64,000 nt of DNA from an uncultured Planctomycetaceae bacterium (lineage in GTDB: Bacteria > Planctomycetota > Planctomycetia > Planctomycetales > Planctomycetaceae), in the NCBI GenBank assembly GCA_963815195.1, contig CAWFGE010000016.1, forward strand, positions 64,001 to 128,000. The letters are read 5' to 3'. A program made the position numbers and the translations under genes. This document shows, piece after piece, positions 1 to 64,000 of the stretch. The notes below the pieces were generated by a model. That model worked only from the letters and a program-made list of their open reading frames with translations, did not search any database and was not told the DNA's origin. Each line of letters opens with the position of its first letter. Within the stretch, counting starts at the first letter, position 1.

Positions 1-2
1 TT

Positions 3-744
3 TTCAATAACGAGTGGATGACCATCAAGGGCCGGACGATCGGGCCCGAGATCGGCATCGGGCATTACGTCGGGCAGGCCACCGGCGCCGGTGCTGCTTC
101 TCAAAAGCTGTATCGGCAACCGCAGTCTCGGGTGGGATCTGCTGCCGCCGGGAAGCTCGCCCTTCGAGTTCGAGGACAAAGGCAAAACCTGGCATTACGC
201 GGGTTACAAGGAATCGCCCTTGCGCTGGGAGACAGGGACCGAGCCGAAGCGGATCAACTGGTACGCCGGCATGCAGTACGACGGCGACATCGCCCGCGCA
301 AAGCAGGTGCTTTCCGAACTCGACACGTACTACCCCGGTGCAAAGGAGTACGAAATCGCGGGCTTTTTCTTCTGGCAAGGCGACAAGGACCGCTACGACG
401 CCGGACACGCCAGCCGCTACGAGCAGAACCTCGTGCATCTGATCAAGCAGCTGCGTAAGGACTTCGATGCCCCGAACGCCAAGTTCGTCTGCGCCACGCT
501 CGGTCAGACGGAGAAGGGCGCCACAGGCAACGAAGGGAAAATCCTCGAAGCCCAACTCAATGTGGACGGAAAAACCGGCAAGTACCCCGAATTCAAAGGC
601 AACGTCGCCACCGTTTACACCCACCCGCTTTCCGAGGGCGGCGCGTCCAACAGCCACTACGGCGGCAACGCAGAGACCTACATGAACATCGGCGAAGCCA
701 TGGGCCGCGCCATGGTGGAATTATTGAAATCGAAAAGCGAGTGA
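3..744 (+). CDS. Sialate O-acetylesterase (SASA/SGNH-like) domain protein, 5'-partial, one apparent frameshift near 89
   Basis: Frame 3 FNNEWMTIKGRTIGPEIGIGH continues in ORF 91..744 (LLLKSCIGNRSLGWDLLPPGS...GFFFWQGDKD...HYGGNAETY), typical of SASA-family esterases. Confidence 0.7.
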
Positions 745-883
745 CAATCGATTCCCCTTGTCCGATGGCGATTGAAGCGGAGTCCGCATGCTGCTGTCGT
801 CACGGCGCCAGGCACACCGCGCATCTCTGCGACTGGGACAGTCGATTCCCGTGCAATTGCTCGTGCGTTCGGCGTTATTTCCC

Positions 884-1897
884 TCAGGGCGAGAGCACAT
901 CTTCGGTCTCGAAATCAATGTCTTCTTTCCCGTGGATGGAGAGCAGCGCCCTCCAGAACTCGGAGTCCGTGCCGAACGTCATAAACCGGACCGATCCATC
1001 GCCGAACAAGACGTTCCCACCCTGAGTATGGGGACCCCCGGCCCCTGAGGCGCATTGCACTCTGGAATCGGTTTCGTCGCCTTGAAGCGAGCCTTCCCGG
1101 CCCGAAAACAGAGAGTCATGGCCGTAGATCGTTGATCCGAACCGGATCGGATAGCCGCTGACCCAGCCTGTGGATTCGTTGCACGGTTCGGAGGTATATA
1201 GCCCGCGCTTTTCCGCGACAAAGACCGTGTTGGAAAGTCCATCCTTGATCTGCTCCAAATTGCGGCATTTGTGGAGAGCTTTGAAACCACCGGGGCCATC
1301 GGCCGACAAGGTTTGGACGAACACTCCGTCTTGCCCGCCCGCCGACCCGCCCCAACTCACGGCCGCCCCTCCGCCCGCGGCGTCGCAGTTACTGCAGGCA
1401 TTGCCTGCATAGTGGATCGCGCCCGCTGCGCCAAAGTTCGTCGAGGTGCTATTTTGGGACGGGCACAGATAAATCGATACGTGGCTTTTTCGCACCAAAG
1501 CATCATCGGGGTTCATCCAGCGATTTTCTTGCTCGAGATAGGGCAGGATTTGATAGGCCCAACCCCAAGCCTGGCGTTCTTTTTTTGCGGGAATCTTGTT
1601 GATAGATCGCGATTGGGGTTGTGGTGCACCGCTTCCCCCACGAACGCTTGGTGCCCCGCCTCCCGGCAGACAGCCCAAGGTCGTGGCGTGAGCCGTCAGC
1701 GCAATCCCGATCTGCTTCAGATTGTTCTGACACTGGGCTCTGCGAGCCGCCTGGCGGGCGGACTGAATCGCCGGGAGCAGCAAAGAGGCCAACACGCCGA
1801 GGATGCTGATCACCGTCAACAGTTCCGCCAGCGTCATGCCGCGTCTTGTCCGCTTGGGGTATTTTCTTGACCGTCTGGCTCGGCGCAAGGTCTTCAT
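884..1897 (-). CDS. DUF1559 family prepilin-type N-terminal cleavage/methylation protein
   Basis: RRGMTLAELLTVISILGVLASLLLPAIQSARQAARRAQCQNNLKQIG; IKDGLSNT; C-terminal H-X9-DG (HTQGGNVLFGDG). Confidence 0.92.
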   Translation of the reverse strand: MKTLRRARRSRKYPKRTRRGMTLAELLTVISILGVLASLLLPAIQSARQAARRAQCQNNLKQIGIALTAHATTLGCLPGGGAPSVRGGSGAPQPQSRSINKIPAKKERQAWGWAYQILPYLEQENRWMNPDDALVRKSHVSIYLCPSQNSTSTNFGAAGAIHYAGNACSNCDAAGGGAAVSWGGSAGGQDGVFVQTLSADGPGGFKALHKCRNLEQIKDGLSNTVFVAEKRGLYTSEPCNESTGWVSGYPIRFGSTIYGHDSLFSGREGSLQGDETDSRVQCASGAGGPHTQGGNVLFGDGSVRFMTFGTDSEFWRALLSIHGKEDIDFETEDVLSP

Positions 1898-2127
1898 AAT
1901 TCACCTCGATTCCACGTTGTGAAGTCAGCGTCTACTGTTTCATACATGATGTCGTGAGTCCAAATAGGCTGAATGTCGATCCTGGGAAGCAGCCTGGGAG
2001 CCAAATCGTTGAGGGCGGGAGTGCCTGGCAACCGGGGCGGCGCGGCCCATCGCCGCCGCCGGTTCCAGCACACGGAGTGTTTTATGAGGGATCCGGTATA
2101 CTCGCCGTTGCTCTGAAGGGCGGATCT

Positions 2128-3196
2128 TTATCTTTCTTTAATGCTGATATTGATCTGTTCCCCGCCGATGGGGGTCGACCCCAGCAGTTGCGGTCGTTCC
2201 GTGTCCAGATTGAGGCTCTGGCGGTCTCCGATGCCGCACATGGCCTTCCAGACATTGTGGTCGACATCGCAAGTCATCAGCCGGGAGCCGCCATCCACTG
2301 TGGTGACGACGGTCATGTCGCCGTGGTTGGCCCCGGCTCGCGTTGCGCACTCCAAGAGCTCGATGTCCGCTCGAAGCGGGCCACCTTCCAGTCCAGAGAA
2401 CAAAGAGGAATTGAAGGTCAAGTTCCCACTGGAATCGGACGAAGGCCGGCCGTGGAAATAGGCAAAGTCGTTGCAGGGCGTCTGGCGCGCTCCGCGACGA
2501 GCAGGGTATTGGACTCTCCATCGGGGATCCTGGCCCAACCGCGGCCACTGTCGATCTTCTGGAGTTGGCCGTTGACCACTTCATAGTTCAACTTGACCGC
2601 TCCCGCATCTCGCGTCCCGCGAAACATGGGGGCGATCAATCCGGTGAGGGCGGGGCGGTCCACGTTTCCAGCGTTCCACGCATAACCCGACTGGCCGTTA
2701 CGCCGCTCAGTGCTGGGGCATAGAAAGACTTTAATCAAGGCATTCTTGTGGGCATCCAGCGATTTCTCCTGCCACAAGTTTTCCTGGTCAAGGTGGGGAA
2801 GCAGTTTGAAGAACACGCTGGCATGCTGATCGCCGCACTTGCCGGGCTGTTTGGCGGTGGAGAATTCCCAGGGAACTCCGTAGGGATCGGTCCGGAACTC
2901 GCCCACTTTCTGCCCGTTCACCTGGTAGGGGCGCCCGCTCCGAGGAATTGCTGGTTGCAGGTTTCCTTGGCGGTTTGAAACGCCAGCGCCAGTTGCCTTT
3001 GGTTGCTGAGGCAGGCCGACCGCCGAGCGGATTCTCTTGCACTTTGCACGGCCGGCAGCAGAATGCCGGCGATGATGGTGATCACGGCGATCACCACCAG
3101 CAGTTCAATCAACGTAAAGCCTCGGCGGACCTTCGGGAGCGTCATTGCGCGGTCTCGCCGGGTCGCGCCACTTTGATGCAGCTGTTGTCGTGTCAT
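2128..3196 (-). CDS. DUF1559 family prepilin-type protein, split by two frameshifts (about 2930 and 2480)
   Basis: ORFs 2918..3196 ([16 protein letters not shown]), 2418..2921 ([19 protein letters not shown]) and 2128..2538 ([12 protein letters not shown]) join into one colinear protein. Confidence 0.85.
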
Positions 3197-3377
3197 GGAT
3201 TTCTCCTTCGCAGCAAAAGCGGCCCGCGGTCAAAATGGAAAAGCCAATCGCCAGGCGCGCGGACCGGAAACCTGGAACACGGCATCGAGTAGACCGGTGA
3301 GAAGTTGCCTGACGGCGAAAACTCACCGGCGAATTGTCACTGTTGATTACTGGCAGCGATTCGCTCGCGGGTCGGCG

Positions 3378-4544
3378 TCATTTCCCAAGGAACACTGGCG
3401 GATCCGCGTTTGGATCGATGGTTTCCCGGTCGGCGACCCCGCACAGGGCCTTCCAAACGACGGGATCCACATTCAACGAAATATCGCGTGTGCTATTGTC
3501 GACAAATGTCACAATTGCGATGCGGGCGTGGTTCGAACCGGCTCGCGTGGTCGCCGTCGCTCCCAAGTCGGTTTGTGCATCCTGCCCGATAGGAGGCCCC
3601 TCCACCGTGGAGAAGAGCGTGCTGACGTTTTTCAGGTTGCCCGAGGCATCTGTTGAGGGCCAACCGTGATAGAAGGCTTGGCTGTTGTCCGGCAGCTCAG
3701 CCCGCTCCGCCAGGGCGACAGTCGTGCTTTCCCCGTCACGAATACTTGCGATCGACAGGCCCGCCTGCGCCTCGGGAAACGTGAAAACCTTCTGGCCGTC
3801 AACCTCGTCGACAAAGTAGTTCAGCTGGGCAGCGCCGTCATATCGCCGGTCGCGAGTGCGATAATAATCATCCTGACGGAAACGCAGTTCTCCGGAATCT
3901 CGAAAGTCGCGAAACCCCGCGTTCCATGCATAGCTGGAACGGCCGGGACCGAACGTCTCAGAGTTGGGGCAGTGGAAGGTTTTGATTTCGCTCTGCGCGA
4001 GAATTTGCCGGCCCAGTTCCAAAGAGTGTGTGTCGCGGACCTGGGTGTAAAGGGTTTGCTCGTCAACATAAGGCAGGATGCGATAGTAGATCCCCAACCT
4101 TCCAAAATCGTTAGGGCGACCGTTGCCAGGAATGACGCCCTCAACCGTCTCGGGGGCCCCCGTGCCGGGAAAATCGCCATATCGGTCGGCATATCCCAGG
4201 AACCCCAAAACCACTTGGCGCTGGTTGTTTCTACACTGAGCGCGTCTCCCGGCTTCTCTGGCGGCGTTGATGGCGGGAAGGAGCAAGCCCACCAATACGC
4301 CGATGATCGCAATCGTGACGAGGAGCTCGATCAGCGTGAATCCCGAAGGATGCTTCCGATTCGGCGGCTTTCCGATGAAACAATCGCGGCGGCGTCCATT
4401 TTGGACCGGAGAGCGAGTCACGGGATTCTCCCTTCGCAAGAAAACCGGTCCGCGATACAATGCCAATGCCGTGCGTCCGGGCGCGGACCTTGAGCCCGGA
4501 AGCGGCCTCGCGGCCGGTGAGGGGAGTTTGGCGACATCACTCAC
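3378..4544 (-). CDS. DUF1559 family prepilin-type protein (true start uncertain)
   Basis: [55 protein letters not shown]; variant H-X9-DN motif. Confidence 0.9.
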
Positions 4545-4690
4545 CGGCCGGTTTTCTGACTTTAAGGTTTGTTCCGTGACGAGTAGGCCTGGCGTGACTC
4601 TGAATTAAAGAACCTTCCCGACGGTGGGTTCCCGCGCCTAGTGGACCCAGAGGGTGCCCCGTTGGCGCTAACGGCTGATCCGCCGAGCGT

Positions 4691-5890
4691 CTAAGGCAGG
4701 ATCATCACCGCTGGCACCTCGTCGCCGTTTGCGTCCAAAACGCCACCCGCGATCCAGCCATCGTTATTGATGTTTCTGGCGGAAAACTTCGCCCAATTGG
4801 GAGTCAGATCCTTGAGATTGGTTGCCGATCCGCCGGGAATCACTAACACGTCCGTTTGCGATTGAAACAAGTCGGTCCGATGAGACCACGTCAGCACGGC
4901 GTTCACATCGTTGATCGCGACGGCATTTGTGTTGAGCCATGTGTAGGGAATGCCCTTGTTTCGCCCGCCCGGGAGTGTCGGCAGGTTGAGCAGGGTTCCG
5001 GAGAGGTTCATTGCGTAGGCACCGCGGCCGCCAGCCGCATCGTTGGGGTCGCCAGCCGTATCTGACCGCCCCACAACCGTTCCGAGATTGTTGACAGCGT
5101 CTGCAATGGAATTGACACTGAAGAGTTGCGTTCGCGAGCCGGGAACCTCCACGATCTGGCTGCCATCCCAGTCGAGTTCCAGCCGGCACGCCCGGTTCTC
5201 GCCCTCGCTGGTATGGATAGTGTAGGCGACATATCCCTCTCCCGGCGACAGGACGGCGGATTGCAGATCACCCAGGTCGAAAATTTGCGAGTCGAGCACG
5301 GCCGGTTCCCCATCGATAACGCCAATTTGCCACGCGATCAGGCTTGATTCCATTGCGTCGGGGGAGGAACTCCTGAGCTTTCCGACGATCAGACCGTCAT
5401 CATTGATTCCCGTGGCATAGGCATTCGTATTGTCCGGCAAGGGCAACTCCAAGGGTGCCGCGGTCGCGGAAGGCCAGAAGAGGGGGCGGGTGGAAATCAG
5501 GTCGGGAGGCTGATATTCGCCTCCCACAATCATGCCGAAACGATTGACGGCTTCGGGAACCGTTTCCCCGCCGCTCGCGAGCGGGGCGAGCATGTCGGCG
5601 AGAACTGCTCCGCTCTCATGGACCAGCCACGACACGGGCAGCGGGTAACTGCCACTCCCGTCGTAGATCAGCCCAATCACTTGCACCGTTCCATTCGCCG
5701 TCTCGGTCATGTCACGAACATAGCCGGGCGCGGAGGAAAGCGGGATCACCGTGGCCGCCGGTTCCTCTCCCGCCCCTCCGCCATGTCCACCACCGCCGGG
5801 TTTCCCTTTGGCGAGAACCACGCCCCAGCAGAGCAGGCAGGCCGAGATTGAGAGAGCGAAGATTTTTCGGCGCGTCGTTGAGAGTCGCAT
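4691..5890 (-). CDS. Secreted protein with HAF-like extracellular repeats
   Basis: Signal peptide ending VLA, then KGKPGGG linker; repeated A-x-x-(I/V)N-(D/N)-x-G-x-(I/V)VG units (AVNRFGMIVG, GINDDGLIVG, AVNNLGTVVG, NINNDGWIAG). Confidence 0.7.
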   Translation of the reverse strand: MRLSTTRRKIFALSISACLLCWGVVLAKGKPGGGGHGGGAGEEPAATVIPLSSAPGYVRDMTETANGTVQVIGLIYDGSGSYPLPVSWLVHESGAVLADMLAPLASGGETVPEAVNRFGMIVGGEYQPPDLISTRPLFWPSATAAPLELPLPDNTNAYATGINDDGLIVGKLRSSSPDAMESSLIAWQIGVIDGEPAVLDSQIFDLGDLQSAVLSPGEGYVAYTIHTSEGENRACRLELDWDGSQIVEVPGSRTQLFSVNSIADAVNNLGTVVGRSDTAGDPNDAAGGRGAYAMNLSGTLLNLPTLPGGRNKGIPYTWLNTNAVAINDVNAVLTWSHRTDLFQSQTDVLVIPGGSATNLKDLTPNWAKFSARNINNDGWIAGGVLDANGDEVPAVMILP

Positions 5891-6041
5891 CGGTCTATCC
5901 TTCTGTTCGGCGCGGTCCGCGTTATAATGAAAAATGCCGTCCGCTCGGGGCGCGGACCGTGTCCCGGCGGTTGGCTTCCTGCGCTCGGTGAGAGGTTAGT
6001 TGGCGCTGACGCTCACCGGGCGTTTTTGTTAGCAGATCAAT

Positions 6042-8831
6042 TCAGTCTTCTGCTTTGCGCAACTGCTCGTCGCGAAGCAATTCCCTCGTTTCCTGCTGCC
6101 AAGCTTTGTACGCTTTCGTTTCTTTCCAACGCTGATAGGGCTTTCCAGGTCCCACCAAATCAATATTGGCTCCCAAGTCACGACCATTCGGCCCTGCCTG
6201 ATAACCAGCGCTATCGGCACGCAGGCGAAAATCCTGGGGGACAAGTTGCAATGGTTGTTCACCCAAACGGGATTGGATGTCGCCGCCGATCAAACCGAAC
6301 GGTGCCCGATGCCAGATTGGATTTCTCGAGTCCCGAGGCCGCCTTCCAAACCGCAAGGTCTGGATACACTTCTAAGGTTTCCTGAGGCGCGTCCCGCAAT
6401 ATCGCCGCAAACGACCTGTATCTGCAGAAGACACTCTCCCGTTCCTGCCACTCGAATTGTCGCTCGAACCATTTTTGGAAATTCGGGGGATCCCAGTCCA
6501 ATTTGAGCGGACGAGGGTCGGTAAAGCTCAAGAAACCCTCACTCGTGTCATACACATTTCCCGACGCCTGGACACGAAATTGACGGCGGCCCTTTGAGGA
6601 GGTGGGTTCGCCATTCCGGGGCCAGAGACGCCAGCAAACCGCTGGAGTACAAAAAGTATTGTTGGTCAATTTGAGAACGGCTTGCTGTCCATCAAACACC
6701 CCCAAATCGATGGTCGTGAGCACACAATTATTCAGGGAGATTTCGAATGGCTGATTGCCCCAGTGCCCAATTCCTACAGCCGGTGGCACGGCAATGCAGG
6801 AATTCACGACGGAGAGGTCGTTCCAGTGAACTTAATGCGGCATAGGGTTTATTCATCAGGAACTGACAGTTCGCAATTCGTAAAGGAGCCCAGGATTTAA
6901 TGCAGGCTCCAACGTTCTCTGAGTTGATTTCGTCCGCTTTCAGCACACATTGAAACCGCAGACCTTCCAGAACGAGTGGCTTCCAATGCCTCACCAGCGA
7001 TTCCGTTTTCCCATTGACCTGGTCCAGGGAGGCGACAAGGGTCGGCGAATACCCCTCTTTGGCACGAATCGTGAGCGGTTGCGTGATCGAAAGATCTTCG
7101 ATTTCGAAACGGGCCATCCCCGCGAATCTCAATGATGTCTCCACTGGTGGCCCCCTTGATGGCGTCCTGCAGGCGATCGAACTTCTGAATTTCAACCCCC
7201 CGGCTGTTGATAACGACAAACGCCTCCTTTCCCGATTTCCCTGAAGTTGCCGTTGCCCCCAACACCTTGTCTTCGACTTCGTGAGTGACTCGCACCACCT
7301 CGCGATTCCCGCGGGTAATCGTCACAATTCGCTGCTTCAAGGGTTTTCCATCTTTGGTGGCTTCGAATTGATACGGCCCCGGGCGAAGTTTCAATTCTTG
7401 AATCCCGGCACCAGAAATCGAGAGTTCTTCACCATCCAGCGAAACTTGAACCGTCGGGTCATCGACTTCGATGACGAGTGTGCCTTCACCGGTCACAATC
7501 TTAATCACCGTGCTGGAGAGTTGCGTGACGCCGGTGGCTTCGGTAACGCCGAACAATAAGCCAATCGCCAGCAGCGTTATCGCCGGAACGAGCCAAACCG
7601 GGCGGCGGGATGAGGGCTGGGAAGGGGGTGTCGCCGGTTGTGGCTTCTTGTGAGGAACCACGATTCCGGTCATCGAATTCGGACCGGCTTCGTTTAACCG
7701 AGCGAGACATTTCGCCAGCAATTCCGAAACCTCCTGGGCCGACTGATAGCGATCCTCGGGTTTCTTTTGCAGCAAAGAATCAATCACATGGACCAGCCAA
7801 ACCGGGATGTCCGGGTTGATCTCCCGAATCGGGCGGGGTGTGTCGTCGCAGACCCGACGCAGGGCTGCCACGGCCGAATCCGCCCGAAAGGGGCTCCGAC
7901 CGGTACACATCGCATAGAGCACGCTCCCCAGACTGAACAGGTCCGAGCGAGGATCGACGGCATGCCCTTGGGCTTGCTCGGGAGACATGTATTGCGGCGT
8001 GCCCGTGACCTCGCCGGTCCGAGTGATGCCCACGTCATCCACTGCTCTCGCGAGACCAAAATCTGTAATCTTCACCCGCTGCACCCCATTCTGCAGCAGA
8101 ATGTTCGACGGCTTCACATCCCGGTGAATCAGGCCCTGCAGATGGGCGGCGGAGAGGCCGGCGGCGACTTGATGACCGATGCGGAGGATTTCTTTCAATT
8201 CCAGCGGACCATCTCGGTCGATTTTTTCTTGGAGCGACAGGCCATCGACGTACTCCATGACCAGATAAGGAAGATTGTTTTTTCCTTGAGTACCGCACTC
8301 CTCAACAGCATGGATGGTTACGACATGATCATGGCTCACGGCGCCAGCGGCCTGCGCTTCTTTGGAGAATCTCGTACGGGCGGTCGCATTCGAGGCCAAT
8401 TCCGGTGCCAAAATCTTGACCGCGACAATGCGATTCAGCTTGGTATCATGCCCCTTGAGGACAATCCCCATCCCGCCGCGACCGACCGATTCCAAAATCT
8501 CATACTGGCCGAGGCGCCCCTGAGAGCCTTCTTTTTCTGACGTGTCCAGTAAACCAAGCGGAATCTCGGGCTTTTCCAAAAACGTCTTGCAATCCTCGGC
8601 ATTCGGATCAGTGTTGGTGCCGGCGAAAACCTGCGTTGGTACGTCCCCCAACGCAGGATGTTCCAAAAAACTGCCCGCCTGCTCGTAAGCAAGCAGGAGA
8701 CCTTCGACCTCGGTCCTCAAATCCAGATCAGGACCACATTCCGCGTCGAGCAATCGGACCCGCTCTTCTGGACTTTCTAATTCGATGAGGCGGTCGAAAA
8801 GGGCTTTGGCAGAATCTTCGCAGGGATTCAT
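6042..8831 (-). CDS. Membrane Ser/Thr protein kinase with extracytoplasmic C-terminal domains; about 3 frameshifts in the C-terminal third
   Basis: GRGGMGIV, HRDVKPSN, DFGLAR, GTPQYMSPEQ, TM helix, GTLVIEVDDP segment; continues through ORFs 6728..7219, 6259..6807 and 6042..6356 (DFRLRADSAGYQAGPNGRDLGA). Confidence 0.88.
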
Positions 8832-8923
8832 GATCGGTTCCTTTAGTTCGAAAAGCTTCCTCCTATCTGTGCGACGTTTTGTGGCAATTCGTGCATCGAA
8901 AAATGAGAGAAATTCCCAAATTT

Positions 8924-9475
8924 CTAAGAATTCAGTTCCCGATACAGCCAAGCCTTTGCGTAAGCCCAGTGATTGTTTACAGTTCGGACGGACACCTCCA
9001 ACGTGTCCGCGACTTGTTCGATGGTGAGTCCGACAAAGAATCGCAGCTTGACCACCTCAAAAACGTCAGGTTGCTTGTCGGCAAGCCGATTAAGGGCATC
9101 ATCGAGGGCCAAGAAATCGACCGGCTGGTTTTTGTCGTACATATCCAAATTGTCGACCGAAATCCGCCGATGGTCGCCGCCATGCTTTTGTCGCCCTTTT
9201 TTTCGGGCTTGTTCGATGAGAATTCGCCGCATCGCCTCTGCGGCGGCGGCGAAGAAATGCCGTCGGGAGTTCCAACTTTTTGACTCACCGTCAACCAGCC
9301 GGACGTACGCTTCGTGCACCAAGCCCGTTGCTTGAAGAGTGTGTCCCGGCTTCTCAAGTTCGAGACGGTTGGCAGCGAGTTTGCGCAATTCATCATAAAC
9401 CAGCGGCAGAAGGTGCTCTGCCGCACTGGGGTCGCCTTGTTCGATTTCGGAAAGAATTCGCGTGACTTCGCTCAT
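8924..9475 (-). CDS. ECF-type RNA polymerase sigma factor (TIGR02999-like)
   Basis: MSEVTRIL...LLPLVYDELRKLAA...HTLQATGLVHEAY...RRHFFAAAAEAMRRILIE; lies directly upstream of the kinase. Confidence 0.93.
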   Translation of the reverse strand: MSEVTRILSEIEQGDPSAAEHLLPLVYDELRKLAANRLELEKPGHTLQATGLVHEAYVRLVDGESKSWNSRRHFFAAAAEAMRRILIEQARKKGRQKHGGDHRRISVDNLDMYDKNQPVDFLALDDALNRLADKQPDVFEVVKLRFFVGLTIEQVADTLEVSVRTVNNHWAYAKAWLYRELNS

Positions 9476-9551
9476 TCTGACTAGGATACCGCTCGAAGGA
9501 CTGGGAATCCATATGTTCGCATTTTGGTGCATCGGTCTGCTCGACGCCTGC

Positions 9552-9922
9552 TCCCAGCCTCCTGTTAGAGTTCCCCAAGCTCTTTTTTGAGCGGACGTTC
9601 GCCTCCATCAACTCGGCGATCACCTCGTTCTTGTCGGCGATCTTGGCTTCGAGCTGTTCGATGCGGCGGTCCTTGACCTTGGCGGTCCGCGCACGTCCGT
9701 CCTGATGAGATTTCTCGAATGCGCGTTCCGCTTGGGCCAGAACCAGATTCACCCACGTGTGAATCTGGCTCGGTTGCACGCCGAGCTCCTCAGCCAGTTT
9801 GGAACAGGTTCCTTCCCCGACAGTCGCCGCCTGACAACCTCGGCTTTCTGCTCGGGCGTAAAATGACGTCGTTTGCTGTGGCTCATGGGTCGGTGCTCTC
9901 ATAAAGATAGACTAACCCAACC
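9552..9922 (-). mobile_element. Truncated IS3-family remnant (degenerate orfA), related to the IS at 41699-43324
   Basis: Reverse complement closely matches 41735-42105 (ggttgggttagtctat...SKLAEELGVQPSQIH...ggggaactcta); no terminal TGT end and no orfB. Confidence 0.85.
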
Positions 9923-9954
9923 CCTCCCCGTACAGAACCCTCTTCATAACCGCT

Positions 9955-10127
9955 CCAAAGAGAGCGCGGAGAGAGTCCAAAGAGATTCTTCTGTAAGAAT
10001 TACATGGTTGGCACTTACGGCGATCGGCGAATTCTCTTTGTCCACAGAGAGCGCCGTCTTCCATCCAAAGAGAACCGCCGAAATGTTGCGGAAAAGACCC
10101 GAGCGGTTAGCAGCCAAAGAGAGCGCG
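9955..10127 (+). repeat. Cluster of CCAAAGAGA direct repeats
   Basis: Perfect copies at 9955, 9977, 10065 and 10114; variant CCACAGAGA at 10042; inverted TCTCTTTG at 10033. Confidence 0.7.
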
Positions 10128-10310
10128 AGAGCGCCGCTGACCCCGAAATCAACGCCCGCCGATGGCAAACTGCGCTGACTTTTCGGCGGCCGTGAATCGT
10201 TTTTCCAGCCATCCCCGAAATCGCCACGCGGTTCGGTTTCGGCTGGAGTTTGAGCGGGGTAAAAAAACCTCGTCATCCCTGAAAATACAGCATCCTCAGA
10301 CATATCACCG

Positions 10311-10540
10311 ATGGCACGCATTTTCCACCCACTGCTCGTCATGCCGGCCGGCTGCACGGAAAAAGCGTTGGCCCGCCAAGTCCAATACCTGAAAGAAGAC
10401 AACAAGATTCTCCGAGCCAAGCTGCCCCGCCGAGTCACGGTCACGCCGGCGGAACGACGGAGCCTACTGAAGTTCGGGAAGCCAGTCGGAAAGGCGACCA
10501 AGGAACTGATCACGATCGTCACGCCGCGGACGTTCCTTTC
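10311..10540 (+). pseudogene. N-terminal fragment of a planctomycete rve/integrase-core transposase
   Basis: MARIFHPLL...LARQVQYLKEDNKILRAKLP...ERRSLLKFGKPVG...LITIVTPRTF, cut off before the catalytic domain. Confidence 0.65.
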
Positions 10541-10587
10541 GAGTGAACAATTGGTTCCCCTTAATGCTTGCAAATAACCGAATTGGG

Positions 10588-13500
10588 TCAAAGTTCATTC
10601 ATGATCCATTCCAGATCGTTGGCAAAAACCTCATCCTGCAGATCCGTCGCCTTATCGATTTGGAGGTCGAGGAAGAACCAATCGTCGCCGGCTGATCCGG
10701 TCAAAATGTCGACATCCTCGTCGGCATCCTTAACGGTGGAATTCAAAATCAACGTGGGACTCAGATTCTCGATCCGGGTAAGAAGATCCCCGTCCGAAGT
10801 CCACTCGTTCATAATGTCTCGCAGAGACCGCTCTTGATTGGCAAAGTTGAGCCAACCAGCGATCAGTATGTCATCACCAGAATTGCCAATGATCCGATCC
10901 GATCCCTGACCGCCGACTAGCAAGTCGCGCCCACTGCCGCCGAGGAGCAGGTCATCCCCGTCCTCGCCGAGCAATACATCCTGTCCGGCCCCGCCCCTGA
11001 GGCGGTCGTTACCCTTCCCCCCATACAACCAAGACGAGTTGGCGATGCTACCGGAGATCTGGATGTTGTCATCATCAGCTTGACCAAAGACAACGATGCG
11101 TCCCGTCGGAGCGAACGTCCCTTCGGCGGTCCCGTTGATCGTCACATCCACGTCTCCGGTGTCACGACCCGGAGTAACCTGAATATGATCGGCACCGGTG
11201 GTCCCGCCAATATAGAGCGCGGATTGGCCATCGTGGCAAGTGTCCGGGAGCAGCGCGGCATCGGCGACAACAACTTGGAACGTTTCGGTGGTCGTGCCGC
11301 CGCTATCGTCTGTTACACTCACCGCAATTGCGAACGTGCCCGATGCCACAAAGATGTGATTGCCCGAAATCGTTCCCATTCCGGCTGCCTGTGACAACGA
11401 CAACGCTTCTGTTCCGGAGCCGTCACCCCAGTCGACCGTCGCTGAGTGAGTATCCAACGTCCCTACGTCAATAAAGGCTCCGGAGAACAGCAGTGTCTGT
11501 CCTCGCACGCCACCAACATTCGGCTCAGCGACGGGCGAGCCAAACGTGACATTATCAAAACTGACATTGGCGGGGGCCAGGTTGTTGACCGTCAGCGAGG
11601 CTTCCGCGCTGGTTACGCTCGCCCCATCATCATCGGTCAGCGTGGCTTTGATCTTGTAGATGTCGGATAGTGTGGCGGTCGGGTTGTCGTTCAGGTATTG
11701 GTGAGTCGCCGTGAATGTGCCGCTGCCCGCGGTTTCCGTCACGACGGCGGCCGACGAAGCTTCCCACGTGCCCCAGTCGATCAGCACCGTGTGCGTATCC
11801 GCCGTGCCCACATCACTGAAGGAACCGGTGACGGTCACGGAACCGTCTTCATTGATCGTCGCCGAACTCAATGTCAGGGTCGAAACCTTTGGGGCGACGT
11901 TGTTGACGGTCAATGTCGTCGTGGCGATGTCGCTCTCGCCGTCAGAATCTGTGACGCGCAGCGCGATTGTGCGTGCGGCGAAGTTGTCGGCGAAACTGAC
12001 CGTCGGCGTTTCACCGGTCGCGTCGATGTCGAACGTCGTCCCGTCGTAGTGGAGGTCCCACTCGAAGGTCAGGCTGGAATTCAATTCATCGGCGTCGAAG
12101 GAACCGGAGCCGTCCAATGCCAAAGGAGTCCCTTCATTAACGACGTAGGGCCCGCCAGCGTTGGCAACCGGCGGCTGATGGTCCAACGCCCCTGCGTATT
12201 CTAGAAGCAACTCGACGACGGTGTTCTCAGGATCATTGCTGCGAATTCGCAATCGTCCGCTCGCCGGAGATCGCGGATCAACGGGTCGAACGGTAAACGG
12301 GAGAGACGCCAACCCGGGCAGGATGCCGAGCGATTTGTCAGGAGCGCCGACGACGATGAACTCGCCCTCCAGCACCTCGACAGCCGGTACAAACAACGTC
12401 GTTGCCCCGAGGTTTTCGATGGCCAGCGTCGCTGACGGCCCGCCGCCTCCAAGCGGTGGAATGGTGAGCACTCCGTCCTCAATCGCGTCCGAGGGACTGG
12501 AAATCGAGAACTGCGGCTGCGCGAAGAGAAACTGCTGGTTGTCCAAGGCGACGGCGACAACTTCGCCGGTCCCCGTGTAGTTGGAGATCAACCGATGCTC
12601 CACCGCATAGTCCTTGAACGCGTCCAGTTGCTGCTCTGGCTGACCCTCGATTCGCGTCCATCCACTCGAATAGCCGAGTGGATTGTCCGAATCGGACAGC
12701 GAAAGCGTCGCCAGGTCGACACGGTTGACAAGGAATTCCGAACCGATGAGGTATGTTTCCAGAAAATGCTGGTTCGGTGTTAGCGTCTGGTGACTGGACA
12801 GCACTTTCGCATCGTAGCCCACCGTACTGACTGTCCCTTCGATTGGCGCGGAGAATCGCAGAGAGGCCCCGTCGTCGCTGCCAGCAGATGTTCCGAGCAG
12901 GGCAAACCGACTGCCGGAGGTGGCGCGCACATCACCGAATTCCGTTTCAAGCGTCGCTTGGCGGGAGTTCTCAATGGCCGATTGACTTTCGAAGTCCGGA
13001 CCGTTCCGCTGCACCTTGAAGTCGAACAACGTCACGGGTGCGGTGGGAACGCCAAAATCGGGATTGTCAAACTCGAACTTGGCGGCACTGGTTTCGAGGA
13101 CAAAAAGTTCGATGTCGAGGTCGACATCGACGTCGAGCGTCGCATAACCTTCCAAAGATGCGACCACGGGATTGAGGGCTGCCCCGGCGAATCGCACTGT
13201 GAACTCGGTATCAATCCTCGCTTCGACACGGGCGTTGCCCTGGATTTCAAACACGTCAACGTCTGCGATGCCCAAAAGTCCGACACTCACACCGGCCAAA
13301 AGTCCGAACTGGGCGTTCGCACGAGCCTTTGCGCCGACCGTGAAAAACGTACCCGAGGTGTTATCGCCCACTGGAACCAGCATCGGGTCGCCGGTCAGAT
13401 TGATCTCCACGCCGGCGACAGCATAGAGCTTGTCCACGAAACCGGCCAGAGATCCGTTTATGCCGAACTTTCCTTCGACTGTCACTCCCGGCAAGGCTGA

Positions 13501-15397
13501 TAACGGGAACGTGATCGAACGCGACAGATTGTTTCCGAATGAGTAATTGAACACCGACTTGCCGTCGGGCGGATATCCGGCCAGTTCGGAAAGGTTGAGT
13601 TCGCGCGTTTTCAGGACGAGCTTTTCCGCTTCGAGCGTCACGCGGTTGACCTCAACGAGGTCTTCTGTCTCCAGCCAGGGATGAAGCGAAATGCTTTCGT
13701 CATAGAGAGGCTCATTGAGCACTTTCACGTGAGCGGCAAGCTCCCGCCCTTCCATCTCAACATCTTCGTGGATCGACCACGGCGCAACGACCCTCGCGGA
13801 CAGACCTGCCTGCATCAAGGTCTTTAAGCCGTCAAACAATCCGAATGGCGTGTGTTTAGTCTCGGGGAACTCGTGGTTGAGAACGGCCGGGATCGACAGG
13901 TCGAACGCATAGGCGTTCAGTTGCGCATCAAATTTCGCTTCCCCTCCGTCCATCCACTTCGGTCGCGTGACAACGACAATCTCCTCGGGGACGTTGGCGT
14001 TAAACACGCTGTCGTTATCTTCTCGCGCTGCGAGAAACACCTGGATATCGACGGCCGAACCGGCAACGTGGTCCTCAAGCGTTGTCGTTGACAAAGTAAA
14101 TTCATCCCCGCCTCCGCCGAGTGAAACAGGTTTTGCAAATAAGACCGTGCCGCCCGCTTTGAACAGCAGATTGAACTTATCCTTGTAGACTTCCTCCAAG
14201 GGGAGATCGGAGACCTGAGCCCGGAATCTCGCATTGAAGTCGACATCGCCCTCAACAGACGTGACGAATCGGACATCCTCAATCTCTTGAAATGCTCCCC
14301 CTGCCGAAGCGCTGGCGTCGAGGTCCAGAGCCAGCGTATCGATGACCTTAATCTGGCCTTCGAACTTCGCCAGTTCCTGATCCCCATCGAAGGCCGTTAC
14401 GACCAGTGAGTGGCTCTCCGCCGAGAGCGCTCCGACGTCGACGGTAAACTGGAACTCTCTGCCCTCTTGATCAGTCCGAGTCGCAACATGACTTTGCTGA
14501 TTGCCGATCGTATATTCGACCTTGGATGCCGCCCCTTGCTCAACCCCGACCGTAAACACGTTTGGCAACTCGATTCCGGCAAGGTAGGTTCCGAACAGCG
14601 ATTCGGAATCTTCCCCGTCGTACTCCGCCGACACATCAAGCGCAATATCGGGCAGCTCCGGGATAATCTCCCATTCAGCAAATGTTGTTCCGGAATACGC
14701 GCCCTCTGTGCCGATCCCACCATAATTCGCGCTGGCACTCAATTTGTAATCACCAACGTCCAGCAATGTTTGATAACGAACCTCCCAGAGATTCGCACCT
14801 ACACTCCCAAAACCTACTATAGGAACAAAAAATCCATTCAGCCGAATATTAAAGGGGGAGTAAAGGCCTCCAGAGTTGTCAACCTGCTGAAACATTTGAA
14901 GTGTGGCGGGCGTATCCAAAGAAAAACTCAGTTTCGAATCCCATTCCCCCACCATAGAGGGATTGAAACGCCGTCACGGAGGTATTCGCTGCAGAGTCGT
15001 AACGCCCGTGGGGGGTGTCTGCAACAAAGTCCCACGAACTCGTACCTTTCGTGTCTGTCGTCGACTCTACATCACCGGAATTTTCATTTCGAAAGACGAC
15101 CGTAGACTCATGAGTGAGTGAACCGGCTGGCAGAATTGATTCGACAACGGAAGTAGGATCCCCTCCAAAATTATCAATTGTTGTGCTGATGTGTTTAACC
15201 CCCGCAGCAAGAAGCAGACGCTGCTCCAAGGCCTCAACGTGCCACAAATGATTCCTGCGGGTGTGCCGCCGGGAATGTTGGGTGCAGCGTTTATGGGAGG
15301 TCCGCCGGGCTTTGGGTTTGCGGCGGTTGGTTTTGGGGGTGCCGAGAATCAGATTGCGAACCAGTCTCTGGCACAGGGAAAGCCCGCGTTTCAGCAT
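10588..15397 (-). CDS. Large surface protein (about 1600 aa) with planctomycete LEPR-XLL N-terminus, PKD-like domains and RTX/hemolysin-type Ca-binding repeats; frameshift near 14960
   Basis: VEALEQRLLLA in ORF 14879..15451; PPVANAGGPYVVNEG, IDWG/VDWGDG and GGxGxDxL nonapeptides in ORF 10588..14955. Confidence 0.85.
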
Positions 15398-15776
15398 GTT
15401 TTCGTCCTCTAAAGATTGGGTCGAGGGAGCGTGATGGGAGATCCGCATCAAAAACCGAACAGCCTCTGTTGTGAAGGCTCCAATTCCTGGAAAATGGGGG
15501 CCGAATCGCCCAAATGGAATTCCTTAGCCTGAATTCACCATTCCGCCCAACTGAGAGTTGCCGGTGCATAATCCGTGGTTTATTATGGTCTTAGCCAAAT
15601 CTCCTTCAATTTGGACACAAAAACCTCGACCCACCGAACGGTCAAATTGGTAACAGTTTGAAAGTCTCCCAAAAAAGCTGGAATTTGACTGCGAAGTTGT
15701 CACCACCGCCGGGGAATGGTCCGCCCATTCGGGCGACAGATCGTCGATTTGAACACGACCGAGGGCTTCACAAAAC

Positions 15777-16403
15777 ATGTTTCCTCTTGAGCAAGAAATC
15801 GGCGGCCCCAACGGGCGGGAGACTTTCGGCGACTTGCTGAGCCGAGCGCGAAGCGGGTCGGAATCCGCGCTTGGCGAATTGCTGGAGCAGTTTCGAGGGT
15901 TCCTGCTGCTGACGGCCGAGATGACGTTGGAGTCCGGCGTGCGACCGAAGGTTGGGGCCTCGGACCTGGTACAGGAGTCGATAATTGACGCCCACCAAAA
16001 CTTCCGCAGCTTTCGCGGAGAGACAAACAACGAATTTCAGGGCTGGTTGAAGCGGATTCTCCTCAATAACCTGCTGAACCAGTACCGCAAGTGGAAGAAG
16101 AGCCGAAGACGGCAATTGAGCCGAGAGACCTTTCTGGGTCGAGCCGATTCCGGGATTAAAGATCTCGAAGATCCGACCGCGCTCTTGCCCAGCGAAATCG
16201 CATGTTTGGCGGAAGATACGCGTCTTATCATCCAGGTGATCGAGGGTCTGCCAGACGATTATCGAGAGATTATTCAACTCCGGCATCGCGAACAGCTGGA
16301 ATTTGAGGAGATCGGACGCAAAATGAACCGTTCTTCCGATGCCGCGCGCATGCTTTGGTATCGGGCCTTCGAGCGGTTGGCTGCGGAACTGAGGCGGCAA
16401 TGA
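15777..16403 (+). CDS. ECF sigma-70 factor (Planctomycetaceae subfamily, TIGR02984-like)
   Basis: LLSRARSG..SALGELLEQFRGFL...KVGASDLVQES...FRGET..EFQGWLKRIL...LPDDYREIIQLRH. Confidence 0.9.
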   Translation: MFPLEQEIGGPNGRETFGDLLSRARSGSESALGELLEQFRGFLLLTAEMTLESGVRPKVGASDLVQESIIDAHQNFRSFRGETNNEFQGWLKRILLNNLLNQYRKWKKSRRRQLSRETFLGRADSGIKDLEDPTALLPSEIACLAEDTRLIIQVIEGLPDDYREIIQLRHREQLEFEEIGRKMNRSSDAARMLWYRAFERLAAELRRQ

Positions 16404-18007
16404 CAGAACTGCCGCCCGCGGATGAACGCGACCCCTTTTTTCAATGGCTGATCCTGCGGTTGGAGCAGTCCGCAAGTCACGAGGCGAGGGAACCATCTCC
16501 CGGTCACAGATCATCTGCGGAAAGCATCTTGTTGGACATCGAACGCGCGGAACGCTGCGCAAATGCACTGGCTGCGATCTGGCCGGATATAGACCCTGGG
16601 ATGGATTCGACTTCAGACGCCTCAATCGATGCGGTTCCTCTTGACGGCCGAAGCAACAACTCCCACCTAAGTGATCTGGGATCCCTCGGACGCTTTCAAA
16701 TCCAGCGTCTGCTCGGTCGCGGCGGAATGGGCAATGTGTTCCTGGCATTCGACCCGACGCTACAAAGGCCGGTGGCCTTGAAAGTGCCTCGGTTCGATGT
16801 GGCTGGCGACCCCCTGTTGAGAGAAAGATTCTTGATTGAGGCGCGATCCGCCGCTAAGCTCAGTCATCCGAATCTTGTGGAGGTTTATGACGCCGGGCTG
16901 GACGGATCGATCTGCTTCATCGCGTCGGCCTATTGCGATGGGCCGGATCTCGAGAATTGGCTGGCTTCTCAAGACCATCCCGTCGAGCCGAAACTGGCGG
17001 CAGGTTTGGTTGAACGCGTTGCCCAGGCAATTCATTATTGCCACGAGATGGGAATTGTCCATCGCGACCTGAAGCCGGCGAATATCTTGCTGGCGTCCGC
17101 GACCGACGACCAAATCGCGGCACAGCGGGGAATGCCCTTCACTCCCAAAATCACCGATTTCGGACTCGCGAGGGTAATTGAAGAGAGGCTCAGCCAGACG
17201 CGTAGCAGTTTAATTGTCGGCACGCCATTGTACATGGCTCCCGAGCAGGCGGACGGTCGCACGGATGCGGTTGGACCAGCAACGGACATTTTTGCTCTGG
17301 GAGTGATTCTCTACGAACTATTGACGGGTCGTCCACCTTTTGAAGGTCGCACGGCACTCACAGTCCTCAGTCGGATTCAACGCGAAGAACCGGTCTCGCC
17401 GACCCGCGTCCACCGGCAAGTGCCCGCCGGGTTGGAAGCCATCTGCATGAGATGTCTCCGCAAGCTGCCAGAGGAACGTTACAAGAGTGCCGGTGCCCTT
17501 GCCGCCGACTTGAAGAAATGGCAAAACGGTGGACGCATATCGGCCCGCCGATTCACACTCTGGGACCGATTCCGAACATGGAGTCGCCAATCGGAACGTT
17601 TGCGAGACGCGGGACTCGCCGCGATTGGCTGGAATGGCGCGATCTTCCTCATACTCATGGTTCTCGTGTTTAATTATGTGTTCGGGATTGAGACACCGCT
17701 CCCTTCCAGTGGCAGCGATCTGCTGGTGTTGGAGTGTCTCATCGGATCCGGTATGCATGGTTTTTTCTGCTGGGTGGGGTGGCGAACCATTCGCGGCGAC
17801 CGCTGGGCCTATTGGGTGGGATTCGCGGGCGCTCTGTTCATTTGCCTCTTGGCCGCGAACGCCCTGATGGGCGGTTACAGCATATTCAGCATTTACGATG
17901 ATTTTTTAGTCGCCAAATTCCTAATCATGCTGGTTTTTACGGTACTTTCGGCCATACAACTTTTGGCCTTCCTGGTGGCAATGCTTGCCTCGACACCCGA
18001 GTTGTAA
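16400..18007 (+). CDS. Ser/Thr protein kinase with about 4 C-terminal TM helices
   Basis: ATGA overlap with the sigma gene; GRGGMGNV, HRDLKPAN, DFGLAR, GTPLYMAPEQ; hydrophobic C-terminus. Confidence 0.92.
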   Translation: MTELPPADERDPFFQWLILRLEQSASHEAREPSPGHRSSAESILLDIERAERCANALAAIWPDIDPGMDSTSDASIDAVPLDGRSNNSHLSDLGSLGRFQIQRLLGRGGMGNVFLAFDPTLQRPVALKVPRFDVAGDPLLRERFLIEARSAAKLSHPNLVEVYDAGLDGSICFIASAYCDGPDLENWLASQDHPVEPKLAAGLVERVAQAIHYCHEMGIVHRDLKPANILLASATDDQIAAQRGMPFTPKITDFGLARVIEERLSQTRSSLIVGTPLYMAPEQADGRTDAVGPATDIFALGVILYELLTGRPPFEGRTALTVLSRIQREEPVSPTRVHRQVPAGLEAICMRCLRKLPEERYKSAGALAADLKKWQNGGRISARRFTLWDRFRTWSRQSERLRDAGLAAIGWNGAIFLILMVLVFNYVFGIETPLPSSGSDLLVLECLIGSGMHGFFCWVGWRTIRGDRWAYWVGFAGALFICLLAANALMGGYSIFSIYDDFLVAKFLIMLVFTVLSAIQLLAFLVAMLASTPEL

Positions 18008-18784
18008 AGCCTCAGTTCGATCTGGAATTCCTGGCTGGTTGGGTTAGTCTATTCTTTATGAGAGGATGAAAGGTAGGATGAAAGGGGCCATCGAAAGCGC
18101 CGGGATAAACCGGCTTGGAGTCAGGAATGGAAGGCTCCGACGCAGAAGGTGTAGGCAACCACTGCGGCCTCGAACCGTACGCTGGCAGCGGTAACGTTGC
18201 GGGTGTCGCATCGGCCAGAGGTACAGGCAGGCCAGCTATTGAGCTCCGAAATAATTCTTCCCGTGTGCCCACACTGTGATGGCTGTGGAAGGCGGGGCGC
18301 CTTCTGGGCCCGGACAGTCGCGTTTTGCCAGCGGCTGGCCGGCACGGCGGAGTCGTGGAACCTGAGCATGTCTGGAAACTCCAAGCGCGAGAACCGGGAG
18401 ATCCCCCAGGTTTCCGAGTCTTCGGACCCGGAACGGCCGGAAAACGCCTCGGGCGGTACAGCCGGCATGGACGCTTTGGGGAAGTCAGATGGGTCCCTAG
18501 CGCGTAGGGTGTGTCGAGCGAGACGAAGGGCCAAAACCCCGCCCCGATCCGGACAACCGCGCCATGACCGTACGGTGCTGTTTCCCGATAGACCCAGCGA
18601 GCGAAGACGCACCACAACGATGGCTACGACGTGGATTCCGGAGGGCATCCCAAAACGCCGCCCGCGTCCGTCAAATACCATTCCACACCGCCCGACGTTC
18701 GCGGTGCGTCGGCGCAAAGCTTGGGTCACCTTCCACTGACTAACATCAACACGCCCAAATTCCACTTACCGCTGAACCAGGACA
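18003..18784 (+). mobile_element. Non-autonomous IS3-derived element: both ends present, no transposase, carries a group II intron fragment
   Basis: 18003-18066 resembles the left end 41699-41760, and 18723-18784 is nearly identical to the right end 43263-43324, of the intact IS3. Confidence 0.8.
18095..18500 (+). ncRNA. Group II intron 5' fragment (domains I-II, J2/3, start of III); no RT ORF or domain V
   Basis: Recognisable blocks: gcgccgggataaaccgg...gaaggtgtaggcaaccac...gcaggccagctattgagctccgaaa...gagaaccgggagatccc...gggaagtcaga; resembles bacterial class E/F introns. Confidence 0.7.
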
Positions 18785-20040
18785 GGTTACACGGGCGGCT
18801 ATGATGCCGTGCGGCGGTTCGTGAATCGGCATCGGAAGAACCACGCCGAGACGTTCATCCCCTTGGATCATCGGCCCGGCCAGCGAATCGAAGCCGACTT
18901 TGGCGAGATTTCGGTGGACTTCCCCGACGGCCGCCGGAAGGTCAACGTGCTGATCCTGGTGTGGTCGTATTCCAACGCTCCGTTCGCGGTGGCGCTGCCG
19001 ACCCAGCGAACCGAAGCGATCTTGGAAGGCATGACGCAGGCGTTTGACTTTTTCGGCTGCGTGCCCGAAGAAGTCTGGTGGGACAATCCGACGACCGTGG
19101 CCACCGAGTTATTGACAGGGCGGTCGCGGAAGATCAATCCGCGTTACCAGGCGCTCGCCAGCCATTACGTGTTCGATCCGCTGTTCTGCATGCCCGCGCG
19201 GGGCAATGAAAAGCCGGTGGTGGAAAACCGCGTGAAGACGTTGGGAGCGGAAATGGTCCACGCCCGTGCCTCGCGTGAAGGACATGGAGGAGTTCAATGC
19301 GTATCTTCGCGAGTGTTGCTTGAAGGAACACGCTCGCTGCAGCAGCGGCCAGACGCAAACGATCGGGGAACGCTTCGCGGAGGAAAAACAGCGATCCGCT
19401 CCGCTTCCCGTGCCGCGGTTTGATCCCTGCATCCGGCAATCGGCGAAGGTCAACAAGTATCAGTTCGCGCGGTTCGACAATGTGAACTACAGCGTGCCTC
19501 GCCACGCCGCTTTTCAAACGGTGACGGTCAAGGGTTATGTGGATCGTGTCGAGATTGTGTTGAACGAAACCGTCGTCGCCGTCCACGAACGGAGCTATCA
19601 CGCGGGCGATGATGTGCTGGATCCTTTGCACTATTTGACCACATTAACGCGTCGCCCGGCGGCTTTGGATCATGCGAACGTGTATCGCGATTGGAAGCTG
19701 CCCGCCGTGTTCGGCGAACTCCGCGAGCGTTTGGAAAGGCGGCACGGTCCCCACGCGGGCGTGCGGCAATTCGTGCGGGTGCTGCAGTTGCTGGCCGAGC
19801 ATCCGCTCTCGCGCGTGCAGGCGGCGATCGAGCAACTTCGCGGCCCCGAAGGAGCCGATGCCGATCGCATCATTCGCCGCGTGGAAGCCTCCGCCCTCCG
19901 CCTGTCGGAAACATCGTCCGAGGGCATTTCCACTCCGATCGAGTGCGAACACCCCGGCGTGTTGTCGGTTCAAGTTCCCTGTCCGAGCTTGAGCCATTTT
20001 GACCAGTTCCTGTCCTCCTTCCAAGGAGATTCCGATTATG
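18785..20040 (+). pseudogene. istA: IS21-family transposase IstA, 5'-truncated, frameshift near 19245
   Basis: GYTGGYDAVRRFV...PGQRIEADFG...FFGCVPEEVWWDN...PARGNEKPVVE...FDNVNYSVP. Confidence 0.88.
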
Positions 20041-20397
20041 TCCCCGAACCCGAAACACGATGCCAACCAGATGCTCCTCAAGGCCAACCTCAAGCAACTC
20101 CGGCTGCCGACAATCCTGGCCGAGTACGAGAAGTTGGCCCGCGAAGCGAGTGCCTCGAACCAGACCTTCGAGCAGTACCTGCTCCGGTTGACCGAACTGG
20201 AGGTCGCGGCCCGGCAGACCAATGCCTTGAACAGCCGGATCCGCAATGCGAACTTTCCGGTGGAGAAGGGACTGGAGGATTACGACTTCCAAGCGGTGCC
20301 CGGCCTCCACAAACAAACGATTTTGGAGTTGGCCCGCGGGGAGTGGATTGCCCAGCATTTCAATGTGTGTTTTCTTGGCCAACCGGGGACGGGAAAG
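20038..20397 (+). pseudogene. istB: IS21 helper ATPase IstB, N-terminal part, interrupted at Walker A
   Basis: LLKANLKQLRLPT...NFPVEKGLEDYDF...LGQPGTGK, followed by unrelated sequence. Confidence 0.9.
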
Positions 20398-20398
20398 G

Positions 20399-20797
20399 TC
20401 CGACCATCACAAGACACCTCTGGTCACTCAGTTATCGCGCGGTGAGATCACCGTCACCGATCCGGCCCATCCGCTTTATGGCCGAACATTTGATTTGTTC
20501 GGCTTAGCCCGCCTGCCAGGTTATCGTCAGTATTATCAAGTCGAGATTTTTCCTGACGAGATGACCTACATCGACGTCAGCAGCACGAACCTTTCCACCG
20601 CTCCTCCCCAAAAAACTTCCTGTCTGACCCCGGACGCGCTCCAGGATTTGGTGACTACCTTTCGGGATATTCTTTCTCGGAGGGAAGCCGATGTCACCCA
20701 TTGCCACGGACCAGGTGTGGAACCGTCTGACTCTTCCAGAGCAGCAGCGGATCATCCAGCAAATCGTCGTCATTCTAACGGAGGAACTGGAGCATGA
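20399..20797 (+). CDS. Y4bD/Y4pK (DUF5372-like) small accessory protein lacking its own start codon in the integrated state
   Basis: SDHHKTP...EITVTDPAHPLYGRTFDL; the frame is open from the element boundary. Confidence 0.55.
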   Translation, partial: SDHHKTPLVTQLSRGEITVTDPAHPLYGRTFDLFGLARLPGYRQYYQVEIFPDEMTYIDVSSTNLSTAPPQKTSCLTPDALQDLVTTFRDILSRREADVTHCHGPGVEPSDSSRAAADHPANRRHSNGGTGA

Positions 20798-20975
20798 ACG
20801 GATCGATGAAAGTCAGCACCAGCCATTTGAATCGCCGCGGGATCGTATATCTTCGTCAGAGCACGACGAAGCAGGTCGAGAAAAACCAAGAGAGTGCCCA
20901 CAACCAGCGAGCCTTGAAAACCCGGTTGTTGGAGTTGGGGTGGAAGCCGGAACAAGTCAGCATCCTGGAGGATGA
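20691..20975 (+). CDS. Small helical accessory protein overlapping the LSR start
   Basis: RBS gaggga, then MSPIATDQVWNRLTLPEQQRIIQQI; positional and motif counterpart at 23385. Confidence 0.45.
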   Translation: MSPIATDQVWNRLTLPEQQRIIQQIVVILTEELEHERIDESQHQPFESPRDRISSSEHDEAGREKPRECPQPASLENPVVGVGVEAGTSQHPGG

Positions 20976-22868
20976 TCAAGGGCAATCGGCCACGCAAACG
21001 GCGGGACGCGGGGCCTTTCAACAGATGGTCGCCGACGTCGGCTTGGGTAAGGTCGGCATCATTCTGGGCTATGAAGTTTCACGGCTTTCCCGCAACGATG
21101 TGGATTGGCATCGACTGTTGGAATTGTGTGCGATCTTTGACACACTCATCGGTGATGTGGATGGGTTGTATCATCCACGGGATTTCAACGACAGGCTCCT
21201 CTTAGGCTTGAAGGGCACGATGTCTTCGGCAGACTCCATAGCCTCCGATTGCGATTGGACGCGGGTCGATTGTCGAAGGCCGCGCGGGGCGAGTTGGTGC
21301 AAAACTTGCCGACGGGCTTGGTCCGCAATCTGGACAAGGCGGTAATGCTCGATCCCGATCTGAGCATTCAAAAGCGATTGCATTTGGTGTTCGACAAGTT
21401 CGTGGAGTTGGGCACGATTCAAAAAGTCTTGACGTTCCTGGCCAAGAAAAATTTGAAGATTCCCCGGCGCCAAGTTTCGGGCCTTTATGCGGGCGAAGTG
21501 TTTTGGAGAGAAGCCACGGCCGCTTCGTTGGGCTCGATCCTGCATAACCCGGCTTATGCAGGCGCGTTTGCTCATGGGCGTCGGCAAGTCAATCCCACGC
21601 TACGAATTCCCGGTCGTCCTGCCACGGGTCGCACGCGCCGGCCCCAAGCGGAATGGTCGGTCTTAATTCCCGGCATCTACCCGGCCTATATCAGTTGGGA
21701 GCAGTACGAAGACAACCAACGCCGAATCGCTCAAAACAACCTCCGCATCCAACAACGACTCGCCGCCAAGCAAGCCATCCGCAACGGCTGCGCGTTGTTA
21801 ACGGGCTTATTGCGCTGCGGAAAATGCGGTCGAACGATGGGAGTGAATTACAAGGAGAACCGCTTTCAATACTCATGCAATTCTGGCTATCGGCATTACG
21901 CCCAACGATCCTGCCAGTACTTGGGCGGCAACAAGATCGACGAGGCGGTGACGGAAGCTTTCTTTGAAGTGCTGCGGCCTGCCGAGATCGATGTGTTGGA
22001 GAAACTCTCCGCCGAAAGGGCTCGCACGCATGCGGACGTGGTTCGGCATTTGGAGCAAGACGTCGGGCGCTTGCAATACGCCGCCCATCGGGCCGAGCAA
22101 CAATACGACTGTGTCGATCCCAAGAACCGTTTGATTGCGGCCAGTCTGGAAGAGAAATGGGAATCGGCTTTGTTGGCGCAAAAGCAAGCCGAAGAAAACC
22201 TGGCGGATGCCCGCCGAGAAATTCCCCAACCGATCCGCGTACCGAAGTCCTTGCGAGACGCCTTCGCGGATGTCGGGCGGCAGCTTCCCGAACTCTGGCC
22301 CGAGTTGTCTTGGGAGGCGAAGAAGTCGTTGTTGCGGACGATGATTACGGGAGTCAATCTTCACCGGCAATCGGATGGGCTGGTGCAAATTCGCATGGTC
22401 TGGGCCGGCGGTTCGGTGACCGAAACGTCGGCTCTCCTACGGCGTTTTTCAATGAAACACACGGACTTGGAAGAGCACATCGTGGAACGCATCCGGCAAG
22501 AAACCAGCGAAGGCCGGTCGAGTGAAATGATCGCGGCGGATCTCAATCGCGAAGGCCATCATCCCTGTCGTGGCGAACAATTCACCTCGCAAATCGTGAA
22601 CAAGTTAAGACATCGCTACCGGATCAAAAGCCCGCGTGCAAAGAACCTGCCCCATGCCTGGACCGCCGCGGAAATGGCTCAGGAAATCGGGCGCAACATA
22701 TCCTGGATGTATCATAAAATTGAGCAAAGACAGATCGTGGTTTCTGTCGATCCAATTTATCGGTGCTATCTGTTTCCCAAAACTGAGGAGGTTAAAGACG
22801 CCATGCTAAAACTCAAAAATCACGAAACCGAGCAAATCACTATCCCAAGGGGGCACAACAATGGCTGA
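20794..22868 (+). CDS. Large serine recombinase (resolvase + recombinase + Zn-ribbon + coiled coil + HTH); apparent 1-nt deletion near 21233
   Basis: VYLRQST catalytic motif, EVSRLSRN, DFNDRLLLGLKGTMS, ILHNPAYAG, LLRCGKCGRTM, VDPKNRLIAASLE. Confidence 0.92.
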
Positions 22869-22871
22869 GTC

Positions 22872-23063
22872 AAAACTCACTGCTGCCAGGCCGTGGGCCG
22901 CAGTGCGATCAAGGCGGGCTTCTCGGTGCTCTACCGTTCGATCTTCGATGTGGTCCGCGACTTCCTGCACGAGGCCGCGTTCGACGGCGATGACAAAACA
23001 TTGCAGCGTTACCTCAAGCCCGACCTGTTGATCGTCGACGACATGGGCATGAAGCAACTACCG
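22872..23063 (+). pseudogene. istB: Internal fragment of an IS21 IstB, from just after Walker A to just after Walker B
   Basis: KTHCCQAVG...GFSVLYRSIFDVVRDF...YLKPDLLIVDDMGMKQLP. Confidence 0.8.
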
Positions 23064-23065
23064 CT

Positions 23066-23416
23066 ACCCATCAACACAATGCTCATAAACCGTCCTCGGT
23101 AACGATCTGCTATCGTTTCCATGCTTTCTATGGCGAAGAGGTCCAGTTCGTTCGCACGTTTGGTGCGACCCATCATCTCGTGCGGTTGCCGGACGATGTG
23201 CAACTTGCCATTCCCTGTTGGATGCTTGATCCGATCGCCTGTGATCAGTGTCCCAATGCGGACCAGCCGCGGATCGCGATCGCGCCTTTGCTTGAGCTTC
23301 GCCAGCTTCTGAATCGTCAACCGTTGTTTCGCGCCGAGGATGGCTTTACGAATGGAGGAAACTCACTTTCTCCAGGAGATTCCGATGCCGCGAAGCAAAG
23401 CTCTTCCTCTCCCTAA
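23066..23416 (+). CDS. Y4bD/Y4pK (DUF5372-like) accessory protein, also start-less at the element end
   Basis: Open frame THQHNAHKPSSVTICYRFHAFYGEEV...LAIPCWMLDPIAC...LLELRQLL; the first possible start (GTG 23180) lies inside the conserved-looking part. Confidence 0.6.
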   Translation, partial: THQHNAHKPSSVTICYRFHAFYGEEVQFVRTFGATHHLVRLPDDVQLAIPCWMLDPIACDQCPNADQPRIAIAPLLELRQLLNRQPLFRAEDGFTNGGNSLSPGDSDAAKQSSSSP

Positions 23417-23573
23417 ACAGCAGGTGTTTGCGTTTGCACGAGTTGATCTGTGGGACAAGCTCCCGCAGACCGTGCGTGATGAGTGCCAACGGCTCCTCGC
23501 AGAGCAGTTGAAACAATCCTTGCCATCCCCTTCTCAACAGGAGCACGTCGATGAACGAGAAGATTCGATCTGA
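23385..23573 (+). CDS. Small accessory protein (WxxLP motif) overlapping the LSR start
   Basis: RBS aggag; MPRSK...LWDKLPQTVRDECQRLLAEQL. Confidence 0.5.
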   Translation: MPRSKALPLPKQQVFAFARVDLWDKLPQTVRDECQRLLAEQLKQSLPSPSQQEHVDEREDSI

Positions 23574-24510
23574 GCACCGAGAGCGAACCGCGTTTGTTTA
23601 TGTCCGGCAATCCAGTAATCATCAGGTCCGAGAACATCTCGAGGGACAACAACGGCAATATGCTCTGGCGGATTATGCGAGGCAGCTCAAATTCCAAAAG
23701 GTCACGGTGATTGATGATGATCTCGGCCGCTCGGGCAGTGGACTTCAGGACCGCCCGGGATTCGCGAGGTTACTCACAGCCGTTTGCCAAGGCGAAGCGG
23801 GAGCCGTGCTGGCCCTGGAGGCTTCTCGGTTGGCGCGGAACAATCGGGACTGGCACCATTTGATTGATCTGTGTGCGCTGACCGAGACGTTGATCATCGA
23901 TGACGATGGCGTCTGGCGTCTACGATCCCCGGGAACTCAACGACCGGTTGCTGTTGGGACTGAAGGGGAGTTTGGCAGAATTCGAGCTGGGGTTATTTCG
24001 ACAACGGGCTCGGGCCGCGTTTGAACAGAAAGTTCGACGGGGTCACATCCTGTGGGAGCCCGTGGTGGGTTTCGTCAAGACGGACGATCATCGGGTGGAA
24101 ATGATCGCTGATCGGCAAGTCCAAGAAGCCTTGCGCGGCGTCTTTCGCAAGTTTCGCGAGCTGGGCAGCGCGCGGCAGACGGCACTCTGGTACGCTCAAG
24201 AGCAACTGTGGCTTCCCGAGGCCGTCCGCGGCACTTCGGGCTATGAAATTCAGTGGCACATTCCCGGCCGGCATCGCATTCTGCAAATCCTGAAAAACCC
24301 GTGTTATGCGGGAGCTTTCGCTTGGGGACGAACCGTCTCGCAACTGTGGTGGAAGATGGCCGGGCGAGGACGAAGGGGCGAAAAAAGCGGCCGCGTGAGG
24401 AATGGAAGGTCTTGATTTTGGATCACCATCCCGGGTACATCACCTGGAAAGAGTATTTGCAAAATCAAGAGATTCTGGAGTCGAATCGAAACATGCCCGA
24501 AGGAACCACA
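23551..24510 (+). pseudogene. Large serine recombinase, frameshifted and truncated before the Zn-ribbon
   Basis: AFVYVRQSS, IDDDLGRSGSG, LEASRLARN, NDRLLLGLKG, ILKNPCYAG, DHHPGYITW; 7-bp tandem duplication at 23907-23920. Confidence 0.88.
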
Positions 24511-24511
24511 C

Positions 24512-26548
24512 CCCGGTCCCGGCGTCGCTGATGCTGATCGCCGTTCCACCGCTGGTTAGGGACAACTGCAGAGTGTCGGCGCCTGCGTCGCGGGTGACAA
24601 TATAATAGTCGGTGTCGGCGGCGAGACCGGCGGGCAGCGTATCGGTGGACCGCACCTGCACGATCTGATCTTCCACGAAATCGCCGCCGGCCAGATTCAA
24701 GGTGTCGCCGCTGACGGTGAATGTGGACCGCATCCGCATGCCGTACAGAATCGATATGGTGCCCGCGTCGACGTAAAGCACGTCGCCCGTGTCCGGCACG
24801 CGGCCGCCCGTGAAATTCAGCGGGTCGTTGAAATGGTTGGGGCCGGCGCTGAAGGTGCTTGCTTCCAAGGTCAGCGTCTCCGTCCCTGCCGCGCCGATCA
24901 GATCGCTGCCATCCGCCACCAACAGGGCCAGGTTCTGTCCCGAGACCAGCGCGCCGTTAAACGTGACGACCCAGGGGCCAGTGCCAGTGACGGTCACACC
25001 ATCGATCCCGACCAAGGCCTCCAAGGCGGATTCCACGGTGGCGGCGTTGGCGTTGTACGCGATGCTCCCGGTCGGTTCGCCATCAAAGGACAGCTTAAAG
25101 CTGCCGCCAGTGACGCCCACGCCGAGCGTAATGGTCTGTTGCTCATCCACGCTGGCCGCTGCCGTGGTGACGGTGGTCACCGTGCCGCCGCCCCCGGTCA
25201 GGTTCGTGCCATCGCCCGTTAATTCCGGCACATTCTCCGCGCCGGGATCCTCGAACGTGATCACCCAGGGATCGGCCGCCGTGCCCGAGCCGGTGACGGA
25301 CACATCCAGGATGTTCGACAAGCCTTCCAGAGCGGTTTCGATCGTCGCAGCACTGGCGTTCCAGGCGATGCCCGACGTGGTCTGCCCGTCGAACGTCACA
25401 TCGAAAGTACCTCCCGTTGCGAAGATCCACAGCTGCTGGACTTCGTTGGCCCCGCCACTCAATCCTTCATATTGAATGACCTGCGAACTGCCCGAGCCGT
25501 TCGTCAGTTGGGAATCGTCCACGGAAAATGTATCCAGAATGGACGCTGTGGTGCTGGAGAATTTGATCGCGAACAATCCCGCTCGGCCATAGAAGGAGCC
25601 GTACAATTGCAGGTTCTGGGCCAGGGCATTCGCCAACAGGTCCAAATCGGTCAGCCCATAGTTGTAGCTGTAGTCCGCTGTTCCACCGTTGTAACTGAAG
25701 CCGATATAGCCTCCGTTCGCATCGTGGTAATCGACAATCACCACGCGCTGGTTGCTGACCCCGCCCGTGGCAATGACTTGCGGCACTTCGTTGAACGGCG
25801 TCGCGCCTCCGCCGCCCAGCGTGCCGATGTCGTAATCCAAGGCCTGGACGGACTGACCGGCCAGATCGCCGATGAACTCGATGAAATACACCCGCCGCCC
25901 GCCCAGGCTGGCCAACTGATATCCCGCATAGACGGCCACATTCCCCGCGCCGATGGAACTGATGCTTTCCAGGGCCGATTGCACTTCGGCGGCGGTCGCG
26001 TCGTAGTCGATGTTCGTGGAACTCTCGCCGTACAGGGACAACGTGTATTGCCCCTGGCTCGCGTCCAGCACGTAGTACTGGATTGTGTTGGAATACTCCG
26101 AGCCTTCGGTGATCGTGTCGATGACGACGTCGCCGTTGCCGGTCAGGTTGGTGCCGTCCAGCGACATGAGGTTCACGTCGGTTTCGGCATAGTTGCCTTT
26201 GAAGGTCACATACCACGGTCCGCCGGACTGCCCGGTGACCAGGAAATCGCCGGGAACCGGCGTCGCCAGGTTTTCAAGCGCAGTTTGCACGTCGGCGGGC
26301 GTGGCGTTGTAGGCGATGCCGGCAGTCGTTTCGGTGCCGCTGCCGGCGTCCCAGGAGATCGTGAACGTGCCGCCCGAATAGGTGCCGACCAGCTGCAGCT
26401 TCTGGACTTCGTTCCGCCCCGCGAATCCCGCCGTGGTCTCTTCCACGGTGACGTTCCCGCCCTCGGTGTTTGTGGTGGACGATGCGACCTCAAAGGGCAC
26501 GCCCGGCTTGCGAGCCGTGAGCGTGAGGTAATCGCCGAAGTCCTCGGC
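24512..26548 (-). pseudogene. Internal fragment of a phage-structural/adhesin-like protein with five tandem repeats of about 95 aa (NEVQ...GGTF...IAYNA..A.V..ALE)
   Basis: Repeats visible in ORF 24440..27148; both ORF ends run antisense into unrelated + strand genes. Confidence 0.65.
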
Positions 26549-26938
26549 CATTTCCAATCCGGCCAACGGAGCACGAAGGAAATGCAAACCGGGGAACCGC
26601 CCGAACCCGCGGCCGTGGCCCCACGTGTGCCGCGTGTGGCCAAGCTTATGGCCTTGGCAATAAGGTTCGAAGGCTTGATCCGCGACGGCGTCGTGGCCGA
26701 CTACGCGGAACTGGCGCGATTGGGGCACGTCTCGCGGGCCAGAATCACGCAGATCGGTAATCTTCTGAATTTGGCTCCGGACATCGAGGAGGCGATTCTG
26801 TTTCTGGAGCCGGTGGAAGAGGGAAAAGATCCGATTACCGAACGGGATCTGCGGCCGATTGTGGCTGTTGCGGATTGGAAAAAGCAGCGGCGGATGTGGC
26901 GCGGCTTGGTGGAAAGAACCCGCTTGATGAGGAATTGA
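26549..26938 (+). pseudogene. 5'-truncated conserved planctomycete HTH-like gene of recombinase-associated elements (copy 1)
   Basis: RVPRVAKLMALAIRFEGLIRDGVVADYAELARLGHVSRARITQIGNLLNLAPDIEEAILFL. Confidence 0.7.
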
Positions 26939-27117
26939 GAGGAACTTTGCGAAACTAATGAAATTGCTTCTGGTCTGTCTTTCGTGGCCGCGATAAAATC
27001 GCTGTCTATCCAAAGGAGACAGATCATGAATGTTGAAATCGTGTGCCAACCCAGATGACCCCTCCCTGATCTGGGACGGCGTCACCACTTCACCGGAATC
27101 CATACTGAGAGTATTCG

Positions 27118-28023
27118 ATGTTTCGGCACATTTTTCTTTTGATCGCAATCGGCGTCCTGATTCCTGCGGAAAAAGAATCGATGGCCGAGGACGCCATCGA
27201 CTTCGTCGCCGTCACCGACTATTTGCAACTTCCCGAAAACGTCGCCCTCGGTCCATGTTCCGCCGTCGATTTCGACAGCAACGGCCGGCTGTATCTATTG
27301 CATCGGGGAAAGCGACCTATTCTTTGCTTTGATCAAAACGGAAAATTCCTGCGCTCGTGGGGTGACGACTTGATCGGCAAGGCCCACGGCTTGCGGATCG
27401 ACCCTGCGGACAATGTTTGGGTCACCGACATTGGCCATCATATGGTCGTCAAGTTCAGCCCAAAGGGAAAGCTGCTACTTGCCTTGGGACAATCTGGCAA
27501 ACCCGGCACGGGCGACGATCAATTCAATCAGCCAACCGATATTGCGTTCGGCCCCAAGGGGGAAGTTTACGTCTCCGATGGATACGGCAACAGCCGCGTC
27601 ATGAAGTTTGCCCCAAACGGAAGATTTCTGGCGAAGTGGGGCCGACCGGGCAAGGGAAAGGGAGAGTTTGACTTGCCCCACTCCATCGTTGTGGATCCCA
27701 AGGGCAGAGTTCTGGTTGGCGACCGCGAGAACGATCGCATTCAGATCTTCGACTCCGAAGGCACATTCCTGGAGAGTTGGCCCGGTTTTGCCCCGTATGG
27801 GATGGAACTTGGCGCAAAGGGAGCCCTGTTTGTGGCGGACGGCCGCGCGAACAAGATCTTGCAGCTTGATTCGGCCGGAACGACGATTGGCACGTGGGGT
27901 CGAAAAGGAAACGGTCTTGGCGAGTTCAATTTGCCTCACATGCTCGCCGCCGACAGCAAAGGGAATTTGTATGTCGCCGAAGTTGGCGGACAGCGTCTTC
28001 AAAAGCTGAGGCGCAAGGAATAA
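27118..28023 (+). CDS. Secreted NHL-repeat protein (peptidyl-alpha-hydroxyglycine amidating lyase-like)
   Basis: Signal peptide; AHGLRID, FNQPTDIAF..GEVYVSDGYGNSRV, FDLPHSI, DRENDRIQIF. Confidence 0.88.
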   Translation: MFRHIFLLIAIGVLIPAEKESMAEDAIDFVAVTDYLQLPENVALGPCSAVDFDSNGRLYLLHRGKRPILCFDQNGKFLRSWGDDLIGKAHGLRIDPADNVWVTDIGHHMVVKFSPKGKLLLALGQSGKPGTGDDQFNQPTDIAFGPKGEVYVSDGYGNSRVMKFAPNGRFLAKWGRPGKGKGEFDLPHSIVVDPKGRVLVGDRENDRIQIFDSEGTFLESWPGFAPYGMELGAKGALFVADGRANKILQLDSAGTTIGTWGRKGNGLGEFNLPHMLAADSKGNLYVAEVGGQRLQKLRRKE

Positions 28024-28026
28024 TCC

Positions 28027-28629
28027 ATGCGTCTGGGTTTACTTGCGGACATTCACGGACACGCAGATCTGTTGCGCGCCGCCATTCAGAAACTGCGAAA
28101 CTCCGATGTCGACCGATTCATCGTGCTGGGCGACGTCATCTATGACAGTCGCAACGCTTCCGAAACGATTGCGTTGCTCGAGGACTGCCACGCCGTCGGC
28201 GTCTGGGGCAATCACGATTTGGGACTGTGTCTTGAACCGGAGAAGTGGGCGAATTCTCAATTTCATCCATCCGTCGTGGATTTCTGCGGTAGGCTTGCCC
28301 CACGATACGAAATGGGCGATTTGCTATTTTCTCACACGTTTCCCAGTCAAGACCCGGCGGATCCGGTCGCTTATTATTTGGGACCGAATCCCGACAGTTT
28401 GGCTGCGTTCGGCGAATGCTTTGCCCTATTCCCGCATCGTGTCATCTTTATCGGCCATTTTCATCGGTGGTTGCTCGTTACGCCGGAAGGGCCAATTGAA
28501 TGGAATGGTCAGCATTCGATGGAGTTCGACCCAACTCGCCGATACTTTGTCATCGTCGATACGGTGATGAACGGTTCGGCCGCGATTTTCGACGACGCAA
28601 CCAGCGTCTTGACTCCGATCCAACTCTGA
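28027..28629 (+). CDS. Calcineurin-like metallophosphoesterase
   Basis: ADIHG, LGDV, GNHD, FSH and IGHFH motifs. Confidence 0.88.
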   Translation: MRLGLLADIHGHADLLRAAIQKLRNSDVDRFIVLGDVIYDSRNASETIALLEDCHAVGVWGNHDLGLCLEPEKWANSQFHPSVVDFCGRLAPRYEMGDLLFSHTFPSQDPADPVAYYLGPNPDSLAAFGECFALFPHRVIFIGHFHRWLLVTPEGPIEWNGQHSMEFDPTRRYFVIVDTVMNGSAAIFDDATSVLTPIQL

Positions 28630-28694
28630 GTCCCGTTTTACAACCGAATTCTTGGCGGATTCAAGCACCACGATTCACAGAGGGAGAAACCTGC

Positions 28695-29495
28695 TTGAGC
28701 ACCAACACCAAAATCGAATGGACCGACACGACCTGGAACCCGGTCCGTGGCTGCACGAAAATCAGCACCGGCTGCGCCCACTGCTACGCCGAAACATTCG
28801 CCGAACGCTTTCGCGGCGTGCCGGGCCACCCCTACGAACAGGGATTCGATCTGCGTCTGGTCCCGGAGAAACTGACCGAGCCGTTCCTCTGGCCCAAGCC
28901 GCAAATGGTGTTCGTGAACTCGATGAGCGATTTGTTTCACCGCGACGTTCCCGACGAATACATCGTGCTGGTCGCCGAAGTCATGGCCAAGGCAAATTGG
29001 CACGTTTATCAAGTGTTGACCAAGCGGTCCGAACGCCTGCGGGATATGCTTCAGACGAAATTGGCCTTTGCTGCCGAACTGGAGCACATTTGGTGGGGCG
29101 TGAGCGTCGAGAACCAAAAACATGGCCTGCCCCGAATTGATCATCTGCGGCATGCCAATCCGAAAAGGGCGTTTCTGTCGGTTGAGCCTCTGCTTGAGGA
29201 CTTGGGCGAAGTCAATTTGACAGGAATCGATTGGGTGATCGTCGGGGGCGAAAGCGGCGCGGGTGCTCGGCCGATGAAAGCCGAATGGGTGGAGAACATT
29301 CGGCACCAATGCAAATCGGTAAATGTGCCGTTCTTTTTCAAACAATGGGGCGGCGTTCGCAAGAAGCGTGCGGGTCGGGAACTCAATGGGCGGACTTATG
29401 ATGAGCACCCGGTGATTGCTCGGGGGAAAATGCCGGAACGTGCGCGGCGGAAAGAAATGGCGGAGGATTTTGAGATAGCGTTGCCAATGTGGTAG
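28695..29495 (+). CDS. DUF5131 (phage Gp37/Gp68) family protein
   Basis: TTG start with agggag RBS; TKIEWTDTTWNPVRGCTKISTGCAHCYAE, FVNSMSDLFH, SVEPLL, WVIVGGESG, FFFKQWGG. Confidence 0.93.
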   Translation: MSTNTKIEWTDTTWNPVRGCTKISTGCAHCYAETFAERFRGVPGHPYEQGFDLRLVPEKLTEPFLWPKPQMVFVNSMSDLFHRDVPDEYIVLVAEVMAKANWHVYQVLTKRSERLRDMLQTKLAFAAELEHIWWGVSVENQKHGLPRIDHLRHANPKRAFLSVEPLLEDLGEVNLTGIDWVIVGGESGAGARPMKAEWVENIRHQCKSVNVPFFFKQWGGVRKKRAGRELNGRTYDEHPVIARGKMPERARRKEMAEDFEIALPMW

Positions 29496-29554
29496 CCTCA
29501 GATCATTTGAGCTGTTCGTGGTCCTGACAAGCTCGGCGTCCGGCCAAAAAACGT

Positions 29555-30349
29555 ATGAGTGAGATCGGCATGGCTCGCATCACAATTTTTAGTTTTGGTT
29601 ACTACGGCTGGGGAAACGCTACGGATCAGCTCGTCAGGTCCGTGGATTGTGTCGAAAAAGAGCGCGGCTTTCGAACGCCGTTGTTTGTTGACACACGGAT
29701 CAACCGTTCTGTCAGGGCAAAGGGATTCAACGGGACAGCGTTTCAAGAACGTGTTGGCGAGCGTCGGTATCGCTGGATGAAATCCCTCAGCAATAAACGC
29801 ATTCAAAGCGGCACTGGCCCAAAGATTCAAATTGCGGATCCAGACGCGGCCAAAACACTACTCGATCTTGCTGTCGAACGGCATGAGAAGGATCACCGAA
29901 TCATCTTTTACTGCAGTTGCGGATACCCTAAATGCGACGGACGGATCGCTTGCCATCGGTTCTCCATCGGTACGCTCCTCATCAAAGCGGCGCAAAAACA
30001 GGGGATTGCACTCCGTGTCGTTGAGTGGCCCGGAGGGAATCCCCAAAGAGTGCACTTGAATGTCGACGCCGACGTTTTCGATTCCGTTTCTAACGGGCGA
30101 ATGACTATTCCGCTTCGAAAACGCTTTCGAATGGCCGAGCTCGCGGCGTTACCTCATTGCTCAACAGCGACGCTCCGATGTGACAGACGAAAGATCCATC
30201 GTCTTGTCTCCCCGGCACATATGGCAGGTGGTGAATGGAACCTACCTGTTTTGTGTGCATATTCAGATCCCTCCGTCGGCATGCTTGAATATCAGAGCGA
30301 AGGAAAAAGATTGCATCAGCAGTTGGGATTTAATGAGCGATGTTCGTGA
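29555..30349 (+). CDS. DUF488-like protein with C-terminal extension
   Basis: ITIFSFGY, LFVDTR...GFNG, YRWMKSL, FYC...ACHR pattern resembles DUF488. Confidence 0.5.
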   Translation: MSEIGMARITIFSFGYYGWGNATDQLVRSVDCVEKERGFRTPLFVDTRINRSVRAKGFNGTAFQERVGERRYRWMKSLSNKRIQSGTGPKIQIADPDAAKTLLDLAVERHEKDHRIIFYCSCGYPKCDGRIACHRFSIGTLLIKAAQKQGIALRVVEWPGGNPQRVHLNVDADVFDSVSNGRMTIPLRKRFRMAELAALPHCSTATLRCDRRKIHRLVSPAHMAGGEWNLPVLCAYSDPSVGMLEYQSEGKRLHQQLGFNERCS

Positions 30350-30404
30350 CCAGCGTGTTTCCATCGTCGCGTTACACCTCGGGGATTCCAAACCAAAATC
30401 GCGA

Positions 30405-30705
30405 CGTGGGCCACCGTGTGCCGCGCGTGGTGAAGTTGATAGCCCTGACAATTCGGCTTGAAGGATTGATTCGGGACGGTGTCATCGCCGACTACGCAGA
30501 ACTGGCGCGCCTCGGGCACGTCTCGCGGGCGAGGATGACGCACGTCTCGAATCTGTTGAATTTGGCGCCCGACATCCAGGAGGCGATCCTGTTTTTGGAA
30601 CAAGTGAAGCGTGGCAAAGATCCGATCACGGAACGCGAACTGCGGCCAATTGTGGCCGTGGCGGATTGGAAGAAACTGAGGCGGCTGTGGAACGCGATTC
30701 GGTGA
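30405..30705 (+). pseudogene. Second 5'-truncated copy of the RVPRV...LARLGHVSRAR gene; diverged direct repeat of about 285 bp with 26614-26899
   Basis: RVPRVVKLIALTIRLEGLIRDGVIADYAELARLGHVSRARMTHVSNLLNLAPDIQEAILFL. Confidence 0.75.
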
Positions 30706-30919
30706 AAAACTGATCTGAGTGGAGGCGGCCACCAGGACTCGCAACGGGTCTCACTAATCTGGGCAATTCGCAGCGGATGGGACACCCGTGTTGCCCACCA
30801 GCTTGCCTAGTATTTGCTGTTTCATTGGATTCCCATTGCCTTATTCAAACTGGTCGAGATTTGATAACCAGATGTCTTCGAGTTCTTTGTTTTGCATGCT
30901 TCACCGAACGCCGTCGCGA

Positions 30920-31070
30920 TAGTGAACGAGACCAGCACGTCCACATCGCTATCGGGACCGAAGTCGTCTCGCAGTACCGAGCCAAAGAGTGACAACTCGC
31001 GCACCTTCCACCTTTGGCAGAACGCCTCCAGGACGTCCGGTGGGATCGTGATTTTGGGAAGGGCCGTCAT
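30920..31070 (-). pseudogene. Truncated minimal nucleotidyltransferase (MNT/MntA-type antitoxin)
   Basis: LEAFCQRWKVRELSLFGSVLRDDFGPDSDVDVLVSF, then similarity is lost. Confidence 0.75.
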
Positions 31071-31205
31071 GCGATTTGGCATCCGCCATTGTGGAAGAAT
31101 TCACACTCCTGTTGACCACGTTCCCAAAGGTTCGCACCGGGTTGTCTACGGGGTCCATACCGAGCAATCAAGGGAAAACGGCGTTAAGTGGCACCCGTCA
31201 GTTTA

Positions 31206-32377
31206 TCACTCGGTTGCCCGAGTCATTGGCCAGACCCCTTGCAACCATATCAGAGTGGGAGCTTCGTCCTCCGGGCGGGCGGCGAGGTGAAAGGTGTGCC
31301 GTTGCCTCTCGCCCGCATCGTCGGGCTCGGCCCGCATCACATGCCCCAGCAATTCGGCCGGAACTTTGCTTTTTAGTTCTGGAAGATCGTGCTCATTCAG
31401 CCGCGAGAGGAATCCGAAGATTGAAACGTCGTTGACGCCTTGGTTGTCAGTTCGTGTGACGACAAGGTGGCCATTCCAGATGCCGTTCTCGCGTACTTCC
31501 TCGACTTGCAGCTTGACCGTTGCCGAGAGCGCAGCTCCGCGAATTGTCGTCACGTACGTCTTGCCCGGCGCCATCAGCTCCACCAGTCGTGCTTTCTGAC
31601 GTCCGGCGAGAGCATCGGATTCGGCGGTCATTTTTTCGACGGCGGCAAAGAACTCGGTGTAGGGGCGGCTCCACTCATTGGCCGACGCCTGGTAGTTTCC
31701 GGGATCGACGACGAGCAAGCCCGGCGGCGCGTACTCCGGCGAGACGATCTGCCGGCTGATCGACGACTTCGGGCGAAGTTGGGTGACTTCGTGAACCCAC
31801 TTCGAGTCGACCAGGCGGGACTGAATCTTGCCTGTCGCCGTCCACCGCGAGCCGGTGGCGTGCTCTTTCTCGAGTACCCAGGCTCGCGACGCCAGAAGCT
31901 GCTTCCACTGCTGGTCAAGCTTGGATCGTTTCGGCTCGGCAATCTTTTTCGCGGCAGTCGTCGCACTCGACACGCGTTTGGTGTCCCACTGGATGGCCTT
32001 CCGGAGTTCGCTGCTGGTGGCCAGCTTGTACAAATCGGTCAACAATTCCTGTTCGACCTCGAACGAGATCTCGTGGTGCGTCTCGGTCCTGGGCTTGCGA
32101 TGGGTGATCCGAACATCGACCAGGCGCGCCTTGATGATTTGTTCGTCCCGTTCCTTCGCGATCTGCGGCTTTTCGGTTGTTAAGGAGAATTGCCGCGAAC
32201 CTTGAGTCAATTGCGCCTCGTACCGTGCCGCCGGGTCGTTGCCTGGCGGCGGTCCTCCCGGTCCAAATCCGGGCGGGCTGCCGAAGGGTCCGGGCGGCAT
32301 TCCCCCCTGTAAGGCGTCAATTAGTTCGGGTGCCTGAGCGTCGATTAGAGCGACCGAGCCTGGGGACTGCTGGCGCT
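31206..32377 (-). CDS. Hypothetical protein, probably 5'-truncated by the adjacent IS21 end
   Basis: 393-aa open frame with a Pro/Gly linker; its apparent start lies within the IS end repeat. Confidence 0.45.
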
Positions 32378-33152
32378 TGAGCGTCAATTAAAACGACCGG
32401 GGTCGGACGGGGCGGGATGTTGGACGAGGGACCACTTTCCCCGGAGCGTCAATTAAAACGACCGGGTAAGCTCCCGCGGCCGGCCCCGATTTGGCATGCT
32501 ATCGCAAACTCTTGCATCAAGGAGGTTTGCGATGCTCAGCGACGCCAAGGCGGGACAGATGTTTGCTCTGCTTCATCAAGGGCAATCCGTGGCTCGGATT
32601 GCCAAGACACTGCACATGGGAGAACGAACCATTCGCAAGTATCGGGATCAGGGGACACTCCCCAGTCAACAGCCCAAGTCGCCCAGAACGTACCGCACGC
32701 GGACCGATCCGCTCGAACCGTTCTGGCCGGAAATCGAGGAGTTCTTGGAGAACGATCCCCGGCTCAGGCCGGTGGCCCTGTTGGATTGGCTCAAGCAGAA
32801 ATACAACGCCCCCGAAACGGGAGAAGGGCCGATCAGCGATTCCCTCAGGCGGACGCTGGAGCGGCGGGTGCAGAAATGGAAGCTCCAGCACGGAGTTCAA
32901 CACGAGGTCAAGTTTCCCCAGGTGCATCAACCCGGCGATGTGATCGCCTTCGACTTCGTCAACTTGAATGGCCTGGGCGTTACGATTGGCGGCCGAGCGT
33001 ACGATCATCTGCTGTTTCATTCGGTCTTCACGTATTCCAATTGGGAGCACGTTCACCTCTGTCATTCCGAGTCGTTTGAGGCCTTGTCCACAGGGCTTCA
33101 GGATGCCTTGCATTTGGCGGGGGGCGTGCCAACGCGGGTCCGCAGCGACAGC
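32378..33152 (+). mobile_element. istA: IS21-like element left end plus 3'-truncated istA (ATG 32532)
   Basis: 23-bp direct repeat gagcgtcaattaaaacgaccggg at 32379 and 32444; HTH-RTYRTRTDPL...RRTLERRV...FPQVHQPG...YSNWE...ESFEAL...GGVPTRVRSDS. Confidence 0.85.
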
Positions 33153-33389
33153 ACGACCACGCGCGAGTTTTACGATGACGGCCGCGGCACCAATTATGCC
33201 CAGGCCCGGTATCTGTGCTACTACCTGCAAGACCGCGGGCTGTTGGTGAAATACTATCACGCCTTCGTCAAAAACGCCGACAAAGATCCCACCGGCTACG
33301 ATACCTTAAAAACGATTCTCGGCGAACGCGACATGGCCGCGTTCCAGAAGCGCTGGGAGGAGTACGTCCTCAAACTGAAGCGCACTTAA
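33153..33389 (+). pseudogene. C-terminal remnant of a host gene (DUF1570/zincin-like), fused in frame to the istA fragment
   Basis: EFYDDGRGTNYAQARYLCYYLQDRGLL...FQKRWEEYVLKL is unrelated to IstA and shows host-like codon style. Confidence 0.5.
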
Positions 33390-33426
33390 GCCGCCTGTCG
33401 CCGGATTGCATCTTGCACCGCCGCTG

Positions 33427-35277
33427 TTAGAGCCGGCCCAAGAGATAATCCAGACGGCGCTCGACCAGGCTGTCTTTTGCCCGGATTTTCTGCGGGTCGA
33501 TCTCGAACTTGTAACCGTGCGCGTCTTGCAAATAGACCACGGCATTTAATGTGATCAGCGTGGTCACCGGGGACTTGGATTCGCGGAGAACCTCATCGAG
33601 CGCCGGCCTGGGATCGACAGCCTGAATCGAGCCGAGAAACTCCGCCGCCCGCACGCGGACGAGCAGCTCCTTGTCGTTTAAGAGCTTCTTGGCTTCGCCC
33701 GCGAGTGGCGAAGCTTGTTCGCCGAAACAGCCGCAGGCAATCGCCGCCCAATACCGCTCCCAGGAATTCGCCGATTGAATCGCTTTTTGCAGTTTCGGCG
33801 CGGCGGCGGACCAGTCCTCTAAGCTCAAATCCGCAATGTCGACCAGTGTGGCAATTTCGTCCTTGTGTTTCTTACCAAAGGCGATCGGATTTGCAACGGC
33901 ATCTTCCACCAGCACGGTTTCGGGATAAAAACTCAAATCCGGCAGCGATTTCACGCGCTCCGCCAGCTTTCCGCGAAGGTCCTTGAGGATTTTCGAATAG
34001 CCGGGATCGTCGGCGAGGTTTTTGGTTTCGTAGGGATCTTGCTCCAAGTCGTACAAGCACTCGGCCGCTTTCCGCTGAAAGAATTGCTGCTGGACGGGGT
34101 TGAGTTTCCCTTCGCGAAACAGCGTCCGCCATTCTTCATAGGCGAGCATGCGGTAGCGGTAATTGTTTTGAAGCGCATCGGGATAATAAGCTTGATAGTT
34201 GCGAATATATTTGTAGCGGCCCTTTCGCAACGATCGGCAGAGATCGTACTTCTCGTCGAAGCGGTCCGCGTATCCAAAGGTTTCATCCCGCCGATTGAGA
34301 TCCTCGAGTTTGATATCGGCACCCAAGATGGGCGTGCCGTCCATATATTCGGGGACGTTGATGCCCGCGAGATGCAGGAGCGTCGGGCCGAAGTCCACGA
34401 AGCTCACAAAGCCTTTGACGCGGGTGCCGAGGGGCATCTGGACGAGATGTTTCCACTTGTCGGGAACGCGGACGACCAGCGGCACGTGGAGGCCGCTTTC
34501 ATAGAGATAGCCCTTGCTGCCGGGCAAGACGCCGCCGTGGTCGCCGAAGTAGAAGATGAAGGTGTCTTCCAAGAGGCCGTCTTTTTCCAAGTCGGCGATC
34601 GCGTTGCCGACGATGTCGTCCACCATGCCGATGCGGTCGTGATAGCGGGCGTGGGTGTAGCGAAACAGCGGTGTGTCGGGATGATTGGGGGCGAGTTGGA
34701 CCGTGTTCGGGTCGGTCTTCGTTTTGGTCGCCGCCATTTCCTTCTTCGAGAAATGCAGCGAGCTTTCGTGCGAGACGGGATAGGACGCCATGTGAAAGAA
34801 GGGCGTTTCCGGCGCGGGGCGGTTTCTCCAACTGGCCCGCTTCGAGGATTCGTCCCAGGCATCCTTTTGCTTGACGGTGTTATAGTCTTCCTTGGAATTG
34901 TTCGTGGTGTAATAGCCGGCCTGCCTCAGAGACCTCGGAAACAGATGCCAGCCTTCGGGCAGTGTGACGGGCTGGATTTTGCGGTGGAACTGGGTGCCGA
35001 GCCGGGGAGCATACACGCTCGTGGCGAGCGTGGTGCGGGCGACGGAACAAACCGGCGCGTTGGAAAACGCCCGCTCATAAAGGATCCCGTGCTCCGCCAT
35101 CCGCCGGATGTTGGGCGTCTCGGCCCCGTGCTCGTCAAACAGTTTTAAGTAGTGTTTCGAGTTGTCTTCCGAGACGATCCAGACAAAGTTGGGCCGTTCG
35201 CCCGCGCGGACTTTGAGATTCGCATTCGGGAAGAAGGCCAGAGCACTTAACACACTCAAAAGAAGGCATCGCATCAT
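33427..35277 (-). CDS. Sulfatase (S1 family) with C-terminal HEAT-like repeats
   Basis: Signal peptide, RPNFVWIVSED, APVCSVAR, FGDHGG, LYESGLHVPL, LYDLEQDPYE. Confidence 0.92.
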   Translation of the reverse strand: MMRCLLLSVLSALAFFPNANLKVRAGERPNFVWIVSEDNSKHYLKLFDEHGAETPNIRRMAEHGILYERAFSNAPVCSVARTTLATSVYAPRLGTQFHRKIQPVTLPEGWHLFPRSLRQAGYYTTNNSKEDYNTVKQKDAWDESSKRASWRNRPAPETPFFHMASYPVSHESSLHFSKKEMAATKTKTDPNTVQLAPNHPDTPLFRYTHARYHDRIGMVDDIVGNAIADLEKDGLLEDTFIFYFGDHGGVLPGSKGYLYESGLHVPLVVRVPDKWKHLVQMPLGTRVKGFVSFVDFGPTLLHLAGINVPEYMDGTPILGADIKLEDLNRRDETFGYADRFDEKYDLCRSLRKGRYKYIRNYQAYYPDALQNNYRYRMLAYEEWRTLFREGKLNPVQQQFFQRKAAECLYDLEQDPYETKNLADDPGYSKILKDLRGKLAERVKSLPDLSFYPETVLVEDAVANPIAFGKKHKDEIATLVDIADLSLEDWSAAAPKLQKAIQSANSWERYWAAIACGCFGEQASPLAGEAKKLLNDKELLVRVRAAEFLGSIQAVDPRPALDEVLRESKSPVTTLITLNAVVYLQDAHGYKFEIDPQKIRAKDSLVERRLDYLLGRL

Positions 35278-35603
35278 CGTTCGCGCTTTCGTGGGATGGA
35301 ATCACTATCTGTCTTGGAATCGAACGTTCCTTTGAGGTTACCGGTTTACTTTCGGGATTTCCATGCCCGCGATTTTTGGATTTTTTGATCCCGCGCGGAT
35401 GGGGTGGCACGACCCTGAGCGCAGCGAAGGGCGTGGCAAATCAAGGACATGCTAAACGCAAAATCCACGCCCAAGTTCCTACCGACTTTGCGTGACACAT
35501 ACATTTTTTCGATCCCGCGCGGGCGAATTCGCGTGGTTTGCGGTATGATTCCTGCCGATTCATCCAAACCGGACCGGACATACCTTTTGGGGAGCGAAAA
35601 TCC

Positions 35604-36372
35604 ATGCGGTCAAGCAAAACGCGCGCGAGGTTCCGAAACAACGAAGTGGTTCGCCTCTGCGCACTCGGGAGTTTCATTCCGTCCTACATTTCGCACGCGG
35701 CCCACTTTGGTTTTGATTGCATCTGGCTCGACCTCGAGCACCGCCCCATGCACGATCGGGAAGTGCAGGCGCTCTTGGCGTATTTTCATTTGTACGACAT
35801 CGACTGCATGCTCCGGCCGCCCACGCTCGAAAAGACACGCCTGTACCGCTACCTGGAGGATGGGGCGACGGGCTTGATGATCCCGCACGTCTCCACGCGG
35901 GAGAAAGCCCAGATGCTCGCGGACGCCGTGAAGTTCCCGCCCCTGGGCGACCGCGGGCTGGACGGGGCCGGCTTGGACAGCGACTATTATCTCCAAGGCG
36001 GCCCCGATTTTCCCGCCCAGGCGAATGCCGAAACGTTTCTCGTTGTGCAGATCGAAACGCCAGAGGCGATCGAAAACGTGGACGCCATCGCGTCGGTTCC
36101 GGGCGTGGATGGAATGTTTGTCGGGCCGGGCGATCTGGGACTCCGGCTCAAACATTCCGAGGGCGGCGCCGACGCTGGAGGAGTGTTTTGAACGCGTCGC
36201 TCAGGCGGCCCGGAAGCACGGCAAGGCGTGGGGTTGCCCCGTCGCCACGCCCGAGGACATGCAAAAACGCTACGACCAGGGCGGGCGGCTTTTGGCCCAC
36301 GGCGGCGAGTTTTTCGCGCTGATGCGCATGCTCGAACAATCCGCGGCGGATTTCGATTCGCTCAAAACGTAG
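35604..36372 (+). CDS. HpcH/HpaI aldolase family protein, frameshift near 36170
   Basis: GFDCIWLDLEH, LEDGATGLMIPHV, VVQIET, FVGPGDL; C-terminus in ORF 36025..36372. Confidence 0.88.
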
Positions 36373-36534
36373 CGTTTGTCATGGCGAATCCTTCGGGGAC
36401 GTCTTGACTGGACCGTGCCCATCTTCACCATTCAAGTGAGGTTTGAGGTGAGAGGATGGCAAGTGAAATGGCGGCTATCCACTAACCTCCATCCACTATC
36501 CTCATCCCCAGCCGCGGCAACGTGTCGATAGCGC

Positions 36535-37320
36535 TCAGGCGGCTTTGTTGCGTTTCCTGGTCAGCTTCTGGTTGAGCCGTTGCATGCCGCGGATCCAGCG
36601 GTCGTAGTTGTCGGCTTTCATTTGAAAGAACTCCGCGACCTGCGGGTGCGGGAGGATCAGGAAAGTTTCTTCCGCGATGCCGCAAACGACGGCCTCGGCC
36701 GCGTCCGCAGGAGAGATGGACTGCACCTGCAGGAACTGGTGGATGGGGTCGTCGGGATCGAGCATGTCGGTCTCCACGCCCAAGGGGCACACGCACGAAA
36801 CGGCGATTCCCCGCCGGCCGTATTGCACCGACAGCCATTCCGCGAGCGCAAGGTCGGCGTGCTTGGTGACGGAATAGGCCGCGGAACCGATCTCCGTGAG
36901 CAGCCCCGCGGCGGAGGCCACGTGCACCAGAAACCCGCCGCCCTGCTCGAGCATGTTAGGAACGACCGCGCGGGCCGCGTACAGGCGGGACATCACGTTG
37001 ACTTCCCACAGCCGCTGCCAATCGGCGTCGGCCGTTTCGAGACCGCCTTTGGTGGTGATGCCCGCGTTGGAAACGAACAGGTCGATCCGGCCGAAGGCGT
37101 CCAGCGTGTGGCGGACGAGGGTTTGCACGTCGGCTTCCACGCCCACATCACAGCGAACCGCGATGCCCCCGACGGCGTCGGCGACTTCGCGGGCGGCGGA
37201 AACATCCCGATCGGACACGATGATTCCGCCCGCGTGTTCCTCGGCGAATCGCTCGCAGAGAGCCCGCCCGATTCCCCGGCCGCCGCCCGTAACGACCGCG
37301 ACTTTGCCCGCAATTTGCAT
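36535..37320 (-). CDS. Short-chain dehydrogenase/reductase
   Basis: TGGGRGIG, SNAG, YSVTK. Confidence 0.93.
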   Translation of the reverse strand: MQIAGKVAVVTGGGRGIGRALCERFAEEHAGGIIVSDRDVSAAREVADAVGGIAVRCDVGVEADVQTLVRHTLDAFGRIDLFVSNAGITTKGGLETADADWQRLWEVNVMSRLYAARAVVPNMLEQGGGFLVHVASAAGLLTEIGSAAYSVTKHADLALAEWLSVQYGRRGIAVSCVCPLGVETDMLDPDDPIHQFLQVQSISPADAAEAVVCGIAEETFLILPHPQVAEFFQMKADNYDRWIRGMQRLNQKLTRKRNKAA

Positions 37321-37545
37321 AGAGGTTCCCTTTCGATGTCCCTGAAAAGCAAGGGAAAATAGCAAATCCGCGGAACGAAGCCAACGGCAGAATCAGGGTG
37401 CACAAAAGCACGAGTCTGTGGAATTGGTGAAATTGCAACTGGGGACAGCCGTCTTGACAGGATTGGGGGCGCGGCTTAATGTACCGGCCTCTTTCCTCTC
37501 TCGATCTCACAACTTCCCAGTCTCTTCCGCGAATGGAGTCGCTGT

Positions 37546-38760
37546 ATGGCTGAGGGCTATTCAGACGCGCAGATCTGCCAACCTGTCCCAATGATCGATC
37601 TCGTCGCGCAGCATCAAACGATCGCAGACGATGTGATGCAGGCTGTCGCGGACGTGTTTCAGTCGCAGAGTTTCGTGCTGGGGGAAACGGTCGCGGATTT
37701 TGAAGACGCCGTCGCTCGCTATTGCGATTCCCGGCACGCCATCGGCTGCGCGTCCGGCACCGATGCTTTGATCCTCGCCTTGATGGCCCTCGACATCGGC
37801 CCGGGCTCTGAAGTCATCACGTCCCCATTCACGTTTTTCGCCACCGCCAGCTCGATCGCCCGCGTGGGAGCCACGCCCGTGTTTGTGGACATCGATCCGG
37901 TGAGCTTCAACATGGATCCCGAACTCGTCGAAGCCGCAATCACGCCCCGCACCAAAGCGATCATGCCGGTGCATCTCTTCGGCCAATGCGTGGAAATGGA
38001 CCCGCTGTGGCGGATGGCGACCCAGCGGGGCATCGCAATCATTGAAGACGCGTGCCAGGCCATCGGTTCGGAATACCAAGGCCGGCGGGCCGGCGTCTTG
38101 GGGCGGATCGGCTGTTTCAGTTTCTTCCCGACCAAAAACCTCGGCGGGGCCGGCGACGGAGGGATGATGACTTGCGATGATCCCGAACTGGCCCACCGTC
38201 TCAAGCATCTCCGCGTGCACGGCGACGTGGGACGTTATCAGCACATCGAGGTCGGACTTAACAGCCGGCTGGATGCCCTCCAAGCCGCGATTCTGCATGT
38301 GAAGCTGCGGTTCCTCGATCAATGGACAAAAGCCAGGCAGGACAACGCGGCGTATTACCAAAATCTGTTCGCCGAAGCCGATTTGCTCGATGCCCTGGAA
38401 CCGCCGCGGGAATGGCCGCACCGGCGACATATTTACAATCAATATTGTATTCGCGTCAAAAACGGACGCAGGGACGAGGTGCTCGCGTCGCTCCGCGAGC
38501 AACACATCGGAGCGGCCATCTACTATCCGCAGGCTCTGCATCTGCAGAAATGTTTCGAGTCGTTGGGCTATAAGGCGGGAGATTTTCCGGTCTCGGAACG
38601 CACCTGTGAAGAGATCCTCGCGCTCCCCATTTATGCGGAACTCACGCGGGCCCAACAAGAAACGGTCGTTCGCGGCCTCGCGAAAGCCCTCGGCCGAACC
38701 CTGCCCGCCGCCGATTTTCGCACGTCTCCGGACGCGGCGATTCAAAAGCGCGTCGCGTAA
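37546..38760 (+). CDS. DegT/DnrJ/EryC1/StrS family aminotransferase
   Basis: SGTDAL, PVHLFGQ, IEDACQAIG, FSFFPTKNLGGAGDGG, NSRLDALQAA. Confidence 0.95.
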   Translation: MAEGYSDAQICQPVPMIDLVAQHQTIADDVMQAVADVFQSQSFVLGETVADFEDAVARYCDSRHAIGCASGTDALILALMALDIGPGSEVITSPFTFFATASSIARVGATPVFVDIDPVSFNMDPELVEAAITPRTKAIMPVHLFGQCVEMDPLWRMATQRGIAIIEDACQAIGSEYQGRRAGVLGRIGCFSFFPTKNLGGAGDGGMMTCDDPELAHRLKHLRVHGDVGRYQHIEVGLNSRLDALQAAILHVKLRFLDQWTKARQDNAAYYQNLFAEADLLDALEPPREWPHRRHIYNQYCIRVKNGRRDEVLASLREQHIGAAIYYPQALHLQKCFESLGYKAGDFPVSERTCEEILALPIYAELTRAQQETVVRGLAKALGRTLPAADFRTSPDAAIQKRVA

Positions 38761-39077
38761 GTGAGCGGCCCGGCGGTAGCCGCCGGTCTTGAGTTTTGAA
38801 GAGTTTCCGCCCGCTGGCAAGAGAATTGCTTCCCAAAAGAACCCGCCGGCCGGCGGGTTCGTTAAGGCTTCCCCAGTTTCCCCAGATGTGGAACCTGGCG
38901 GGGAATTGGGAAAAACCGGCGGAATCGGACGTCGGCACGCCCCCACGGACGGTTTGGCGTTCGTACAATCTCATGGATTGAGCTGATCGGCGCATCAATT
39001 GACGATGCGCTTTCCAGGCATTCGTTCTCGAAGGATCGGGAGTCGAATGACAGGAATCTGTTGCGAAGGCTTGTTCC

Positions 39078-40892
39078 ATGAATCGCGAACTCGCTCCTTG
39101 GGGGGTATCCGTTTCCATCTGCCGATCCCTGGTTTTGCTCGGGATTTTTGGGGGCATCGTCCCTCAGGCGCCATCCGCCGCGGAAACTCCGGCCGCCGAA
39201 GCTTCGCATCCGAAACACGAGCATTCCCACGAAGTCGCCGCTCCCTCGGCTCCCGATCCGCTCGCACAGCCGACGGCGATCGTGCTCAATTACTGCCGGG
39301 CGTCTTTTCACCGGATTCAAAAAACTCCGTCCAAGCGGGTCCTGCTCGAAGAGCAGGAAAAGATTCTCAACAATCTGAATCTCAACCCGATCGCGGATGC
39401 GGAGATCATTCGGCTGTACACGGCCGTTTTGTCAGAAATCGCCGACGTGCAAATTGCCGACACCGAGCAGGAAGTCATCCGCACGCAGCACCGCCGGGCG
39501 GTCGTGCACGACCTGGCGATCAGCGCGCTCGCCATTGGCGGGCAGGTCGCGACGACGCAATACGTCGGCGCGCTCAAAACCGGGGCCGCGAGTTGGTGGG
39601 ATTACCGCACGCTGGTCTTCAACCGCGAGCTGGCCCTGTGGCGGGTGGACAAGGACCGCATCGTCGCGTTTGTGGACAAGTCGTCGCTGTTTCTGGACAC
39701 GTTCTGGAAGCTCGCCCGCAAACGCGGAATCCCCGATGAATGGCTGATCCGCAACAACGACCTCGACCAGCTCGCGGCCGCGATGGCCGAGCCCCGCCCC
39801 GACGTGCGGCTGCGCGTGCTCAAGCGGATGGAACGCTTCATGGAGTGCTATCCGCCTTACTGGTATTACGTCGCCCGCACGCAGCAGGCCTTGGGGCAAT
39901 TCCCCGAGGCTTTGGAAACCTATCATCATCTGGAATCGTTGGGCGATCAGTATTTCCGCAAGGATGAAATGCTCGCGGCGGCGTTCGCGAACCAGGCGCT
40001 GCTTGAAGACCATCTCGGCCGGGACACCGCGGTCGAGACCGCCGGGAAAGCGCTGCGCTATTCCACCGACGTCTGGGAAGTCAACTTGATGTGCGGCGTG
40101 CTGCTGTTGAAGCACGGCCGGCACGCGGACGCCGAGGATGCCATCCTCCGCAACCTCGACGTGGATCTGGAAACCCAGCAAAGCCTGGTGGCGCTCTTGG
40201 CCGTGTATCACGTATCCGCGGACACGCGGAAGCTCAGAGAACGCCTCAGCAAACCGGACATCGCGCGGACGATCCCGGCTCCGCTCTTATTGGAGTGCGT
40301 GGGCCTGTTGGGCACGGGAAACATTCCGCAGGCCACGCTCGCGCAAATCTTCCGCTCGCTCGCGGGGGATTTCGATCGGCACTTCGGCCCGGATGACTTT
40401 CGGCTCGAAGCCCTTCCCGGCTGGCAACTGGACCGGGCGAAGCTCTCGCTGTCCGTCGGCGGAAAAACCGCCGGCGAACCCGTGGTCTCCATCGAAACCG
40501 ATAAGCACAAACTCCGCTTCGCCCGCATCGCCGAGCGGGGCACCCCTCTGCAAGCCGCCGCGCCCCCGGTGCAGGTCGTGCTGACCGTCAAATATCCCGA
40601 AACCGAAACCATGCACCTGCATCTTCAGGAGCTTTCGACGCGAACGCTCAAGACACTGACGGGCGAAAGCGAAACCGGCATCCGCTGGCCGCTCTTATCG
40701 AACAGCGACTACCGCATCGTCGCGGTGGATCTCCACGGAAAACGCGTGACGCTCACCACGACTCCGAATCCGCTCCCCGCGCCAAAAGCCGAGCACGCCA
40801 CCCCAATCCCGGTGAGCAAACCGCCCGAAGTTCCCGCCCCCGCCCCCGCACCGCCAAATGACGCCCACCTCCCCCTGGTCCCGGCGTTTTGA
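39078..40892 (+). CDS. Secreted hypothetical protein with TPR-like helical region and Pro-rich tail
   Basis: 604-aa ORF with host codon usage, signal peptide, YYVARTQQALGQFPEALETY. Confidence 0.7.
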   Translation: MNRELAPWGVSVSICRSLVLLGIFGGIVPQAPSAAETPAAEASHPKHEHSHEVAAPSAPDPLAQPTAIVLNYCRASFHRIQKTPSKRVLLEEQEKILNNLNLNPIADAEIIRLYTAVLSEIADVQIADTEQEVIRTQHRRAVVHDLAISALAIGGQVATTQYVGALKTGAASWWDYRTLVFNRELALWRVDKDRIVAFVDKSSLFLDTFWKLARKRGIPDEWLIRNNDLDQLAAAMAEPRPDVRLRVLKRMERFMECYPPYWYYVARTQQALGQFPEALETYHHLESLGDQYFRKDEMLAAAFANQALLEDHLGRDTAVETAGKALRYSTDVWEVNLMCGVLLLKHGRHADAEDAILRNLDVDLETQQSLVALLAVYHVSADTRKLRERLSKPDIARTIPAPLLLECVGLLGTGNIPQATLAQIFRSLAGDFDRHFGPDDFRLEALPGWQLDRAKLSLSVGGKTAGEPVVSIETDKHKLRFARIAERGTPLQAAAPPVQVVLTVKYPETETMHLHLQELSTRTLKTLTGESETGIRWPLLSNSDYRIVAVDLHGKRVTLTTTPNPLPAPKAEHATPIPVSKPPEVPAPAPAPPNDAHLPLVPAF

Positions 40893-41363
40893 ACGGAAAA
40901 CCTCAGTCGCCCTGAGCAGAACTAGAGGATGTTATAGCGCGGTATTCTGTAGGAGAACTGACAGATGTTGTAACGGCTGCGCTCGATGTCATAGCGGAGG
41001 ATTATTCGAATGATATAGACATACAAAAGGCAATTCAGGCATACAAAGCTGGCCAATATCCGTCTCAGTCCCTTGCGAATCAAATATCAACAAAGGCGAT
41101 AGAATGCGATGAGGCGTATTCATTTCTTGAACAGGAAGGGAAGCTCGTAGAATCCGCGGCCTCTTTTCGAAAGATGTGTGTGCTGAATGGACTGCACTCA
41201 TTGTTTGCGGCCAATATCATCTCGATTGAAGTCGTTGACAACTTTATTTATGACCTTGGACACGGAGCATCGTCCACCGATGAGTTTGCCGAGAAGATGT
41301 TAGAGAAACTTCGATAACACGGGTTGGTGGAAACCTCGGCACAAATCTGACCTACATCGGCGC

Positions 41364-41480
41364 CGGGTGCCACTGGCAGCTTGCCTGCCAGTGTGAATCG
41401 GATGAACCAATCAAGTTTTGAAACGTCCCCCGATTCCATGCTGCTGGAAAGCACTGGCAATAAGTTGCCAGTGGCACCCG
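41364..41480. repeat. REP doublet (REPIN-like) copy 1
   Basis: cgggtgccactggcagcttgcctgccagtg - 58 nt - cactggcaataagttgccagtggcacccg. Confidence 0.75.
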
Positions 41481-41768
41481 AAAGACTCTTAGCAACAACC
41501 CGCGCTGACAGTGCCACCCTGCCGTGGTTGCTTCTTCGCCGACATCGACAACCGCTATCCTGTTGAACGGTGCCATCTGAAATCGTGTTGTGAGCCATTT
41601 GAGAAAACCCATGTTGGCCTCGGCAATCACCGTTTCGTTGTGATAAGAGAATCTGCAAACTGCCGCAAATGAACTGATAACTGAACAGCATCTTCGGATG
41701 TAACGGCTCAGTTCGAACTGGAATTTCTGGCTGGTTGGGTTAGTCTATTCTTATGAGAGGACCGACCC

Positions 41769-42092
41769 ATGAGCAACAGCAAACGACGTCATTTTACGCC
41801 CGAGCAGAAAGCCGAGGTTGTCAGGCGGCATCTGTCGGGGAAGGAACCCGTCTCCAAACTCGCTGAGGAGCTTGGGGTGCAGCCGAGCCAGATTCATGCG
41901 TGGGTGAACCTGGTTCTGGCGCAGGCGGAGCGGGCATTCGAGAAGTCTCAGCAGAATGGACGCGCGCGGACGGACAAGGTCAAGGACCGCCGCATCGAAC
42001 AGCTCGAAGGTAAGATCGCCGACAAGAACGAAGTGATCGCCGAGTTAATGGAGGCGAACGTTCGCGCAAAAAAAGAGCTTGGGGAACTCTAA
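41769..42092 (+). CDS. IS3 transposase OrfA
   Basis: KRRHFTPEQKAEVVR...LAEELGVQPSQIHAW HTH followed by a coiled coil. Confidence 0.92.
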   Translation: MSNSKRRHFTPEQKAEVVRRHLSGKEPVSKLAEELGVQPSQIHAWVNLVLAQAERAFEKSQQNGRARTDKVKDRRIEQLEGKIADKNEVIAELMEANVRAKKELGEL

Positions 42093-43060
42093 AAGGAGGC
42101 TGGGTTCCCCACGACACGCGCGACGAAATCGTGGATTACATCACGTATTGGACGGACCGCGCCGAGATTCCCGCCAAAACCCTTTTGGGTTGGTTGGAAC
42201 TGGGCACGAGCAAGTACCACTCGTGGAAAGACCGCTACGGAAAAGCCAACGAGCACAACGGGAAGATTCCCCGGGATCATTGGCTGGAGGATTGGGAGAA
42301 GGCGGCGATCGTCGACTATTTTGACCAGCATCCCTTGGAAGGCTATCGCCGGCTGACGTTCATGATGCTCGATGATGACATCGTCGCCACAAGCCCGGCG
42401 ACGGTGTATCGCGTGCTCAAAGCGAACCGGCGATTGGACCGCAGGAAGTTCTCGCCGTCCAAGAAAGGCACAGGCTTCGTGCAGCCCTTAAAACCCCACG
42501 AACACTGGCACATCGACGTGTCTTACATCAACGTGGAAGGCACGTTTTACTACCTGACCAGCGTCTTGGATGGCTGCAGCCGGGCCATTTTGCACTGGGA
42601 CCTCAAGGAGTCGATGACCGAACAGGACGTGGAAGTTATTCTGCAAAAAGCGATCGAGACCTACCCCGGCGAATCGCCGCGGATCATCTCGGACAACGGG
42701 CCGCAGTTCATCGCGCGGGACTTCAAAGAGTTCATCCGCCTCGTGGGCGCCACACACGTGCGGACCAGTCCGTACTATCCCCAATCGAACGGCAAGATCG
42801 AACGTTGGCACGGAAGTTTGAAGTCCGAATGTATCCGGCCGAGTTGTCCGGCCAACGTCGAGGAAGCCCGGCGAAAGATTCAAAGCTATGTGGATCATTA
42901 CAATAATGTGCGGCTGCATTCGGCCATCGGCTATGTGACGCCCGCCGATAAACTGGCGGGCATCGAACAGGAGATCTTCACCGAACGCGACCGCAAGTTG
43001 GAAACCGCCCGAACGCGCCGTCAGGCCGCCCGGCAATTCGCGCGACAGGAGGTTGCTTGA
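42068..43060 (+). CDS. IS3 transposase OrfB (DDE), in -1 frame to OrfA
   Basis: HWHIDVSY, ISDNGPQF, PQSNGKIERW, RLHSAIGYVTP. Confidence 0.93.
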   Translation, partial: KKRAWGTLKGGWVPHDTRDEIVDYITYWTDRAEIPAKTLLGWLELGTSKYHSWKDRYGKANEHNGKIPRDHWLEDWEKAAIVDYFDQHPLEGYRRLTFMMLDDDIVATSPATVYRVLKANRRLDRRKFSPSKKGTGFVQPLKPHEHWHIDVSYINVEGTFYYLTSVLDGCSRAILHWDLKESMTEQDVEVILQKAIETYPGESPRIISDNGPQFIARDFKEFIRLVGATHVRTSPYYPQSNGKIERWHGSLKSECIRPSCPANVEEARRKIQSYVDHYNNVRLHSAIGYVTPADKLAGIEQEIFTERDRKLETARTRRQAARQFARQEVA

Positions 43061-43403
43061 TGACAAGCCGCATGGCACAATCGAATGCGACCTGGGCGGA
43101 GGATACGGCTCTGCTGAGGAGCACCCGGAGCGCCGCCCCAGGGGCCAAGACCGGAGGCGGGATCAAGCCCCTTCCCTTGATCCCGCCCGTTTCGAAAACC
43201 CTCCGGGATTGGCACCAAAGCGAAAAACCTTCGCGGCAGGATGCCGCGAAATCCGCGACAGGAGGTCACCTTCCACTGACTAACACCAACACGCCCAAAT
43301 TCCACTTACCGCTGAACCAGGACACATGGCCCTCCTCGGCCATACTATGGAAAGCCCTCCGTGGTTTGTTTTCATAAAACTCCAAGGAGGGTTTCTGATG
43401 CGC

Positions 43404-43519
43404 CGGGTGCCACTGGCAGCTTGCGGCCAGTGATTTCCTCAGATCACATTCCCCTCTGATGGAAAGTTATGTCAGCCTACTCCGTGAAAGCACTGGCAAC
43501 AAGTTGCCAGTGGCACCCG
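43404..43519. repeat. REP doublet (REPIN-like) copy 2
   Basis: cgggtgccactggcagcttgcggccagtg - 58 nt - cactggcaacaagttgccagtggcacccg. Confidence 0.75.
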
Positions 43520-43537
43520 AAAGACTTCTTGTTGAGA

Positions 43538-43635
43538 GTACAACGAATTAAACTAACAGTGCCACCCCGCCGGGCTGATGAGCTAAATGTAAAATCGAAT
43601 CATGCCCCGCCGTCTGCTGCGGCGTCTGGTTCGGC
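43538..43635 (-). other. Degenerate attC-like integron recombination site
   Basis: Minus strand GCCGAAC-cagacgccgcagcagacggcgggg...cGTTgtac; the upstream gene reads into it as AEPDAAADGGA; right arm degraded. Confidence 0.45.
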
Positions 43636-44125
43636 CTGCTTGCGCCGGGCGAGCACCTCGCCCTCGGCGATCTTGCGGAGGTCTTCAGGGCTGAACCCCG
43701 CCCGCTCTGCCGCCCCGCACGTTGACGCCAGTGCCCAACCGCCCTCGTAGTTACCCACGCAACTTGTGGCCGTGCGGAGGGCCCACCAACCAACGCCGTG
43801 CGGTCCGAGGTCTGGCGGCTCGCCCTCGCCGAAGATGAGCGAGCAGAATCTCCTCGAATCGGTCGTCGGTCGGGTCATCGATCCAGCGGTCCAACAACCC
43901 CAAGGCGTCGGTGGCTTGGGGCGTGTCGCCACCGGCCGCGATTACGGCTCGCGCGATTGCGAGGGCGGCGCATGCACACAACACCTTGCCGACGGTCGCG
44001 TCCTGCGGGGCGGTTTCCAACCGGTCGCACCAATCAAGATCGCGGGCAGGGGTTGCAAGGGCGGCCGCGACACCGGGGTGTGTTTGTTCGTCCCACGTCC
44101 ACGGCTCGCCTACCATCGGTTTCAC
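43600..44125 (-). CDS. Hypothetical protein, putative integron gene cassette, one frameshift near 43850
   Basis: ORFs 43751..44125 and 43600..43932 join; flanked by attC-like sites. Confidence 0.55.
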
Positions 44126-44145
44126 GTCCCCACACGCCCTTTACG

Positions 44146-44272
44146 GCCGAATGTGGAGTTGAGTGATCGGCGTCTTTGCTCATGATCACTCAACTCAAGG
44201 ATCCTTTACCGTCGTCTCCACGACGTCGAATGCAAGACCAAAAAAGCCGATCGCTCCAAAGGAAGGCTAGAC
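44146..44272 (-). other. attC-like site upstream of the cassette gene
   Basis: Minus strand gtctagc..ttggagcgatcggc...gccgatcactcaa..attcggc: degenerate R''/R' boxes and L arms that pair with one extra base. Confidence 0.45.
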
Positions 44273-44554
44273 CGCCCGGCTCTCTCGGGTTCGGTATGGC
44301 GGAACGCCACACCCGCGGAGCCGATCACTCGACTCCACACTAAACCGACACGAGGTCGGTTTAGCTTGGAAATAAGAAGATCTCACATAAACACTATAGA
44401 CGGCAATGTTGTCCGCCTAACGCGCAGGTAGCAAATCATTGTAAGTTGAATTGTATCTGCCACTTGTTCGATTGTCACCCTCTTTTCTGCGTGATAGGAA
44501 GTTTCTGCCTAGCGCTCATCGGGATCGCGAGACAGTCCGTCCGCCGGGCTGCGA

Positions 44555-44680
44555 ACGCGGGGCGGCCCAGGTGGCTTGCAACCTGGGTGACGCAGTCACA
44601 AGATGTTGATCGTATCGGAACAAGACTTTAGGAACCTCCCACGGCTGCGCCGCCCCGGTTGCAAGCAACTGGGGCCACCC
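44555..44680. repeat. Inverted pair of REP-like palindromes of a second family
   Basis: gggcggcccaggtggcttgcaacctgggtgacgcagtc versus the reverse complement gggtggccccagttgcttgcaaccggggcggcgcagcc. Confidence 0.5.
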
Positions 44681-45055
44681 AGGGTAGTTCAGCCACAACC
44701 TGTTTTTAACTAATCTGTTTCTGCAGGTTTGCCATCTGTAACCCGGAAATAGGCAGACCGGTCGGCCCATCTTATCTCCAAATTCTCATGCGCTTGTTCC
44801 AGTGGCAAAAGCTCGTGGATTCCTTCCAACGGACTGCCCACCGTCGATCGATGCGGATTCGGAAGGAGACCCATCATCATCACTATTGAACAGTAAGGAA
44901 AATCACCTGTCAAGCAGAATCGCTCCGTCCGCTCGGTTTTTTTGGCCCCTCCAAAAGCATTCTTCACGCCAGCATTGAGGATCGCGGAACGATCCGAGAC
45001 AATCGACGGAAGTCTCTTTCCAACCTCAAACTTCCAACCTCTCCTTCACAAGCCG

Positions 45056-47669
45056 ATGCCCTCAAAACTGACGCCGATGATGGAACGCTACCTGGAGGTC
45101 AAACGCCAGAATCCGGGGTCGCTGCTGTTGTTTCGCATGGGGGATTTTTACGAGCTGTTTTACGAAGATGCCCAGATCGCGGCGAAGATTTTGGGGCTGA
45201 CTCTCACCAGCCGGGACAAGAACTCGGACAACCCGGTGCCGATGGCGGGGTTTCCCTATCATGCCCTGGACAATTATTTGCAGAAGCTGATCCGGGCCGG
45301 CTGCCGGGCCGCGATTTGCGAGCAGGTCGAAGACCCGAAACAGGCGAAGGGTCTGGTCAAGCGGGAAGTCACGCAGATCGTCACGCCGGGCACGCTGACC
45401 GACGAGGCCCTGCTCGATCCCCGCGAGAGCAATTTCCTGGCGAGCGTGTTTCCCGCGAAGACGGGCATTGGCCTCGCGTGGCTGGAGCTTTCGGCCGGGC
45501 AGTTCGTGACGACGTCGGTCGAAGACGGGCAGCTTTTCGACGAACTGGCCCGGTTGCATCCGGCGGAATGTCTCTTCCCCGAAGGAGCCGCCAATAACGC
45601 CGAATGCCGAGAGCTTGGGCAGCTTCAAGGCGTGATGCTCACTGAGCGGCCGCCGTGGTGTTTTTCCCGCGAGGAATCTCTCAGGCGGTTGTTGAAACAC
45701 TTCGGCACGAAGACGCTCGAAGGTTTTGACGTCGATGCGGATTCGCCGGGCATCCAGGCGGCGGGGGCGCTGTTGGAATACGTGCAGGAAACGCAAAAAT
45801 CCGCGCTGGGTCACATCACCCGCTTGGAGCCGTACCACCGCGGGCGGAATCTGATCATCGATGAAGCGACCCGGCGGAGTCTGGAACTGACGCGGACGAT
45901 GCGCGAAGGCCGGCGGGAGGGCAGTTTGCTGGCGGTGCTGGATCAGACCGTGTCGCCGATGGGGGCGCGGCTGTTGTCGGATTGGCTGTCGAATCCGCTC
46001 ACGGATCGGGATCAAATCAACGCCCGATTGGATGCGGTGGAGGAATCGCCGCGGATGCGCTTTTGCTCAGGGAGCTTCGCGAGCAGTTGGAGCCGATGTA
46101 CGATTTGCAGCGGCTGACCGCGCGGATTGCCACGGGCCGGGCCAGTCCCCGCGATTTGGGTTTCTTGGCGCAGACGCTTGCGCAGCTGCCCGCGACTCAA
46201 AGCCAAGCTTGCGGGCCGGCGGTCGGAGTCGCTCTGCGATCTGGAAGCCCAACTCGATCTCTGCCCCGAAGCGCGGTCGGCGATTGAATCCACCCTCGTG
46301 GACGAACCGCCGCTCTTGACGACGGACGGCGGCATGATCCGCGAAGGTTTTCACGCCCCGCTTGATGAGCTTCGCGACCTCGCCCGCGGGGGCAAGCAAT
46401 GGATCGCCCACTATCAGGCCCAGGAGATCGAGCGGACCGGCATTCCGAATTTGAAGATCGGGTTCAACAAGGTCTTCGGCTATTACCTCGAAGTCACCGC
46501 CACCCATGCCGCCAAGGTGCCGGAGGAATATCATGCGCAAGCAGACGCTCAAAAATCAGGAACGCTACATCACGCCGGAACTCAAAGAGCACGAAGACAA
46601 AGTCCTCCGGGCCGAGGAGTCGGCGACGAGTTTGGAGCAGGAACTGTTTCAAACCCTCCGCGAACAGTGTCGGCGGAGAGTCAAAGGCTCAGGCAGACGG
46701 CCGAGGTCCTGGCCCAGATCGACGTGCTGACGTCGCTCGCCACGATCGCGGTGAAGCAAGGCTACTGCCGGCCGGTGATGACGGAGGAACCGCTGCTTGG
46801 ACATTCGCGAAGGCCGGCATCCGGTCTTGGATCGCCTCCAGCCCACGGGCGAGTTCGTGCCCAACGACGTGCGGCTGCATCCGGACAGCGGCCGCGTGCA
46901 GATCATCACTGGCCCCAATATGGCCGGCAAAAGCACCTACATCCGCCAGGCGGCCTTGTTAACCATCATGGCCCAGATGGGGTCCTTCGTGCCGGCGGCG
47001 TCGGCGAAAATCGGCATCGCCGACCGCATCTTCGCCCGCGTGGGAGCCAGCGACGAACTGGGCAAGGGGCAGAGCACGTTCATGGTCGAGATGACCGAGA
47101 CGGCCCGCATCCTCAATGCCGCGACGAAGCGGAGCCTGGTGATCCTCGATGAAATCGGCCGCGGCACGAGCACCTACGACGGGATTTCGCTCGCTTGGGC
47201 GATTACGGAATTTCTGCACGATGTCATCGGCTGCCGGACGCTGTTCGCCACGCATTACCACGAACTGACCGAACTCACGCAGACCTTAAAGCACGCGTCC
47301 AACTGGAACGTCGCCGTCCGCGAAACCGCCGAGGGCATCATCTTTCTGCATAAGATTGTGGAAGGTGCGGCCGACAAGAGTTACGGCATCCACGTCGCCC
47401 GGTTGGCGGGCGTGCCCGGCGGCGTGATCGACCGGGCCCAGGTGATTCTCGATACATTGGAAGCCGACCACCTGGACGACGCCGGCCGCCCCAAAGTCCC
47501 CGCCCGCCGCACGAGGAAATCGAAGCACCGGCAACTGTCGCTGTTCGGCGGCGCGCACCATCCGCTGCTGGACGAGCTCCGCGACTTGAACCTGGACGAG
47601 ATGACGCCCATCAAAGCCTTAGAAGAACTTCACCGCCTCCGCGAAGGCTGGGTGCCGAAGAAATCGTGA
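45056..47669 (+). CDS. mutS: DNA mismatch repair protein MutS (about 5 apparent frameshifts between 46040 and 46800)
   Basis: [82 protein letters not shown]. Confidence 0.95.
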
Positions 47670-47756
47670 TTATGCTTGGAGGCACGCGGGGCGATATAAT
47701 GGAAATAGTCGAAGCGTTGTAAAAAAACGCTTCTCCTTCCTTCAAGGTCGTGAATC

Positions 47757-48083
47757 ATGTCCGTAGAAAAAATTGAGAATTTCGCCAACGAGCCCGTGCC
47801 CCTTCGCCAAGACGAATCAGGAGCCATCCGTGTCGGTCAAACTCGCGTCCTGCTTGAGTTGGTCATCCGGGCTTTTGACGACGGGGCCACGCCGGAAAGC
47901 ATCGTGCAGCGTTATTCTTCGCTGAGTCTGGCCGATGTGTATGCCGTCATCGCTTATTATTTAAGGCATCGAAGCGAAGTCGAAAACTACATGGCCCAGC
48001 GCGAGAAACAGGCTGCTGCCGTTCAACAAGACATCGAAGCCCGGCAAGGCGACCTGAGTGAAATCCGCAATCGCGTCACATGA
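47757..48083 (+). CDS. DUF433 domain protein (putative antitoxin)
   Basis: GAIRVGQTRVLLELVI.AFDDGATPESIVQRYSSLSLADVYAVIAYYL. Confidence 0.85.
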   Translation: MSVEKIENFANEPVPLRQDESGAIRVGQTRVLLELVIRAFDDGATPESIVQRYSSLSLADVYAVIAYYLRHRSEVENYMAQREKQAAAVQQDIEARQGDLSEIRNRVT

Positions 48084-48097
48084 GACCAGTACCGACG

Positions 48098-48946
48098 CTA
48101 TTGAAACTGTGACATCGTCGCGGCTGTTTCGGCAAGCGAATAGACGCAATCTTTGAGAAGCGAAAACAACTCTTTTGTCTTTTCGGGAGTCACTTGAATG
48201 CGACCATCGCGGACTTCAAATCCATGATCTTGGTTTGCGAGACTATCGGTGACACGTCCACCAGCATGAGACAGCGCATGCCGCGCAAGTCGAGCGATAT
48301 TTATGTCGTTTGCCGTCCAACACATGTCGCGCAGCTTTTGTCCAAAAGATTCGACTAGATTTTTTTGGAAGTCTTTGTCGGTAGTTCGGCAGCTATTGAT
48401 CAATCGGGCAATGCTGACGGCGCGAACAAGAAAGTTTTCGTAGGAGTTGTAAATCGAAACGAAGCAAATTCGCTGAGACCCCCAAAGGCTAAGTTGGTAG
48501 ACATTGTCCTGAAGGTAGGATTGCCACGTTTCTTCGAGAGGGAATTCAAACACAGCCTTGTCGCGGGCCCTTTCAACTTCTGCGCCTATATCTACTAATT
48601 TCCCTCGCAAACGCCGGACCAACGCTGGATCGTTGCATAATTCCGGTATTTCTTGGGCGAGCTTTCGAGGAATCGTCTCCGCAAGATGGAGAAGTTGCGT
48701 GTTAATGTCTCCAGAATTAACAAAGCCATCATGATATCCCTTCATGTGCTCAAGGATGCAAACCGGTAGAGAGGCCGTATATGCCGCTGCTCGCCACTCC
48801 ATCAAAATGTCAAAAACGATTTCCGACAGTCTGGGTTTGGTTCTCGTAAGTTGCTCGATTCGTTCACCCCAATCATCGCTAAAGAAACCACGATACGCGT
48901 CGAGTGTTCTGGTGACGTATATGGTGCGAAGAATCTCCTCTTTCAT
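48098..48946 (-). CDS. Lower-GC hypothetical protein with a possible HEPN R-X4-H motif
   Basis: Long ORF; YNSYENFL helix and ARLARHALSHAGG. Confidence 0.55.
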   Translation of the reverse strand: MKEEILRTIYVTRTLDAYRGFFSDDWGERIEQLTRTKPRLSEIVFDILMEWRAAAYTASLPVCILEHMKGYHDGFVNSGDINTQLLHLAETIPRKLAQEIPELCNDPALVRRLRGKLVDIGAEVERARDKAVFEFPLEETWQSYLQDNVYQLSLWGSQRICFVSIYNSYENFLVRAVSIARLINSCRTTDKDFQKNLVESFGQKLRDMCWTANDINIARLARHALSHAGGRVTDSLANQDHGFEVRDGRIQVTPEKTKELFSLLKDCVYSLAETAATMSQFQ

Positions 48947-49076
48947 TTCCCCTAATCTCCACGTGTTGGAAGTTTTGGTTTCCTTTTTTTGACACAGAGA
49001 AGAGGACCTTGGTTCGTTTATTTGTTTTGCAAAACCTCGATTACGTAACGATTCCACACCGAATGTGGAAACGATG

Positions 49077-51149
49077 CTACTCCCCCGCCGGTTCCGCTAG
49101 CAGTCGGTCCAGCGTGGCTTTCGCGTTGCTTCGGGCTTGGGTCATCAAGGGTTCGATCTTGATTTCGATGCCGCCTTGGCGTTTGCTTTCGTCGGCGGCT
49201 TGCATGAAGGCGTAAATCTCCAGGGTCTCGGCTTCGCTGACGGGGGCTTTGCCGGTGCGGAAGAATTTGACGATGTCCACCAACAGCGGTTTGTAGCCTT
49301 GGTATTTGCCGAGCTTTTCGGTGCCTTTTTCTCCCGTGACCTCGCCGCCGTAACCTTGGGGTTTTTTGTGGCCGGTGAAGGTGCCGGTTCGATCGCCGGC
49401 CCAGGTGCCGACGACGACGGTCTTTTCCAAGGTGTCCACGGGGCGTTTGACGGACTCGCAGCCGGTGCCCATCACCGTGAACAGAGCCTGGACGCCGTGG
49501 ATGCCGTACCAGAACAAATCGGGATGCGTGGGTTCGATGATGCAGGGGCTGTAGGTCTCGGCGGATTGGACCTTGCCGACGAGTTCGCCATTCCGGGCGG
49601 CCTGGGCGCCTTCCATGTAGCGGAGCGAAGACGCGGAGAACACGGGCGTCTTGAATTTGCGGGCCGCCTCGAAGATGGCGATGGCATCGCTCAGGGAGCC
49701 GGCGATCGGCTTGTCGATGAACACCGGCTTATGGGCTTTGAGCACGGGGAGCACCTGCTCCAGGTGCGGCCGGCCGTCGTTGGTTTCCAGGAAGACCACA
49801 TCGACCTTCTTCACCAGGTCTTCGATGGAATCCACGATCTCCACGCCCTTTTCCTGCACCGCTTTGGTGTAGCCGGGGACGCGGGTCACGCTGGAGGCGA
49901 TGTCCGGGCTGCCTTTGGGATAAGCGGCGACGACGCGGATGTTCGCGAGTTCCGGCGGTTTGTTGTCGCCGTTGAGGAGGTTGGTGAAAGCCGTGACGTG
50001 CGACGTGTCCAAGCCGATGATGCCCGCCTTGAGTTCGCGGCTGGGGTCGGGCTGGTTTTTGCCTTTGGACGCGACGGCCGGGGCGGCGGGTTTGTTGACC
50101 GAGGCAACGACCTCGGAGAGATCCAGAAACGCCACGGTGTTGTCGTAGCTGCCGGTGACGGCGGTTTTCTGGTCGGGGGAGAGGGCCAGCGCGCTCACGC
50201 GGCCCTTTTGGGGCTCGATCTTGGCGAGTTCTTCGCCGTCGCTGCGGTTCCAGACGATGACGAGGTTCCCGCCTTTGGCCCGGCCGCCGCCCGCGCTGAT
50301 GACGGTCTCGTTCCCGGCGAGGAATTGGGCGTCGTTCGTTTGCCGATTGTGCCCGTTGAAATAACCGAGGGCCTTGCCGGTCGCAACGTCATAGGCATCG
50401 ACTTTTTCATCGGTGGAGGACGACACGAGATACCGGCCGTCGGGCGAGAAGGCGACGCTGTTGGCGACTTTTTCGTGCTCGGTGAGGTCGAATTTCTTGG
50501 TGCCGGCGGCGATGTCCCAAATCTCGACGGGGCCGGGCTGCGTCACGCGGGTTTCATCGCCGCGGGCGATCGCCAGCAGCGAACCGTCCGGGGAGAAGGC
50601 GAGACCCATCGCGGGGTACTCGCCGGTGTCCCATTTTTGACCGGCTTCGCCCGTCTCGGCGTTCCAGAACCGCACGCTGCCGTCTTCGCCGGCGGTGGCG
50701 ATGGTTTTGCCGTCGGGCGAATACCGCACGCAGCGCACATAGCCGGTGTGTCCCTCCAACGTCAACTTGGATTTGGCGGTCCCGATGTCCCAGACCTCGG
50801 CCCCGCGGAACCGGCCGACGGCGAGGTGCTTGCTGTCGGGCGAAAAGGCCACGGAGTGCGCGAAGCCCTTGATTTTCAGGCTTTTGGAAGCTTTGCGGGT
50901 TTTGGGGTCGATGAGTTTGACTTCATCATAACTTCCCGCGGCGACGGTTTTGCCGTCGGGCGACCAGGCGACGCTTGTAACCCAATCCTCAAAGCCCGCG
51001 ACCTGGCCGAGCTTTTTGATCTGGAGAGCGGGTTCTTTCTTTTCGCCTTCGGCCGCTTCTTTTTGAGGTTCGAGCGACTCTTGAGCCGGCAGCACGCCGA
51101 GCCCGCCCAGACACACCAAAGCGATCAGCCAAAGTTTTCGAGCTTGCAT
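49077..51149 (-). CDS. Secreted WD40-repeat / Gfo-Idh-MocA oxidoreductase fusion protein
   Basis: Signal peptide, about 7 WD40 repeats (VAFSPDG), then KAGIIGLDTSH, FIDKPIA, FWYGIHG. Confidence 0.88.
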   Translation of the reverse strand: MQARKLWLIALVCLGGLGVLPAQESLEPQKEAAEGEKKEPALQIKKLGQVAGFEDWVTSVAWSPDGKTVAAGSYDEVKLIDPKTRKASKSLKIKGFAHSVAFSPDSKHLAVGRFRGAEVWDIGTAKSKLTLEGHTGYVRCVRYSPDGKTIATAGEDGSVRFWNAETGEAGQKWDTGEYPAMGLAFSPDGSLLAIARGDETRVTQPGPVEIWDIAAGTKKFDLTEHEKVANSVAFSPDGRYLVSSSTDEKVDAYDVATGKALGYFNGHNRQTNDAQFLAGNETVISAGGGRAKGGNLVIVWNRSDGEELAKIEPQKGRVSALALSPDQKTAVTGSYDNTVAFLDLSEVVASVNKPAAPAVASKGKNQPDPSRELKAGIIGLDTSHVTAFTNLLNGDNKPPELANIRVVAAYPKGSPDIASSVTRVPGYTKAVQEKGVEIVDSIEDLVKKVDVVFLETNDGRPHLEQVLPVLKAHKPVFIDKPIAGSLSDAIAIFEAARKFKTPVFSASSLRYMEGAQAARNGELVGKVQSAETYSPCIIEPTHPDLFWYGIHGVQALFTVMGTGCESVKRPVDTLEKTVVVGTWAGDRTGTFTGHKKPQGYGGEVTGEKGTEKLGKYQGYKPLLVDIVKFFRTGKAPVSEAETLEIYAFMQAADESKRQGGIEIKIEPLMTQARSNAKATLDRLLAEPAGE

Positions 51150-51290
51150 GACATCGTCCCGCGTAGGAGGAATCAAAAACGGAGAGGATTTGATTATCGC
51201 ATCCGCGGCCGGCAATGCAAACCAGGCGAGCGGCCAGCGTCAGCTGGCGGATCACTCACGGCAAACAACGCGTGTCCCGGTGCAAAACGA

Positions 51291-52190
51291 TCATGGGGCT
51301 GACGCCCCACGGTCGCCAAAGTACCCGCGGTCGCGCTGGTCGAAGTCTTCGTAGTCGAGCAGGTCGTAAAGCTCTGCGCGGGTTTGGAGATTCTCGAGGA
51401 GCGACCGCTGGGTTCCGTCGGCTTGGATCGCGGCGAGAGTTTGTTGGGCCGACTTCATCGCGGCGCGGAACGCGGTCACGGGAAACAAGACCGCGGCGAA
51501 ACCGAGCTTTCCGAGTTCTTTGGCAGAGAGCAGCGGGCTTTTTCCGAACTCGGTCATGTTGGCGAGGAGCGGAACGGAGATTCCCTCGGCGAACGCGGCG
51601 AACTCGTCTTGAGTTTCCAGGGCTTCGGGGAAGATCCAATCGGCCCCGGCGTCCACGTAGGCTTGGGCGCGGTCGAGAGCGTCTTGGATGCCGGTGACGG
51701 CCCGGGCATCGGTGCGGGCGATGAGGACGAAATTCGGATCCCGCCTTGCCGCCGCCGCCGCTCGGATCTTGGACGCCATCTGTTCCACCGGGACCAAGGT
51801 CTTGCCGCTGAGGTGCCCGCAGCGTTTGGGGAATTGCTGGTCCTCCAGATGCAACCCGGCGAGACCGGCCGATTCATACAGCCGCACGGTGCGCTCCACG
51901 GAGAGGGCCTCGCCGAAACCGGTGTCGGCGTCGGAGAGGATCGGAATCGAAACCGCCTGGGCCAGATACCGGCCCTGCTGGGCGAACTCGGATTGGGTCA
52001 AGAGCCCCACATCGGGAAGCCCCGCCAGCCCCGCGGAGAGCGCGGCTCCCGATTGGTACGCCGCCAGAAAGCCGAGCCGCTCGGCCAGGCGGGCCACCAG
52101 GGCGTTGAACACGCCGGGGATGGGGAGCGGCTTCTGGTTTTCGAGAGCCTGCCGCAACCGAAGTCCTGGCGATGCAATTGGTTCGGGCAT
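51291..52190 (-). CDS. prpB: 2-methylisocitrate lyase
   Basis: GLPDVG, DADTGFG, EDQQFPKRCGHL, ARTDA, LANMTEFGKSP. Confidence 0.9.
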   Translation of the reverse strand: MPEPIASPGLRLRQALENQKPLPIPGVFNALVARLAERLGFLAAYQSGAALSAGLAGLPDVGLLTQSEFAQQGRYLAQAVSIPILSDADTGFGEALSVERTVRLYESAGLAGLHLEDQQFPKRCGHLSGKTLVPVEQMASKIRAAAAARRDPNFVLIARTDARAVTGIQDALDRAQAYVDAGADWIFPEALETQDEFAAFAEGISVPLLANMTEFGKSPLLSAKELGKLGFAAVLFPVTAFRAAMKSAQQTLAAIQADGTQRSLLENLQTRAELYDLLDYEDFDQRDRGYFGDRGASAP

Positions 52191-52477
52191 AAGATCGTCC
52201 TCCGCTCGAATTTGCGGATTTTCGCGCACTTTTTGGAAATGCGGGGATAAAACGCAATCCGCCCTGAAATGTTTCTGGGATCGGTTTGGACGTTTTGCCA
52301 GGGATTTTTTGGACCTCGGGCGTTGAACCCGCTATAATGATTGAGCGTATCGCCTGGACGGTCCGTAAGCCAGCGGAGAGAGAATCATATCAGTTTGGGC
52401 CGATGACCCGAATCGGCAGTTTTCTCGTTAGAGAAAAAGCCGCTCCTATTTTCATCGCATTGCCTGGGTCGTTTTTC

Positions 52478-53780
52478 ATGCCCATTCCCTCGAACACCCC
52501 GTCTTCCACCTATTCCGTCGCTCCCGATGGTGTGGACGAAACGCGCGCCGAGGCTCCCGCGGGAAACGAGACCCGTGCCGAGGGCCCGAAGGAATCGGAA
52601 CATGCGGGCCGGGTTTCGCTGGGGAAATATCGGCTGCTGAAAAAAGTCGGCTCAGGCGGCATGGGGGCCGTGTTCCAGGCGGAAGACACCGAACGCGGGC
52701 GGATCGTGGCGATCAAAATCCTCCCCAGGGACAAAGCCAAGAATCCCACATTGGTCAAGCGATTCAAGGCCGAGGCCCAGGCGGCGGCCAACCTCTCACA
52801 CGACAACATCGTCCAGGTGTACGGGGCCGGCGAAGCGGAAGGCTATCTCTACATTTCGCTGGAATTCATCGACGGCAGCGACGTGCAGGAACTGGTCACG
52901 AAGCACGGCGTGCTCCCCGTCAAGCGTTCGCTCGACATCATCCGACAAATGGGGCGGGCCCTCGACCACACCGGCTCGATGAACCTCGCCCACCGCGACA
53001 TCAAGCCCTCCAACCTGTTGATCCGGCCCGACGGCCTCGTCAAGCTGACCGACCTGGGGCTGGCCCGGTTCATTGACGAGGCGACCGAAACCGGCATCAC
53101 GCGGGCGGGCTACACCGTCGGAACCGTGGATTACATGGCCCCCGAACAGGCCCGCAACAGCAAGGCGGCCGACGTCCGCAGCGATATTTATTCCTTGGGC
53201 TGCTCGTGGTATTTCATGCTCACCGGCCAGCCACCTTATCCCGAAGGCAGCGTGACCAACAAGATCTCGGCCCACGCGCTCAATCCCATTCCCGATCCCC
53301 GACTCATCAACCGGGATGTGCCCGAATCCGTGGTGATGGTGCTCACCCGCATGCTCGCCAAAAAGCCGGAAGACCGCTATCAGACCGCGCGAGCTCCTGG
53401 CGGACCTCAAAGCCGTCGTCCAAAGCCGGGAGAACACCGCCCAGCATCTGCGGGACGCGTTCCGGGATGACGACCTCGCCCCCGCCCGGCCGCGGCGCGG
53501 TTCCCGGCAGAGCGATCGAAACATGCGGGCGCAAACGTCTCCGCGAAAACGCCGATCCCGCAATGAAGGTAAAACCGCGGACAAGAACGGCGGGATCCAA
53601 ATCCAGATTGATCCATTGCGGCTCGTGATTGCGACCTTGGTTCTCGCCGCGGCCATTCTGGGCGTGTGGTGGATCGGCCGGAACTTGTCCGACACCGCGA
53701 ACCCCGAAACGCCCGCCGCGAAAAAAACGCTCACCCCCGAGTCCCGCCCCAGCGCACCGGTCATCAAACCCACGCCGTAG
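52478..53780 (+). CDS. Ser/Thr protein kinase with one C-terminal TM helix, frameshift near 53388
   Basis: GSGGMGAV, HRDIKPSN, DLGLAR, GTVDYMAPEQ; continues RELLADLKA... into ORF 53523..53780. Confidence 0.88.
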
Positions 53781-53861
53781 TGCGGCGGAGCGGCTGGCCC
53801 ACGTCGCGGCGGCATCTTGCCGCCGAAGATCGATCCCGGCGGCTGGAAACCGCCGCTACGG
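53776..53861. repeat. GTAG-type REP-like palindromes between convergent genes
   Basis: ccgtag...gcggcggcatcttgccgccg...cggcggctggaaaccgccgctacgg. Confidence 0.5.
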
Positions 53862-53906
53862 AAGTTGCGCGCATCGCGCGCGGAAACCACAACCGAAGCT
53901 TCGAAC

Positions 53907-54125
53907 CTATTCGCCGGTCTCTTTCGGGTTGGGCGGTCCGGGACGATTTGTCTCGGGGGTGCCCGGATTTCCTCCCGGCGCTGGAATCGATTCTCCGCCT
54001 TGCTCCTCCGGTTCGGAATCGTACTGCTGCTCCATGTTCACTTGCTGACTCGGCTTGCAGCCGGGCAGGGTGAAGAACATCACCGCCGGGAAAAACAGCC
54101 CGAACATCCACTGTTGTCTTGTCAT
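53907..54125 (-). CDS. Small putative lipoprotein
   Basis: Hydrophobic stretch with an LPGC lipobox-like motif, then a Pro/Glu-rich tail. Confidence 0.55.
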   Translation of the reverse strand: MTRQQWMFGLFFPAVMFFTLPGCKPSQQVNMEQQYDSEPEEQGGESIPAPGGNPGTPETNRPGPPNPKETGE

Positions 54126-54286
54126 TGCGGTTCTCCCATATTGAGGGTCTTTTTTGATTTTATCATAATTGTCCTGGAGGGGCATCGTCATCGGGTGACT
54201 TGATGGTGAAGCCCCGGGAAAAAATCGGAGCCGGCGGCAAGGGCATTTCCCAAGGCTGCCGGTCGACCTGGAAGGCGGAGGGCCCC

Positions 54287-55216
54287 ATGCCGCGAATCGC
54301 CACTTTAACGTTGAACCCGACCGTCGACAAAAGCTGCGAAGTCGAGCAAGTCGTTCCCGAGCGCAAGCTCCGATGCGGCCCGCCGACTTTTGACCCGGGC
54401 GGCGGCGGCATCAAGGTCGCCCGCGCCGTCAACCACTTGGGCGGCGAAGCGGTCGCCTTGTGGACGTGTGGCGGCGCGATCGGGGAACTGCTCAAGAGCC
54501 TGTTGGATGCGGAGGGCATCCCCAACGAGCCGATCCCCATAAAGGAGATGACCCGCGAGAACCTGATCGTGTTCGAGAATTCGAGCGGCCAGCAATTCCG
54601 TTTCGGCATGCCGGGCGCGGCACTCGCGGACGCGGAGATTCAGGATTGTCTCAATCGGCTCAAGGCCTGGGATCCGCCGCCGGATTACCTGGTGCTCAGC
54701 GGCAGTTTGCCGCCCGGCGTGGATGAGCACATCTATGCCCGCGCGGCCGAGTGCATGCCCGCGACGTGCCGGGTCGTCTTGGACACCAGCGGCCACCCGC
54801 TCCGCTGCGGGCTCAACACGCGGGCGTTTTTGATCAAGCCCAACATGGACGAACTCGCGGAACTGGCGGGCCATCCCATCGAGGGCGATCCGCAAATCCG
54901 CGACGTCGCCCGGTCGCTGATCGACGAAGGGAAAACCGAGGTCGTGGTGACCTCCTTGGGTTCCGGCGGCGCGGTCTTGACCACGGCGGAGGCCCAAGAG
55001 CACATCCGCGCTCCCACCGTCCAAATCCGCAGCAAAGTCGGAGCGGGCGACTCCACGGTCGCCGGGATTGTGCTGGCCCTCTCGCGGGGCGAGCCTTTGA
55101 ACAACGCGGTTCGCTTCGGCGTGGCCGCTGGAGCCGCCGCCGTGATGACCGACGGCACCGAACTTTGCCGCCGCGACGACACCGAACGCCTCTATCGGCA
55201 ATTGCTCCAGGGCTGA
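54287..55216 (+). CDS. 1-phosphofructokinase-family (PfkB) hexose kinase
   Basis: TLTLNPTVD, PGGGGIKVAR, LSGSLPPG, IKPN, VGAGDS. Confidence 0.92.
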   Translation: MPRIATLTLNPTVDKSCEVEQVVPERKLRCGPPTFDPGGGGIKVARAVNHLGGEAVALWTCGGAIGELLKSLLDAEGIPNEPIPIKEMTRENLIVFENSSGQQFRFGMPGAALADAEIQDCLNRLKAWDPPPDYLVLSGSLPPGVDEHIYARAAECMPATCRVVLDTSGHPLRCGLNTRAFLIKPNMDELAELAGHPIEGDPQIRDVARSLIDEGKTEVVVTSLGSGGAVLTTAEAQEHIRAPTVQIRSKVGAGDSTVAGIVLALSRGEPLNNAVRFGVAAGAAAVMTDGTELCRRDDTERLYRQLLQG

Positions 55217-55305
55217 AGCTCGGCGACGCACTGGCTGGGATCGGCGGAATTTGATACGATCGATCAATTGAATCTTCAGCACTTTTCTCATGGCTTGGTG
55301 AGTTT

Positions 55306-56643
55306 ATGAAGTCCCCCGGCAGGCAGGTTTTACTAGCGCTTGGAGTCTTGGCGGTTGCGATTTGGCTGTTGCGCGTGGACCAAGAGCCCACAACTCAGAC
55401 ATCGGCCGCGGAGACGCTCGAAGCCAAGGGGTCCCTGAAATGGTATCGTGGGAATATCCACACGCATTCGCTGTGGAGTGACGGGGACGATTACCCGGAG
55501 ATGATCGCCGCCTGGTACAAAGAGCACGGCTACCAGTTTCTGGCCTTCACCGATCACAATATTCTGCACACCACCGAACGCTGGACCGACGTGGAGCGCA
55601 ACAAAGGCAAACGCCGGGCCTACGACAAACTGAAAGCCAAGTTCGGCGACTGGGTGGACGAGCGCGAAAAGGACGGCCGGCTGGAAGTCCGGCTCAAACG
55701 GTTCGACGAAGTCCGCGGCCGACTCGCGGAACCGGGGCGGTTTTTGCTGATTCAAGGCGAAGAAATCTCCGACCGCTTCGGCCAACTGCCCATCCACCTC
55801 AACACGACGAACGTCAAGGAACTGGTTCCCCCCATGCGCGGGAAGAGCGTGGCGGACACGATCCAGAACAACGTCAACGCGGTCAACGCCCAGCGCGAAC
55901 GCACCGGGCAGCCGATGATCGTGCACCTCAATCACCCCAACTTCGGCTACGCCGTGACCGCCGAGGACTTGATGGGAATCGAGGGTGATAAATTTTTTGA
56001 GGTCTACAACGGACACCCCGGCGTGCACAATTCGGGGAACGCCGAGCACGCCTCCACGGAACGCCTGTGGGACATCGTGCTCGCCAAGCGGTTGGGCGAA
56101 CTGAAACTGCCGGTGATGTTCGGCCTCGCCACGGATGATGGGCACAACTACCACAACATCCCCAGCCGGGGCAGCGAGCCGGGCCGGGGTTGGATCATGG
56201 TTCTCGCCGACGACCTCGCCCCGGAACGGCTGATTCAAGCGATGGAAGCCGGCCGGTTTTTTGCCTCGTCGGGCGTGGCGCTCGCGAAAGTCGAGTCGTC
56301 TCCCAAAGGGCTCAAAGTCCAGGTAGAGCCGGAAGAAGGCGTGACCTATACGATCGACTTTCTGGGAACCAAACAGTCGGCCAATCTTCAGGGAGAGCCG
56401 GTGCTCGATAAGGACGGCAAACCCGTCCGGGCGACGCGGATTTATAGCGACGCCATCGGCCAGGTGTTCGCGAGCGTCCAAGGCACGGAGGCGGCTTACG
56501 AGTTCGAAGGCGACGAGCTCTATGTCCGCGCCCGCGTGACTTCGTCCAAGAAGCACCCGAACCCCTCGGAGCCGGGCGAATACGAACGCGCCTGGACGCA
56601 GCCCGCCGTCGGTCCGGCCGTGCCCGCGAGCAAAACGCGGTAG
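55306..56643 (+). CDS. Secreted PHP-like metallohydrolase
   Basis: WYRGNIHTHSLWSDG, FTDHN, GEEIS, NHPN, EVYN, ATDDGH. Confidence 0.8.
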   Translation: MKSPGRQVLLALGVLAVAIWLLRVDQEPTTQTSAAETLEAKGSLKWYRGNIHTHSLWSDGDDYPEMIAAWYKEHGYQFLAFTDHNILHTTERWTDVERNKGKRRAYDKLKAKFGDWVDEREKDGRLEVRLKRFDEVRGRLAEPGRFLLIQGEEISDRFGQLPIHLNTTNVKELVPPMRGKSVADTIQNNVNAVNAQRERTGQPMIVHLNHPNFGYAVTAEDLMGIEGDKFFEVYNGHPGVHNSGNAEHASTERLWDIVLAKRLGELKLPVMFGLATDDGHNYHNIPSRGSEPGRGWIMVLADDLAPERLIQAMEAGRFFASSGVALAKVESSPKGLKVQVEPEEGVTYTIDFLGTKQSANLQGEPVLDKDGKPVRATRIYSDAIGQVFASVQGTEAAYEFEGDELYVRARVTSSKKHPNPSEPGEYERAWTQPAVGPAVPASKTR

Positions 56644-59600
56644 ATGAGCGCGCGCAGCTTTGTGCGTTTTCTGGTGGAAATCCCAAGCACGAAATCCGAA
56701 ATCCGAGACAAATCCAAAATCCCAATGCCCCAAACAGCCCCCTCCATCCGTAACGCACATCCGACGCGCCGGGTTTTGAAATTGGAATTTCGGCCATTCG
56801 GATTTGTTTCGGATTTCGAGATTCGGATTTCGGATTTTCTGATCTGTCTCCTCTGCCTTGTTCCGCTGGCAGCCAACGCCGCCGAGCAGCCGGCGATTTC
56901 TTCTGAAGCCCGCGAGTTTTTTGAGAAGTCCGTCCGCCCGATCCTGGCGAATCACTGCTACAAATGCCACGGCCCCAAGAAGCAAAAGGGCGATTTGCGG
57001 TTGGACTCCCGCGCGGCGATCCTCGCCGGCGGCCAAACGGGACCGGCGATGACGCCCGGAAAGCCCGAGGACAGCGAACTCGTCCTGGCGATCAGCTATG
57101 ACCCGTCCGGCTATCAAATGCCTCCCACCGGCAAGCTCGACGACGATCAAATCGCCGCGATAACGAAATGGGTGAAAATGGGCGCTCCCTGGCCGGGAGA
57201 TTCGAAATCGATTCCCAAGCCGGGCGAGGAACCGGGCATCGATCTCGCCGAGCGTGCGCAGCATTGGTCGTTTCAGACCGTCGATCGGCCGGAAGTCCCG
57301 CAAACCCAAAACCAACCTTGGGCGAGAAATCCGATCGATCGATTCATCGCGGCCCGACTCGAAGCCGCCGGCCTCGAGCCCGCCCCGGAAACCGATCGGC
57401 GAACGTGGCTGAGGCGCGTGAGCTATGACCTTATCGGTTTGCCGCCCACGCCCGAAGAGGTGCAACAATTTTTGCGAGATGATTCCCCGGACGCGCACCA
57501 AAAAGTTGTCGACCGCTTGTTGGCGTCGCCCGCCTATGGAGAACGCTGGGCAAGGCATTGGCTCGATCTCGTTCGCTACGCGGAAACTGCGGGCCACGAG
57601 TTCGATTATGAGATCGAGTATTCCGCGCCCTATCGGGACTACATGGTCCGCGCTTTGAATGCCGATGTTCCCTTTCGCCAACTCATCCTGGAGCACATCG
57701 CCGGCGATTTGTTGCCCAGCCCGCGCCGGCATCCGGCCACGAACAGCAACGAGTCGATCGTCGGCACGGGGTTTTACTGGTTCGGGCAGGGAAAGCATTC
57801 GCCCGTGGATATCCGCGCGGAAGAATGCGACTGTATGGACAACCAGATCGATGTCCTGGGAAAAACCTTTCTCGGGCTGACGATCGCCTGCGCTCGCTGC
57901 CACGATCATAAGTTCGATCCGATCACCACAACCGATTACTACGCCATCTCCGGTTTTCTGCAAAGTTCTCGCCGGCAGCATGCTTTCATCGATCCCTCCG
58001 AACCCGTCGAGAAAATTGTCGCGGAGATCGACGACATCCAGAAACGGCAAAGCCAACTTGTCGCAAACGCCGCGGCGAAACACGCGGCATTGACGCATGA
58101 CGTTCTCGACCGCGTGTTAAAAGAATCCCGCGAGCCGGCGCGCAAAGACCCGTCGCACCCGCTTCATGCTTGGGCCGTCCTGGCGGAAAAAAACGGCACC
58201 GATGAATTTCAATCCACAAAAAACAATCTCGCTCGGCAACAACAGAGCTTAGGCGCGTCTTCTGAATCTTTTGAAGTCATCGCCGATTTTACTCCGGCAA
58301 ACTTGAGCCAGTGGAAGCACACGGGCCAGGCCTTTCCGGCCGGAACGATTCCCGCAGGCAGGCTTTCGACGAAGGCGGATCGCGTCGAGATTCTTTTGCC
58401 CGACACGGCTCACAGCGGCGTTTACGCGAAGCGGCTCCAAGGCGTTCTGCGCTCGCCCACGTTTTCCATCTCCAAACGGTATATTCATTACCGCATGCAC
58501 CGCGTGGGAGGACGACCCAATCCCGGGCGGGCGACGAAAAACGGCCAGGTGCATTTGATCGTCGATGGCTTTCAATTCATCAAGAACCCGCTTTACGGCC
58601 AGTTGACCATCAATGTCCAACAGGAAGATGCATTTCGCTGGTATCGCCAGGACCTGGAAAAGTTTGGCGGAGCCAATGCCTATATCGAAATCCAAGACGA
58701 GGACGACGGCTATCTTGTCGTGGACCGGATCGTGTCCTCCGATTCGCCGGAAACTCCGCAAGAGGGAAACTCGCTGGTCTGGGCTTTATTGAAAGACCCG
58801 CAAATTGCAACGCCCGCCGAGCTGAAAGCGGGGCTTCACCGGTTGTTGAACGAATCTCTCCGGTGTTGGAAGACGGGCGAATGGCCCGCGGATTCGCATC
58901 CGCGCGAACGTGCCGAACTTCTGAATCCTGTCCTTCAAGCGATTTCCCTGCGGGAGCTTTTGACGGAAGAACAGCAAGCGGAATTCGCCGCGCTCCACGA
59001 ACGGCTCAAAGGGCTCGATCAATCGATTCCGGAGCCGCGCCGGGCGGTGGCGATGGCGGACGGAACCGGCGAAGACGCCCGCGTCCTGATTCGCGGAAAC
59101 CACAAAAAGCCTGGAAAACAAGCCCCCCGGCGGTTCTTGGAGGTGTTTTGGCAAGAGGAGCCGCCGCCGAAATACACCGGGAGCGGCCGGCTGGATCTGG
59201 CCCGCCGAATTGCGAATCCCGAGAACCCGCTGACGGCCCGCGTGCTGGTCAATCGGTTGTGGCTGCATCATTTCGGGCGGGGCATCGTCGCCACGCCGGA
59301 CGACTTCGGCAAGATGGGACAACCGCCCACGCACCCCGAACTCCTGGATTGGCTCGCGGCCGAGTTTATAAAAAGCCGCTGGTCGATTAAGCACATGCAT
59401 CGCTTGATGGTTCTGTCGAGCACCTACCGCATGTCGAGCCGGCTTGAGGTCTCGGCCGAAAAACCTTCGCAGCCCGATCCCGAGCGCGTGGATCCCGGCA
59501 ATCGCTTGTGGCACCGCATGCCAGTGCAGCGGCTCGAAGGGGAGATCATCCGCGACGCGATCCTGGCGATTTCGGGACGGCTCGACCGCCGCATGGAAGG

Positions 59601-60075
59601 CCCGAGCGTGCCGCCGTATCTAACGCCTTTCATGGAAGGCCGAGGCCGGCCCGGCCGCTCCGGTCCGCTCGACAGCGACGGCCGGCGGAGCCTTTATATC
59701 AACGTCCGCAGGAATTTTCTCACGCCGATGTTTCTCGCCTTCGATTACCCCACGCCGTTCACCACGATGGGCCGGCGGAGCGTCTCCAACGTTCCGGCTC
59801 AAGCGCTCACGATGATGAACAATCCCTTTGTAATCGAGCAGGCGCAGACCTGGGCGAACCGCGTGCTCGCCGAGACTCATCCAGATTCCGCGAGCCGCAT
59901 CCGCCGGCTTTACGAAACGGCCTACACCCGGCCGCCCACAAAAAAGGAACTCGCCGCAGCGCTCGAATTTCTCGACACGCAGGGAAAAGAATACACGGGC
60001 CCCGATGATCCCCGCACCTGGGCCGATCTGTGTCATGTGTTAATGAACGTGAAGGAATTCGTTTTTGTGAATTGA
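56644..60075 (+). CDS. PSD1 / planctomycete cytochrome c domain protein (PSCyt1 + DUF1549 + DUF1553)
   Basis: FFEKSVRPILANHCYKCH, NPIDRFI, YGERWARHWLD, CARCHDHKFDP, PTHPELLDWLA, PAQALTMMN. Confidence 0.95.
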   Translation: MSARSFVRFLVEIPSTKSEIRDKSKIPMPQTAPSIRNAHPTRRVLKLEFRPFGFVSDFEIRISDFLICLLCLVPLAANAAEQPAISSEAREFFEKSVRPILANHCYKCHGPKKQKGDLRLDSRAAILAGGQTGPAMTPGKPEDSELVLAISYDPSGYQMPPTGKLDDDQIAAITKWVKMGAPWPGDSKSIPKPGEEPGIDLAERAQHWSFQTVDRPEVPQTQNQPWARNPIDRFIAARLEAAGLEPAPETDRRTWLRRVSYDLIGLPPTPEEVQQFLRDDSPDAHQKVVDRLLASPAYGERWARHWLDLVRYAETAGHEFDYEIEYSAPYRDYMVRALNADVPFRQLILEHIAGDLLPSPRRHPATNSNESIVGTGFYWFGQGKHSPVDIRAEECDCMDNQIDVLGKTFLGLTIACARCHDHKFDPITTTDYYAISGFLQSSRRQHAFIDPSEPVEKIVAEIDDIQKRQSQLVANAAAKHAALTHDVLDRVLKESREPARKDPSHPLHAWAVLAEKNGTDEFQSTKNNLARQQQSLGASSESFEVIADFTPANLSQWKHTGQAFPAGTIPAGRLSTKADRVEILLPDTAHSGVYAKRLQGVLRSPTFSISKRYIHYRMHRVGGRPNPGRATKNGQVHLIVDGFQFIKNPLYGQLTINVQQEDAFRWYRQDLEKFGGANAYIEIQDEDDGYLVVDRIVSSDSPETPQEGNSLVWALLKDPQIATPAELKAGLHRLLNESLRCWKTGEWPADSHPRERAELLNPVLQAISLRELLTEEQQAEFAALHERLKGLDQSIPEPRRAVAMADGTGEDARVLIRGNHKKPGKQAPRRFLEVFWQEEPPPKYTGSGRLDLARRIANPENPLTARVLVNRLWLHHFGRGIVATPDDFGKMGQPPTHPELLDWLAAEFIKSRWSIKHMHRLMVLSSTYRMSSRLEVSAEKPSQPDPERVDPGNRLWHRMPVQRLEGEIIRDAILAISGRLDRRMEGPSVPPYLTPFMEGRGRPGRSGPLDSDGRRSLYINVRRNFLTPMFLAFDYPTPFTTMGRRSVSNVPAQALTMMNNPFVIEQAQTWANRVLAETHPDSASRIRRLYETAYTRPPTKKELAAALEFLDTQGKEYTGPDDPRTWADLCHVLMNVKEFVFVN
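56678..56838 (+). repeat. Palindromic element of about 155 bp built from AAATCCG-like heptamers (copy 1, inside the CDS)
   Basis: gcacgaaatccgaaatccgagacaaatcc...ggatttgtttcggatttcgagattcggatttcggattt. Confidence 0.8.
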
Positions 60076-60126
60076 GCGAACGTTATACGCCACATTGTTC
60101 CTGGTTTCTTATCAATCGAATCGTCT

Positions 60127-61554
60127 ATGCATTGCCAGCGTTTTTTGGATCGTCCGCGAAGTCGGCGGGAGATGTTGTTGCAGGCGGCCAATGGCTTTGG
60201 AGCCGTCGCTATGGCTGCGCTCATGGCGGAAGCGGATTACGGGAAAGTCCTCGCCCAGACGGGGCCGATGGATGCCAAGGCCCCGATGTATCGCGCGCGG
60301 GCGAAGAACGTGATCTTCCTCTATATGGACGGCGGCCCGTCGCAGATGGATACGTTCGATCCCAAGCCTCGCCTGGACCGCGAGCACGGCCGGCCCATTC
60401 AAACCAAGGTCCAGCCCACGCAGTTCGACAACGTGGGCAAGGTCCTCAAGTCGCCCTGGAAGTTCCGCCGGCATGGGGAGAGCGGAATCCCCGTGAGCGA
60501 ACTCTTCCCGCACGTGGCCGGGTGCGTCGACGATCTGTGCATTATCCGCTCGATGACCTCGGCGTTCTCCGAACATACGAACGCCAACTATTTCCTGCAC
60601 ACAGGGCATGGTCTCCAGGGCCGGCCGAGCATGGGGGCGTGGGTGACCTATGGCCTTGGTTCCGAATGCCAAAACCTGCCCGGGTTCGTCGTGCTCAACG
60701 GGGGATTGATTCCGCCCGGCGGATTGGATTGCTTTCACAACGGGTTCCTGCCCGCGACGTTTCAGGGTTCGATCTTCAAGCAGGGGGCCCAGCCTGTCGC
60801 CGACCTCAACCGGTCCGAAAAATCGTCCGACCTCCAGCGCCGGAAGCTGGAACTCATGCATCGGCTGGACGCGGGCGTCCTGGGGCGAATGGGCCGGCAC
60901 GATCAACTCGAGTCGGCGATCCAAAACTACGAACTCGCCTACCAGATGCAAACCGCCGTCCCCGGTTTGATGGACATTCATCAGGAATCTAAAGCGACGC
61001 AGAGGCTTTATGGATTGGATGCCGACTTTCCGCAGACGCGAACCTACGGCCATCAATGCCTGGTCGCCCGGCGGCTCGTCGAGCGCGGCGTGCGGTTCAT
61101 CGAACTCACCTGCCCGCAGGTGCGCGGCGACCGCTGGGATCAGCACAGTAACCTAAAAGACGGCCACACGCACAATGCGCTCGCCGTCGATCAACCCATC
61201 TCCGCCCTCCTAAAAGATCTGAAGTCCCGCGGCCTCTTGGACGAGACGCTCGTGATCTGGGCGGGAGAATTCGGCCGGACGCCGATGGCCCAGGGCACCG
61301 ACGGCCGGGACCATAACCCGTTCGGCTACACGATCTGGATGGCCGGCGGCGGCATCCGCGGGGGAATGATTTACGGAGCCACCGACGACTACGGCTACTA
61401 TGCCGTCGAGAACAAGCTGGAAATCTACGACCTCCACGCCACGATGCTCGCCGCGTTAGGGATCGAGCATACGAAGCTCACCGTGCGCTTCAGCGGCCGC
61501 GACATGCGGCTGACCGATGTGCATGGGCACGTGGTCGAAGAGATTTTCGTTTGA
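60127..61554 (+). CDS. DUF1501 domain protein (Tat-like RR leader)
   Basis: SRREML, AKNVIFLYMDGGPSQMDTFDPKP, ARRLVERGVRF, WDQH, GEFGRTP, GRDHNP. Confidence 0.95.
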   Translation: MHCQRFLDRPRSRREMLLQAANGFGAVAMAALMAEADYGKVLAQTGPMDAKAPMYRARAKNVIFLYMDGGPSQMDTFDPKPRLDREHGRPIQTKVQPTQFDNVGKVLKSPWKFRRHGESGIPVSELFPHVAGCVDDLCIIRSMTSAFSEHTNANYFLHTGHGLQGRPSMGAWVTYGLGSECQNLPGFVVLNGGLIPPGGLDCFHNGFLPATFQGSIFKQGAQPVADLNRSEKSSDLQRRKLELMHRLDAGVLGRMGRHDQLESAIQNYELAYQMQTAVPGLMDIHQESKATQRLYGLDADFPQTRTYGHQCLVARRLVERGVRFIELTCPQVRGDRWDQHSNLKDGHTHNALAVDQPISALLKDLKSRGLLDETLVIWAGEFGRTPMAQGTDGRDHNPFGYTIWMAGGGIRGGMIYGATDDYGYYAVENKLEIYDLHATMLAALGIEHTKLTVRFSGRDMRLTDVHGHVVEEIFV

Positions 61555-61609
61555 TCGTCCGCACATTTTCATGCCGATTGCGAAGGTGGAAGCTTAGATT
61601 CGGGCTGGT

Positions 61610-61763
61610 AAATCCGAAATCCGAATCTCGAAATCCGAAACAAATCCCAATGGCCGAAATTCAAATATCCAAACCGGGCGAGTCGAGTGTGCTTTATGAA
61701 TCGGGGATTCGTTTGGGACATTAGGATTTTGAATTTGTTTCGGATTTCGTGCTTTGGATTTTC
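61610..61763 (-). repeat. Same heptamer palindromic element (copy 2, inverted, intergenic)
   Basis: Reverse complement aligns along the whole of copy 1, including the central spacer. Confidence 0.8.
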
Positions 61764-61794
61764 GCCAAGAACTCGCAAACTTGTGTACGCGGAT

Positions 61795-62265
61795 TTAGCT
61801 TTCGTCTTGCACCTCGACCCAGAGAGCAATCTGCACCGGGGCATTGAGGGGCATTTCGCTCGTTCCCAAGGCGACGCGGGTGTGTTTGCCGGGTTCTCCG
61901 AAGGCCTCGGCCAGAATTTCCGACGCCGTGTTGAGCACCACCGGCTGCTGCTGAAACCCCGGTGCCGAATGCACGAAACCTTCCAGCCGGACGATGCGGG
62001 CGACGTGGTCCAAGTTGCCTATGCAGGCTTTCACCTGGGCGAGCGCATTGAGGACGCACAACCGAGCGGCGAATTGGCCCTCTTCGATTGTCAGATCGTG
62101 GCCCACCTTGCCTTCAAACGCCAGTTCTTTCCCGACGAAAGGCAGTTGCCCGCTGGTCACGACCTGGTTTCCGCTGCGGACCACAGGGACATAAAAGCCC
62201 ACGGGAGCCGGGGCTTGGGGAAGCGCGTGTCCCATCTCCGCGAGTCGCTCTTCGACATGGCTCAT
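61795..62265 (-). CDS. RidA/YjgF family protein
   Basis: LPQAPAPVGFYVP, TSGQLP, FGEPGKHTRVALG..EMPLNAPV. Confidence 0.9.
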   Translation of the reverse strand: MSHVEERLAEMGHALPQAPAPVGFYVPVVRSGNQVVTSGQLPFVGKELAFEGKVGHDLTIEEGQFAARLCVLNALAQVKACIGNLDHVARIVRLEGFVHSAPGFQQQPVVLNTASEILAEAFGEPGKHTRVALGTSEMPLNAPVQIALWVEVQDES

Positions 62266-62372
62266 CAATTTGTTCTCCAGAACGCGATTTTCGGATTCCG
62301 CGGGTTTCCATGGCAGGAAGGGTTTATCGTGACTCATCCACCAGCGAATTGCAAGGATTCCCGAATTTTCCC

Positions 62373-63619
62373 CAGGGCCGCCCGCTTTTATAAGATGCCC
62401 AGTTTGGCAAGGAGTTGGTTGACTTTGAGGGCATTTTCCCGGAGGGCGGCGGCGATATTCGTGTGGCCCAGGCGGCGCAACAGGCCGATGGCGGCGTTTC
62501 GGACCGTCGCCAGGTTCTCGGGGGCCGAACCCGTGCGGATGCGGCTGGCGTCTTCTCCCATCGTGACATCCCGAACATAATGCAATTGGTTCTCGATCTT
62601 CCAATGATCTCGCGACCAGGTTAAAAGTGTTGCCGCATTGGCCTGGGAGCGGGGCACGCTCGTGATGGCGTATTCCACCTCGCGAGTGGTCTCGCCGCCG
62701 CGGGTAACCGTTCGCGTGATTTGGCAAACCTGGCCCACGTGCGGCCAATCCAGATAATCATTTAAGCTCGTCGAACTCACCAGCCGGCGATGTTCAACGC
62801 GGCCCCGTGATTTTTCGAGCGTCTCGAACTCATCTCGCTCGGCCTGGTATTCCCGCTGGACGTAGGGGGGGAAAAGGCCTCCGTGTTCACGAAGGCCGAT
62901 TCGATGTTTTGCCGAAGCGTGGGTTGGTTGTCCTTGACCACCACGAAATAATGGCCGCCGCGGTCCCGAATCTTCTCGCACACCTCACGCTGGCAAAAGA
63001 TGGCATCCCCCACAATCACACGGCCCTCGAGCACCAGCGATTCCAAGAGTTCCATCGCCGCCTTATGCTCGTTGGTCTTCTCATCCACCGGCATTTGGCT
63101 CAGCACACAGCCTAATTTGTGATCCAGCGCCGAGAGCAGATGAATCGCGGCTCATGCGCCGTCAGCGTGCCCCGCAACGTCTTGCCATCGATCGAGGTCG
63201 CCGACAATTCCTCGTCGAGAGATAGTTCGAGTCCGTCCTGCACCCAGCGGGTCAGGGCGTCGGCGAACGCCTCGGCCGAAAGCCGCGAGAAGAGTTCTTC
63301 AAAACAGGTGGACTTTGGCGGGATTCGCTTGAACCCAAGCCGATGCCAGGTCGAGACGGGCTGCAAATGCAACCACTGCACAATCGCTTGATAACTGCGG
63401 GAACCACAGAGCACCGCGCAGACAACCGTGGCCAGCATGGCCGAGAGAGGGTGACGTAGTCCCTGACGCCCCCGTGGATCAGGAACTTGCGACACAAAGG
63501 CCAGCAAGCTCCTCCCGGGAGCAGAAGCCATCGAATCCATCCTCCAAGGGAGAAAAATGTTCCGTCAAACTTCCAACATTCTACCCAACACCCGCCTCAT
63601 AAAAAAGCGGGACGCCCTG
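62373..63619 (-). mobile_element. ISAs1-family insertion sequence with 17-bp IRs and 10-bp TSD; transposase 62388..63540 in three frames
   Basis: IRs CAGGGCcgCCCGCTTTT / CAGGGCgtCCCGCTTTT; TSD GAATTTTCCC at 62363-62372 and 63620-63629; [43 protein letters not shown]. Confidence 0.95.
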
Positions 63620-63731
63620 GAATTTTCCCGGCCCTCGGTTGCAAGTCCGGCAGGGGTGGTTAAACTACGAGGTTTCCGCACCGAAAATCCCGGTTTGTGC
63701 AGGTTTGTTCCCGTGTTTGAGGAGAAGTTAG

Positions 63732-64000
63732 GTGGCCGTTCGGATTCGCATGAAACGTTTCGGGCGCAGGCATCGCCCGTTCTTCCGCATTTGCGTGATG
63801 GACGCCCGCAGCCCGCGCGACGGCAAGGCAATTGAAGAACTCGGCTATTACGATCCGATGGTTCGCGACAAGTCGCAGCGCGTGAGCCTCAAAATGGACC
63901 GCGTGGATTACTGGATGTCCGTCGGGGCCCAGCCTTCGGAAAAGGTCTCCACGCTGATTAAGAAAGTCAAGAACAACAAGTTCGGCAAAGCCGCCCCGCC
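63732..64000 (+). CDS. rpsP: 30S ribosomal protein S16, 3'-partial
   Basis: Hand translation from GTG 63732 (RBS aggag): MAVRIRMKRFGRRHRPFFRICVMDARSPRDGKAIEELGYYDP...GAQPSEKV. Confidence 0.96.
   Translation, partial: MAVRIRMKRFGRRHRPFFRICVMDARSPRDGKAIEELGYYDPMVRDKSQRVSLKMDRVDYWMSVGAQPSEKVSTLIKKVKNNKFGKAAP

What the first reader, a model, noticed from the sequence alone, without database searches (positions are those of the whole stretch)
20398..22870. LSR element whose first gene would acquire its RBS and start codon only on excision/circularisation
Seen in the sequence: the left junction is ggaaag|GT|ccgaCCATcacaag and the right junction is AAGGGGGcacaacaATGGctga|GT|caaaac. The first ORF (20399-20797) has no start codon at the element boundary. 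The last codons of the recombinase contain an outward-facing RBS (22847-22853) and ATG (22861). Joining the ends at GT gives ATG GCT GAG TCC GAC CAT CAC AAG (MAESDHHKTPLV...ITVTDPAHPLYG), exactly in frame. The same join makes a symmetric site, ATGG-ctga-GT-ccga-CCAT. Established: serine recombinases cut at a central dinucleotide between inverted half-sites. Inference: the start codon is itself part of the recombination site, so this accessory protein (possibly a directionality or targeting factor) is translated only from the excised circle, coupled to the LSR stop. I do not know of a description of this switch for these elements.
Basis: partly seen in the sequence, partly recalled or inferred. 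Interest (0 to 1): 0.85.

Follow-up and report, generated by a model that had tools for sequence, protein, structure and literature searches.

The report
Gene completed only on excised circle
A small jumping element that inserts into the ATPase gene of another jumping element keeps the start signal of its helper gene at its far end, so the helper protein can be made only when the element's two ends are joined.

Summary
The element (2,477 bp, at least 8 near-identical copies in this genome) sits in the Walker-A codons of IS21 istB genes. Two empty sites show the crossover is the AA of the lysine codon (20395-96 / 22872-73), not GT. The first gene, a remote DUF5372 relative, has no start codon of its own before its invariant motif. 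A Shine-Dalgarno-like run and an ATG lie at the opposite end, overlapping the recombinase stop. Joining the ends at AA still gives an in-frame fusion (M-A-E-S-R-S-D-H-H-K...). The same holds in 32 of 32 related elements with both ends, and in five lineages with unrelated att sequences. A complex model places the protein at the zinc-domain/coiled-coil junction of the recombinase, where directionality factors bind (score 0.73, best control 0.00). Translation from a joined form, and what the protein does, are inferred, not shown. No joined form was found in this assembly or in four metagenome contig sets. Caveat: the ATG lies inside a dyad-symmetric attP half-site. This scan noted the same layout earlier on other DNA (seven notes, each on another genome). 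Six full-text searches found no published description.

The parts
19999..20396 (+). 5' part of the IS21 istB gene, ending in Walker A G-Q-P-G-T-G-K (the target)
   Evidence: PF01695 profile positions 2-105, E 1.6e-19
20395..20396 (.). left copy of the AA crossover dinucleotide (positions 1-2 of the lysine codon)
   Evidence: empty sites; contig loose end at 20395
20397..20422 (+). P' arm of attP; it also encodes the N-terminal residues of ORF1 up to T-P-L-V
   Evidence: 26-nt dyad symmetry with the right-end arm across 23 distinct P' and 11 distinct P arms
20397..20797 (+). body of ORF1, a DUF5372-like protein with no start codon of its own; its stop TGA overlaps the recombinase ATG (ATGA)
   Evidence: model with pLDDT 71: four strands plus a helix, tail 102-132 disordered
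20691..20975 (+). ORF2, a small gene with its own GGAGGGAAG-ATG start; only the first 40 or so residues are conserved
   Evidence: tblastn hits in related loci, all starting M-x-P..VW..L..E..V.EEI.RILTEE
20794..22868 (+). large serine recombinase gene, broken in this copy by a 1-nt deletion near 21233; intact (691 aa) in the copy on contig C15
   Evidence: PF00239, PF07508, PF13408; copy comparison; extra G behind 21233 in contigs of runs X1 and X3
22846..22871 (+). P arm of attP, holding the SD-like run and the ATG
22847..22853 (+). outward-facing Shine-Dalgarno-like AAGGGGG
   Evidence: purine-rich equivalents in relatives
22861..22863 (+). ATG that becomes the ORF1 start when the ends are joined; it lies 2 nt before the recombinase stop
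22872..22873 (.). right copy of the AA crossover dinucleotide
   Evidence: contig loose end at 22873
22874..23068 (+). middle part of the same istB gene
   Evidence: PF01695 profile positions 105-167
23069..24511 (+). second, unrelated-looking recombinase element (E2) in the same istB; decayed and cut off at its right side
   Evidence: complete copies at 84% identity on C21, C14 and C19

Best explanation
This is a 2.5-kb mobile element moved by a large serine recombinase. It inserts, in one orientation, at the AA of the Walker-A lysine codon of IS21 istB genes. Its attP site lies inside the 5' end of its first gene. The SD-like run, the ATG and four codons sit at the right end, overlapping the recombinase stop. 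The rest of the gene sits at the left end. While the element is integrated the gene has no start and the protein is not made, or hardly made. When the ends are joined, in an excised circle or a head-to-tail tandem, the gene is whole and can be translated, probably by re-initiation after the recombinase stop. The protein is a small beta-barrel plus helix related to DUF5372. It is predicted to bind the recombinase where the zinc domain meets the coiled coil, which is where directionality factors act. I infer that it tells the recombinase that the element is free and biases the reaction, most plausibly toward re-insertion. Shown: anatomy, crossover position, conservation of the split. Inferred: circle formation, circle-only translation, binding, and direction of the effect.
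For: Boundaries rest on two empty sites and contig loose ends. There is no canonical start between the crossover and the invariant motif in the window copy. The in-silico join is in frame. Of the related elements with both ends, 32 of 32 have an in-frame ATG before any stop (25 of 25, and the 7 that my patterns had dropped): 11 of the Walker-A type and 21 of the Ktedonobacter type. The Ktedonobacter type has AAGGGAGG/AAGAGAGG followed by ATGA overlapping the recombinase stop in 21 of the 21 right ends not cut by a contig end (25 rows). Three further lineages with other att sequences behave the same. These are the canonical four-gene DUF5372 element of G351, E2 on C21, and an E2-like element of G351, where the target supplies an in-frame TGA just upstream and the right end supplies GGAGGTG-CATT-GTG. 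Chance for one lineage is 14%, or 1.8% with an SD-like motif. Database annotations of the family have erratic N-termini. Among the 150 best representatives, 96 match from profile position 4 or earlier; these carry leaders of 1-330 residues (median 15.5). Another 26 begin inside the profile. The protein is real: 830 representatives at E<=0.001, and 98.5% profile match to the Ktedonobacter-type relatives, whose member L032 passes the DUF5372 cut-off. Complex model: ipSAE 0.73, best of 3 controls 0.00; this mark was reached by 116 of 157 solved complexes and 2 of 215 mismatched pairs; runs agree in at least 65% of contacts; partner pLDDT at least 64. Interface on the recombinase: 341-346, 393-409, 481-543. 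Verified directionality factors are predicted to bind the DBD2-coiled-coil junction (PMC12286644, passages).
Against: No joined form was seen. The junction 24-mer is absent from this assembly, and the contigs of four metagenome runs show no joint; contigs cannot show rare forms. The ATG and the SD-like run lie in a dyad-symmetric half-site, and a codon boundary falls on the dyad centre. Within the Walker-A type, the in-frame ATG therefore follows largely from symmetry plus one asymmetric base: CCAT in 8 and CCAG in 2 of 11 distinct right arms (the eleventh, L028's, reads ACAT), against CCAA on the left. The ORF1 frame is open 44-901 codons into the flank, with flank ATGs 12 codons upstream in this window's flank type and 37 in another. 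Nine of 25 relatives have a non-conserved internal GTG or TTG before the motif. The complete E2 copies have an internal ATG four codons before their motif. Some family members in the database have short, mutually similar N-termini (P0123, P0141, P0156), so unsplit versions may exist. The recombinase of this window's copy is frameshifted, and only 1 of the 5 complete copies I compared is intact. If the protein were a canonical excision factor, making it only from the circle would block re-insertion.
Confidence: 0.7

Rival explanations
1. ORF1 is translated in the integrated state, from a start supplied by the flanking istB DNA or from an internal or non-canonical start. The right-end SD-like run and ATG are then a by-product of attP half-site symmetry and have no role in translation.
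For: Dyad symmetry places the reverse complement of CCAT and of CCTCTG exactly where the ATG and the SD-like run lie. There are flank ATGs 12 and 37 codons upstream in two flank types. Nine of 25 relatives have internal GTG or TTG. E2 on C21 has an internal ATG.
Against: The C23 copy has no canonical start in 44 open flank codons and none inside. In the E2-like element of G351 the target supplies an in-frame TGA directly upstream. The internal starts are not conserved. Five lineages with different att sequences all carry a start at the far end. The Ktedonobacter type has a full AAGGGAGG plus ATGA overlap. The right arm keeps CAT where the left arm has CAA.
Confidence: 0.15
2. The joined form that completes the gene is not a free circle. 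It is a head-to-tail tandem or another replicative intermediate, so the gene marks tandem arrays rather than excision.
For: Any end-to-end join gives the same sequence. Copies in this genome have recombined with each other: on C15 the left flank is of one istB type and the right flank of another.
Against: No tandem junction exists in this assembly. Large serine recombinase transposons are known to move through circles (title of Lyras and Rood 2000, seen only as a reference-list entry in PMC13023037).
Confidence: 0.07
3. ORF1 is not a functional protein gene. Its conservation reflects DNA-level constraints of the att site and of the overlapping ORF2.
For: The N-terminal codons overlap the P' arm and the tail overlaps ORF2. 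The tail is disordered and its stop position varies.
Against: Conservation extends over 95 aligned columns, far beyond the att site, between phyla. There are 830 family representatives, a confident core fold, and an interface that uses the invariant P-x-H-P-L-Y residues.
Confidence: 0.03

Closest known systems
Tn4451/Tn4453 and the large resolvase TnpX (Lyras and Rood 2000; I saw only its title in the reference list of PMC13023037)
   Same: An element moved by a large serine recombinase, in which joining the ends creates an expression signal that does not exist in the integrated state.
   Different: There the joint forms a promoter for the recombinase. Here the promoter is not at issue: the ribosome-binding site, the start codon and four codons of an accessory gene are separated from the gene body by attP.
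Circle-specific promoters of integrative conjugative elements (ICEclc Pcirc, ICEKp1 P3'end; PMC13023037, discussion passage)
   Same: A signal at one end acts on a gene at the other end only after excision.
   Different: Those act on transcription of the integrase gene. They are tyrosine-recombinase elements, and no coding sequence is split.
Integration-dependent immunity of mycobacteriophage BPs (PMC4557955, abstract and passages)
   Same: attP lies inside a gene of the element, so the free and the integrated forms encode different products.
   Different: There the 3' end of a repressor gene is removed and the integrated form is the active one. Here the 5' end with the start is removed, and the integrated form should give no product.
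SSV-type 'suicidal' tyrosine integrases of archaeal viruses and plasmids (PMC8371274, abstract and passages)
   Same: attP lies inside a gene needed for recombination. The gene is whole only in the circle, which gives directionality without a regulator.
   Different: There the recombinase gene itself is split, and the review calls this exclusive to archaea. Here a bacterial serine-recombinase element keeps the recombinase whole and splits a cofactor gene.
Recombination directionality factors of large serine integrases (PMC12286644, passages; SPbeta integrase-RDF entries 9dxd and 9dxh, listed)
   Same: A small, fast-evolving protein predicted to dock at the junction of the zinc domain (DBD2) and the coiled coil.
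   Different: Known factors are made in the integrated state to trigger excision. This one lacks a start in that state. There is no fold match to any solved chain.

Membership tests
Large serine recombinase | N-terminal resolvase catalytic domain | tested here: met
   PF00239, 53.9 bits against a cut-off of 23.3
Large serine recombinase | Recombinase domain (DBD1) followed by a zinc beta-ribbon domain (DBD2) | tested here: met
   PF07508 at 64.1 bits and PF13408 at 40.6 bits, both over their cut-offs
Large serine recombinase | Two-base staggered cut at a central dinucleotide between inverted half-sites | tested here: inconclusive
   Empty and filled sites share only AA(G), and the arms are dyad-symmetric about AA. 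Cleavage itself cannot be tested here.
DUF5372 (PF17342) | Match to the Pfam profile over the gathering score | tested here: not met
   The window protein has no hit even at E<=10, and the profile has no hit in the own genome.
DUF5372 (PF17342) | Homology to proteins that do pass the profile | tested here: met
   The relative L032 scores 28 bits against a cut-off of 25. Family-to-family hhalign gives 98.5%, E 3.2e-15, over 95 columns.
Recombination directionality factor of a serine integrase | Binds the cognate integrase at the DBD2-coiled-coil junction | tested here: inconclusive
   Prediction only: ipSAE 0.73, best control 0.00, interface at residues 341-346, 393-409 and 481-543.
Recombination directionality factor of a serine integrase | Switches the reaction from attP x attB to attL x attR | not testable with these tools
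   Needs recombination assays.
Tn4451-type serine-recombinase transposon | Excises as a circle that is the insertion intermediate | not testable with these tools
   No joint in the contigs of 4 runs or in the assembly. Raw reads were not available.
IS21 IstB (the target gene) | IstB_IS21 profile continuous across the insertion | tested here: met
   PF01695 positions 2-105 on the left and 105-167 on the right.
SSV-type suicidal integration | attP lies inside the recombinase gene | tested here: not met
   The recombinase reading frame ends 3 nt before the crossover. The split gene is the accessory ORF.

The most novel reading that the evidence does not exclude
The direction of a serine-recombinase reaction is set here by DNA topology rather than by regulation. 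The element's attP cuts the translation start off the gene for a cofactor that docks like a directionality factor, so the cofactor exists only while the element is extrachromosomal. It then drives or licenses re-insertion, the reverse of a classical directionality factor. Integration switches it off by splitting the gene. The small ORF2, which has its own start, may be the counterpart that acts in the integrated state. The same elements are dedicated parasites of other mobile elements, homing to the Walker-A codons of IS21 istB genes or to a conserved transposase motif.
Probability: 0.35. Interest if true: 0.9.

Novelty: new variant of a known kind. Interest (0 to 1): 0.8.

Why it matters
How large serine recombinases choose between insertion and excision is an active question, and these enzymes are widely used as genome-engineering tools. 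This layout would be a self-contained switch. A cofactor gene exists only in the free form of the element, so the state of the DNA is read out directly as presence or absence of a protein. It is easy to test with a reporter and with in vitro recombination. It also explains why gene callers give this family (830 representatives at 50% identity) erratic N-termini. The insertion into Walker-A codons (28 of 28 left flanks) gives a simple natural example of a recombinase aimed at a short, highly conserved coding motif.

Tried and rejected
GT crossover: rejected by two empty sites.

Joined form in public data: all runs listed were kept as contigs only and no RNA holder was listed. Laying 4 runs gave no joint. 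The junction 24-mer is absent from the assembly.

Close relatives in the phylum: the ORF1 protein found only the own genome among 401 genomes searched.

Direct Pfam and NCBIfam naming of ORF1 and ORF2: nothing usable.

Fold search of the ORF1 model: no match at E<=0.001. The weak rows are small SH3-like barrels such as NdhS, PsaE, NusG and Mfd.

Promoter scan: no sigma-70-like site on the + strand inside the element. The scan is not suited to this organism's promoters.

In-frame fusion to IstB: rejected, because ORF1 is in the +1 frame of istB.

First reading of the E2-like element of G351: I first thought it had an in-element stop upstream of the ORF. Empty sites then showed that this TGA belongs to the target.

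Literature: 'DUF5372' gave 0 papers. 'large serine recombinase' + 'circular intermediate' + 'start codon' gave 0. 'serine recombinase' + 'circularization' + 'reconstitutes' + 'open reading frame' gave 0. 'large serine recombinase' + 'IstB' gave 0. Two looser searches listed nothing on this, judged from titles and abstracts, plus passages of PMC11187229. The library holds only open-access papers and bioRxiv.
Full report
WHAT IS THERE. The window holds a decayed IS21 copy. Its istA is split between two frames (18809-19423 and 19266-20000). Its istB starts at 19999. The IstB profile runs to position 105 at 20397 and resumes at position 105 at about 22872. Between the two parts lie a 132-codon open frame without a start (ORF1), a small ORF2 with its own GGAGGGAAG-ATG (20691), and a large serine recombinase gene (20794-22868) with resolvase, recombinase and zinc-ribbon domains. 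In this copy the recombinase is broken by a 1-nt deletion near 21233. Contigs of two metagenome runs carry the extra G. The copy on contig C15 encodes an intact 691-aa protein. Only 1 of the 5 complete copies that I extracted is intact.

THE ELEMENT AND ITS TRUE ENDS. A search of the own genome with 20398-22870 gave 10 matches. Seven cover the whole query, one is cut by a contig end, one is a 678-bp left part, and one is a 90-nt remnant at 81% identity. Every copy sits in an istB gene, right after G-x-G-K, in the same orientation as istB. Two unoccupied istB genes of the same types read ..ggcacgggaaaaagccac.. (C23) and ..ggctccgggaagacgaatctg.. (C9). These give G-K-S-H and G-K-T-N, without the V-K codons that a GT crossover would leave. 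Filled and empty sites share only AA(G). The third base of the lysine codon follows the element on the left and the flank on the right, so the exchange is at AA (20395-96 and 22872-73). Contigs from other samples leave the window sequence exactly at 20395 and at 22873. The unit is 2,477 bp. By tblastn the genome has 11 IstB parts that begin at the Walker-A lysine. It has five intact IstB-like genes, plus a C6 match next to a decayed element end and the empty type-B site on C9, which this count scored among the 11.

THE SPLIT GENE. The right end reads ...AAGGGGGCACAACAATGGCTGAGTC-AA, and the left end reads AA-GGTCCGACCATCACAAG... The ATG (22861) lies 2 nt before the recombinase stop. With the ends joined at AA the frame runs M-A-E-S-R-S-D-H-H-K-T-P-L-V... 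into ORF1. Inside the element the first canonical start in this frame is TTG at 20495, after the invariant motif.

DOES IT HOLD IN RELATIVES?

Twelve database homologues are conserved from T-P-L-V-T-E onward, and each has a different annotated N-terminus. DNA of relatives came from genome contigs (11 loci) and from metagenome contigs (135 confirmed, best 80 kept).

One group, the Walker-A type to which the window belongs, always follows an in-frame G-x-x-G-x-G-K: 28 of 28 left ends with enough flank. A second group, the Ktedonobacter type, follows W-F/L-G-E near the start of a transposase-like gene, or L-L-G-E in IstB.

In both groups the ORF runs open up to the crossover, and the asparagine codon is formed by the second crossover base plus two element bases. 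All 32 elements with both ends give an in-frame ATG before any stop: 25 of 25 found by my patterns and the 7 that the patterns had dropped.

In the Ktedonobacter type, 21 of the 25 rows reach the right end; the other 4 are cut by a contig end. All 21 read AAGGGAGG or AAGAGAGG, four or five bases, then ATGA overlapping the recombinase stop.

Three further lineages with unrelated att sequences agree:
- A canonical four-gene DUF5372 element of genome G351. Its ends were defined from two copies, and the right end AGGTGCAGT-ATG reads M-K-R-T-P-W-K-K-L... into the ORF.
- E2, the second element type of this very genome (M-S-K-H-T-P-I-H...).
- An E2-like element with six copies in G351. Empty sites place the crossover at AC. 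The target supplies an in-frame TGA just upstream of the ORF, and the right end supplies GGAGGTG-CATT-GTG in frame.

In random positions of this genome an ATG precedes a stop within 15 codons in 14% of cases, and with an SD-like 4-mer in 1.8%. The lineages are kin, so this is conservation under divergence, not five independent draws.

A CAVEAT THAT MATTERS. The two arms of attP in the Walker-A type are dyad-symmetric over 26 nt. The ATG is the reverse complement of the CCAT at positions 8-11 of the half-site. The SD-like CAGAGG is the reverse complement of the CCTCTG that encodes T-P-L on the other arm. A codon boundary falls on the dyad centre. Being in frame is therefore built into the site, and part of the conservation of the ATG and of T-P-L-V may serve recombinase binding. 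Two observations still point to a start function. First, the right arm keeps CAT (8 of 11 distinct arms; 2 have CAG and then an in-frame ATG 14 codons before the asparagine codon formed at the crossover; the eleventh, L028's, reads ACAT and uses that same upstream ATG) where the left arm has CAA. Second, the gene has no other conserved start.

Other ways to start exist in some copies. There are flank ATGs 12 or 37 codons upstream. Nine of 25 relatives have a non-conserved internal GTG or TTG. The complete E2 copies have an internal ATG. The C23 copy has none of these.

WHAT THE PROTEIN IS. Pfam does not hit the window protein. The Ktedonobacter-type relative L032 passes DUF5372 (28 bits, cut-off 25), and the two family profiles match at 98.5% over 95 columns. 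A profile search found 830 representatives at E<=0.001. Among the 150 best, 96 match from profile position 4 or earlier. These carry leaders of 1 to 330 residues, median 15.5. Another 26 begin inside the profile. This is what gene callers do when a gene has no start of its own.

The model (pLDDT 71) shows four strands, a helix at 78-100 and a disordered tail. No solved fold matches at E<=0.001.

A complex model with the 691-aa recombinase scored ipSAE 0.73 against 0.00 for the best of 3 controls. This mark was reached by 116 of 157 solved complexes and by 2 of 215 mismatched pairs. The runs agree in at least 65% of contacts, and the partner pLDDT is at least 64. My own alignments were used, so these counts hold only roughly. 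The contacts are ORF1 residues 22-27 (the invariant P-x-H-P-L-Y), 50-56 and 71-91, with recombinase residues 341-346, 393-409 and 481-543. From the position of the Pfam zinc-ribbon hit, I read these as the zinc domain and the two bases of the coiled coil. Verified directionality factors are predicted to bind at that junction (PMC12286644, passages). The model supports binding; it does not show it.

HOW IT MOST LIKELY WORKS. While integrated, the recombinase and ORF2 can be made but ORF1 cannot. Once the ends are joined, a transcript that runs through the recombinase gene continues across attP. Ribosomes that stop at TGA can restart at the ATG 5 nt upstream. The protein then binds the recombinase. 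A classical excision factor made only from the circle would block re-insertion. I therefore favour a factor that licenses or drives insertion of the free form and is switched off when integration splits its gene. This last step is inference only.

COMPARISON WITH WHAT IS KNOWN.
- Circle-specific promoters are known for Tn4451 (title only, seen in a reference list) and for ICEclc and ICEKp1 (PMC13023037, passage).
- attP inside a gene is known for the BPs repressor, where the 3' end is removed (PMC4557955).
- attP inside a gene is also known for archaeal suicidal integrases, where the recombinase gene itself is split; the review calls this exclusive to archaea (PMC8371274).
- A bacterial serine-recombinase element that separates the start region of a cofactor gene from its body is a new variant of this theme.

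Six full-text searches found no description of it. The library holds only open-access papers and preprints.

EARLIER NOTES OF THIS SCAN. One search listed seven earlier notes, each on another genome, that describe the same layout for DUF5372 genes. I used them as leads to three comparisons and tested the central claim on this window's own family.

Noticed in passing
window 23069-24511: A second recombinase element (E2) sits in the same istB gene, after D-D-M-G-M-K-Q-L-P. It is decayed (recombinase in two frames) and its right side is missing. Where complete copies at 84% identity on C21, C14 and C19 have an internal ATG, this copy has ACG.
   Followed up: partly
window 18809-20000: The istA gene of the host IS21 copy is split between two frames (rve domain in one, Mu-transposase C-terminal domain in the other). 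The IS21 copy itself is therefore broken, apart from the two insertions in istB.
   Followed up: no
G000:C15 copy (L002) and the window copy: Left and right flanks of some copies belong to different istB types: C15 has type A on the left and type B on the right, and the window has type A on the left and type C on the right. Copies have therefore recombined with each other and rearranged the chromosome.
   Followed up: partly
G000:C7 minus-strand copy (L005): The ORF1 frame stays open for 901 codons into the upstream flank, far longer than chance would give. I do not know what that frame encodes.
   Followed up: no
G000:C6:1454-1545: A decayed, AT-rich remnant of a related right end (81% identity) lies next to a type-A istB. 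It still reads AACAATGGCTG.
   Followed up: partly
L031-L033 and L058-L113: The Ktedonobacter-type relatives nearly all sit after W-F/L-G-E near the start of a transposase-like gene (..P-S-W-F-G-E | E-V-V-L-I..H-L-R-K-H-G-V-L). Three sit after L-L-G-E of IstB. This whole superfamily seems to home to genes of other mobile elements.
   Followed up: partly
L026: This copy is 4.9 kb instead of 2.5 kb between its ends, and its right flank encodes a tyrosine-recombinase C-terminus instead of IstB.
   Followed up: no
window 24440-27148 (minus strand): A 902-codon open frame with repeated T/G/S-rich units abuts the point where E2 is cut off.
   Followed up: no
proteins P0123, P0141, P0156: Three family representatives share a short N-terminus (M-R-x-A-S-T-S-A-H-L-D-T-P). 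This may mean that some subfamilies keep their own start. Their DNA could not be fetched.
   Followed up: no
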